A program made the translations under genes and the position numbers. The notes under the pieces are model-generated. The model worked only from the letters and a program-made list of their open reading frames with translations, was not told where the DNA came from and did not search any database. From contig NC_081377.1 in assembly GCF_030684315.1 (NCBI RefSeq), forward strand, positions 10,664,001 through 10,728,000: DNA of 64,000 nucleotides. The letters are read 5' to 3'. Positions 1 to 64,000 of this stretch are shown piece by piece; positions within the stretch are counted from its first letter, which is position 1; each line of letters begins with the position of its first letter. This DNA comes from Stegostoma tigrinum. Lineage: Eukaryota.

Positions 1-330
1 GAGGGGCAGGGACAAAGTGTATAACCAAGGTCTTTTTCCAAAGGTGGGCGAGTCCAAAACTAGAGGGCATTGGTTTAAGACGAGAGGAGAAAGATTTTAA
101 AAGGATATGAGGGATAACTTTTTCATGCAGAGGATGGTCCATGTATGAAATAAGCTGCCAGAGGAAATGGTGGAGATAGGTACAATTACAATATTTAAAA
201 AGCATATGGATGGGTTTAAAAATAGGAAGGGTTAGAGGGATATGGGCCAAATGGTGGCAAATGGGACCAGGTTAGATTGAGATGTCTGTTTGGCATGGAT
301 CAGCTGGGCTGAAGAGTCTGCACTTTGTGT
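1..330 (+). mobile_element. CR1/HER1 LINE 3' end
   Basis: Decayed CR1 ORF2 C-terminus (..SKTRGHWFK..ERF..DMRDNFFMQR..) followed by the shark CR1 3'UTR (gggatatgggccaaatg..ctgggctgaagagtctg). Confidence 0.8.
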
Positions 331-631
331 CTAACATCACAGAGAAAGACACAAGACACGTCCCTGTCATATTTAAGATCCAAGTATCCGGTGAGAGTGT
401 ATAACTGAAAGAAATTAGTATTGGTAAAATTGTAGTATTGGAGGAATAAATAAGACTGAAAGTTAACAAATCTCTTGGACCCAATGACCTTTACTGTACG
501 GTATTGAAAGAGACGGCTACAGAGACAGTGTGTGCATTAGTGGTAATCTTTTAAAATTACATCTGAAATGTAACCCAACTGTTTAAGCAAGGAGCAAAAG
601 AGAAAACGAGGATCTACAGACCTGTTAGATA

Positions 632-875
632 AACAGGAGGCTGGAAGAAAACAGCAGGCCAGGCAGTATGTGGATTTGGGGGCAGGGGGAGCTGCAGGTA
701 AAGGGGAGGGAGGGGTGGAAGTGGAATGCTGGTGATAGGTGGATACTGGTGGTTGGTACGACCTGGTTGGTCAATGGGAGGGACAAATCCAGTTGGTGGC
801 TGGAAGGAAGGTCAGAAGGTGGAATGGAAGAAAGGAGGTGGGGCTAGAAGGGGAAGAGGGAATGGGTGGGAACAG
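632..875 (-). mobile_element. PLE 3'UTR fragment
   Basis: Starts with ggctggaagaaaacagcaggccaggcag, like the other PLE termini, then purine-rich 3'UTR in antisense. Confidence 0.5.
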
Positions 876-1346
876 ACCTGTTACTTTGACGTCAGTGGGA
901 GAAAAATACTCGATGCTATTATGAACCTTACTGATGGATATTTCAAAAAGGATTATCAATTTGGATAGAGTAAACATTATTTTATGAAGTGAAAATTATT
1001 AGAATTAGAACCTATTAGAATTTTTTGACAATATTATTCAGAGTTGACCAATGTATTTGGATTGTCAGGAGTCCCAGGCAGAAGGTCAATACACAAAATA
1101 AAGCATATAGGATTGAAGGCAATACACTAATGTGGATTGAGGATTTATTAACAGGCAGAAAGCAAAGAGCAGGAATGAATGAGTCATTCCTTGACAACCT
1201 GTGATCAGGGGTATCACAAGAATCAGTGCTTGCTCTTCAGTTGTTCACAACCTATATTAATTATTTGGATGTGGGGGTGGGGTGGAGGCACGGTCCAATT
1301 GTAATGTTTCCAAGTTTACAGATGATACAAAACTTAGTTGGAATAT

Positions 1347-1447
1347 AAACAAAAACAAAGTTGCTGGAAAAGCTCAGCAGGTCTGGGGGCATCTGTGAAG
1401 GAAAAAAGACAGTTAACGTTTCGGGTCCGGTGACACTTCCTCAGAGC
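1347..1447 (-). mobile_element. PLE terminal fragment with hammerhead motif
   Basis: Minus strand reads CTGAGGAAGTGTCACCGGACCCGAAACGTTAAC. Flanked by an 18-bp direct repeat acttagttgg(a/c)atataaa (1332-1349, 1452-1469). Confidence 0.8.
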
Positions 1448-3716
1448 TTTTACTTAGTTGGCATATAAATTGACAAGAGGATGCAAAGAGGCTTCAAGGA
1501 GATTGAGACAGGCTGAGTGACTGGGAGAGAGCATGACAGATAAAACACAATATAACAAAGTGTGAGTTATTCACTTTAGTACGAGAAATGAAGGTGCAGA
1601 ATACTTCTTAAATGATAAGAGATTGGGAAATGTTGATATCCAGAGGGATTTTTCTCATGTCAAATTATTGACAGAATTGTTTATGAAATTTATCCTGAAT
1701 TTACTCTGAATAATGCATAATAGTTGGCAGCTTTAAATTTCATGCACTTGCTCACAGAATCATCTCCTTTAGATAAGCAGGCTCAAGGCAAACAAACATC
1801 TATTAACCTGAGGAATACATGCACGAAGGGTTTGATTTACTATTGAAGCCATGACAGAATTCTATAACATACAATAAAGTGGGTACCACCAGCAGTGTTA
1901 AAAGTCACAACCTCACCAAGCTGTCATGCTTCAGGGTAGCTTTGAACTACCACTGAGGACATCTTGAATATAAGCTAGGTCTGGGAAACAAATCCCGAGT
2001 GCATGTTTCTATTCAAGTCACATAATCTATATCTTTCCTCATGGACAAGTGATAACAGCTTGAAAGAGCAAAGCAGTCTTTAAGATTGACTGGCTTTTAA
2101 AGGTCCAGGGAATTATGGACTTCATCCATATGACATGACATGCTCTCTCACTAACTGCATGAATGGGAAAATACTTCACCTTATGAATGTTCAGCCTGCT
2201 TTCAACCACCAGCATCATATTATGCAAGTCATTGTTCACCTTATAGCCAGCTGTCATAATATCTTCCTTTTAGGAAACTCCACTGTCACATCACTATTAA
2301 GTTTCAGAAAATTAGGTCTTTTGATAGTTCCTGAACAATCAAGGCTATTCTCTGCAGCCATGCTGTTTGCCGTTGTGACGGCATTCAGGATATGATCTGA
2401 ATAGCAGTATAATGCAGTACCCACATCAAGCCAAGTAACCATTGAGCACCCTGTTGCTAAGAAAAGAAATGCTTCAGATTCTTGGTTTAAAAAGTTTAAA
2501 TTTGAAAGATTGTGATAACCTTTCCATGAAGACCAACTTTCATTTACAAAGAGGTATCACAAGGAATCATAATATTTAAACCATGGTGTTCCCCATTGTA
2601 TCTGGACCATCCCTGGAGCCAAAACATGAAGCCCCTGTAGGACAACCTAACTAAATGTGCCAGAGAAGAAGGAGTGATGTGGCACAGGAAATTTTTGCTG
2701 TTTGTCACTGAAATTCATGAAGTGCTCATGTAAAAGACTTCCATGAAAATTCAATGTGACCACTGCATGAACAGGCCTGTCTAAGCTTTTCCCATTCATC
2801 CTGCCCACATGTATTCACATAAAGATGACTCTAAGAGGTATGAGCAATGCTTTGACAAAATTTGGGAACAAGTTGCCTCAGAATAATATAAATTGAAACA
2901 TATATTTCATAGCTCAATCCTAATCCAATTGTGTGTGTGTGTGTTGGATAAAACCTGAACGTATTTGGGAGCATCCCTGGAGAGAGAACCAGAGTTAATG
3001 TTTCATGTCCAGTATGAATCTTTGAAATCGTGTGTGTGTTCAGTTTACTGACACAACACCATTAGTACCCCTCTAATACACTGGCACAGCACTCTGGAAG
3101 CACAGCCCTGTGTTGAAAGGCCCAATAGCATCTGTCTCAGAAGATACTCTAAGGACACTGCGTGTCGAGGCAAGCACTCAGCTTACAGACTGGACCAGGC
3201 TCCAATTCGGCACTGGCCACTTACTTTCTTAGCATTCTGTCACTAAGTGCTGACATGGATGTCCACATGGATGTCAGATGACTCGCTGCACTTTTACAGC
3301 TTCTAGGCAATTAATGTCATTGTGTCCCACTTTCCGGTCTGCTGCGCATGTTCCTCTATGTGTTCATAGACAAAGTCCCTGACTGCTTATAACACAAGTT
3401 CCTCTCCTGCCTGGAGCTGTGCAAGTACCTAGTGTCTGGCAACAACCTTCCCCACCCATCAACCCCCAGCCCAAGCACCAGTGACCTCAGATATTTCTTC
3501 CTCATCCAGCTATAGAGCTGTTGCAGTGAAGTGGTCACCAGATTGTGCTCCCACACTCTCTAAACCCCACTTCCCCACAAAGGTGTCAGTTTCTGAGGAG
3601 ATGTTGGGTGTGAGAGGCAGCTTTGCTGGTGCTTTCTTGGTACCCTACCCCTCAGAGGTCAAGGAAATGGCTTCTGGGTAATTCAGCCATTTCATTGCAG
3701 AGGTTGTGGAGATGTG

Positions 3717-4021
3717 GGTGGCATGGTGGCTCAGTGGTTAGCACTGCTGCCTCAGAGCGCAAGGGACCTGGTTTCGACTGTCTGTGTGGAATTTGCACAT
3801 TCTGCCAGTGTCGGCGTGCGTTTTCTCCAGGTGCTCCGGTTTCCTGCCACCGTCCAAAGATGTACAGGCTAGGTGATTAGGCCATGTTAAATTGTCCATG
3901 GTGTTTAGGGATGTGTAGATTAGGTGGGTTTGGGGAATGGATCTGGGTGGGATGTTCTCAGGATCGGTGTGGATTTGTTGGGCCAAAGGGCCAGTTTCCA
4001 CACTGTAGGGATTCTATGATT
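3717..4021 (+). mobile_element. HE1 SINE (tRNA-derived V-SINE)
   Basis: A-box tggctcagtggttagcactgctgcctca, V-domain gtgctccggtttcctgccac..ccaaagatgt, and CR1-type tail ccacactgtagggattctatgat. Confidence 0.9.
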
Positions 4022-4445
4022 ATGTGTATTTGATTCTATGTTGGTGGTGCCTGCAAAACACTAGAGAGAGGAGCCATTGTTAGAAAGTGATGTGTAAACA
4101 TTGGCACTGACAATGTGGTTAATGTGAGAGCTGCAATAAAATGAGGAGTGGTACTTACTCAGTTGATGGAGCATGAATCGACACAGGAGTGGTCCTGATC
4201 CTCTCGCATGGTGCCATGGTTTTCTTCCCAAATGGGATAAGGAGGCTACTGTCTGGCACTCTACCCATATAGCTTTATTTAATTATGTGCTATCTTCTCC
4301 TGCAGGGTGTTAAGTGAGATGAACATGGATCACATGACCACTGTAGGTCATAAGGTGGTGTCGTGTTCCAAAGAAGTAAGATGGCAATGCAAAGGACCTG
4401 CAAGTTTAGTGGTGAGTGAGATTGTGCAGTTTGAGAGAAGGAAGG

Positions 4446-4451
<6 letters not shown>

Positions 4452-4476
<25 letters not shown>
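4452..4476. repeat. (GA)n microsatellite
   Basis: Direct read of the sequence. Confidence 0.9.
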
Positions 4477-4564
4477 AGATATTGCAGGCAATATTGACTG
4501 TGGTGGAGTATGATCCTTGATGGAATGTGGGTGCAATAGAAGGAATAGAGTGACTGTGAGATTG

Positions 4565-4790
4565 CATAGAGAAGAGTGTGGCGCTTACCCTGTCAGAGCA
4601 GAGAAGTTCTTATGACATTGCTGACCACTCCACTGGACGACAACTGACCCCTATCAGGCTAGTGTCATGGTCTCATGCACCAGTATTTATGAAGAAGACA
4701 GCCTTCCTCCGCACCAACCCCTCAACCAGGTCATCCAGGTCCTTGTCAGAGAATTACAGGTCTATTTTCCTCTTCCCTCACATGTTCACA
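4565..4790 (-). mobile_element. Harbinger/PIF-type Myb/SANT-like ORF remnant
   Basis: Minus strand translates GKRKIDL*FSDKDLDDLVEGLVRRKAVFF and ends at a gtaag donor. This resembles the PxFSdxdLexLvegv.rRr.vLF start of Harbinger Myb/SANT proteins. Confidence 0.55.
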
Positions 4791-4868
4791 TTCCATCTTT
4801 GACTGAGTGGACAGCTTTGGAATGCCAGTCTACATCCAGGTGCACATCAGCCTTTTAAAGATGTCGTG

Positions 4869-5454
4869 TGTTATGGACCAGGCCAGAACCCCTGATTTTT
4901 TTTTTAACAAAGGCAGCCTAGACCTAACTTTTTCTTATTTTTAATGCAGATGTGAAGTGGGTGTTGTAAGTGTTATGCAACTTGTCAAACCACTTGACTT
5001 TAAGCAAAACAAAATTTAATCAGACACTAGAGTTGAAACACAAACAAAAAAAAAGCAGAATTTAGATTAAATATTGGAAAACCAAACTCACTCAATACAG
5101 CAAATTAACTTATTCACTGTTCCAATATAGTAACTTATTATAAATACACAACTTGACAAAAACGTAAATTCAAACACGGATTCTTACAAGCAGGAGGGAA
5201 CAACATCGAGAGAGAGAGATTTCAGAGAAAGTCAGAGGAATCCTTTATGGAAGATTGCCACACTTCTGGTACTCAAAACATCTTGTGACTGCTACGGCTA
5301 AAATAAACTAGGCAAAAATCTGAACTGGGAGAATTGGCCTCTCCCCTACCATTGTTAAACTATTGTTCCCTAGACTCTTCTGCATCTCTGCAATTACAAC
5401 CTCCCTTCAAAACCCAGGACAAAATAACCTTTTTAAAGTAACAGCATTGTCGCA
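4869..5454 (-). mobile_element. Solo LTR (same family as 14760-15365, opposite orientation)
   Basis: TGTTAT...TGTCGCA termini. The ends are reverse complements of the ends of 14760-15365. Possible 4-bp target duplication cgtg/cctg. Strand is relative to the other copy. Confidence 0.6.
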
Positions 5455-6854
5455 CCTGGGTGTGAGGCTTTGGTCTTTCAGTGCATATCCACTGAGTTCT
5501 GTGATGTTCTGGGAATGGCACGTGGAAAAGTGGGACTGGAATCAGAAGATAAGGGCACGATTGGTCATTAATAAGATGGGTTTGGTAAGACAGAATGAGA
5601 AAACGTATTGGACCGTGTGACAAAAATTCCTCCAAACAGCTCAACACAACTTGAACTTAACCAGAAAAAAAAAAGCTAGCCCAGGGAAGTTGAAACTTCT
5701 TCATATTTCATAGGGTGACCATTGACGCCCTGGCACAGTTGAAGGATATGTCTGGGGATCTTTCAGCAGTGACAAAGTGAACTTTGCAGCAACTCATTAA
5801 CTTCAGCCACTCACAGTTTGTCATGCAGGGGATAATTGATTTCAGATCAGCACAGGTTGTGTGCCGATATACATGTATGGAATATATACAAAATAGGAAC
5901 TGAGCTGAATTGAAAGAAATCAGTTTGCAAGTTGGTTGTTTATTGATTAGTCCTGCATAAAATTATTCACCGTTCATCAGCAACCAATATGTCATTCAAT
6001 CTTTCCAATTGTTCAATAAATTACTGTGACAAATGTTAAAATCCTGTAAATTTCCCAGTATCATTATTTATTCTATTAAAGTCTGAATCCTTGTAACACT
6101 TCATGTGTTACAGTACTGCACTAAGTAAAGATAGCTGTGATGTGTTTAATGCTTTATTGTACTCAGTGTTTGGATGACACTCAGAAACTAATTAAGCTTT
6201 GCTGCTGTTGGCTTGAAATGACTAGCATACAACTCTTGTAACATACTCTTATTTTCTGCTAATGATATACACAAATGTCTTCCTTATTATTCACAGTACC
6301 CTGTTGGTTGTTAATGAACCATTCTCAATTTGACAGAGGAGAGTTGTATTTTCATATCAATGTCACTACACATGGCTCAAAGAATCTGCAATTCTGTTCA
6401 AGATGGTAAGAAACAGATGCAAATTCTAATTAACAAGTTGACATAAAATAAAAAACAGAAGGACAGTCAAGAATGAGAAATGGATACTCCTTCCATCAAA
6501 ACTCAGTCATCGAACTTTCCCAGTTAATTCTGCCCTGCCATGCTCTTTTCTTTACATTATTATATGACAGCTTATGTCAAACAATTAGCACATTTTCAAG
6601 AAAATAGTCTTTTTCTCTAAAAACAACTTTAAATATATGATCATTTATGCCTGTCATTCTAATGTCTTGAATTATCTGGAAGCATTGTATATCTTGCCTT
6701 AGTAATTGACCAATTTATTATAAATTGTCAAACCCTTCTAATGGTTTGGTCTGCTATTCTGGCTCCAAATGTGTAAATCCACAAGGCTTTACTTGCTTTG
6801 TATGTAAGTAGGCATGAGGTGGATGTGTGGTCTTAGACTGGGGTGGGCAAAGTC

Positions 6855-7018
6855 AGACATCACGCAACACCAGATTATATCCAACAGGTTTATTTGAAAA
6901 CACAAGCTTTTGGAGCACTGCTGCTTCATCAGGTGAAGTCCTGGTGAAGGGACAGGTCTCCGAAAGCTTGTGAATTCAAATAAACCTGTCAGACTATAGC
7001 CTGATGTTGTGTGACTTC
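6855..7018. mobile_element. Palindromic PLE-derived mini-element (family B) with hammerhead remnants on both strands
   Basis: ~80-bp inverted arms around tgaagt. Minus CTGATGAAGCAGCAGTGCTCCAAAAGCTT, plus CTGGTGAAGGGACAGGTCTCCGAAAGCTT. Confidence 0.75.
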
Positions 7019-7625
7019 AAAGATGTGTAAGTACCTCAGAGGATTATGTCGACTTTGTGGTTTAAAGTATTACCAGAACAAAGCTCACATGGAAATTTAG
7101 GACAGCAACAACAGCAAAAAGAGTAACAAGAATGTACCTTATGTTTATTCAGTACATTCAACATAATGATACATGCTGCGACACTTCACAGGAACATGAC
7201 AAAACAAAATCTGACACCAAGCCACATAACGAGATATTAGTTTAGTTGATCTGATTTTAAGTAGTAGCTTAAAGAAGGAAAGCAAGGTGGTGAGAGGTCA
7301 GGAACAAATTCCAGATTTTGGATCCAAAACAATTGAAGGCATGGCTACCAATGATGAAACAATAATAAATAGGAACATTTCAAAAAAGAATAGAATTTGA
7401 AGAGCAAAAATATCTTGGAGGGACGTGACAATATGCTATATTACTTTTCAGGCTTGGCATTTAATTAATGTAAATCAGGTTACATGATGGCTGCTGTCCA
7501 GAGCAAATATAAAAGTAATAAGAGGAAAGGAAATTATAGGACTGCTAGATTTTGCTGCCAAGTAGTGATCAATATAAATGATACATCTCCTAATTACAAT
7601 TCTCTGGTATTTACCATGTTCATAT

Positions 7626-8609
7626 TGTTATAAAGCAGAGGTTGACGCCCAAACCTCTGATAATTATATCCAAAACACCCAGAGAGGAGCGTTTCACCCT
7701 ATAATCTGTTAAAAACAATGTGAGAAGGGGTGTAAGTTTGTGATCAGAGACAATGGGAACTGCAGATGCTGGAGAATCCAAAATAACAAAGTGTGAAGCT
7801 GGATGAACACAGCAGGCCAAGCGGCATCTTAGGAGCACAAAAGCTGACGTTTCGGGCCTAGACCATTCATCAGAGAGCTCTCTGTGTTCATCCAGCTTCA
7901 CACTTTGTTATCTGAGAAGTGGTGTAATCCATTTTTCTCAGCAACTTCTAGTGGTTAATTAAAATAAATCCCTGATACTCACTTTACGATCAACAAGTAA
8001 CAATTTATTTATGTAAACCTAACAGTGAACAAATTAACTAAATTGGGAACAAACTCAATAAAATCCTTCTGTGCTGTTCTGTGCCTTCTCTGTCAAATGT
8101 TCTGTCAGGAACACCTCCTCTGTCAAATTCTTCTGTCAGGAATATTAACTAGTTGTGCCGTAGGTACCTTTGTCTTAGATGGTGCTTTCTCTCAAACTTA
8201 AAGAAGACTGTGGGAGCTAATAATTCTCTCTTGAGAGTTGAGATATTAACTCTTGCAGTTGGCAGTTCACACTTCTGTCTTTGCCCAATTGCCCCTTCTT
8301 TTAGACACTTGATGACATATCAATATTCATTGCAATAGGGTTGGCTGTATGTGGTCAAAATCATCAGATTTAAATTTAATTGATTTTTGTGGTATCTGGG
8401 TGCCTGGTTCAAATTACTTGGCTAAAATCAAACTTGCTGTCTTGATAACAAAACAAAAATGTTGCTTGGCCTGCTGACTACACAGCCTTTTGATTCAAAT
8501 ATTTCAGGAGCTCTGCTTACCTGGAAACCCACAAGCTGCTGCCCACACACATCCTTTTTGAATATCTAAAGCCTAGAAAAAGCACATCATCTTTTAAAGG
8601 GACCACACA
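7626..8609. mobile_element. Probable solo LTR-like repeat hosting a PLE insertion
   Basis: TGTTAT...CCACACA termini and LTR-like composition. Weak support. Confidence 0.35.
7745..7913 (-). mobile_element. Fold-back PLE terminal insertion with hammerhead
   Basis: Minus CTGATGAATGGTCTAGGCCCGAAACGTC (7846-7873), a short inverted arm, and flanking repeat tgagaag(g/t)ggtgtaa (7721-7735, 7913-7927). Confidence 0.8.
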
Positions 8610-11189
8610 CTGCTTTCCCCTTTAACATTCTACAAACACCAATATTCTAAATCCCTGCCTCCTAATGCAAAAACACTCTACTCAGCTTGCAATAATATTA
8701 TAGATTTTAGAATGTGGAATTTCAAAGATGCGCTCAAACATTTAAGGGGTGAGGAAAACTACTTCAAACTAAACTAAAATAATTCAAATTAAAGTGCCCA
8801 GTTTCAAACTCAGCTGTATAGTGCCAGTAGTTTAAGTACAACTGATGTAAAATTGATGCTACTTTGGCAGCCTACTGGGTTTGTGTTTACTTTCAATTTT
8901 AATGGGCAAACCATTGTACTTTATGGCCCGTTAAAAACCTCTTGACTTAGGAAGTTTTTTTTTAAGTTTAAGGGAAACACCCACAATGAGGAGAGAAATT
9001 CATGTTTCAGCTTTACTTTGTTTCAGACAGTTCTGTGAAGATCTTGCGTAGAGATCCATGTGTATGGCAATGCTTCTGAGAAGAGGAGAAGAGAGCAAAC
9101 TAAGTCACCTTATAGTAAGGAGTTAATGATACTTCTAGACTGGTAGCATTGGGATAAAACCCTGAACAGAGCTCGAAGCTGAGTTTAAATAAGCTATCAG
9201 AGATTCCAGCCTAGGAGTTACGGTCACTGTTACGTTAAACTGTCAAGGTGTTGGTGAAAGCAACTCTAATGAAAGCGTTGTACAATGGGAGCTGTTGGGA
9301 ACTGTACAAGAGATTTTGTTCTATTTTAAAGGGGTGTTTTACAAATAATGATAATAAATTTTGTCCTTATTGACAACTCTTTGAATTTGCATTATAAATG
9401 CACCATTTGCTTAATTGTTTTGTTCCTCTTTCTAATTAAGAGAAAATACACAGCACTGAACCAGACACTTCTTTTGATGTTAAATATTTGTTTTAATGTT
9501 ATAACAAAACCTACCACATCACTTCTGTTCCAACGAAAGGCCACGTCATTAAAATCAATACAAAACAAAATCTGATTCATCAAGTGAGGCTCAAGTTTCG
9601 TATCTGAGTTGTTCATGAATAATATTAGCTGGAATTATAATGACAGTCTATAGTTGAATGTATTTTCAGGAGCATGAGGGACTTTACTGAAAATGCATGT
9701 GTCCCCAGAAACCCTACAATGCAACCTAAAGGCATGACTTGGAATTTGCAGGTCAGTTGCCTTTCATGATCTACTTTTGGTCATATGTTAGTGGAAGAAA
9801 TAGTTGTTGGAGGATTGGTGAACAGTCATTATATGTTGGATGTTGCAAAGGTGCTTCTGAAAGCCCTTGGGCACTTCACATTCTCCCAGTAGTCATGGAA
9901 ATGGTTGCAGTTTCTCCTTGATTTGCAGTATTAGAGGAAGGTGGATCAGAACCTGCAGAGATTAGATTCTGCTTAAAGGCAGGAAGAGTTCGCATTCAGG
10001 GGTCTTAGAGAGAAAGCAAAAAGGAAAAATAGGGTTGAAAAGTCTGTCAGCTATTAAAGTAGATTATGAAGAAAACAAATATACAAAGCCAACTAAAACC
10101 AGAAGATGCAAAATAAGATGAGCTCTTTGGGAACAAGACAGCAAATACCATAAAGATTTCAATCACTCGAAATAACTTGACAAATGAGATCAGTCAGTGG
10201 TAAATCTGAAATAAGTCCTAGTTCTGGGTGCTCAGAATAAATAAACTCCCGAAAAAAAATGCGGTCCATGAAAGGAAAACTTGACAAAATAAATTGGAAT
10301 GACAGGCAATATCTGTTTTGACGATGGCAATTAGTGGCACTTTCAGACATATTCACCATCACAAACTCTAAAAAATCTGGATTTACCAAAAAAGATTATT
10401 TATATGTCGTAGAGACTTGTTAGTTTATGTGCTAATTTAAATAGTTAATCTTTCTTTTTGATAAGAGGAGAATGTTGTATGTCTACCTTGCCTTTAAACG
10501 AGCTCACTTTTAAGGACTCAGTCTGCAGTGCATGTGCAATATCACAAGCGAGTCTGTCAATTATTTTAGTTTAAGTTTTCAAGTTGCTCGCACAGAAGTA
10601 ATTTGCTCCACCGCAATGTCTTCCTCATAGCTTGTAATGTGTTTCACGTTTTAAATTGTGGAATTTCAAAAGAAGCAGTCAACCAGGAGCATACCATTAT
10701 ACTTGATTCAGTGACATGACCAGTCAAAATCTCAGTGACTGCCACACATAATCATTCTCAGTGCTCAATACCTTCTTCAATGGGAGAATTTTCAATTCTA
10801 CTATAATTATTTTGTTTCAATAAGACAAACAAGTAGTACAGAAAATCACAGCTTGGAACTTTAATTTAAAAAATAAAACTTTTGAGTTCCTCTGTTGTAA
10901 GAAAAAATATCGCAAGATTTCGGTCCATTAGTAGCTGCCGCTTCATACACTCTGGACACTGTCATTCTTAATGACTTCACTTTTTCTTTCGTTGTGTCTC
11001 AAGTCTTCAGCCATCTTCTGTTGCCAGGGCTGTAAACTCCACAAATGCCTGCTGTGCTTGCAATGTCAAAAACGTGAGACATATATGCCTTGTCAAGAGA
11101 ACATTTATAATTTGAAAATTGCTTCTGTTTTGATGCAAGACTAAAAGTCTTCATAAGTTGCTGCCACATATTTTCACTCATGCTTTTAA

Positions 11190-12100
11190 TTGAAGTCTGT
11201 GGTTCACTCCCTTCCTAATGGCATTATGAAGTATACCTACATGCAATGTACTGCAGTGGTGGTACAAAGCAGCTTCTTATCATCTTCTCAAGGGCGATTA
11301 GGGATGGGCAATGAAGGTTGGCCCAGCAAGTGACACCCACAAGCTATGAGTGAATAAAAAAACCTCACTGAGAATTGGTCCTGAGCATTATAGGAAACAA
11401 CATATTTCTGTCAGAAACTTCCTTGAGCCTCCAACACACCTTTTTCCTTTATTTATTCATAGGATGAGGGCATCGCTGACCAGGCAGCATTTATTGTACA
11501 TCCCTAATTGCCCAGGGGACAGTTCAGAGTCAACCACATTGCTGTGGGTCTGGAGTCACATATAAGTCAGACCAGGTAAGGATGGCTGTTTCCTTCCCTA
11601 AAGGACATTAGTGAACTAGTGGATTTTTTCAACAATTGACAATGGGTTTGTGGTCATCATGAAATAGTCAAGAACAATGGAACAGAGGTACAGCCTAAAT
11701 TTGTTTGAAAACAAGGTGCGTCTGAGAGTCAAAAAAAGATATAACTTGAATTTAAGAGTATCATTTCCAAACTGCAGTGCAGTAACTCACCATGTCTCCC
11801 TTGGCAGCACCTTCCAAACAGATAACATCTATCATTTAGAAGCCCAAGAGAAGGAAATGAGAGTGTCACCATTTGCAAGTTTCCCTTCAAACACATATCA
11901 TCCTACTTGGAACAACATTGCTATTCATTCACTATTGCTGCATCAAAATCCTGGCATTCCCTTTCTAACTGCATTGTGGGTTTACCTAGTCCGCAATAGA
12001 TGGCAGTGGCTCAAGCAGGCAGTTCACTCATCACTTTCGCAAATGCAATTGGGAATGGAGATAAAAGCTGGCCTGACCACCTGAGCACTCATCTAGAGAA
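11190..12100. mobile_element. Cluster of LINE 3' ends and a SINE-like repeat sharing the gggcaattagggatgggcaataaatgctgg tail (+ 11190-11360, - 11451-11660, + 11800-12100)
   Basis: Shared tail motif. The 11451-11660 copy matches 62660-62920 and, in reverse, 36795-37010. Confidence 0.65.
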
Positions 12101-12119
12101 AGAATTTTAAAAGAAAACA

Positions 12120-13247
12120 AATATAGCAGCCTTCACATTAATCCCAAAATACTTTATAGACAAGCAAATACCTTTTCAGTGTGGGTTCTTTTGTGAGAAA
12201 AGACTGATAGCAAATCTGCATACAGTGAAGAAACATAAGCAGCAACTTGGTAACAATGCAGGTTAAGGGATAAATTTGGGAGAGAACATCTCTTCTCCTC
12301 TTCAAATAGTACTGTGGAATCCTTTATCTTAACTGGCAGGGCAGAAAGGTTTAGAATCCAATCTGAAAAACAGCACCTCCATGAACATGCTGCGTCAAGC
12401 ACAGATTCATGGAGGCCGTTGCACAAGTCGAGTTTGGGCCCAGCACAAGACCCAAGGCAGCAGCTGTATCTGTGAGGTGGACCTGAAGCAGGCTCATGAT
12501 GAGCTTTGGGCTGGAGCTGTGCCCAGCAGCATCGATGGCATCTGCATTGGCGAGGTAGCAGGACTCATCGTGGTGAAGGTGTTGGTGGAAGTGAGATGAC
12601 ACTGAAGAATGGCAACTTTCATTCTAGCAACAGCAGCATAGCAAAGGGATTTGGGCCCGGCCACCAGGCCCATAGCCCATCGCTTATCATGGTACACTCA
12701 ACAAGAAGGGCTGTGAAGTTGAACAATTCTCTTTATTTCTTTATTTATTGCCTTTTTTTTCTGGCAGAAGATACAGAAGCCTGGACATCTGCACAAGCAG
12801 GTTCAGGAACAGCTTCTTTCTGGCCATTATCAAACTGTTGAATGGACTCTAGCTTCAAGTAATGCTACTTGTATGCCTCTAAGTCTTTTTGATCTGTACA
12901 TCCCTTGCTTGCTGTGATCTACCTGTACCACATGCAAACAAAGCTTTTCACTGTATTTTGGTACACTTGACAATAAATCAATCAATCAATTGATTTATAT
13001 TCTATGTTTTGGTTTATTTTTCTGTGTTTTAAGATGGCGCCACCGTGGCTCTACAACACATTTAACTGTGTTCTGTAGCAAAATACATGTGATAATAAAT
13101 AAATCAAATCAAATGTAATCTAACAAAACACTTCTTCAGTTTGGGGGTTACTGACTACATTACTTTATCAAGCCTCTTGAGTTGACTATGAAACCATGTC
13201 TTCTGGCTTAGAGATCCATGTTCTACCAACCGAACCAGAGCTGACAA
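12120..13247 (-). mobile_element. Deu-domain SINE (SacSINE1-like) split by a ~720-bp insertion
   Basis: tRNA-like head on minus at 13125-13247 (tgtcagctctggttcggttggtag..). Deu-domain-like ggaggtgctgtttttcagat..aaaggattccacagtactatttgaagagg on minus at 12260-12385. Confidence 0.6.
12393..13113 (+). mobile_element. Composite insertion containing a Rex1/Babar-like LINE 3' end
   Basis: TSRFRNSFFLAIIKLLNG (~12792-12845) is typical of Rex1-type C-termini. Tails aataaa(tcaa)n at ~12972-12990 and (tcaaa)n at ~13100-13113. Confidence 0.55.
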
Positions 13248-13392
13248 ATGTAATTATAGAGTCAGGCGTCTAAATAGCTCATGCATACTCCATCCCTTCA
13301 GATTGTTAATCAGTTCAGATTGCAAAGAAGGCTTGGTATGGGTGGAACTTGTTGCTACACCTGAACGAATGCTTAGGTTCTATGGATGAAAG

Positions 13393-13565
13393 CTTGTGTA
13401 GTTGTTCACAGAATCTTGTGTAGTTGTTCACAGAATCTTGTGTAGTTGTTCACAGAATCTTGTGTAGTTGTTCACAGAATCTTGTGTAGTTGTTCACAGA
13501 ATCTTGTGTAGTTGTTCACAGAATCTTGTGTAGTTGTTCACAGAATCTTGTGTAGTTGTTCACAG
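13393..13565. repeat. Perfect 22-bp minisatellite, ~7.9 copies (cttgtgtagttgttcacagaat)
   Basis: Seven identical units plus a 19-bp partial unit. Confidence 0.95.
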
Positions 13566-14759
13566 TGGCTGACAATTTGTGAACATATATCACTACTGAT
13601 GAAAGCTTTAGAAATAGAAACCATGAATTTTACATCAAAAATCTGCCTCAAGAATTCTTTCAGTATGCAACCTTTATATACCAATGTATAAAATATTGAG
13701 ACTTTGTTTAGCAGTGACTGAGATACCTCTGAGGAAGATCAGGTGAGTTGAAAGTTCTTTATGTTTTCTACTGGAAGGGGTTCATTTAAAGATGAATACC
13801 TCCTCTGTCCAACCTGGGAATGTGGGCAAAAGTTTCAAAAACTTTTACAGTTAAAAAAAAGGTTTCTTAAAGCAAAAGTGCATTTACAAGCGTAATATCA
13901 CAAGCCTTTCACAAAGGGCTGTCTAGAAAGTAGATATGCTGATGAAAAGGAACATTGCTTTGAAAAAAAAATCCAAAGGAAGCCATTTATAAAAATCCCA
14001 GGGAAAACATTTGCCCCTGCTTTTAACAAGTCAGACTCAGGAAGTGTTTACAATGATGCATTGAATCCAATTCTGGAATCCATCTTTGTTTCGCCAATTT
14101 TAGGTAAGAATGTGGCTAACCAGCCTAAATGCAGCATTCCCACGCTTGCCAGCTCCAATGGGGGCATGAATCTTTCAGCCCTTCTTTATAACGTTTCTTA
14201 GTAGGGTTCCTTCTTTAAGTAATTTTAGTTCATTGCATCTCAGAGGATTGTGAACCATGGAGGAAGTCTAGTCTCAAATCATCAACTGAACAAAATAATA
14301 TTCTAACATTTCCATCAAAATACATTGATTCTCTTAACTTCTCATAAATCCACCAATGAAACACAACCATTCAAGGTATTAATCTTAGACATCTTCCTCC
14401 ACTTCACATCTTATAATCGCAATGTTTAAATAAACATACAGGCAGTAAAGAGAATCTGTACAAAAACAATACATTATTACACGTACAGAGGTATCAATCA
14501 AACAGATGTATCCCTTCAATCTACAGCTATTTAAACATGGCTTGTTGAGATCAAAGTGGATCATGTATTCATTGATCTCAACCAAAAAGTCATAACAAAG
14601 CGATCTGCATATGTTCATACAGTTACAATAAAAATTAAAGCAGATGAGCCAGCCAAGCAGAGATGGACTCATTGGTGACATTTATGTTGGGGTGTAGACA
14701 GCTTCTGTTAGTGATCTATCCCATTAACACTGCTTTTTCAGATGTGGACGGATACACAT

Positions 14760-15365
14760 TGTGACAATGCCATGGCTTTAAGCGGTATATTTTGTCCTGG
14801 GTTACTTTTTTTGAAGAGAGGTTTTGAGCCATAGGTGCTAAACTGTTTTCTCCAAACTAATAAAGTGAACAATTTGTGAGGCTTTTTAAAACAAAAATTA
14901 GAATAACAAAATCAACACGAATGGAAGGAGTCAAGTTCCCACAGAGCCAGGGATTTACTTTAGCTTTCAGCTGTCTTTGGGGTTTTGAAACTGCCATATA
15001 TCTCACCCTGCAGCAACAAAATTCATGAGTTCTCTCTCTCTCTCTCTCAATGTTCTTTCCCTCTTGACTAGAGAAACATTGCAGGTGAGATGATTTATTT
15101 TATTGAATTTGCCTTTACCAAGAGTGTGTTTATAGGATGTTACAATTTTGGAACAGTTACTGTTTAGTTGTTAAGTTTTCTAATAGAGTTAATGTTAGAC
15201 CAATTTCTCTTTCTTTTGTTTGTATTTAACTGTAGGGTAAGAATAAATTATGTTTTGCTTAAGGCTGAGTAGTGTAATCGATTGAATTACATCTAGAACA
15301 CAGCACTGTACACTAGACTATTTCTTTGATATATTTGAAGGTGTTTGGTCTGATCCATGATAACA
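14760..15365 (+). mobile_element. Solo LTR
   Basis: TGTGACAATGC...GATAACA termini, internal AATAAA, and ends homologous to 4869-5454. Confidence 0.6.
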
Positions 15366-16059
15366 TTATTTCCAGAATTTGCAAATTACCTTTTCTTCCT
15401 GTCCATCTGACTTTAGTTCATCTCCTTTAGATCACATTTGTAGTATGTTCAGTATTAGTAGAGATGCTTCCGTGAAATTAGTAACAATAATAGGGATGCT
15501 GCTGTGAAAAACTTATACCATTCTTTGGAATGGGTCATGCTGTGAATAAGAAAGTAATGCTTCAAAAGCAGATAGCTGTCCAAAGTCTCTCCACAGAATC
15601 TTCAGCACACGAGTAAAATTATACAGCGAATGAACTTGCATAAACCTCACATGATTCCATTACTGTGACGACCAGCTGCTTTTCAGGTGAGTGATGTTAG
15701 CTTATTGCCTTGAGAAATACCACAATACCCAACAGAATTGGAAGAGTGAGCCGAAATCACTTCTTAAAGCATTCAACACAGGACCATTTAAGTGTCAAAA
15801 ATATTCCCCATTTACAATCTTCATCTTATTTTGTGAAACTAGAAATGCTTGATTGTTTCCATATCTTTTTATACCAATTAATGTGCAATCCACAACCCTT
15901 AATGTGTTTTCATTTAATGTAATACTTTAATTAACAAAATAAGAAGAAATGTGGTATTTGTAGCAAAGAGGAGCTTCAATGATATTCTGTGCAACTTTAG
16001 CATTCATGCTTTATGGAGCTCTTTCTCAGCAGGCTGGAACAGAACCTAAGGCTCATTTC

Positions 16060-17775
16060 TCACAACAGTTTCAGCGTACAGAAGATCGGAGATACAAAAA
16101 TGAAGCTAAAATGTGATTTGGCAAAAGTAGACTGGTCGCTGCTGCTTGAAAGGAAATAAGTCTCAGTGCAGTGAGAGGCATTTAAGCAGGAGCTAGAGAG
16201 AGTTAGGAATAAATACGTTCCACAAGGTAAAAGGTCGACGATCACAATTCAAGAACCACAATCCTCCTTTCCCTCCCCTTCCTGCCCCTATTTAATCTCA
16301 TTGTCCTGATGGAGTAGGATGGAAAATTTAAAAAAAAGCTTATCACAAATGTCAAGACCTCAATCTTGTACAAAGCGAAGAATGGTGCAAAACATGCAGG
16401 AGTTGAGTTAAAATTGAAATGAGGAAATCAAATGGAGGAATACGAAAAGATTGTCAAATAAAATCAAGCGAAATTCAAAGTAATTTCATACCTACAAAAA
16501 ATCAGGAAGATCAGGAAGGAAAAATTGGAGCCAATTTAAGACCAATAATGAAACATATGGGTTTGTATGATTTACGTGTGGTTCTTAATGAATACTTTGC
16601 ATCTGATTTTCCAAAAGGGACGATTCTTTGTTGAGAAGAAAGGGTGTAAAAGATTGCTTTTTAAAAATAAAAGGAGTGGGAAATACCAATGCAGGTAGTA
16701 CCATAAGTCACCAGTCTCAGATGAAATGTATCCCGAGCTGCGATGGGAATCATGGGAATAAATAATGAATGATCTCTGAGTGTCATTTCCAATCTTCTCT
16801 GGTTATTAAATAATTCCTGAGTTACTACTAATACTTTACCATCAATCTAAATGAGAGAATGACATAGCCTTTCAGTCTACTTTTAGTTGTGAGCATATTA
16901 TTGGAAAAATTTAAAATAGAGAAGCATGAGCTAATCAGGATAGTCAGCATTCAGTTATTCAAGGAAGGTCATGTTTGACTAATGAGACTGATTTTTTGAG
17001 GAAATTCAACAAAGCTAGCAGGCTTAACGCAATATATATAGATTTCAGCAGGACTTTGTTACCAATAGCAGACAAAGCAGTAAATTAAAGATACATAGGA
17101 TTTACTAAGAGAAGGTGGTAAGCTAGATCCAAAATTAGCTCAGTGGAAAGAAGCTAAAGGTTATATTGATGGGTGTTTCTATGACTGAAAGGAATTATTC
17201 TTTTGCTCAATATGCATTCATAAAACAGTTTTCTGTTGTCCTTGATTTTTCTCACCAGCATCTTTCCACGTCCCCTTTACTTTTTCCTCGTTTTCCAGTG
17301 AGGATCGGCAAATGCTCACTTCTGGGTCTCTTATTGTTTTTGTAGTGTATGTCAATGGCTTATATTTAAAACTGTTGGATATAAACAAGAAATTTGCAAA
17401 AGCTACAAATATTGATCATGTGAATGATAATAAGGAATAAAATTGTAGACACCTGGAAGGTACGAATGGATTGGTGGGTTGAAAAGTGGAAAATAAAATT
17501 TAATCCACAGAAATATGAGACATAGGAATACACAATTACAATGGAATTGTGAAAAATGTGGAGGAATAAAATAACCTTGGAGGCTATGTATACTATATCC
17601 CTGAAAATAGTGGGACAGATCAAGATGACCATCAAGACGACTGCTAGAACAAGGAAGTGATACTGAACTGCACAAAATGTTAGGTAGACCCAGTAGTCTG
17701 TGTGTCATTCAAGTCAACATATTGCCAGAAAGATGAGATCACACTCGAGAGGGTGCAGAAGAGATTCTCAATGAT
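16060..17775 (+). mobile_element. Highly decayed CR1 LINE ORF2
   Basis: Remnants LAKVDW, VLNEYFASDF, KSPVSDEMYP, EKHELIRDSQH..GRSCLTN, YIDFSRTL and LERVQKRF. Confidence 0.7.
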
Positions 17776-17779
17776 GATA

Positions 17780-17878
17780 AATAACAGAAATTGATGGAGA
17801 AATTCAGCAGGTCTGGTAGCATCTGTGGAGAGAAAGCAGAATTAAGGTTTTGAGTCCAGCGGCCCATCTTCTTCTGAT
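17780..17878 (-). mobile_element. Decayed PLE terminal fragment (family C)
   Basis: cagcaggtctggtagcatctgtggagagaaagcagaattaa resembles the 51412-51545 terminus in antisense. Confidence 0.6.
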
Positions 17879-18115
17879 TTCTTCAGGATAAAGAATGAGA
17901 CTGGTGAAGGAATATGATTATAAAATTCATGAACTAATTTAATTGAATTATGTTTCAAATCACAGGAACATGACTGCTATATCATTAGCCAACAGGTAGG
18001 CAAATAACACCATACAGGGCCTATCAATCTGAAGAAAACATAGGAACTGATGTTTTCAATTCTGTTTTCAATCTCAGTTTATAAATATCCCAAAGAAACT
18101 GAGTCTCCCAAAGCC

Positions 18116-18316
18116 AGAGATAATGGGAACTGCAGATGCTGGAGATTCCAAGATGATAAAATGTGAGGCTGGATGAACACAGCAGGCCAAGCAGCATCTC
18201 AGGAGCACAAAAGCTGACGTTCTCTGATGAAGGGTCTAGGCCCGAAACGTCAGCTTTTGTGCTCCTGAGATGCTGCTTGGCCTGCTGTGTTCATCCAGCC
18301 TCACATTTTATCATCT
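18116..18316. mobile_element. Perfect fold-back PLE mini-element
   Basis: 71-bp perfect inverted arms (18151-18221, 18246-18316) and a 14-bp direct repeat tctcccaaagccag (18104-18117, 18314-18327). Confidence 0.9.
18220..18255 (+). ncRNA. Minimal type I hammerhead ribozyme motif
   Basis: CUGAUGA-A-[GGGU CUAG GCCC]-GAAAC-GUC. Predicted cleavage after 18251. Activity untested. Confidence 0.7.
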
Positions 18317-20717
18317 CCCAAAGCCAGTCCATTTAAACTACAGGCTAATGATCTCTTTAATCTCACTGTCTTAACCTATGAAATCAAAAGTTTTTGCATC
18401 TAATTGTATGAATAAGATCCACGAAGCTGAATTGTTCACATAGTCCCCAGTCTTCCCCTACAATCCTTACCTTAGTCCACACTAAGAGTCCCAGTCTCTT
18501 TTACCCTCGCCTACTGTCTATAACTTGACAAGGAACCTAAAAATGATTTTATGCTCTCTGAAGAACACTCACGATAACTTAATCTCTTTCTTTACACTGG
18601 TTACTGCTGATCAAACAACCTAAGGAAAAGATATAATATTTTATGTCTTGCCGAATGTATCACCAAGGAACAAAAGAAAGATATGTCTTTTGCATGCCCT
18701 TCAGCAAATGTGTTCAAAACTTATATCAATCATAGGTTGATTATTCCCTGCATGGTCAGTCTGTGATAGTCAGGACATCATCTTTCATGAAGAAAGCCCC
18801 TATAAACTTTCTTCAAAATGTCGGTATTAATTATTATAAGACATCCAAACTGTCCACATGTTGAAAAGCATTGTACAGGCACACCTTTGCACTGTTTCAA
18901 GAGTTCCCACTCCCTTCGCTGCAATGACAACCTCACAAAATCAAAAGAATTTTCAAACTTTCCTGAATGAGATTTTTCGGGTGAGTTTTGCGATAATCTT
19001 AGGAATGTTGCCGTTGGAAAGTCTGCAATATAATCTTGACTCATACTTAGCCTTATAATTTTATGTTGTGGGTCATATACTTAGTCCATGTCCTGCCCTA
19101 AGATTGCATTTCTGTTTAAGTGCTTGCCCACAGAAGTGAACTATTACATATTTTTTCCATTCAATTTACAAAGATCAAACTTGCAGACTTAGTGACAAAC
19201 TTCACTTAACTCCACTGTGTCAAATATACATCATCACAGCATGAAAAGCATAACCACAGTCAGGCTGTGCAACTGAAAAATATGCAATTGCATTATCATT
19301 TACTTCAGGCTTCCCAGAAGGAATAACTACTAAAACTTGCAAATAACACATGCTGGCCTGGCTCATCTCATATACTCCAGAAGAGAGCTTCAATGTGACC
19401 ACTATATTCATTTCCAAGAATTGCTAATTTATTACTGTTTATTTTCTCTCTGGATTTTCAATTCATATTACACCCTTGAGTGCTATAAATCTTCACTGTG
19501 CTTCATTGGGTTAGAACAATTCTGTTTTCTGTTTTGGGATATGGATTCAAATTCAGTTCAAACAGAGAGGATGAAAAACAGCTTTTCTTTCATTGGCCAA
19601 ATTTAAGAGTCTTCAAATCCATTGCTGATGGGCACTTCTCCACACCAGAAATGTACCCATAATTCAAAATAATTAGGACAAAATTAGCATCATCAATCAG
19701 CCGACTGGTATGGGAAATTAAATCTCATCAGTGCAGCACAAGATGGTACTTAACAGATTGTTGTTGCTGTTCAGGGTGTTCTTATGCAGTGAGGGTTAGG
19801 GCACAATTTTGGCACAAGTTGGACAACAGAACCTTGTCTCATCTGGTGTGTGGTTTGTTTGAAGGGTTGAACACAGTGTTGAGACAAATACTGTTGACTA
19901 AGGCAAAAAAAAAACAAGTCAGACCAACAGCCATTTGCAGGTTTTTGTTTTAGATCCATGCAGGCATACGGTGCTGGACAGCATCCTTTTTTGAAGTGTA
20001 ATTTCATGCTTTTTTGACAGTTTCTGCTGTCTGTAGTTAAGTAGGTCATTCAAATCTAATAAATAGTTCAGTTTCACGTGGCACAGACCAAAGACTGAAA
20101 GGCATGCTAGTTGTTAAAGAGGCTGCATATTGCTGAAGTAAGTGTTCTAATGTTCTGATGTAAACGTTCATTAATGAGGTTGATTGGTGTAGGGCTACTC
20201 CTAGTAAAAGCCTAACATTTTATAGCATCTAAAGTGCTGCATCTTCTTGTGTGGGAACTATACAGTTCAACTGAAATGGTGAATAGTAGTGTTCATGCCC
20301 AAAGACACTGTAAAATTAAGATCCTAACATAATTGACATGAGCAAGCTGATGAAATGCAATCAAATTAATATTGGCCACTAATAATTAGGCAATGTTTCT
20401 TTACTCACTCTTGAAACAAAAACTGTTGTGATGCAGCTAAGGCTTGTACTCAGACAGCAAAAGCCTTACAATTTAAAATGCTAGCCTGTGCTCCTTTCAG
20501 TTACTCACTGGAAGTTTGGTTACGTTTTTAAAAATTTTTGGTCCCTGCAGATGTCTACTAGTATTCAAATGGGGGCATTAACTGAATGCTTGCCTGTACG
20601 CAAATATATAGGAACTAATTTATTGGTAGAGATGAATAATGTACCATGCATATTTCTGTCAATATAAGTTTTGAAATGAATTAAGTTCCAATGTGGCACT
20701 CTTCACTGCAACCTGCC

Positions 20718-20840
20718 CTGATGAAGGGTGTGAACCTGAAATGTCGGCTTTCCTGCTCCTCTGATGCTGTCTGATCTGCTGTGTTCCTTCAGCTCCACAC
20801 TGTATTGACTGTGGCTCCAACATCTGCAGTTCTTGGTATC
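20718..20840 (+). mobile_element. PLE terminal fragment with decayed hammerhead
   Basis: ctgatgaagggtgtgaacctgaaatgtc followed by the PLE terminus. Confidence 0.7.
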
Positions 20841-21250
20841 GTCAAGTATCTCATATGCCTTCTTAACCATCCCTCCTTCACCTGTTGTGTTGCTTTCAAA
20901 AATGTATGTACCTGCACACCAAGGTCCTGCTGATCTTCAGTACTACCTGGGGTCCTACAATTCATCATGTATTTCTTTGTCTTGTTAGCCTTCCTAAAAT
21001 GCATCATTTCACACCTTTTGGAATAAAACTCTATTTGTCACTGCTCTGTCCATCTGACTAAGAAATATCTTTCTGTAGTCTAAAACTTTCCTCCTTGCTA
21101 TTTGCTACACCACAAATATTTGTTTCATTTGTGAACTTACTGGCAAAATCTCCTAATTTTGTGTGTAGATCATTAATGTACATTATAAAAAAAACAATGG
21201 AATTGAAACATTGGTACACCGCTGGACAAAAGTTTCCAGTCACAAAAATA
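20841..21250 (-). mobile_element. CR1 RT fragment
   Basis: FIMYINDL..SKFTNETNICG..RLQKDI and MHFRKAN..QDLGVQVH on the minus strand. Confidence 0.8.
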
Positions 21251-21589
21251 ACTTGCTGCCATCATCCTCAGCTTATACCTGAAACACCTTTTTGTTTAAA
21301 GTTGCTTCTTTTCAATATTTTCTACCACTTTACCTTGACCAGAATCCTCCATTGTTCGGTTCTAACCAGCCACCTTCCCTTTGATAAATTCAACTTTACA
21401 TTGTTCCTTGCACTTCTCCATTACTAATGTAAACCTTATAACGTAAGTATTACTCTTACCCAAGTGTTTCCCACAGTCAGGTGGTCCATTTTGCCCACCT
21501 CCTTCCTCAGCAACAGATCCACTAATGACCATTATGTGGCATGGTTGTAATTTTCTTGTAACTCTCAAGTTTGGGCACTTGAGAATTAC

Positions 21590-22230
21590 AAGTTAGCCAG
21601 GAAGGACCTAAAGAAAGAGCTAAGAAGAGCCAGGAGGGGACATGAGAAGTCTTTGGCAGTTAGGTCATTTTGTAGCTGTATAAAACTCTGGTGCAGCTGC
21701 ATATGGAGTATTGCGTACAGTTCTGGTCACCACTTTATTGGTAGGATGTGGAAGCATTGGAACAAGTGCTGAGAAAATTTACCAGGATGTTGCCTGGTAT
21801 GGAGGGAAGGTCTTATGAGGAAAGGCTGAGGGACTTGAGGCTGTTTTTGTTAGAGAGAAGAAGGTTAAGAGGCGACTTAATCGAGACATACAAGATAATC
21901 GGAGGCTTAGATAGGGCGGACACTGAGATGCTTTTCCTCAGAAGGGATGGCTAGCATGAGGGGACATAGCTTTAAATTGAGGGATGATAGACATAGGACA
22001 GAAGTCAGAGGTAGGTTCTTTACTCAGAGAGTAGTGAGGGTGTGGAATGCCCTGCCTGCAATGGTAGTAGACTCACCAACTTTAAGGGCATTGAAATGGT
22101 CATTGGATAAACATATAGATGCTAGCAGAATAGTGTAGGTTAGATGGGTGTCAGACAGGCTTCACAGGTCGGTCCAACATCGAGGGCTGAAGGGCCTGTA
22201 CTGAGCTGTATTATGCTATATGCTCTATGT
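21590..22230 (+). mobile_element. CR1/HER1 3' portion with internal deletion
   Basis: LEQVLRKFTRMLPGMEGRSYEERLRDL..RGDLIETYKI..RGHSFKL..FFTQRVVRVWNALP, then 3'UTR ending in tatgctc repeats. Confidence 0.9.
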
Positions 22231-22373
22231 TCTTTGGTTTGTAATTTTCCAGATCCACTAGGCTATCAGTTTCAATCTCAACATTCTAGGAAACCGACAA
22301 AAATCCAGCATCCGCATGTTTCTTGCATAGGTCAAGGAGTTTCTGCTGAACACAATAGCTCTGTTTTGACATA

Positions 22374-23296
22374 AGATAATAAAGCGTGAAGCTAGATGAA
22401 CACAGCAGGCCAAGTAGCATCTCAGGAGCACAAAAGCTGACGTTTCGGGCCTAGGCCCTTCATCAGAGAGGGGGATGGGGTGAGGGTTCTGGAATAAATA
22501 GGGAGAGAGGGGGAGGCGGACCGAAGATGGAGAGAAAAGAAGATAGGTGGAGAGGAGAATCTATGTGGGGAGGTAGGGACGGGGCAGGTGAGTCCAGGGA
22601 GGACGGACAGGTCAAGGAGGCGGGATGAGGTTAGTAGGTAGGAAATGGAGGTGCAGCTTGAGGTGGGAGGAGGGGATAGGTGAGAGGAAGGACAGGTTAG
22701 GGAGGTGGGGACAAGCTGGGCGGGTTTTGGGATGCAGTAGGGGGAGGGGACGAGTTGGGCTGGTTTTGGGATGCAGTGGGGGAAGGGGAGATTTTGAAGC
22801 TTGTGAAGTCCACATTGATACCATTGGGCTGCAGGGTTCCCAAGCAGAACCCTGCAGCCCAATGGTATCAATGCGGACTTCACAAGCTTCAAAATCTCCC
22901 CTTCCCCCACTGCATCCCAAAACCAGCCCAGCTTGTCCCTGCCTCTCTAACCTGTTCTTCCTCTCACCTATCCCCTCCTCCCACCTCCATTTCCTACCTA
23001 CTAACCTCATCCGGCCTCCTTGACCTGTCTGTCCTTCTTGGACTGACCTATCCCCTCCCAACCTCCCCACCTATACTCTCCTCTCCACCTATCTTCTTTT
23101 CTTTCAATCTTCGGTTCGCCTCCCCCTCTCTCCCTATTTATTCCAGAACCCTCTCCCCATCCCCCTCTCTGATGAAGGGCCTAGGCCCGAAATGTTAGCT
23201 TTTGTGCTCCTGAGATGCTGTTTGGCCTGCTGTGTTCATCCAGCCTCACACTTTGTTATCTTGGATTCTCCAGCATCTGCAGTTCCCATTATCTCT
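22374..23296. mobile_element. Large inverted (head-to-head) PLE 3'-end pair
   Basis: ~450-bp arms around a 7-nt spacer (22840-22846). Each arm encodes the GIY-YIG C-terminus TLQPNGINxDFTSFK, a 3'UTR and a hammerhead motif. Confidence 0.9.
22434..22470 (-). ncRNA. Minimal hammerhead ribozyme motif (intact core)
   Basis: CUGAUGA-A-GGGCCUAGGCCC-GAAAC-GUC. Stem II is a perfect 12-nt palindrome. Confidence 0.7.
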
Positions 23297-24925
23297 CATT
23301 AGCTGTTTTGATGGCCTATTTTTTGATGAGGTGTGAATCACATTAATATTTTTAAATGCCTGATTATGCAAATAGCTGGAGCTTCAAACAAAGATCATAG
23401 ACAAAATTCTTGTTCTAGCATTTATTCTGCAAAATTGGTAACATTCTTTGAAATAATTTCCCTCTTTCTCCATCTTGTGGGAATGGAACCCTGAGTTTTC
23501 AGAAAACAGTGCACAATCTGTTTGCTCGAGGGTTATTTTAACTATTGAGTTAAATGCATGTAAGGACCTCTCATCCCTTTTCCACGACCCAAGCCCTCAG
23601 TGTGAATTTCCTGAAATGCCAAGATTGAAACCAATAACCTGATGGCTGTGGAAATTTACAATCCCGGCTATATAATAGTTGCACCTTTCCCTCTCCTTCT
23701 CTGCTAACCAAGGATCAAACCTCGGAACTTCTTTCCTTGTACAAGTCAGCTACTTATTGAATAATCTTGCTGAACACATTCATATTAATAGATTAAGAGT
23801 ACATTGCTTTGGCTTGCTTAAGAATGCCATCTGAAAATGAACCAACCTGCCAATTTTCAAAAGCTAATACATTTACTGAGAGCTGCCAGCATTTTCAGTC
23901 ATGTTGTATTTCCAAACTTCAGAGTTTGTCCTTCAATCTTCACTTTTACTGCTTCATTATGAATTCTCCACCTTGCATTAATATCTGATGGGCCTTTGCT
24001 AGTGAAGGAGATTTAATGCAAGTTGCAGCCTTCAGCAAAGATACAGTTTCGCGCCAATCAGGGCACTGATTAACCTAGCTTCAATCTCTCTCTTTTTCAT
24101 AACCTTGTACTTGATCAGGTGAGCAAGCTCTATTAATACACAGAAGGGAATAAAGCAAAAATAACACTCCTTTTTTTAAAGGAAAAATACTCAAGGGTTC
24201 ATACTAAGCATGTGTGAAAAATTACAAAGAGAAATAACTGTCATGAAGCAAGTTCACCAACGAACCCAAGTGAATGACTTGACCAGGGTGGACGAGAATG
24301 AAAAATTACTGTGTGCCCACAAATTCATGCCCAGAGACACTAAATACACTGGACATTTAGTACGTGTGGTTTTATTTCTAAAAATAAATCTACACAATTA
24401 TTTTGCACTCTGAGTATTGACATTTTCACTCACATTTGACACTGTAGGGCCTGGGCATGTTTCATTTTCAATTTACATCCCTACTTCTGTTGACTAAGAA
24501 GAAATTAAGCTGACTTCAGCAGTAGAAAGACTTTTAGAGAGGACGGATATCTCAGTATTCTAGCAGAGCATAAGTGTTCAATAGTCATAATCCTCTGAAG
24601 GTTGGGTTTTGACAGGCTAATCATATCCTCCATTGCACTTTCTCAGCTTCTACCATATGCCCACTTCCTCTGCATACTAATCCTTCACTTTCACACTCAT
24701 TACCCTGATTCCTCTCTCATGACTACATTTTTCCGCATTCACTCTGGCTTCCTCCATTTCCTCATCTACCTACCCTCTCCAACTTTCACTGCTTTCCTTC
24801 CTTCATTTCTCATTCAGATGTCCACTACTCATATCTGCTGCTCCTTCTACTGTCTCCAATTCCACTTTCACTGCCCTTCTCATAGTTCCCAATGGTCCTC
24901 TGAGATCCTGGTACTCTATGTGCAA

Positions 24926-25058
24926 AGAGATAGTAGGAACTACAGATGCTGGAGAATCTGAGATAACAAGGTGTAGAGCTGGATGAACACAGCAGGCCAA
25001 GCAGCATCAGAAGAGCAGGAAAGTTGACGTTTTGGACCTAGAACCTCCTTCAGAAATG
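24926..25058 (-). mobile_element. PLE terminal fragment
   Basis: Same terminus as 18116, with a decayed CTGAAGGAGG..AAAACGTC motif. Confidence 0.75.
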
Positions 25059-26385
25059 ATTCAGCAATTTTGTGTCTCTCTTTTTTGGTCTTCCTGTCTA
25101 TCTTGTTGTTTTCATCTGGTACAGCTTCTAATGTGGGTTCTTGCTGAAACAGCACTCCTCGTAAGTAATGGTCTGAATTTCCCTACATGTTAGTCCTTGT
25201 AGCATGTATATTATGAAAATTCATGATGAGACAGATGTCCTGAAGTTTATGAATAACATTAACTGCTTACATTGCCATAACATTATAAACTTACACAGAT
25301 TGTGGAGCTTATGCTTACTGGATACATAGAGCAAAGGTATAGTGAACGCAAACCTACTAGTATCAGTACTACTGTTACTGAAGGTGGGTTGGGCACTTCT
25401 TTACAGGAATCCCATGCATCATAATTTCACTGAACTATCTTAAAAATACACTACCTGAGTGATTTAGAATCTATACAGTAAGATAACTGATTCAAGTTCA
25501 AAGAATCATTGAAGCAGCTATTTGTCAAATAACGGTATATAATTCCAATGGGGTCCAGTCTTTCTGCCATTTGTTCCAACAGAAAACTGGGAGGTCCGTT
25601 GGGATGCAAAAGGTGACAGTTTAATTCACTTGGGAAAATGGAATTACAATTGATTTTGTGTAATAAGTATAACTTACTCCAACTGTATAGAGTTAAACAA
25701 GGTAACAAGTCAGCTACTTCCAGGAAGACACAAATGAATCTAATTTAAACCAAATCTATAAAGCCTCTGAATGGTTCAATCAGGCTGTTTTTAGTTATTC
25801 CAGTTGTTTCCAGTTTAGACCAGTTAATTCTAATGAACTACGTTAATACTACTTGATGTTTCTAACTGGTATCAACCAACTTTTCTTTTAGCAATTTAAT
25901 ATTTACCAGAATTACTTTCTACTCCTAATCTTCAATAGCAGAAAATTAATTCAAGTTTTCATTCTGTTGTTTTATCCTGAAATCATAGGGTTTTGCAGTA
26001 TTAACAAGGTGTTCTTTTTTATTTGTACTGTTCACTTCCCCTGTTCCTCATGATGTTCCTTCAGTTACTCTCACTGGAGATGCTGAGTACTGAATCATAA
26101 TATCAACACCCTCTGTAAAACTGTTAAACAATTACAGCATTTGATGGAAAAGCATCTGCAGGGAAAATGAGAGAAATAAGAAAATGTGAACAAATGGAAA
26201 TCTGACATAGAATAAGAGACCTCAAAGAGAATCAGAGAAAAATTCAAAGTTCTGTGTTCTGTTCATCTCCAACCATCACTTTCCTTTTCTTTCCTCCCCG
26301 GTACTATATGACACCACCAGGAGAATGAAAGGGGAAATCTGATTTCACAATTTCACAAAAAAAATACAATCAAGTATAAGGTAAG

Positions 26386-26572
26386 GTAGTGTAGAGCTGG
26401 ACGAGCAAAGCAGGTCAGGCAACATCAGAGGAGCAGGAAAGCTGACATTTTGGGTCGCGACTAGTCTTCAAAAATGGTTAGGGGGGTGCGGTATGCTGCC
26501 TGACCTAATGTGTTCCTCCAGCTCTATACTGTGTTATCTCTGGCTCCAGCATCGGCAGTTCTTACCATCTCC
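26386..26572. mobile_element. Older fold-back PLE mini-element
   Basis: Diverged inverted arms with the tail on the right arm. Flanks tacaatcaag/tataatcaaag. Confidence 0.65.
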
Positions 26573-28309
26573 CTATAATCAAAGTTTCCCACAAGTGGAC
26601 GTGCCTGAGCTGAGAATGCATATGTTTCCGTTTCTGTGAAATCACTGAGATTGTAGTTACGCAAGCTGACTTTGTGTTCATGAAAACGACTGAATTCTCA
26701 AGATGTATTTTTTTTCCGTCGATTTGATTTTGACTTGTTGCTGGTTGCTCTGAACCAGCTACCCTTCACAACTGATCTGAGATGAAGAATCCACTATTTG
26801 GTTTTTGACTGATTGTTGGAGTAATGAATTACCCAAGGAAATATCAAGTTATGATTACTTTCTTCTACACTGTCTTTCTATACAAACATTATAGTCTAAC
26901 TTCTTTGTAAGATGCAAATAGAGGCGCAGTATCACCAAGTCAGTTGAAATTGCAGGTGTCTTCATTGATTTTCATGCATTGCCATTCAATTTGCACTTAC
27001 CCACCACCAGCAATTGCCTATTGAAGTTTCCATTAAAATGTATATGCATGCTTACTTCAGGAATATACATACAGCAATTGGGTGGTGCTGAGGTTCAAAG
27101 GCTGAAATATTGGTCCAGGTGTGGAGTAAAATAAAGCGAGCTTTATACTTCATGTAACAGTGCCTCAAGTGAGCGTTGTGTGACTCTGTGTAATTGAAGT
27201 AAGAAATTAACCTGTTCTCCGTACAAACATTTCTCACCTTCATCATCTCAAAAGCCATGATTTTTAAAATGAAAGAATCATTAGCTCTTGAATCATCGTT
27301 TTTTTTTATTTTCTGTAGCTGATTATAGCATACACACGGAGCATCATCCATTACCCTTATAATGTTCTTGTCAATATCATTGACTTAAGAATGGTCCTGT
27401 CCAATAAAGTCAATAACATTGATCAAAATGATAAATCTCCAACTGACACATACAGCAAAAACATTTTGAAATGAAAAATTATGAAGCTATGGCTGAAAAC
27501 GTCTTCAGATTATGTGTTTGAACTAAATAAATAGTAGATTTATTTTCACAGCAAGTGTAGAAATGGGCCATTAGCCACTTTGGTACCTCTTCAGAGGAGC
27601 CATGTCTGTCCTGAGAAATATGCCACAGTGCTGTGATGATGGATGTGATAAATCATGCTGTTTTGGGGCTTGTTTGGAGAAACCTGTAGGGATTTTGAAT
27701 TGTTTTATTAAATATGTGTCACATTTTATTCTCTAAGGCTTTAGCTGTTGAAAGCTGCTTTGACAATGCTGGTAAAAAGGAAGAATTGATAGAAAGACAG
27801 ACCAAAATAAATAGTTTTCAGTCACACATTCGAAGAAACTTGTTTGCTATAGCGATTGTACAACAAAAGTCATTGGCTGTAAGTGCTTTAGGATCTCCTA
27901 AGGTCATGCAAAAAAAATACAAACTTTTCCTTACACCTTGCAGTCATACAAAAAGGGCTGAACATCTGAAGAAGCAGTTTAAAAAATCACTTAACAATTC
28001 TTCCTTGCAGGGTTTGTAATGTAGTTTCTTAAATTTATTTTTTCCCTTTTTAACAAATAAGTATTTTCAAACTTCAAACATACACAAGAATGAAAATTGC
28101 TTCAGGTTATCAAGGAATGTTGAATAAAGTGTTTTTCCTTCCTTGAACAAAATTATTGGCAAACATTTTGTTCTGCAAACGCAACCGTTTCGGATAGAAT
28201 TTGCATAACTGTTTGGATGAGGGTCACATTTGTTTAACTTATGTGGGTAGACAGTTTAGTTCTATTATTGAAGGCAGCCTACCTGGTTATCAGAGCTTTA
28301 GGATTACAC

Positions 28310-28842
28310 AGAAACATAGAAGATAGGAGCAGGAGGAGGCTATTTGGCCCTTTGAGCTTTCTCTGCTATTCTTCACAATCATGGTTGATAGATCAACTCA
28401 ATAGTATAATCCAGCTTTCTCTCCATAACCCTTGATCCCATTCACCCCAAGTGTTATACCTGGCCGCATTCAATGTTTTGGTATCAACAACTTCCTGCAG
28501 TAGTGAATTCCACAGGCTGACCACTCTTAGGGTGTAGAAATGTCTCCTCATCTCCATCCTAAATGGCCTACCCCGAATCCTCATACTGTGACCCCTGGTT
28601 CTGGACACACCCATCATTAGGAACATCCTCCCTGCATCTACCCTGTCCAGTCCTGTTAGAATAGTATGAGTCTCGTGAGATCCCAGCACCACCAACCCCC
28701 TCACCACCTGCAACCATTCTTCTGAACTCCAGTGAAAACAATCCCAATATTGCCTTTCTCTCCTCATTCATCAGACCCACCAACCCTGGAATCAGTCTGG
28801 TAAACCTTCACTGCTCTCCCTTGAGAGCAAGAGCATCCTTCA
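28310..28842 (-). mobile_element. CR1/HER1 3' end
   Basis: ILTGLDRVDAGRMF..SRTRGHSMRIRGRPFRMEMRRHFYTLRVVSLWNSL. Confidence 0.85.
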
Positions 28843-29720
28843 TGATCAAAGAACTCAAAGAAAGGAAGGGAGAAGCTATGGAGGGGCCGTTGGATAAAGA
28901 GTGATTACAGGAGGTGAATCCCAGTGGGAAAATTATGTTATCATGCAATTTTACACATTATATAGTTTCATCTCTCACCATTTATTTTTCCCTTCTCTGC
29001 CAAAAGCTCAGACTCTGATGTAATTTGGCATGAATAGGTGATCGTCAATACCTAATGATTCAAATAACTTTCATCATTAGCTCCTGACAGTAAGTGTTAG
29101 TGTGCCTTTCCACTATGAGGTCAGCACAGTTAAGCTCAATTCTAATATTAACTCCAGTGAACGCACGAGCAACTGGAGAGACTAGCAAGTGATCCCTGAC
29201 CTCTACATTCTCCAACAAATCAAAGGGCTTTAAAGATAATTGTAACATGTCCGCTGGAAATCAGTAAACTCAATAAAAGTCTTGTGGTACCTTACTAGTT
29301 ATTTGAAACTGTTTACGTTGGCGTGTTATTCATAGAATACCTTTAATATTGACAGGTATTCCACATGGACCATGGAACTTCATGTCTGCAGGTAGTAACT
29401 TCTGTTCCCTCTGCTACGGCATTTGATCCAAAAGGGCAGTCTCACACATTCCTGTATCATGTTTAAAATGAATGTGATATCTATTGATGTCAAATCAATT
29501 TCTGTCAGATCAAGATGGATAAATCTGCAATTTCCACATGCCTCAGATACCTTTTTTTCCCTGAATGGTGGTCGTTTGATTATATTAGCGCCATTGTATG
29601 AATAGGCATTTGGCTTTTTGCTGCACTGAAACTGGGACATAAGTTTATACAACCTCTGAAAATGATTTATAGTTTAACAGATGAAGCTTTTTTTTGTCAT
29701 AGCTGAGCACTACGTATGCC

Positions 29721-32700
29721 TGAAATAACTCCACAGAGGCCATTATCCCATTGCCAAGTCACCTTTTATTTACACATGGAGACTCCTTGATACTGAACCA
29801 GCACTCTCTAAGCTTCGTCTCAGAATGAACAGAACCTCTGACATTCCTGTCTGTATCTGTCAACCAGGGATCCCTGTTTGGACCAGATTAACAGCTCCAA
29901 TCAGGGAACTCATATTCTATGAAATCCAACTGGCTGACCTTGTTCCAATCACTTTATTCTCCCTCTCTGAGTCTGAGGATATAAGCTAGTTCTTTTTTTT
30001 GTAGCTCCTCCTGGGGCATTTTAGCACCAGGTCAGGTTCCTCCAACTCTACCTCTGATACAGGCCGTGTGTAACGTGCAGCATCTCACTTCTTGCACTGG
30101 AATGCCTTGGAAGAAGTTATGAGGTGTACAATGGTTGAGAACATTGATTCCATGAAAGGAACTGCAGCATCTATGTGTAAAAGAGTCCAGGCTTTACCCA
30201 GCCATTCCTGTGAATGTGGACAAGCTGCTAGAGGTAGCTTTTGTTCTTGTCGATATTATGGGGCACATCCACATCCATTCTGGTTGTGGCCAGCCTTTGG
30301 TTTCCCCCATCACCACCAGCTGTTTCAGTTTTGCCAGGGTCAGATTTTTCTGTGTGCAAAGTCTGATATTGTCAGCTGTGAGCAGAAATTTAACATCATT
30401 ATAGGCTCTTCCAGTAGTGTATCTGTCAACGGGAGGCGGCTCAACACATTCACATTTGCTAGTTGCCCCCCAATGGTGTTCCAACTTGGAATTATATGCA
30501 CTGAATAATAAATCCCTTCTCTGAACTCAGCCTGAAGCTATGAATGGCACTGCCTTGTCCTCTTTAAGTAGACACAGCAAGAGTTTGTGGTCTGTTGTTA
30601 TTACAAATTTACATCTATAAAGGTGTTGGTAGAGCTTCCTGTCTCCAAATATAACCACCAAACCTTCTTTCTCTATCTGGGCATATTTACTGTCTTCATT
30701 GGCCAGTATCCTAGATACACATGCTCTTAGGCCTTCCACTCCACTGGGCCATCTAAGGGATAATGCTAGCCTGATTCCATACAGGGAGGCACCACACATC
30801 AGTACCAGAACTGGCCTGGGATCATAGTGCACCAACACCTTGCAGGGTGAACACTGGTTCTTCACTTCCCTGAAAGCTATGGCTTGGTTATGCAACTATT
30901 TCCAAGGCTGGCCTTTTATTATGACTTGATGCAAAGGTGCCAGGATGGAGGCCAGTTTATGTATGAACTTTCTGTAAGAATTCACCAGCCCAAGGAAGGA
31001 CCTAAACTCCAATATAGACGTGACATCGGGGCACCTTTGATCACCCTCACTTTATCTTTCAATAGGTGTAGCACAGTCTTGTCGACTCTAGCCCAAAAGG
31101 GTCATTTGGAGTGCCTGGAACATACATTTTTCTCTTCTAAGGCAAGCATCTGCCTGGGAGAAACACGTAAGGACCATGTCCAAGTTCTCTAAGTGCTCCT
31201 TACTGGTCATCATCCAGATAACTGGTGACCTTGGGTAGACCATGTAACATGTTCCCCATCATCCACTGAAAATCTGCACAGGCTGATGATAACCCAAATG
31301 GCAGTCTCATATATTGGTACAAACTCTTATGGGTATTATTTGTAGCATATTTCTGGGAATCCTCATCTAACTGCAGTTGCAGATACGCATGGTTCACGTC
31401 TAGCTTTGTGAAGGACAGCCCTCCTGCCAGCTTAGTGCATTATTCTTCTATGCGATGGATCAGGTATCTAACCAGCTATGCTTACCGCTTGTTTAAAATC
31501 CCCACAGAAACGAACCAAAGTGACAGGCTTCACAATTGGTATGACAGTGCCGCCCATTCCGCAAACTTGAGTGGTTTGCTGACACTTGCGCTTTCCAGCC
31601 TTCTGATTTCTGCCCTCACTTTCACCTGTAAAGCAAATGGGACTGGGTAGGTCTTGCAGAATCATGAAATTGCTTCCTGGCCCACATGCAAGGTGACCTT
31701 GTCCAGTTTGATAGACCTTAGACCTTCCTGAAAATCCTCTGGGTATTTAATTAGGACTTCATTCAGGCGGTCATTTTCTGATCAAAAAATGTTGAGCCAA
31801 TTTAGATGAATCTTTCTCAAATAATTTCACCCCATCAAGCTTGGGCCCAAGCCTTTTACTACAATCAGTGGTAACTGAACAAATTACTTTTCATAAGAGA
31901 CCAGAAGTAAAGTTATAAGCTTAATCTGTAAATGTTCCCTCATATAGTTTCTCAATCCAGCCAAAGTATTGTGCAAATTTAAGGATTAAAGTCCAGAATG
32001 AATATTCTTAAAGACTGGTTCTGTGATCACTGAAATAGCTGTGTTGGTATCAACCTTAATAAGAAACAGGTGACCATTTAATCAGATATTTATTTTGATT
32101 CATTCTGATTTGGATGAAGCTAAACAAATTAAATGTTCCAGACCAGATCTAGGTGGACTTTATAAGTTTTGCAATCACCTGGATATCAGCCTGTGAGTTC
32201 TCTTAATCAATTCTGGTCTAGTGGAACTCTTTAGCTGTCACAAGACTACATTCTGGCTTGCTGAACCAGATCCTGGAGAAAATTTTAACCATTTGTCCAA
32301 GGCTTGACTTTGTTGCAGTGCCATGCTGTGGGCTGACCTACAGTCGCTTCTGTTCAGGATATGCCCTGCGTGCGGCTATGCAATTGCATTCACTCTTCCC
32401 CAAGCTCAGTTGAACTGGTGGGGGTATCCACTTCTATTGGAATACCCTGTGACCCAAATGCTCCACTTGCCGTATTTTCCAATGATTGAGCCAGTTGCAA
32501 TGTTTATTTGGAAGCCAGTTGGACTTCAGCTATTAGGTGCTTTTGCATGGTTATATCATTAATCCCACACACTAAACAGCATCTCAACATCTCTTTAAGA
32601 GTTAAACTAATGTCACATCCTTCTAACAGCTTTTTTTAAACTGGCCAAAAATTCCTGATGGGGATTCCCTTTTTTCTCGAATTGCTGAAAGAAAAACTGA

Positions 32701-33273
32701 CAGCATTTCAGAATTAAAGGTGGTTTGGGGTTGTAATATTTCTTAACTAAATCTATGAACTCTTGAAAGATTCCAGTGTTCGGGGAAGGTGAGCCTCCTA
32801 CTAACTGAAAAAGCCGTGGGTCCACGAGCTGTCAGGAGAATTACTCGCTGCTTTTCATCTACCCCAATGTCATTTGCCCAGAAAAAAATTACACATTATA
32901 TCCACATACTGGGACCAATCTTTGGCAGCAGTATCGAACAAGTTAAGCTTCCCAAATAACAGCATGATGCCAGAAATGTTTCTCCCAAATCAAAGACTGT
33001 TGCGAGCAATTTCTTCAGATGCTTTTCTCTCATTGTCACTGAATTAATTCCACAGAGGCTGGCATCCCATCACCAAAGGCTTCCTTTATTTACACATGAA
33101 GAGTCCTCGAGACTGATCGAGCTACTTCAGAGCCAGGTCTCAGACTGAACAGAACCCCTGACACTCACGTTTGTATCTGTCAGCCAAGGCTCCTCGATTG
33201 GACCAGATTAGCAGTCCCAATCAGGGAACTCATAATCTATGAGGTCCACATGGCTGACTTTATAATCACCACA
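29721..33273 (-). mobile_element. Decayed Ty3/Gypsy LTR retrotransposon with both LTRs
   Basis: LTRs at 29721-29955 and 33040-33273 with a 5-bp target duplication atgcc/atgct. PBS-like tgacaatgag and PPT agagagggagaa. Gag MLLFGKLNLFD..DWSQYV, protease VDT, RT AYLQLQL..RLPFGLSSA..YLDD, RNase H VLVHYDP..YAQIEKEGL..TDHK, truncated integrase PW.W..AW..LHID. Confidence 0.9.
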
Positions 33274-33519
33274 ATGCTGATGTCAACTCTCATATCCACG
33301 GTTTGGCCAACGGTTTGGGGTTTTTTTGCCTTATGACATGTCTTTTTTGAAAATGTTTATATGTTATAAAGTGACCAGGATATTCTAATCCTATCATATG
33401 GGTGACAAACAGTCATCCTAAATGTGTATTTCTGTTTTTGTTTTTCAAATCAAGGTTTTGTCAGGCTGTTATTTAGGCAAACTCTTCCATATTGCAACAA
33501 AGTCACTGTCAATGGAACG

Positions 33520-34060
33520 TTCATATTGTGCTTTCTTCATTATTCCTTTTACGGCTTCTGCTTCTACACAATTCAATAGCTTTCTTCAAACTCAAATCTT
33601 CTTTCGGTCATCATAGATCTGACAAAAAAAAATCAGTAATTCCAACAAAAATTCGGGCTCTTACGAATTCTAATCTCAAAGGTCTATAGACACAGCTTCC
33701 CCCTGATCCATAGAGGTCCTAATTAAATTTATCTACAGACTCCCCCCGGACGCTAAATCTTTTTGTTAAATCTTGCACTTTGAAACATCTGCTTTTTTCT
33801 CAGCTTAAAATAATTGTTAAAATCTTAAAGAACCCTTTCAAAAGTATGTGCATTTTTAAAAAGTTTTCATGCTTTATAATGTCATGAGCTGTAAGTCATT
33901 TTAATTGAACCAGTGTATTTAGTTTCTTAGCTTGAGATTTAGTATTGAAGTGTCAAGTAATTATATACTTTACAAATTGTTTTCTTTACAATGCCCAATC
34001 CTGCGTTCTATTTGACCCACGCTCAACAATAACTATTTTTAATGTTTCTTACATTCTCCA
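33520..34060 (-). mobile_element. Second, unrelated Gypsy gag remnant
   Basis: Frame-shifted remnants DFNNYFKLRKK, RFNKKI.RPGESVDKF, FVRARIFVGITD and KEDLSLKKAIELCR. Confidence 0.65.
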
Positions 34061-34280
34061 TGGTAAAAGGGACACTTACCACCTTTCTTGAAATTGTCCT
34101 TTTGACAATTTTCTAAATGTTTATATCTATGGTCCTAATAAGTTTTTTTTATGTCAAAGCTATTGTTTAAATTATTAATGCCCCTTTCTACCCACAGGTT
34201 TGTGAGTATTTTAACTTTCTTCTTCTGTTCGAGTCTATCCTTCTCATCTTTGAAATTACCGTATTGTCACATTCAATCTG

Positions 34281-34652
34281 CCTTAATTAGAACCAGGTGG
34301 TCATTTAATCGGATATTTACTTTGATTCGTTCTGATTTGGATGAAGCTAAAGAATTTAAATGTTCCAGACCAGATGTAGGTGGACTTTATAAGTTTTGCA
34401 ATCACCTGGATATCAGCCTATGAGTTCTCTTAATCAATTTAGGTCTAGTGGAACTCTTGAGCTGTCACAAGACTACATTCTGGCTTGCTGAACCAGATCC
34501 TGGAGAAAATTTTAAACATTTGTCCAAGGTTTGACTTTGTTGCAGTGTCATGTTATGGGCTGACCTAGAGTCGCTCTGTTCAGGATATGCCCTGCGTGAG
34601 GCTATGCAATTGCATTCACTCAAGCACTGTTCCACAAGCTCAGTCAAACTGG
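34281..34652. repeat. Direct copy of Gypsy internal segment ~32055-32420
   Basis: Long identical stretches, e.g. gctgtcacaagactacattctggcttgctgaaccagatcctggagaaaattttaa, occur at both sites. Confidence 0.9.
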
Positions 34653-34679
34653 TCCATGATGTGCCTGAAAGCCTCAAGG

Positions 34680-35520
34680 ATGGAAATCTGTAACGAGTGG
34701 AGCGCTACAGAGGTCAGTGCTCCAGCTACAATCATTTACATTATATGTTAATGACTTGAATGAAGAAAGTGAATGTGTTATAACCAAGTTTGCAGATGAC
34801 AGAAAAAATAGTGGGATAGCAAGAGCTGAGGATGACATCAGGAGTCTGAAGATGGATATAGGCAGTTTGAATGAGATGGCAAAATCTTGTTAGAAAGGCC
34901 ATTTCTCATGAGAACCTACAATAAGAGAGCATAATCTCAGAATAAGAGCTTAATTTAAGTCATAGATTAGAATCCCTACAGTGTGGAGACAGGACCTTCG
35001 GCCCAACAAGTCCCCACTGCCCCTTGGAGCATCCCACCCAGACCCATCCTCATCCCCCTATAACCCACACACCCCTGAACACTACAGGCAATTTAGCATG
35101 GCCAATCCACCTAGCCTGCACATCTTTGGTCTGTGGGACGAAACCGGAGCACCCAGACGAAACCCACGCAGACACAAGGAGAATGTGCAAACTCTGCACA
35201 GACATTTGCCCGAGTTTGGAATTGAACCCGGGTCCCTGGTGCTGTGAGGCTGCAGTGCTAACCACTGAGCCACCGTGCCGGAGGAATTTCTTCCCTCAGA
35301 ATGCTGTGGTCTTTGAATTTAACCACAGAGGGCTGTTCAAGTTGTGTCATTAAGTATATTCGGGACTGAAATGGATGAATCTATAATTAGTTGAACCAAC
35401 GATTACGGGAAAAGGTTAGAAAATGAAGTTGCAGGTTATCAGATCAGCCATGATGTCATGGAATGGCAGAGCAACCTTGGCAGCTGAATGCCCTACTTTT
35501 TCTATGTCTTGTGGTCTTAC
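34680..35520 (+). mobile_element. CR1 fragment interrupted by an HE1 SINE
   Basis: WKSVTSG..YVNDL..TKFADD, then the 3' end resumes at 35281 (gaggaatttcttccctcaga). Confidence 0.75.
34959..35280 (-). mobile_element. HE1 SINE
   Basis: Full head with A and B boxes (ggttcaattcc), V-domain and tail. Confidence 0.9.
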
Positions 35521-36394
35521 CATCTGCAAGAAGGCTTTCTGAAATTCATGAAAGTTCCATCGCACTTTCCAAACCCAAATCTATTTTCACCTAGAAGGAC
35601 AACTGATATATGGAAACACAGCTGCCTTCACGTAACCTTCAAACTACTCACCATCCTGACTTGGAAGTGTGTCACCATTCCTTCGTGGTCACTGTGTGTC
35701 ATGTGTGTCCTGCCCAGAGGTATGTGAACTCTCTTCTCCTTGAACTCCCACAGGGCTAAGGCTAGCAGGCAGTCAAGCTAGAGGTGGAAGTTCTGGCCAC
35801 CTCTGAAGTATTCTGAGAGCCTGTTTGTGCTTCTTTCTCCAGCTGGGTGCAGACTGGCATCACCTTATCTCCTTGTGAGAAATGGACACCTGAAGTTGTC
35901 ATCAGGCCATTGGAGTTCCTTCCATGGAATTATACTGCAAAACGATGAAAGATCATTCACCTGAAATGTTAAACCTGTTTCTCGCTTGACAGATGTTGCC
36001 AGAAAATTTCAGCACTTTTGGTTTTGGTTCTGGATTTTTGTTTGAATTATAAATTCTTATGGCCTGAAAAACTTCAGTAAACCTTTTATTTGGTTCACTG
36101 TATTTGGATTTGTTAGATAAGGAAATGACCTTCACTCTGGATAGCAACCTATTAAGTGTCATTTGGTGTATAATTCTGTGTGTAATCACCTGAGAGAAAG
36201 GACAGAATGTGTTGCAAATGAAGTGTAGATGTTCTGGCACATTGACGATATATTCACAATCGTGTTTATGGGAGCATCTTACCCAGTTGCTAGGACATGG
36301 ACATTTCAGCACCTCCACAGAAGTAATCTCAATCTTTGCCTGCCAGGGCCAGAAGGTGAAGAACAAAATGCCAGGAAAGCAATGATCTAGTGTT

Positions 36395-37010
36395 GTTATC
36401 TCTGGTCTAATAATGTTCTGGAGACATGATTTCAAACCCTGCTACGGCAGATGGTGGAGCTACTTCTGGAATTAACAGTCTAATCATAGGATCCCTACAC
36501 TGCAGAAAGAGGCTGTTCAGCCCATCAAGCCTACACCAGCAGTCCAAAGAGCATCCCAGCTAAATCCAGCCTCCAACCCAATCTCCGTAACCCCATATTT
36601 CCCATGGCTAATCTAGCTAATCTACATCTCCAGAAATTATGGACTATTTAAACTGACCAATACATCTAATCTGCACATCTTTGCACTGTGGGAGGAAGCT
36701 CATGCATACACATGAAGAATGAACAGATTTCACACAATCAGTCACCATAGGCTATAATCAAACCAAGGCCTCTGGCACTATGAGTTATTTGCTGCCCATG
36801 AAACCATGAAAGACTGGTGGGGAGAAACCGATCTCATTTACTAATGTCCACTATGGAAGGTAACTACCATCCTTGCCTGGTCTGGGTTACATGTGACTCC
36901 AGACTCAGAGCCAAGTGGTTGACTCTTAACTGCTCTCTGGGCAATGAGGCATGAGTAATAAATCATAGCCCAGCCAATGACGTTCATATCCCATGATTGA
37001 TTTCAATAAA
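36395..37010 (+). mobile_element. SINE-like repeat with a nested antisense HE1 SINE (36484-36795)
   Basis: Host resumes at ~36795 (..ctaatgtcc..gtctgggttacatgtgactccagac..). The nested copy has the HE1 tail and V-domain. Confidence 0.65.
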
Positions 37011-37232
37011 ACCTTCATCTTGGCTCTCTCTGCCTTACTATGGGTTGTTTCCTGTAATGAGACAGAGAGAGAGATCACATGAGACAAAAGTGCCTGATAC
37101 AGTTTGTGTGGGGGTGGGGGGAAGTATTGATGGATGTCAGGGTGAGTGAGTAGGCAGTGCGGATGACATGCAGACAAGTTGTCTCGCAGTGCTGTCATGA
37201 ATGGGAATGAATGCAAACAATTATGAGACTCA

Positions 37233-37527
37233 GTGACACGGTGATTCAGAGGCAAGCACTGCTGTTACACAGCACCAGGGACCCAGGTTCAATTCTATCC
37301 TAGGGTGACTGTCTGCGTGAAGTTTACATATTCTCCCTGTGTATGCGTGAGTTTCCTCCAGGTGCTCCGGTTTCTTCCCACAGTCTAAAAATGTGCAGGT
37401 TAGGTAGATTAGCTATGGGAAATGCAGGGTTACAGGGATGGGGTAGATCGGAGCGAGATATTCTTTGGATGGTCAGTGTGGTCTCAATGGACCAAATGGC
37501 CTCCTTCCACCCAGTAGAGATTCTATG
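37233..37527 (+). mobile_element. HE1 SINE
   Basis: cagcaccagggacccaggttcaattc head, ggtgctccggtttcttcccacagtc V-domain, gattctatg tail. Confidence 0.85.
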
Positions 37528-37604
37528 GTGCACCAACAGCCTTGATGGTGGGAGGTGATGAGAGAGTAAAGGCTGTGTGAGGTAGAAGATAGAAAATGTT
37601 AGCA

Positions 37605-37815
37605 TCTATCCCACCGAAGCCTAGAAGGTCATTGACCTGCTGCCTACTTTGCTGAGCAGTCATTCAGACCACAGGGACCACATTGTCCTAGTGGCCAGTT
37701 TTGGAGCAATCTAGCAGGATCCGATATTGTGACCTCCTCCAGTGATCTTGTGGGAAGAGGATGCAGCATGCCGTCCACCAGGACATCCAGGTCTCTATCT
37801 GCAAAGCATGGTGTC
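37605..37815 (-). mobile_element. Harbinger Myb/SANT-like ORF remnant (second copy)
   Basis: PCFADRDLDVLVDG..ILFPQD..TAQQSRQQVNDLL. Confidence 0.6.
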
Positions 37816-38079
37816 AACTACCTCTTAAATCCAATATCCAGGTCAAGTTACCCAAAATATGCAGGCCAGTTCAAGGCTGACGGTGCATGATTAGGTGCAC
37901 CATAGGCTTTTAAAGATAACTCCAGCACTAGGGATCCTGGGATACCCAGGATTGGAGAATACTCCTGCCTGCAATGAGGAGAGAAAATCCTCAATGGAAT
38001 TCATCATTAAGAATACATCAATTTCTAGGAAGATTCAGTATCTAGATTCGGAATGAAATCAGTCATAAGGTCCAGTCAT

Positions 38080-38520
38080 ACAGGTGTGTGTAGCTCCAAC
38101 AACACTCAAGAAGCTCATTAACGTCCAGGACAAAACACCCTGCTTGATTGGAACCATATCCACAACCATCCATTCCCTCCACTACCAACTCTCAGCAGCA
38201 GCAGTGTGTACCTCCTGCAAGATGCACAGCATAAATTTACCAACAAACCTAAGACAACACCTTCCAAAGCTATGACCACTACTGTCCAGAGGAACAAGGG
38301 CAGTAGATGCATGCCAACATCATCATCTGGATACCCCTTCCAAACAACTCACCACCCTAACGTGGAAATATAACACTGTTCCTTCACTGCCAGTAAGTCA
38401 AAATTCTAGAGCTCCCTCTCTCACAGCATTGAACATCAAATGAACCATAACAACTCAAGAAAACAACTTGACATCACTTTCTCAAGAGAAACTAAGGAAG
38501 GCCCAGCCCGTGACACAGAC
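38080..38520 (+). mobile_element. LINE 3' fragment (CR1/L2 group)
   Basis: APTTLKKLINVQDKTPCLIG..IHSLHY..AAAVCT..KMH, followed by a tail like 11800-12100. Confidence 0.7.
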
Positions 38521-39594
38521 ATGTCCCAGAGCAGTCCAATTGGATGGATGACCTGCTCTTGCTTCTATTTCCTATTTCTTATGGATAATTTAAACATAAA
38601 ATTGTTGAAGACTTTATAGCCACCTCTCCCCGCTGCAGAGATAAAAATCGAAATATTGAATATTAGAGCAGGTTAAAGAGGTTATTTGGCATATTCCTGC
38701 TCTTTTTTACTAATGTTCCGATGTTCTTTGCTGACATTTGCTGATTTAGAAATCATTCTTTTATTCCACACAGTTATACCATGCTAGTCAAAGGCAATCT
38801 CTCCTCTAGAATATACTATAACTACAAGATATTTTTGTTCAGATGAAAAATATCTGAGAGAGCTCCCGGACTTAACAGGGAGACCATGAAAAAAATACGT
38901 AGACAACTGTAAAAGGTGCTGTTGAAAAGTAAAATCTATTGAGGACCTTTCTTTATTTCTTGGAAGCTTTCTCGTTAAGTTCAGAATCATCAATTTCACA
39001 CAAAATGTTTTGCCTTAATTTAGATTTCCTAGACAAATGTAACTAAATGCTATATCATGCAGGTATATTATTGTATAAAATTATTTGTTTCCAATATATT
39101 TATAGTGATTTATAGTTTAAATGCAAACAAATAATAAAAAAAGACATTTCTTTTTTAAGAACCCTTTCTTGGTACCATTATCTTGTAAAAACTTTTCCTG
39201 ACGGAAAGAGTACAGAAGATAGATAACTTGCTCTTGATGTCATTTTTGACATTTATTGAGGTTTGTTAGGTTAACTCTGAACCATCTTACAATGCAGCTA
39301 ATGGGCTCCACCATTTTTGAACAGCTGACTTCCTCTTAGAGCAGCTGGGCATGTTATTAATGACCTAATTAGGATGTTGGCCTGAGGCACACTGGCAGAA
39401 ATCTGGCAAATTTCAGCACGTCTGCTAAACTTTCATCTTTAAGATAGAGTTGCAGCCCGGGGCAAACAAAATTCTGTGAATCTTTTTTTAATAAAATTGT
39501 CACTTCCCATCAGGCCAGCCCAGATGTTCATGTCTTATGGGAGATTATTGTTGCACAGTGATACAAGAAAAGACTCCTTTTCCAGTTTATTTAA

Positions 39595-40090
39595 CTGGAG
39601 GGGGTTCCAAAAAGATTTACCAGGATGTTTCCGGGAATAGAGTCTTTGAAATATAAAAACAGACTGGACGAACTGGGACTTTTTCTACTGGAGAGTGGAA
39701 GGATCAGGCGTGACCTTATTGAGGTTTATAAAATCAAGAGGCCTACAGATAAGGTGAATGACAAGGGGATTTTCCTTCAAGTGGTGGAGTTCAAAACTCG
39801 GGGACGTATTTTTAAGGTGTGTGGAAAAAAATTTAAAAAGGACATGAGAGGGAGCTTTTTTAAACAGAGAGTGGTTTGTGTGTGGAATGCACAGTCAGAA
39901 AAAGTGGTGAATGCAGGTGCACTTACAACATTTAAAAGACATTTGGATAAGTTCTTGAATAGGAAAGGCTTGGAGGCATATGGGCCAAGCACAGGCAGAT
40001 GGGAGTAGTTTCGTTTCGGAACACGGTAGGCATGGATGGGTTGGACCGAACTGTCTATTTCCATGCTGTATGAGTCTGTGACTCTATGAA
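39595..40090 (+). mobile_element. CR1/HER1 3' end
   Basis: ORF 39625-40008: RLDELGLFLLE..RRDLIEVYKI..KTRG..FFKQRVVCVWNA..TFKRHLDKFLN, with tail tgactctatga. Confidence 0.9.
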
Positions 40091-42554
40091 ATGAATCAAG
40101 TAAGGCCTTAACAATTTTATGATCCTGAAGAACTTGCCACAGTTTTGTAGTTCTGCAATCTGTTGTGTAGGTGTTGTCTTTAAACATTGAACACGTGTAA
40201 GTGAAGAGCCTGCCTTTTCTGAGCTATTCATCTACTCAAACTAAGCAACACATCTGAAATAAGGCAAGTTATGGTTACAGTTCTGCATTTCATAAATGCG
40301 ACTCGAAACATAAATTCTCCAGGTGAGTTATTCTCTGTATCTAAGGATTGTTCTGGAAAATTCATGTGTTGCAACACATTCACTGGATGAGAATACAATG
40401 GAATCAGGTGTAAAACTGATTTTAAACTTTTGAAGACTGAATTCAATGTGGAGTAAAATTACACAATATATAATACATTATTGTACCCATTCCCACCAGT
40501 GTAGGTTAAAATTTCTTATCATGTGCTTCTTTCAGTCTGGTGTTTTAATGTCTCCTTCCCTTGTTCTCTACTGCATCAATTCCCTGTGGTTTTCTATACT
40601 TCTTTCCAGGAACCACTGTTATAGTTTCTAATTTTCAGGAAGAATATTTCATTTTTATTTTTAAGGATTAAGGTGAAGCTAATTGAAGAGCATTAAGAGA
40701 AGTTTCTAATGAGCTTTTGGGACGAATTTGGTAGAATAATTAGAAAGAAATTGGTTTTCTCCCCAGAAGTAAAGTCTGCAACCAGAGGACGTATTTTAAG
40801 ATAACTGAGAAATATCCGAGGGATATTGAGATGAAGTTCCTTTTTTTATGAACAGCAAGCAGTTATCAACTGGAACTGCCAGAAAGTTAGGTGGAAGCAG
40901 ATTCATCAATGATTTTTATAAGGGGATCAAGTACACCTCCGCCACTTGTCACAGGTTTCATCTGCGGTAACTTGTGCAACAAGTCTGTTTGAAAAATCAT
41001 AGAGGAAATTTCATACCGATGTTGTAGTCAGTCCCTATTTATTTGAGCATTTTCATTCTCCAACTCTGCATTTCTTGTTCAGCTTAAATCCCCCCGAAAG
41101 GATCAAACCAGAGCTTGAGAAAGGGAGATAGTGGATTGGTCAGTTTGACCTGCATTTTTGGAGAGCTGAATGGGAGTTGAAATACACAGTAGTCTGCTCA
41201 GGTGCACCTGAGAAATAATTGAGAAACATTTTAATTAAAGGTAAACAATTTCTTGAACACCTTGGAATAGCTCGCACGCTGATATAGACAGAGTTTTGCT
41301 TTAACGTTTGTTGCTAATGCCCACATTTGTGCAAATGTTATTGTGGCTTTCCAGATACAAGTGGCTTTATATATTGAGCTATACCAAATCAATGAGCAGG
41401 CACAGGATAAGTGGTCAGAACTATGATATTGCAGGGTTGCAGGCATAATATAAAGGGACTTAATGTGTTAATCATTAAAATGTAAATGTGATGTGAGCTG
41501 TCACATGCTATCGACTCTAACAGAGGAATGGAAGAATTGTACCAGAGTGATACAAGTCTTATTCTGTATATTAAATGTACAAAATGTTTTGCAGTGCCTA
41601 TTGAGGGTCAAACAGTAGTCACTTTTAGATAAGGTAGAGACAGAAATACAGAAGTTTCAGAGTATGAGCAATCCAGCTGAGTAAAGTAGACTCAAGAGTG
41701 CAGTATGAACATCCAATTCCCACCATTGTGCCTGCAGAATCCAAGAGGACAGAATACGAACTGACACAATGGGAGCAATGCTGTCCAGAGAGACAGGAAC
41801 CAGACCACAAACTAATAGGTCAAGAACAAAAAGTAGGGCTAAATAGATAGCTTTTATGAAGAGCAAATGAGGTAACATGGGCTGAATAGCCCCCTCTCAA
41901 TGCTCAGCATAATTCTGTGAGCTGCAAGTAATTTTTAAGCCAATTTTCCACGAAAGCAATATTATATTCACCCAGATTTGCCAACACAGCAAAAATATTT
42001 CCTTGATTCGTCAAAGTTCTGTTGTAAAGAGATGCACATGTCTCAGGATAGGAAATTGGGGAATAAACATTTCTCCTTCCTGAGTTAAGACTAATGTGAT
42101 GTAAGTCCCCTCTTGCTGCTAGTTGTAAGTTGCATAATTTTGAAAAAAATGCTAAATCAGTTCCTGGTGGGTTTGAGTATATAAACATTCTCCATTATTT
42201 AATGCTAATGAGCTTCAAACTGTCCCTTTTACTTAAGGAGACCAGGGTAATTGGTACAAGAAACTCAAATTCTTTGTGATATCACAAGCCAACCCTTATT
42301 AAACTCACCCATTGCCGATCAGTTAATCTGGCAGCTAAAGCTACAATTTACCTTCTGGGGGTAATTTGACTATCGGTGTCTTCCAAGCATGAAACCATTT
42401 AGTTAGATACTAGACCGGTCACTATTAAGGCCACAGCGATCTTAACAGCGCACCATAATAACAGGCTGGCAGCTTGGGGAAATCCAGCCTCAGCTATATA
42501 CAAGGACAGTGACTTCCAGGATGGTGATGCAGGGGAGAGGCGGCACCACTTAAA

Positions 42555-42765
42555 ACAAGCAATGTAGGTGCTGGAGAAACTCAACAGGAATGGCAGGAAA
42601 TAGAGAAACAGAAGTAACGTGCAAGAGTTCCGAAGAAGAATCATATAGGACTTAAAACATTAATGTTGTTCCTTTCTCTGCAGGTGCTGCCAAACCTGTT
42701 GAGTTTCTCCAGCATTTTCAATGTTTGTTTCAGATTTCCAGCATCTGCAGTTGTCTGCTTTTATT
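42555..42765. mobile_element. Decayed fold-back PLE mini-element (family C)
   Basis: tgctggagaaactcaacagg / cctgttgagtttctccagca arms with a decayed cgaagaagaatca..gacttaaaacatt core. Confidence 0.65.
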
Positions 42766-43383
42766 TGGCAGCACTTTCTAACCTCACAAATTACTTTTAA
42801 AAACCTATGATTAAAAATATGATTTTTTGTCTGAATGAATAAAGAGTATTCCTTGACACTTTTAGTTCTGGTTAACTTCAATTGGCTGGAAAAGCTGATC
42901 AGATCAGGGTTCAATCACCAGCATGACCCAATGTGATCATCAATGCTTGGTCTACATATTGCAAGAAGATTTCCAATGGCTGCTTTTAGCTTCTTCAAAA
43001 ATCAGGTGGCGATCGAAGATGGTGGAATCTGGGCAGATATTTGGCAGCGAATTAATATCAGCTTTCCCCCATTGCAATATCAATGCAAAGTTGTTGAACT
43101 GTTGTGCTAACTCTGTACATGTTTCCTCGTGTTGTATGCAGGAGCATTGCTTCAGTAAGTATGCTTCCTTCTGTTTTTGTGAGGGCTGGAAATTGCCATG
43201 ATTAAATATATTTAAGTTAATTCATTATGAGATAAAAAGAACAAATGTCACTTTACAAGCATCCTGGATTGGTCAGTTGAAGAGTACAAGAATATAACAA
43301 AACTCGGAAGATAAGACCACAGGAAGTAGGAACAGGAGTAGGCCATTCAGCCCTTCAAGCTACCCTGACATTTAATAAGATCA

Positions 43384-43559
43384 TGAAGAAAAACATCAGA
43401 GTTGACATTTCAGGTCTGGAGACCCTTCTTCTGATTTTTTCTTCACAGGTACTGCCAGACCTGTTGACTTTTTCGAGAAACTTCTGTTTTTGTTCCTGTG
43501 TATCTTCAAAATGATCTCCTCTTGTCATGAAAAATTTGAAATGATTTCAGTAAAACTTT
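43384..43559. repeat. Inverted copy of 44310-44484 inserted in a CR1 3'UTR
   Basis: The reverse complement matches over ~175 bp with 2 substitutions and 1 indel. Confidence 0.92.
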
Positions 43560-44369
43560 CCTCAAGTCCATTTTTCTGTGTTTTCCCTATAATCCTTGAT
43601 TCCACTATTGATCAAGAAACTCTCTATCTCAGCATTAAATATACACAAGCTGCCCCCACAGCTCTTTGTGGCAGGATTTCTAAGAACTCATAATTCTCTG
43701 AGAGAAGACATGAATGAAAGGAAGCCATTGAGCTCATTGAAGTTCATCCCTACAGTCCTTTAACTCTTGCAATAAATGACTTCAATATTTTTACCTATAT
43801 TATCTTGTTTTATGGGTTGTTCTGAATATTTATATCTCTATGAATGAATAAAGAGGCTTCCCTGACACTTTCTTTGATCTGCTTTTCCTCTATTTCACCA
43901 TGTATTCTTTGCTCCTAATTCCTCACCACTTCAACAAATTGGCTTTACTGTCTCTATATAATTTTACAAGCCTCCTTCACTGGTATTTTTGCGAGGCTAT
44001 CAATATTAAGTTCCTGCAAGATTTTCATACAGTTCAACTCATTACACAGAATGAGCTCTGCTACTCTCTTTTGCATGTACTCTGATGTTTAGTAGATACA
44101 TTTTCTAAAGCCAAAACTGAACATAATCAAAATAATTTTACAAAGTTTGATCCATCTTTAGGTGCCCCAGGCCCTTTTCATTTGTACACATCAAATATTC
44201 AGTCACACGTTGCCCAAAATATGCTTGGAAAATGTGTCAAATGTTTTGTGCCAGTTGGACATACTACTATTAACTTCTGTGTTTGAAGTATGGTTGACTA
44301 TAACATTGTAAAGTTTTACTGAAATCATTTCAAATTTTTCATGACAAGAGGAGATCATTTTGAAGATAC

Positions 44370-44568
44370 ACAGGAACAAAAACAGAAGTTTCTCGAAAAA
44401 GTCAACAGGTCTGGCAGTATCTGTGAAGAAAAAATCAGAAGAAGGGTCTCCAGACCTGATATGTCAACCTGATGTTTTTCTTCACAGATGCTGCCAGAGC
44501 TGCTGAGCTTTTCTAGCAACTTTGTTTTTGTTCCTGATATACAACATCCACTGTTCTTTCGGTTTTTA
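44370..44568. mobile_element. Fold-back PLE mini-element (family C)
   Basis: caggaacaaaaac..gaagaaaaaatcag / ctgatgtttttcttc..gtttttgttcctg arms, with a hammerhead remnant in the loop. Confidence 0.75.
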
Positions 44569-44719
44569 TCATATTGATGATGTAGGGCTGCCAGCTGTAG
44601 CTGCTAATGCTACTTCCACTTTCCGAAACAATATGCTAAATACCAGCAGCTAGAATGTGGCATTATTGGAAATCTTTGTCCTCTACAGTGGGATTAAATA
44701 GTATTGTGATCTGACATTA

Positions 44720-45760
44720 GTATTTTTTGACCTATTCAGTGGTAAGCATTAATAAAGGGTGTTCACTTACATGTTAGAACTTGGAGAAAGCTGGTCAGCC
44801 TTTTCCTGTCTGATATCAAAGTCAAAGGTGCACAAAGTCCTTATCAGAAACGTGCTCTACCCATGTAATGTTGCAATAACATTACAAACTCAGGAACACC
44901 TTCAGGACCAATGGACAAACTCACTCATGTCTGTAAAGAGATTGATCTGACTATCAGCATCAGGAAGATAAATGTCACAGTCCGGGATGTTGCTGGATCA
45001 TCATCTATCAGTATTGACATAGCGTGAAAGAATCACACACCTACGATCTGTAACCACCAACAATCTGTCACTGTGTGCTGAAATTGACACGCATATCACA
45101 AAAGCTTCACTTGTATGTGTTCAAGCTCTGAAAAAGAATGTGGAACAACAATGACCTGAATAAGAACACAAACAGTGAGGGTACAAAGTCGGTATACTCA
45201 GCGCACTTATTGGCAGTGGTGATGCCTGGATAACACAGGCCAGGCAGGAGAAAAAGCTGAACAGGTTCCACCTGTATGTCTCAGAAATACACTTAGCATC
45301 TCTTGGCAGGAAAAGTACAACAAAGGTCTTGGAGCATGATAATTCAATCAACATAAACTCATTGTTAAGTTAATGAAGCCTGTCCTGGCTTAGCCATGTG
45401 TTGGATGGATGTTAACAGTATACTCACAGATGTATTGTATGATGAATTAATTATGACCTGCTAGCTGCCCATATCTTCTCTAAAAATGAAATATGAAGAT
45501 GGTAGACATTGAAAACTAGGAAATAATTGCTGACAGTCATAATGTCTGGAAGCTTACCTTTTGGAGAAGCTTAGGAAGAGGTGAGTGGAAACAAAAAGCT
45601 CGCCTGTCCAAGGAGACAGTGCAGAGAGAACAGAAGTCAGCAAATTGTGCACCTTCTCAGCCCAACATCATCCTCAGCAACAAATGCAATAGAAACTGCT
45701 ATGCCAGAGAGGGATTTATGAGTAACATCAGGTAATGCTTAACACAGTTGACAACAAAGT
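44720..45760 (+). mobile_element. Decayed RTE-clade LINE 3' half
   Basis: KSKVHKVLIRNVLY..LQTQEHLQ..MDKLTHVCKEIDLTISIRKINV..KKLNRFHL..WLSHV, which is RTE-type RT and C-terminus. Confidence 0.75.
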
Positions 45761-45889
45761 TTCCAGTCCTTTCATTTCAATAGCCCTGGCACATTCTGAG
45801 CTGGCTTCATTCAAGCATAGCATTGAGTTGGAAGGTAAGTTGAAGTTTGGTGCAAGTTTCAGAGACCTTAACTGTGTTCATGTTCATGT

Positions 45890-46212
45890 ATAGAATCATA
45901 GAATCCCTACAGTGTGGAAACAGGCCCTTCAGCCCAACAAGTCCAAACCGACCGTCACAGCACTCATGTGAACACATCCCTCTATAACTCACCTAATCTA
46001 CACATCCCTGAACACTATGGGCAATTCAGCATGGCCAATCCACCTAGCCTGCGCATCTTTGCACTGTGGGAGGAAACCAGAGCACCCAGAGGATACCCAC
46101 GCTGACACGGGGAGAATGTGCAAGCTCCACACAGGCCCGCACCCACCGGTGGAATTGAACCCAGGTGCCTGACACTGTGAGGCAGCGGTGCTAACCACTG
46201 TGTCATCATGCC
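45890..46212 (-). mobile_element. HE1 SINE
   Basis: Head, V-domain and tail as in the other copies. Confidence 0.9.
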
Positions 46213-47098
46213 AGTGGATGCTGAATAAATGCTTTGGAAGGCGGGATCACGAGTAAAATCCCAGAAGTTACTGCTGCTGATTGTAACCTTTGGGCTTCCC
46301 TAGAATTTTGCAGAGCCTCCAGTCTCTGTAATCCCACCACCGATCCCTACACCAGTATTCACCAGGCTCCTCTGCACACAACAGTCAAATTAGAAGCAAT
46401 AGGAGGCATGAGAGCCTCTGTCCAACTCAATTCCATGCTGGTGACCAATGATATCTATCTGAAGATACCAAGTAAATTCTGGCATGTTGTAATGGAAACA
46501 TAGACCTGATGTAATGGAACAAAAATTTCCCCAGTGCAATGAAGGAGAAAAGCTGATCTTATATCACTTTTGAACTTACCATTTCTGAAAATTACAACGC
46601 TTTTAGATTCCATATGATTTATCCAAAGATTTTTTTTTAAAAAAACTGGTTCCAACAATTATTCTTCAAATATCCTTATGAACTTATGCCAGGATGAGAA
46701 TTACACTTCTCATTAGTACAAACTGACAGTATTTGCTAACTTTTCAATTTTCTGAAAGAAGGTACCATGGAGCTGTGCTATTATTAATTTGTTTGCAGTC
46801 TTTCTTTACATTTTTTTTTGAAATCTAGAGCAACTAAAATTAAGAAAACCCAAATGTATTTTGTTATGCCATATTTCATAGAAATTAAGAAATATTTTTC
46901 CAATGCAGCTTAACCTATTTAATTTTATCTTGTCATCCCATGATTTTTTTTCCCCAGTAATCCTTCCAGAGTCAAGTCTGTTATGATAAACATCATAGTT
47001 CCATTAGGTTATGTGAGTTTCGGTTGTGGAAGTAGACATTTGGTGGGAAGTAGACATCTTTGATAAGGTCAGCGCCTATTACCCAAGAGATCTTGTAT

Positions 47099-47311
47099 CA
47101 GTGATAATAGGAAATGTAGATGCTGGAGAATCCAAGATAACAAAATGTGAGGCTGGATGAACACAGCAAGCCCAGCAGCGTCTCAGGAGCACAAAAGCTG
47201 ACGTTTCGGGCCTAGATCCTTCATCAGAGAGGTCTAGGCCCGAAATGTCAGCTTTTGTGCTCCTGGAATGCTGCTGGGCCTGCTGTGTTCATCCAGCCTC
47301 ACATTTTGTTA
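47099..47311. mobile_element. Fold-back PLE mini-element with hammerhead
   Basis: ~80-bp inverted arms, minus CTGATGAAGGATCTAGGCCCGAAACGTC (47200-47227), and a 16-bp direct repeat ttacccaagagatctt (47079-47094, 47309-47324). Confidence 0.88.
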
Positions 47312-48099
47312 CCCAAGAGATCTTCTTGGGCAACTAAAGACCATGTGGTGAAGGTACATGGACAGGACTGTTTTTGTAGAGGGTTCCAGGATCTTGACTC
47401 AGCAATGGTGATCGAATAGTGATCTATTTCCATGGTGGGATGGAATGTGACGTGGAAAGCTTGCAGCTGATGGTTTCCCAAGCACTAGATGTCTCCATCC
47501 TGATAGTTGGTAAAAGTTGGCAGATTCCAATGTAAAATCTTTACTATTTGCTGATACATCACTGTTTCAGTTACTTGGAATTTCACTTTATTTAGTTCAT
47601 GGTGAAAAAAACTGTAACAACATGTCCAGTGATTTAAACTCGCTGACATGAACAGCTGCTTCAGGTCAGAGAATAGGTGAGAGTTGTTCAATTGCTGTGA
47701 CAATAAAAGTACATGATAGCTTATGTGGATACATTCATTAACATCCCTGGGCTTTTGCGGGATGTCAGAGATTTATTAGCATATGCAATTTGAAATTCAG
47801 ATAAGGTATGCTTTTAGAATTTGTGAAAATCAGCTCTCAGATGCATACCTTTGCATAGATTTCTTTGTTACTCAGGTCTGTATGACACACGGCATGAAAT
47901 CCTTTCACTGCTTCAAACAGCTGAGATCTTACTTCCCTTTAGGGACTATGCCTGGTGTCAGGGACTCCAGCTGTCATTTCCTTCTGTGATGGTAATAAAT
48001 GATTTATATTAAAAATGGTATATGTAATACTTAGTCCCATGAGGTTCAAGAAAAATGAAGCCAAGTCATTTCCATATAGAGTTTATGTGTCGTTAGCAA

Positions 48100-48960
48100 T
48101 ATTGCTTTATCCCGAGCAGCCCGATGCAAACAGATAATGGCATTGACACTGCAAGCTCAGGTAGGACTCAAGCCAATCAATGCTAAGTCTTCACACCTTC
48201 TCAACCCCCAATGATCGATAAATTCTTAATGATAAGCTGGTGTTGCCATTTTAAACAGGTTTCCAGAACTTTCCGTCCCACACTTGTGAGCTGCCAACAC
48301 ATAATTAACGCTTGTGTTATTTGATCATCACGTCTGTCTGCCGTCTAGCGAGGAGACATAACAAACTCGCAAAACGTAAATATATACGAAATAAACCAAA
48401 ATGCTTTGTGGGCAGGCATTTTTCTGCAGCACAGATTGACAGCCCCTCGTACATAAGACTATCATAGAATGTTCCAGCTCCTTTCTCTATTGTACTTCTC
48501 CCTCCTGTCAATCCGAGCAATTCTCAGATAACAAACCAATGATACTTGACAGTAATTAATGATAAAACTGGAAATAAATTAAATCAAATAAGCAATGGCA
48601 AATATGATGATTACTTTGGACATACTAGATTAATTTTAATTTTTATAATCCCTCTTAACAAAGAAAATGCTAACTAAAAATAATACAAATTTAGCAGCAA
48701 GGTTTTCTTCCAAAATGAAATTTGTTTCTCTATAAACTGAATAATTTGACCATTAAAAACAAGAGACACCCTGAATTTGATGGATTTCTGCCAACATGCG
48801 GAGCTTGTAGGGAGGTACTCAGTTACACTCGAGTGACAAATAGAACAGTGTTGCCAAAAATGTTAGCATTGTGTTCGTATGCATGGTGCTGTGTAATATT
48901 TTGGGCACAAAACAGTTATCCATGGCACACATGCGTGCATGCCGAGAGCCATGTCGTTTG
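48100..48960. promoter_or_regulatory. Candidate conserved non-coding element / developmental enhancer
   Basis: Repeat-free with retained CpGs. Two inverted GATTGACAG (48434-48442, 48505-48513), TGACAGTAATTAAT (48547-48560), TGATGGAT (48778-48785) and ATCGAT. Conservation not tested. Confidence 0.5.
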
Positions 48961-49204
48961 CCTTCTAAGAAAGGATGTAGGCTGGTTGGAAGACACTGAC
49001 TTGACGAAGACGCTGTCGTTTTGAAGCTTAATGCACCAGGTAGCACCCTCTCAAACACAGATTGCTGAAAAAACCTTCAACAGCAGGAAGAACCTTTCCC
49101 ACCAATACAATTTAAAAGGCTCATGCACCAGGTTAGATTCTGATTGGTGCTGAATAGCTTGCCGACTTTGTAGAAATGCTTAAAATAAAACATCGAAATA
49201 AAAC

Positions 49205-51545
49205 GCAGACCCCTTTTGCTCAAATCCAACACTCTCCCTCCACCTGGAACCCTGCCTCTGGCCTCTTACCTGCTCTCAATCTTTTCATTGAGAACTGTCA
49301 ATGTGACGTTAATTGCCTCAGTTTCGCTACCTCGCTCACCAAATCCAATCTATCTCCCACCAGACTGACTGCAGTCAGCGCACTCTGATCTAACCCTGAC
49401 TTTATCATTAGGCCTGCCGATAAGGGTGGTGCTGTTGTAGTCTGGCATACTGACCTCTACCTTGCAGAGGCTGAGTGCCAACTCTCACATACGTCCTCCT
49501 ACCTTCCCCTGGATCATGACCTCACCATAGCATACCAGGCCACTGTGTCTACTGCAGTTACTGATTTCATTTCATCTGGTGATCTCCCCTACTCCAATTC
49601 CAAGCTAATAGTCTCCAAGTCCCACACAGCTTGCTTCTACCTCCTGCCAAAAATCCACAAACAGGACAGTCCGGGCATACCCATTGTTTCAGTCTGTTCG
49701 TGCCCCACAGAACTCATCTCTTCCTACTTTCTCCAATCCCGACTAACATTCATCTATGGTTTATCTGACGCCTTACGCCAGTTTCAAAACTCTAGCATCC
49801 TTCTCTTTACCATGGACATGAATCTCTTTACACATCTATTCCCCACCAGGAGGGTCATAGAGGTCTCTGCTTCTTCCTGGAGCAAAGACCTAAGCCATCC
49901 CTATACACCACCACCTTCCTCCTCTTGGCTGAGCTTATCCTCACCCTCGATAACTTCTCTCTCAACTCCTCTCATTTTCTTCAGGTAAGAGGGGTTGCTA
50001 TGGGTACCCTCATGGGCCCTAGTTATGCCTGTCCCTTCATGGGATAGGTGGAATATTCCTTGTTCCAGTCCTATTCCAGCCCCCACCCACAAGGCTTTCT
50101 CCAATACATCGATGATATCATCTATGCTGCTTCCCTCTCTCATCTAGAATTTGAAAACTTCATCAATTTCGCCTCCAATTTCCACCCAGGCCTCACTTTC
50201 ACCAGGTCTATCTCTGACTCCTGCCTTCCCTTCCTCGATATTTCTGTTTCCATTTCTGGGGATAGACTGGCCACTAAAAGACTGCCACAGCTACCTGGAC
50301 CATACTTCCTCACACCCTGCTTCCTGTAAGGACTCCATCCCATTCTCTCAGTTCCTCTGTCTCCATCACATCTGTACAGATGAGGCCAACTTCCACAAGG
50401 GAGCCTCAGAAATGTTCACATTCTCCCTCACCCACGGATTCCCCAGCTCCATTGTCAACAGGGCCCTCAACCGGGTCCGATCTATCTCCCACTCTTCCAC
50501 CCTCACCCCTTCTTTTCCCTTCTGCAATAGTGATATGGTTCCCCTTATCCTCACCTACCATCCCACCAGCATCCACATCCAAAAGATCATCAGGCGCAAT
50601 TTCCACCACCTCCAGTGAGATGCCACTATCAGACATGTATTCCCCTCCCCTCCCTGTCCACCTTCTGCAGGGACCATTCCTTCTGGGACACCCTGGTCCA
50701 CATTTCCTTCACTCCCAACACCTCCCCACACTCCAGTGGCACCTTCCCCTATAACCGGAGATAATGCAACACCTGCCCATTTATCTCCTCCCTCCCCAGT
50801 ATCCAAGGGCCCACACATACCTTCCAGGTGAAGCAATACTTCACCAGCACTTCCCAGAATCTAGTTTAGCGCATTCGCTGCTCACAATGTGCTCTCCCCT
50901 ACATTGGGAAAACGAAGCACAGACTTGATGCCCGCTTCGCAGAACATCCACGTTCTGCCCACAAAAAAGACCCTGAACTACCTGTTGATTGCCAATTTAA
51001 CACACCACCCTGTTCCCTGGCCAACATCTCTGTCTCTGGCTTGCTGCAGTATTTCAGGGAAGCCCAACGCAAGCTGGAGGAACAACACCTCATTTTCCGC
51101 TCAGGGACCCTACAGCCCCCCGCAGTCAATATTGAGTTCAATCATTTTAGGGCCTAAACTTTCCCTTGTCTCAGGCTACCCCACACACCAGGTCTTGTTA
51201 CCACATAGCCTGCCACTACACACCCCTTGTTGTTAGTCACTCACAGTCCCCATTAGCAACTATTCACCCTCCCAGCCTGACCGTTAGCGGCTCCTTTGTC
51301 TGTCCAACTGCCTTTCTCTCTCTTTGGGCTCTATCCTATTGTTTACTCCCTATCCCACCCACCTCCCTATTTTCTGCATATAAACTGATGTATTCCCACC
51401 CACCATCAGTTCTGAGGAAGGGTCACTGGACCTGAAACGTTAACTCTGTTTTCTCCTTCACAGATGCTGCCAGACCTGCTGAGCTTTTCCAGCAACTTTG
51501 TTTTTGTTCCTGATTTACAGTATCCGCAGTTCTTTCATTTTTTTT
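49205..51545 (+). mobile_element. 5'-truncated Penelope-like retroelement (probably Neptune clade), pseudogenised
   Basis: IIRPADKGGAVVV, FYLLPKIHK, LFTMD, GVAMGT.MGPSYA, FLQYIDDI, LPFLDI, GTFP..CNTCPF (Zn-finger linker), NLV..IRCSQC..YIGKTKHRL..RFAEH..EQHLIFRSGTLQP. Many stops and frameshifts. Confidence 0.92.
51407..51447 (+). ncRNA. Minimal type I hammerhead ribozyme motif in the PLE 3' terminus
   Basis: AGUU-CUGAGGA-A-[GGGUC ACUG GACCU]-GAAAC-GUU-AACU, with a 4-bp stem I, 5-bp stem II and palindromic AACGUU stem III. Confidence 0.75.
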
Positions 51546-51687
51546 AATAAAACAAAAATGGTGAATGTTGAAGGTTAGAAACAAAGAAGCAGATTGCTGA
51601 TGACATTCAACAACTCTGGCAGTCATCTGTGGAGAGAAGGCAGAGTTAATATTTTGAGTCAATGACTATTCTTTGGTTTTGTGTCTA

Positions 51688-52214
51688 CGTGTGTGTGTGT
51701 GTGTGTGTTCGTTAAAGTCAGCATGCAAGTAAATGTTTATGTTTGTGTGCGTGTGTGTTTGTGTGAGCATCTGTGTGTTTCCGTNNNNNNNNNNNNNNNN
51801 NNNNNNNNNNNNNNNNNNNNNNNNNNNNNNNNNNNNNNNNNNNNNNNNNNNNNNNNNNNNNNNNNNNNNNNNNNNNNNNNNNNNNNNNNNNNNNNNNNNN
51901 NNNNNNNNNNNNNNNNNNNNNNNNNTGTGTATTTGGGTGTGTGTGTGTGAGTGGGTATGGGTGTGCATATGTGTGCGTGTGCATGTGTGAGTGTGTGTGA
52001 GTGTGTGTGTGTGGGGGGGTGGAGTAGAGAGTGTGTGTGTGGTAGAGAGACAGTGTGTGAGTATGTGTGTGTGTCTGTGGGTGTGTGTGTGCGTGCGTGG
52101 GTGGGTGGGAATATGCATGTGTATGGGTGTCCCTTTGTGGGTGGGTGTATGAGTGGGTATGTGTGTGTGCGTGTGCCTATGTGGGTGGGTGTATAAGAGT
52201 CTGCGCGCGCGCGC

Positions 52215-52283
<69 letters not shown>
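51688..52283. repeat. Degenerate and perfect (TG)n array containing an assembly gap (N, 51785-51925)
   Basis: Direct read. Includes (CG)n at ~52204-52214 next to ~60 bp of pure (TG)n. Confidence 0.95.
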
Positions 52284-52284
<1 letters not shown>

Positions 52285-53078
52285 TGGTCCTCATTTCGAG
52301 CTTGCTGCTCAGATCACTTACTCCCAGATGTGGGTGAAGTAGCTTTGATTACGATTTGATTTCTTTTTCATTCTTCTAGTCTCTAGGGAATACAGGGTTT
52401 TTTATGCTCAATCTCCCTTCACAGGACAATTCCCCCATCTAAGGAGCTAGTTAAATCAATCTTCACACACTCTCGTAAGGCAAGTAGGTCCTTCCTTACG
52501 TAAGGAGTCCAAAACTAGACAGGCTACTCCAGGTCTGATCTTACTGTATGGCTCCCAATGAGCTAAAGCCTGTCAATTCCAAAGTACCCCATTTATTCTG
52601 ATACTGAGCTGTTTGATCATCAACAAATTCTTTCCCCATGCTAGTTTGTTATCTTTAATCTCAAGAATCTTAACTTTGTCTATAAAGCACACTTCAGCTC
52701 GTACATTTGAAAATCCAAATTTGCTGCATCTACCAGTTCCCATTCAACTTAATAGTCACATTCTCAAACTATAGACTGGTCAACCACTATTTCCCATTTA
52801 TTTATCTGTCCGGGTATTCCTTATTCATGTTACAATTTTCAAAAGTCCTTTTACCACATTCTCAACAATGGAATCTGGCAAACTGCCAACAACTGACATT
52901 AAGCTAACGGGCCTCTTGAGTACTGTTTTCTCTCTTCCTCATTTCTGAAATAGCAGGGTCATGTTTGCCATCTATCAACCAATGGAAATAGTTTCAGGAT
53001 TTCAGGAATTTTAGAAGATCTGACCAATGTATAATTTATCTCCATGGCCACTTCTTCTAAAATCCTCCAGCAAAGGTT

Positions 53079-53563
53079 AGAGGTAGTAGGAACTGCCGAT
53101 GCTGGGGTCTGAGATAACAATGTGTCGACCTGGATGAACACAGCAGGCCAAGCAGCATCAGAGGAGCAGGAAGGCTGACACTTCGGGTCTGTGCCCTTCT
53201 TCAGAAATGGGGAAGGGAAGGGGACTCTGAAATAAACAGAAAGATGGGGAGGCAATAATGGAAGGTGGATAGAGAAGCAGGTAGGTGGAGAGAAGATGGA
53301 CAGGTCAAGGGGGAGAGGGGATGAAGCCAGTAAAGGTGAGTGTAGGTAATTGACCAACTCCCATCCCAACTCCCTACCTACACTCTCCAGCTATCTGCTT
53401 CTGTATCCACCTTCCAAAATCGCCTCCCCCTCTCTCTATTTGTTTCAGAGCCCCCTTCCCCTTTCCCATTTCTGAAGAAGGGTCCAGACCCAAAAAGTCA
53501 GCTTTCCTGCTCCTTTGACGCTGCCTGTCCTGCTGTGTTCATCCAGCTCTGTATCTGGTTATC
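53079..53563. mobile_element. Older inverted PLE 3'-end pair inside a CR1 remnant
   Basis: Diverged arms, each with a CTGAAGAAGGG..CCC motif. Flanks cagcaaaggttag/cagtaaaggttgg (53068, 53566). Confidence 0.8.
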
Positions 53564-53759
53564 AACAGTAAAGGTTGGCAGGTTTGGGTTTTATTTTTAC
53601 ACATAGTCTCATCATATGCAGTATCATTTCTTCACTCATGCCAATTTCTTTAAATTCTTTATTGCTCAGCCAACAGTCTAATACTTGTAATGGGCAGGCT
53701 GTGAAATGAGGAAAGGTTGGAAATGAATGCTTTGGAGTTTAGAAGAGTAAATGGCCATT

Positions 53760-55520
53760 TAGAGTCATAGTTGTACAACATGCATCCATGCATCTTATTC
53801 TTCTGGATGAGCCTAACATGAGAGATCTTGCTGAAAGCCTGACTAGAATCCATGTAAACAATATCCACTGCTTTACCCTTATTGATCACTTTTGTCACCT
53901 CCTCGAAAAATTTAATCAAGTTAGTAAGACATGGCGTGCTGTGCATAAAGCCATGCTGACTGTCCCTAATTAGGCCATGCTTTTCCAAACATGCGTAAAT
54001 CCTATTCCGAAGAATTGTCTCCAATAGCTTCCCAACTACTGATGTGAGACTCACCGGTCTGTAGTTTCCTGGATTTTCCCTATCTCCCTTCTTGAGCAGA
54101 GGAACAACATTAGCTACGTCAGTCCTCCAGGACCTCTCTAGTGCTTAGTGAGAATAGAAACATCTTGGTCAAGGCCCCAGCAATGTCCACTCTTGCCTCT
54201 CTCAGGAACCTGGGGTAGATACCATTAGGCTCTGCGGACTTATACACCTTTATGCTCATCAACAGATCCAACATCACATCTCAAAATGCCCTAGCATATG
54301 AGCATGCTCCACACACAAACCTCACAATGCTCCATATCCTAATCTTGGATGAATACCAATGCAGAGTATTAATTTAGGGTCTCACCTACATCCTCCACCT
54401 CCAAGCACAAGTTCCCTCCTTTATCCTTGAGTAGTCTTACCTTCTGCCTAGTTATCCTCTTCTTTTTAATGTATCTATAGAATGCCTTGGAATTCTCTTT
54501 AACCCAACTTGCCAAAGTGATTTCATGGCTTCTTCTTGCTCTCCTAATTTCCTGCGTGAATACTTTCCTGCTTTTGTTATATCCCTCACAGGCCCTGTTC
54601 AATTTTAGCTTCCTAGATCTTACATATGCTTCTTTTCCCTTTTTGACTAAATTCACCAACTCCCTCACTATTCAAGTATCCCTTACCTTACTAATCTTAT
54701 TCTTCCTCCTTACAGGAACATGCTAGTCTTGAACTCTCCCCAGCAGGTCTTTAAACAGTTCCCACACGTCAAAACTGGATTTACCTGGTAACTGCTCATC
54801 CCAATTAACACTCTCTAGCTCCTCTCTAATTTTAACAATTTAGTACCTTCCTGCAAGGTCCCAACTTATCCTTGCTCCTAGAGGTCTTAAAAATTAAGGA
54901 GTTGTGATCACTGTTTCCATAATGTTCTCTCACTGAAAGGTAGGCCACCTGGTCAGGCTCATTAGCCATTACAAGTTCCAATATGGTCCCTCCTCAAATT
55001 GGACTATCCACATACTCTCTCAAGAAACCCTCTTGGATGCACTGAACAATTCTTCCCCAGCTAAGCCTCTAGCTTGAAGGGATCCCAGTCAATATCGGGG
55101 AACTTAAACTTATCCACTATGATAACCCTGTTTTTATTGCACCTTTCCATAATCTGCCTCCATATTTGTTCCTTAATGTCTCAGTAACTGTTGAAGGGCC
55201 GATATTATAATCCTTTCAGAGTGATTGCACCCATCTCAGTTTTGAACTCCACCCATATTGCCTCAGTGGATGAGTCCTCAGCATGTCCTCTCCAACTGCA
55301 GATGTAACATTCTCCTCAATTCATCATGCAACTCCTCCACCCCTTTCACCTTCCTCTCTATCTCGCCCGAAACCCTGGAATGTTGAGCAGCCAGCCATGT
55401 CCCTCTCTCAACCAAGTCTCTGTAAAGGCCACAGCATCATAGTCCCTTGCACTGATCCAGGCTCTAAGCTCATCTGCCTTACCTTTAATATTCCTTGTAT
55501 TGAAATAAGCTCACTTCAGT
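53760..55520 (-). mobile_element. CR1 LINE (endonuclease, linker, RT start) joined directly to the 3' tail
   Basis: VKENSKAFYRYIKKKR and SLTSVVGKLLETILRNRIY..DSQHGF..CLTNLIKFFEEVT..AVDIVYMD, then tail caactatgactct. Confidence 0.88.
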
Positions 55521-57279
55521 GCTATAATGCTCATTTAACTCTCTCTGCCTGTCTTCTTTCTGATTTACTGGTCTTAACATATACCACTGTACGGTGTTTT
55601 TGAAACTGACATTGGTAGACGTTTAGTCTCTCAGGGAATCAAGGTAAAGGTGGGGTGAGCAGGAAAATGGAATTGAAGGAAAAAAATTATTGTAGAAGGT
55701 AATGGTTCTGAAAGGGTTAAGGGTGGAGACTGCATTCAGCTCCACCTAATCTGCTGACATCCTGGGTGGAGAATCGGGGAGTACACCTCAAGATTCCAAT
55801 GTTGTCAGTCGTGTCGACTCCGGCTCCTGATAGCCTTTCACAGAACAGTGAGAATGGGGGCAAGGTCATATCTTGAGCTAATAAGCAAATACTAGTTTTT
55901 CACAACTTTTAATTCATCTCCTAAATAGCACTGGAAGTAGGGAATATGTTAAATAAATCCTCAAGAGCTGACGAATAATACAATTTTGTATTGAGCTAAT
56001 TTGGTGTTTCTCACGTTTTCGCTCTGCAGCACTTCTATTGCTTATCATTTCTGTGGAGACAATAGAATGAGAAATGTTACTGAGCTTCCTGGTGTAGCTA
56101 TGCACAGTATTCACAGGCTCAGTTTTCAGTAGTGATTAAAAACTGGAGGGAGCAGATTACACCCCCATAAAACACCCTGACTAACTCTAACTAGCCAATG
56201 TAAATCACACTTAGTACTACCATGCAATAAAACACATGTAGTTGTTAAGTCAAGCGTCTTTTCTCATTAAGACTCATGATAGGTTTGTTCTCTATCACTA
56301 TTAACCAAATAGGCTGCTAGATCCAGTATTAAAAAGGATATTGGTGACAATGTCCTAAACATAAACTGGAAGTAGCTGCTTTCACAAATCTATGATAGAT
56401 ATCAACTGCAATCATATTGTATGAAGCAGAAGGCTCAATGGACTATATTATTTACCTTTGCTCCTAATTCTTTTGTCTTTATTTTCACAAACACTGTCTT
56501 CTACTTCCTTCCCAGTGATGCAGTTGTAATATAGGGCTCCAATCTGTTGCTTCCAGCTTTTCATCACTATTTACAACTGTGCCCAATGAATATTGTGCAG
56601 AGTTACATCAGTAAGCTCGGTAACATTCCTCATTCCATTATCTCCATCGTATTATCTCTTAGAAATCGTAAACAAAAGAAGTATTGTAGAGTGAAAATGT
56701 GAGAAAGGCCAAGTTAGGACAATTCAAAAATTTGGTAGTCCTCAGTCTTTGAAGACTTATCCAACATATTCCCCACTTCCAGTGCAATTTAGGAAAGATT
56801 TTAATTGAATGCAAAACCATCATTTGCTCAATGACTCCTAATAAGAGCCTTCCCCACCCCTACATTCTTGGCTAGAGCCACAGATTTTATGTCCTGCCAA
56901 AGTAAAAGTACTTCAGGATCATAATGTGAGGATATGCCCTATTCTTCCAAGAATATCAATGATGCTCAGGAGCCTACTCCAGGAGGAGGGAGAACCTGAA
57001 TATTTGGTAGCCTGGTTGTCAAACCCCACACCAAAGAACACAAGGCTGGCAGTATGCAGTTTACAGTCAGTTCAGTAAAATCTGGACAAATGCCAAATTT
57101 TATTCATTTTCAGATAAGAGGATTAGGATGGACTGACTATAGGAGCAAATTCTCACATTCTGTTCACTTTATTTGAACTGTCAACAACTTTTCTCCACCA
57201 GCACTCTACTCCAAATGCCCCACAACCACCCACCCCAAACAAAAGCATAAATGCTGTCCCCTCTACACTCCACTTCAGC

Positions 57280-57376
57280 TGTGGTGAAGAGTTATCTAGA
57301 CTCGAAACATTAACTTGCTGTTTCTCAATGTATACTGTCCGAGCCACTGTGATCCCCAGCATTTGTTGTTTTCAGC
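57280..57376 (+). mobile_element. Decayed PLE terminus
   Basis: gtggtgaagagttatctagactcgaaacatt is a hammerhead remnant with a GAGT..ACTC stem II. Confidence 0.55.
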
Positions 57377-57939
57377 TCAGGGTTGACTGACAGTTTAGCC
57401 CACTAACCAGGACAAGTTACATGTTTTGTATTTTCTGTATTATGACAATGGACTGAATTAAAAGTGAAGTCAGATTAGATTTACTTTTACCTTGGCACAC
57501 AGAAGAAGACCCATATTGAAGGGAGTATCAGTGGAATATTGCTGGGTGTTTTTAATTACAAAGACAAAATGTTATCCTTTCATTAAAAAACACACTACTG
57601 TAGTTTTAAAGAATAATATTACAGCTTATTGATGCCTGGCATGCATAAACAGATGGTGCTGATTGTAAGGACACCAGCAGTAAAGGGGCGCCATCTGCTC
57701 AGACAAGAGTAATGATGTTCATGTGAAAGTCGAGAAATGATAGGGATTTGTAACAGAATTTGAGCACAGCAGAGATACAAGAGCATTTGAAGGGAGGGGG
57801 TCTATACAAAAATGAAAATGTGCAATGAGCCCTCCTCTGCTGATAGGAGATGCAAGTTGGAAAGTTTATAAAATAGATAATCACAATGCTTCAGTGGGAA
57901 GCATCTCAGAACTCTCCCCCCAACCGCCCCCCCAACCCC

Positions 57940-58676
57940 CTCTAATGAAGGGTCCGGGCCCGAAACGTTAGCCCCCGTGTTCGTAAGATGCTGCTTGGCC
58001 TGCTGTGTTCATCCTGCTCCGCACTTTGTTATCTCTTAACATAGAACAGTACAGCACAACAATAGGTTGTATAATAGGGGAGGGGGAGGTGGGGGAAGGG
58101 TTCTGAGATGGGTGGGGAGAGACAGGGAGGTGGATCGGGGATGGATGGAGAGGGGGTTGGGTGGAGAGGAGAGGCGAGTATAAGTGGAGCCCAATGGTAT
58201 CAATGTGGATTTCACAAGCTTCAAATTCTCCCCTCCCCGGACTGCATCTCAAAACCAGCCCAGCTCATCCCCTACCCCACTGCTTCACAAAACCAGCCTA
58301 GCTCATCCCCACCTCCCTAACCTGTTCTTCTTCTCACCCATCCTCTCCTCCTACCTCAAGCCGCACCTCCATTTCCTACCTACTAACCTGATCCCGCCCC
58401 CTTGACCTGTCTGTCCTCGCTGGACTGACCTATCCCCTCCCTACCTCCCCACCTATACTCTCCTCTCCACCTATCTTTTCCTCTATCCATCTTCAATCTG
58501 CCTCCCTCTCTCCCTATTTATTTCAGAACCATCTCCCCATCCCCCTTTTCTGATGAAGGGTCTGGGCCCGAAATGTCAGCTTTTGTGCTCCTGAGATGCT
58601 GCTTGGCCTGCTGTGTTCATTCAGCTTCACACTTTGTTATCTTGGATTCTCCAGCATCTACAGTTCCCATTATCTA
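57940..58676 (+). mobile_element. Complex PLE insertion: direct terminus, inverted fragment, then 3' end
   Basis: Hammerhead remnants at 57943 and 58550, antisense 3'UTR piece 58072-58181, and GIY-YIG end PNGINVDFTSFK. Confidence 0.8.
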
Positions 58677-58724
58677 TGGTGAATACAGGAGGAGCTTTTG
58701 ACCCTTTGAGCCTGCTTCACCATG

Positions 58725-60690
58725 AGAACATTTAGAAGTAGGAGCAGGAGTTGGCCATCTGGCCTCTCAAGCCTGCCCCGCCATTTAATAAGATCATGGC
58801 TGATCTATTTGAGACTCAGCTCCATTTACCGGCCCACTCACCATACTCCTTAATTTCTTTACTGTTCAAAAATTTATCTAGCCTTGCCTTAAAAACATTC
58901 AGTGAGGTAGCTTCAATCACTTCACTGGGCAGGGAGTTTCACAGATTCACAAGCCTTTGGGTTGAAGAAGTTCCTCCTGGCCTCAGTCCTACATCCGCTT
59001 CCCTTTACTTTGAGGCGATACCCTCTAGCCCTAGTTTCACCTGCTAGTGGAAACAACCTGCTGCCTCCACCTTATCTATTCCCTTCATAATCTGATATGT
59101 TTCTGTAAGATCTCCACTCATTTTTCTCAATTCCAATGAGTATAATCTCAGTCTACTCAGTCTCTCCTCATAATCCAACCCTCTCATCTCTGGAATCAAC
59201 CAAGTGAATCTCCTCTGTACCCCTTCAGTGCTAGTATATCTCTTCTCAAGTAAGGAGACCAAAACTGCAAACAGTACTCCAGGTGTGACCTCACCAGGAC
59301 CCTATACAGCTGCAGCATAGCCTCCCTGTTTTAAAACTCCCTCCCTCTAGCAATCACAGACAAAATTCCATTTGCCTTTTTAATTACCTGCTGTACCTGC
59401 AATCCTACTTTTAGTGACTCATGGACAAGGACACCCAAGCCCCTCTGCACAGCAGCGTGGTTCAATTTTTTACCATTTAAAACATATTCCATTTTGCTGT
59501 TCTTCCCAACAAAATAGATAAACTCACACTTATCAACATCTACCAGACCTTTGCCTCATCACTTAGGCTATCTCTATCCCTCTGCAGACTTTCAGTGTCT
59601 TCTGCTCTACCACTGATCTTAGTGTCATCTGCAAATTCTGACACACCACACTTAGTCCCCAACTCCAAACCATCTATGTAAATTGTAAACAATTATGGTC
59701 CCAACACTGATCCCTGAGGCACACAACTAGCCACTGGCCGCCAATCAGAAAAAAACCCATTTAGCCCTACCCTTTGCTTTCTACTGGTCAGCCAATCCTC
59801 TACCCATGCCAATATATTATCTGTAATCCCGTGCAACTTCATTTTATGTAGCAGTCTTTGGTGTGACACCATGTCAAATGCCTGATTTGACATAGCTTGC
59901 TCCCTCGTTGGTTCCATTACATTTTGTTCAAGGAAATTATCATGGATCCATTCTATGAACCCCTCCTCAAGGCTACCATGACCAACCTGGTTTGATATGT
60001 AGATTAAAATCCCCCATGATAATTGCTGTACCATTTTTACATACATTAGCTATTTCTATGTTTATTGCCCACCCCACCATGATGTCATTATTTGGTGGGC
60101 TGTGGACCACACCTATCAGTGACTTCTTCTCCCTGCTTTCTACTCAAATGGATTCAACCTTTTGTTCAGTAGAACCTATATCATCTCTCACTATTGCCCT
60201 GATATCATCCTTAAAAAAACAGAGCAACACCACCTTGCTTACCTTCCTGTCTGTCCTTCCAAACAGTTTGATGCCCCTGGATATTTAACTCCCAGTCATG
60301 ACCATCTCTCTGTAATGGCCACTAAATCATACCCATTTGCCATGATTTGCACTGTCAACTCATCCACCTTGTTTCGAAAGCTCCAAGCATTCAGATAAAA
60401 TGCCCTTATGCCAGTTTTTGCACCTTCCTTTTGGGTCCTATTGCATCTATTAGTAACAGCTCTTGAGTTCTCCTTCCCTTTAACTTTATTTTCCTAATTT
60501 TCAAAGGAGTTGAAGCTTCCTCACCACCTGCCAACTTGCTGCTTTGCCTTACATTAATTGTTATTGTCCCTCTCAGCTCACTCCTCGCTCCCCACCTACT
60601 AACTCGTTTAAAGTCCAATTAACCACCCTATTTACCCTTTTCGCCAGAACACTGAACCCGGCCCTCTTCAGGTGGCGTCCATCCCACCAT
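58725..60690 (-). mobile_element. CR1/HER1 LINE with internal deletion
   Basis: FLEQNVMEPTREQA is fused to AFDMVSHQRLLHK..WVEDWL..RKQRVG..VPQGSVLGP, then EFADDTK and EGVQRRFT..YEERLSRL. Confidence 0.88.
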
Positions 60691-61024
60691 TCAACTAGTT
60701 CATGTCTGATCTTCTCTCCCGATGCCATTTTGCCATACTATCCCCATATTACTTGGCACCTTTAATATGTAGACACTATCAACCTCTGTCTTGACCGTGC
60801 TTAATGACTGTGCAGCTGCAGTCCAATTCCAAAGATTCACCAACCTCCCAGTGAAGAAATTCACCTTTGTTTCAGAAGTAAATGACTTGCTTATTTTTCT
60901 AAAGCTATATCACGTGTTTCTTGGACACCCTATTTAGCAGAAATATTTTTTCCTGCGTTTAGCTTTGATGTGTCCTGTAAGAATTTTAGATGAGGCAATG
61001 AGCTCACAATGCAAAAGGAAGAGC

Positions 61025-61802
61025 ATGGTGGCTTATTGGTTAGCACTACTACCTCACAATGTTACAGACCTGGATTCAATTCTAGCCTTGGGTAACTGTC
61101 TGTGTGGAGTTTTCACATTCACCCTGTATCTGCGTGGGGGTACTCTGGTTGCCTCCCAAAAGAAGAGATCTTTTCTTGCAAACAGTTTTTACAATATGAA
61201 ATGCAATGATATTCATTCTATTGAAGAAAATGGAATCACAATAAATGAGAAGGAATTGCATAAATGACTGCAGTAGAAAAATATTGGAACCTGTTTGGAA
61301 ACAGCAAAGAAGTCTTTTAATAATAACTGGTAGTCAGCATTACCACTGTCATTTATTTTATGAAAAACAAAAGAACTGCGAATGCTGTAAATCAGGAACA
61401 AAAACAAAGTTGCTGGAAAAGTTCTGCAGGTCTGGCAGCATCTGTGAAGAAAAAAAGAGTTAATGTTTCGGGTCCGGTGACACTTCCTCAAAGTTCCTCA
61501 AATTTGTTTTTGTACTTTTATTTTATGCTTGATTTCAAAATCATCAATGCATGAATAGATTCATTCTCATTTAACAACAAACATAATGTTTGGAAACATA
61601 AGTGGTCTACAGTTAAATATAGAATCCCTACAGTGTGGAATGAGGCTATTGAACCCACTGAGTCTGCACCAACCCCCTGAAAAGCATCCCACCCATTCCT
61701 GTAATTCCACATCTCCCATCGCTGACCAACCTAACCTGTACATCCCTCGACACTATGGCCAATTTAGCATGGCCGTTCCACCTAACCTGCACATCTTTGG
61801 AC
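61025..61802. mobile_element. HE1 fragments (+61025-61155, -61620-61802) and a PLE terminus (-61363-61492)
   Basis: Matches to the other copies in this window. Confidence 0.7.
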
Positions 61803-61999
61803 ATTATTACTATTCACATTTTCGGATCTCCATTTGATTCTAACAAGTCTTTGCCTGAAAATGCAAGCAAGATGAAGAGCATTTCAGTCTTTCAAAACTG
61901 AGAGCAGATTTGGGCTCTTTACTTAAGTAATTGCTTTGGAGGTAATTTAGAGTCTTATAAGATTGATATCTGAAATAAGTGAGTTACTTTGTAAGGATT

Positions 62000-64000
62000 G
62001 ATCAGATAAACTGGATACGGTTCCACTAGAGTTTGAAATTGTGAGGAGTGACATGATTAAAGGCACTGAGACAAGATACTGAATGGTCTTGACCAGTTGG
62101 ATGTGGAAAGGTCATTTCCTTTCACAGGCCAGTCCAAAACTAGGGCAGTGTTTTAAAATTATGGACAGAGATGAGGAGTCTTTTTTTCTCTCTGTTAGGA
62201 TTGTGCATTGTTGGAAGTCTCTGCCTCAGAAAGTGTTGAACATGGGGTTGTTAACTCTTTTTAAGGGCAGAAGTAGTTCAGCAAGGCTATTGGAGATAGA
62301 TTGAAATGTGGAGCTGGAAGCACAAACAGATGCGACAAGATTTTAGCAGAGGCTGGAGCAAGCTCGAGAAGTCATCAATTTATCTCTGCACTATGTTTGT
62401 ACTCTTGCAAAATACAGACATATATAAGAAAGCTAATTGAAAAATTGTGCAAAATTGCCTAAATCACAGTCAGAGGGCTGTTTTCAGCTTTGATTGCCTC
62501 ATGCAAAAATGGACAGTGATTGAGAATAGCGATAATAATGTTACTAGAATCATACCGTGGGTTGTGAATTCTAATAACAAAATACTTCAGATTTGGGATG
62601 TTTCCACTGAGCAGGGTATGCTCAGTAGAAAGATTTTTGAATATTTTTTAATAATATTCTTTGTTCACTCAAGGGATGTGGGCAACTCTCACAAGGCCAG
62701 CATTCATTGCTCATCCCTCGTTTGCTCAGAAGGCAGTTAAGAGTCAGCCACATTGTTGTGGCTCTGAGGTCAAATGTAGGCCAGACCAGGTAAGGATGAC
62801 AGATTTCCTTCCCGAAAGACATTAGTGAACTAAATGGACTTTTTTTAAGTATCGACAATCGTTTCACAGTCATCATTAGACCCTTAATTCCAAATTTGTA
62901 TTGAATTCAAATTCCACCATAAATTTCTAATTTTAAATAAATAGTAGAGTGAATTGACGGAGAAAAAAACAGGGCCTAGTTTTTTTTTTGGATGTTGGAG
63001 TTTCCCAAACTTCTACCTGATGATTCTGTAAGGAAAACGATATAGCCATTCAATGCTCAAACTGTGTTAAATGCCTGGAGGTAGCATTTCTGCCCTTCAT
63101 ACGGAAGCCCAGTCTGAAAGTTGCCAGCTAATCTGTCCCCTTCTCAAAGTCTTTTACTATTATTTATCTTTGATGAGAGTTGTAGGTTATGTCCTTAAGT
63201 GCCAGCATTGTTTCTTACTGTCCGACACTTTAAATGATTTTCTCAGTTCACTTTAGCCCCGTGACCTTATATTCTTAAAATTTCTCCTGTACAGTCATTT
63301 GGTGGTACAGAACCCAAGGATTGCTGAAGAACAGTTAGGTTTTATTGAAAATTTCCATCTTGGACTCGTTGGGACATTTCCCAAGAATACAAGTTCCAGC
63401 ATTTGTACTGCCCTCTAAACCTTTCCTATTCATATATCCATCCAAATGCCTTTGTTACTGTACCCACCTCTACCACATCCTTTCACAATTCATTCTACAC
63501 AGGCACTACCCTCTGAGTGTACCCAGCCCTGATTGACAGTTTGATTAATAGTTGGGTGAAATCCAAAATTCTTCACATCCCTTCTAAACTTCCAACTCTT
63601 TAATTTAAATCAATACCCCGGTCACTGATCCATTCATCAAGTGGAAATGTTTGCTCCTGTCTACCCAGTCTATGCCCCTGTTTTTTACATCTCAGTCATG
63701 TCCCCTCTCAATATCCTCTGCTTTAATGAAAATAGTCCCAGTCTGTCTAATCTCTCTTTATAAGTGAAACTCTCCAGCCCAGCAATCATCCTGGTAAATC
63801 TCTTCTGCATCCAGTCGGGTGATATCACACTGACAATGTGGATTCTAATCAGTTTTTAATCAATGTTTATATTTTAAAGTCTGACCTTGAGTGCCATGAG
63901 AGGTAAGCCAGCAAATGGTTGTCATTTGGATGAAGCAAATGGATGAAGGGTCTAGGCTCAAAACGTCAGCTTCTGTGCTCCTGAGATGCTGCTTGGCCTG
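62000..64000. mobile_element. CR1 3' ends (+62000-62400, -63400-63830), SINE-like repeat (-62660-62920) and PLE terminus (+63942-64000)
   Basis: Matches to the other copies. gatgaagggtctaggctcaaaacgtcag lies at the window end. Confidence 0.65.

Follow-up and report, generated by a model that had tools for sequence, protein, structure and literature searches.

The question raised by this locus is how two arms that pair perfectly over 71 bp, with a hammerhead core in the loop between them, came to lie side by side in the genome of Stegostoma tigrinum. The window, meaning the whole 64,000-nt stretch analysed, covers positions 10,664,001 to 10,728,000 of contig NC_081377.1 (assembly GCF_030684315.1), and coordinates below are window positions unless stated otherwise. 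Our analysis places the hairpin as an ordinary young member of a known Penelope-like element (PLE) design.

Structure of the Hairpin Locus

The two stems, at 18151-18221 and 18246-18316, are 71 nt each, 100% complementary and separated by 24 nt. They belong to two pseudo-LTR (pLTR) pieces that make up the entire 196-nt unit, and the copy at 18104-18327 holds no ORF. Counting along the element sense strand with 18222 as position 1, the long (A) arm (18118-18221, minus strand) is pLTR positions about 25-127, inverted, and the short (B) arm (18222-18316, plus strand) is positions 1-92/95. The B arm starts where full-length copies start, and its last 3 nt are common with the target site duplication (TSD). 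This TSD is an exact 14-nt direct repeat on the plus strand, with a left copy at 18104-18117, whose final 3 nt agree as well with the bases by which the element would continue, and a right copy at 18314-18327. At each target junction the overlap is 3 nt, and where the two pieces meet it is 1 nt. The exact arms, 24-nt loop, hammerhead core and 14-bp target duplication of the earlier note were thus all confirmed in the sequence. Absent from that description was the unpaired 33-nt tail (18118-18150, minus strand) by which the left piece exceeds the paired arm; it lies between the two end sites of the element and matches the 30-40-bp tail in passages of PMC8557442, PMC3846280 and PMC11167929 on PLEs.

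The predicted RNA fold of the hairpin reaches -159 kcal/mol (z -19.6), and none of 200 shuffled sequences was equally stable. In contigs from runs X1 and X3 the sequence through each outer junction is the same without a single difference, though these runs may be the assembly's own source. None of the X1/X3 contigs listed spans the inner junction, so the support for the hairpin centre here comes from the assembly and from recurrence of the exact 21-nt inner junction, which was found at 9 genomic places against 0 for a control. The A-arm stretch (18118-18221) is identical at 10 other loci.

Rfam returned 0 matches over the whole window at the gathering threshold; at E<=10 it gave stem-driven miRNA-type and chance matches only, with no hammerhead. 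The 95-nt right arm alone as a search query missed even its own place, and its lack of matches therefore carries no information. Among the 30 of 49 window ORFs scanned for domains, a scan that would miss small exons, retroelement domains only were found. Other residents of the window include an old, diverged (about 64%) PLE body fragment at 49225-51117 (plus strand) and RNase H-like and RT fragments of other retroelements on the minus strand at 30527-30895, 53659-54144 and 59693-60049.

The Parent Element

By sequence, the hairpin unit is almost certainly an insertion of a Neptune-type PLE, with arms drawn from the terminal pLTR. The body upstream of position 1 is common to copies of the element, and longer copies carry an ORF of 700-1055 residues that joins RT, a Cys-linker and GIY-YIG. 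Of ten genomic loci with GIY-YIG matches, nine have a long match to the hairpin's element end and the tenth a 44-nt match. Many of the 30 loci with the 5' part of the ORF have the same repeat upstream in direct orientation; two of them start at position 1 and two at position 6. Among near-full-length copies, L215 and L217 begin at position 1. Long copies share with Neptune/Nematis PLEs the RT DKG motif, a C-x4-C-xx-C linker and, at the C terminus, GIY-YIG with CCHH residues. These motifs fit the Neptune/Nematis type as given in passages of PMC8557442, where the linker before GIY-YIG is CX2-5CxxC, an assignment by motifs rather than by an RT tree that leaves the two undivided. For the two ORFs that were scored, the Pfam values for RT and GIY-YIG fell below the curated cut-offs.

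The features of an EN+ PLE are present: the RT/GIY-YIG ORF in longer copies, a direct upstream pLTR, an inverted 5'-truncated copy, a tail at one end, a TSD and an empty site. Tail bounds near 92 and 128-130 are consistent with a one-end tail of 30-40 bp. An inverted pLTR with a 31-bp tail and TSD is described in parts of PMC3846280, and passages of PMC8557442 treat this anatomy as typical of PLEs and the origin of the tandem and inverted structures as still undefined. The EN+ insertions of these two sources, so far as the passages go, match ours in the head-to-head inverted terminal repeat, one-end tail, TSD, 5' truncation, partial tandems and pLTR hammerhead. They differ in that the Stegostoma unit consists of two pLTR pieces (196 nt) at very high density, with a TSD of about 14 bp versus 8-10 bp in the rotifer examples.

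Several individual copies are of interest in themselves. L126 3396-7107 (G000:C1:38.75 Mb) is near-full-length; its stop-free frame runs for 1055 residues, and its inverted 5' junction is made of three pieces. L216, L206, L204 and L202 are partial tandems in which more than 1.1 kb of element 3' end lies directly upstream of an ORF-bearing copy, and read-through templates are therefore implied. At L047 893-1024, a short copy with a target duplication has inserted into an older family member, within its ORF.

Empty Site and Target Duplication

In organism C, a relative, contigs from three studies (X17, X10 and X13) join 18107 directly to 18318 and leave one 14-mer, the single copy of the TSD. 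Based on the TSD and this empty site, the hairpin unit is a real insertion made by retrotransposition in one event. This bears out the proposal of single-event retrotransposition with only the look of a MITE, and supplies the empty orthologous site for which a search of relatives had been suggested. An assembly artefact was ruled out by the TSD, the empty site and the existence of decayed old copies. A MITE, which has fixed terminal inverted repeats, a fixed-length TSD and a unit copied whole, was likewise ruled out, as ends, centres and TSD length all vary here.

Across 50 insertions the TSD had a median length of 14 and a range of 10-18 bp, with an AT content of 65% versus 58% for the sample. 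Junction microhomology in 44 clean insertions averaged 1.2 nt at A ends and 1.6 nt at B ends, compared with a null of 0.75 and its 99.9% bound of 1.23.

Recurrence and Decay of the Design

A genome search with the unit gave 40 scored candidates, all matching nearly the whole unit. The 30 of these loci that were examined are built alike, while centre, ends and TSD vary among them. We also drew a 980-kb sample from large contigs, starting at round coordinates and made up of 38 pieces of 10 kb and 15 of 40 kb, in which all insertions were called by automatic BLAST chaining against one natural copy. Both ends were present in 53 inverted insertions; mini-hairpins accounted for 42 of these, and 18 were young; 30 further young matches (single arms, edge-cut or split) were excluded from the 53-insertion counts. 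Extrapolated to the genome, the 42 and 18 correspond to about 1.4e5 and 6e4, respectively, as rough figures (elsewhere in the analysis mini-hairpins are put at ~1e5). The head-to-head design recurs at every size, and kilobase insertions are double-headed with TSDs too. Elsewhere in the window, double-headed insertions that belong to this subfamily or to older ones range from mini-hairpins up to about 930 bp; they lie at 22373-23298, 7746-7913, 47100-47311, 26388-26561, 53079-53547 and 58080-58678, and those at 22373-23298 and 53079-53547 likewise have TSDs.

Perfect arms were found in 3 of 37 measurable mini-hairpins. Arm substitutions were mostly C>T/G>A (30/63), with A>G/T>C at 10/63 and no A>G excess, and 8 among 79 paired-site changes were shared. 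Divergence was 79/3568 at paired sites, 12/724 in the tail and 11/345 in the loop. Paired sites diverge like tail and loop, and we saw no sign of general homogenisation or of selection for pairing, which leaves the suggestion that the arms had been homogenised later unsupported. Because arms decay independently, the perfect arms at 18104-18327 mark a young copy. At B173:9241 (G000:C9:90,009,241 region, L173-L174), 491-nt arms with 0 differences flank an 18-nt spacer; such identity may reflect youth or conversion.

A sequence variant common to both arms had been offered as evidence that one arm was copied from the other. No other copy in the window has it, yet it is far from private to this hairpin: 20 of 29 other best-matching loci carry it. 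The full 71-nt arm occurs exactly at 18 other loci among those compared, and the variant is a young-subfamily allele, an outcome that the earlier note had itself set against arm-to-arm copying. As an exact 22-mer it is absent from the 980-kb sample; occurring in 20/29 best-matching loci yet not there, it marks a small young subfamily.

Two End Sites and the Origin of the Arms

Insertion ends cluster at two sites, A near 122-134 and B near 87-98. Among the 53 sampled insertions, 50 paired A with B, 2 were B+B, none was A+A and 1 was unclear (binomial 3e-13). Arm lengths were coupled as well: 25 young sampled pairs comprised 17 short/short, 8 long/long and 0 mixed (Fisher 9e-7). In a second set of 57 similarity-selected loci, 22 had both ends called, giving 9 long/long, 8 short/short, 4 mixed A+B and 1 same-type. 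Mixed-length pairs numbered 2 among 50 sampled, and L125 and L215 are also mixed. The length coupling is therefore strong, not absolute. Arm haplotypes agreed at 153 of 159 diagnostic sites, compared with 0.60 by permutation, and 0/5000 permutations reached the observed agreement. Long arms in addition share private variants, up to 15. This concordance shows that the two arms have one source.

Of the 5' stops of 52 young arms, 16 fell at -3..4 and none in -100..-4, versus 3 in 28-34, so no pile-up was seen at the hammerhead cut site. In the 57-locus set, 5/57 stops lay in -100..-9. Two short arms continue into the leader that succeeds the pLTR in full-length copies. A circular 130-nt monomer was ruled out, as the RNA runs on into the ORF leader, and direct tandem short units (<200 nt) numbered 0 in the pooled loci.

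Identity with the PLE end, the TSD, the empty site, recurrence, the one-A-one-B rule and the shared source of the arms are direct observations. Taken together, the hairpin is a short dead-end PLE insertion of two head-to-head, hammerhead-bearing terminal-repeat copies, which probably arose by priming from each strand of a target cut with a 14-nt stagger, on one RNA and at two starts; for the two-cDNA, one-RNA mechanism as such our confidence is slightly lower, while still favourable. Both 3' overhangs of the staggered cut would prime reverse transcription on one RNA, at starts about 35-38 nt apart. The cDNA from the inner site (about 92) would run off the RNA 5' end at position 1, and the cDNA from the outer site (about 130) would copy the tail, displace the first cDNA and stop at position 25. 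The two cDNA 3' ends, overlapping by 1 nt, would then be joined and the gaps filled. An ORF-bearing transcript probably served as template through its 5' pLTR. For a purified PLE protein, passages of PMC11167929 report that each of the two strands is cut and extended, that synthesis starts at two internal sites on either side of the tail, and that uncut RNA is the main substrate. In vitro the start sites did not differ between the strands, an outcome from which the A+B rule does not follow on its own. The pile-up at position 1 could also reflect RT stalling instead of the RNA 5' end.

The strongest competitor, copying by fold-back, which is the reading of the earlier note, is unlikely. Here one cDNA would fold back, template most of the other arm and join a short tail-bearing cDNA; self-priming has been proposed for PLE inverted junctions in parts of PMC3846280. 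Such copying would give both arms one source and common private variants, of which long arms hold up to 15. Loop lengths near 10 nt turn up repeatedly, the central bases of several junctions form a palindrome, and the 5' ends of both arms lie <=25 nt apart in 4/17 long pairs (permutation P 0.008); these near-symmetric centres fit fold-back priming and the two-cDNA reading alike. In many long pairs the centre is off symmetry by hundreds to thousands of nt, which speaks against fold-back. So does the loop: among 39 short pairs it follows the orientation of the short arm in 25, as it does in the hairpin at 18104-18327, and the opposite one in 6. With the loop so placed, fold-back alone falls short of a tail source and needs a seamless template switch. 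Single-arm copies with TSDs, moreover, terminate at either site (A or B).

Two separate RNAs from the same source locus, each yielding one cDNA and held together by a protein dimer or by pairing of the palindromic hammerhead stem III, are improbable. Minimal PLE hammerheads are built to dimerise, as passages of PMC4209133 have it, the PLE protein is a predicted dimer in passages of PMC11167929, mixed long/short pairs occur, and L033 differs at two diagnostic sites. Against this, two RNAs should often give A+A and B+B insertions, which made up 2/52; none of 16 long pairs differed at more than 3 of the sites with two common alleles; and arm lengths are coupled with matching stop points.

That the hairpin is itself mobile (MITE-like or a retrozyme) or a selected regulatory RNA (a self-inhibited ribozyme or small-RNA precursor) is very improbable, and mobility as a whole unit is largely refuted: the same inner junction does recur at 9 loci and ~1e5 extrapolated mini-hairpins could give dsRNA, but inner and outer junctions differ locus by locus with TSDs of 10-18 bp, the pooled loci hold no tandem short unit, arms decay like unpaired sites, the insertion is missing from organism C, and the Rfam miRNA matches are far under cut-off and stem-driven only.

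The Hammerhead Core

Within the loop lie CUGAUGA (18224-18230), one additional A, stem II of 4 bp (18232-18243) and GA, and the right arm opens with AAC-GUC-AG. The minimal type I motif spans 18222-18253 on the plus strand, with a predicted cut after 18251, and comprises a 2-bp stem I, CUGAUGA, the extra A, the 4-bp stem II, GAAA, a loopless palindromic stem III and GUC. Compared with the features in passages of PMC4209133, the sequence has the conserved core, the extra nucleotide before stem II, G10.1-C11.1 and the palindromic 15.2-16.2 of minimal PLE hammerheads, with a stem I of only 2 bp.

For the lone core, taken as a 41-mer, the predicted fold has CUGAUG bound to the strand of the cleavage site in 75% of the ensemble. 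Passages of PMC4209133 report no cleavage by a single minimal PLE hammerhead and already note opposite-strand pairs 100-700 bp apart. Since the lone core is predicted to misfold and single minimal hammerheads were inactive in that source, masking by the hairpin adds little. The proposed self-inhibited ribozyme thus holds trivially for any transcript through the hairpin and adds nothing to a core predicted to be inactive anyway. Neither this idea nor that of a Dicer/ADAR substrate gained support from the analysis. Rather than a ribozyme switch, the hairpin is probably a by-product.

Relation to Known Systems and Significance

In L1 twin priming, both target strands prime cDNA and the inversion lies inside the TSD, with pieces that do not overlap on the RNA. 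Our insertions share the priming by both strands and the inversion within the TSD, but here the pieces overlap and there are two fixed start sites. The Poseidon element of Anolis (PAc), in passages of PMC11167929, resembles ours in the two ends bounding a tail, the uncut hammerhead in inserted copies and AT-leaning targets. It belongs to another clade, its starts are reported as non-homologous versus the slight microhomology here, and those passages do not model inverted products. Non-LTR retrozymes, as described in parts of bioRxiv 10.64898/2026.07.22.740005, are likewise short, non-coding, type I hammerhead-bearing and PLE pLTR-derived. Unlike their tandem monomers, none of our units is tandem and no cleavage-to-cleavage unit is present. 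The literature covered, main texts largely from outside subscription journals, contained no description of this family and no model with two sites on one RNA.

We give an even chance to a broader proposal, that this population records the PLE step making inverted-plus-tail structures: two RTs on one pLTR RNA at the two tail-bounding sites, one per cut strand, the rear displacing the front cDNA. Mini-hairpins would then be run-off products of the 5' pLTR, marking the RNA start just before the hammerhead core, and with about 1e5 of them the family would be a large natural supply of perfect short hairpins. The A+B rule, haplotype concordance and length coupling offer a modest, testable lead on PLE mechanism, as they predict specific outcomes for the in vitro system that already exists. 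In annotation, stubs of this kind can be mistaken for MITEs, miRNA precursors or ribozyme switches.

Two minor observations concern position 1 itself. A G is present there in 5/14 short arms of the 57-locus set and in 9/13 at selected offsets; an untemplated 5' G as a cap signature is unestablished, many of these Gs being explained by the partner arm or TSD. At L242 and at window 7876-7882, palindromic additions of 4-7 nt are centred just upstream of position 1 and have the look of a second-arm stub or an opened hairpin.
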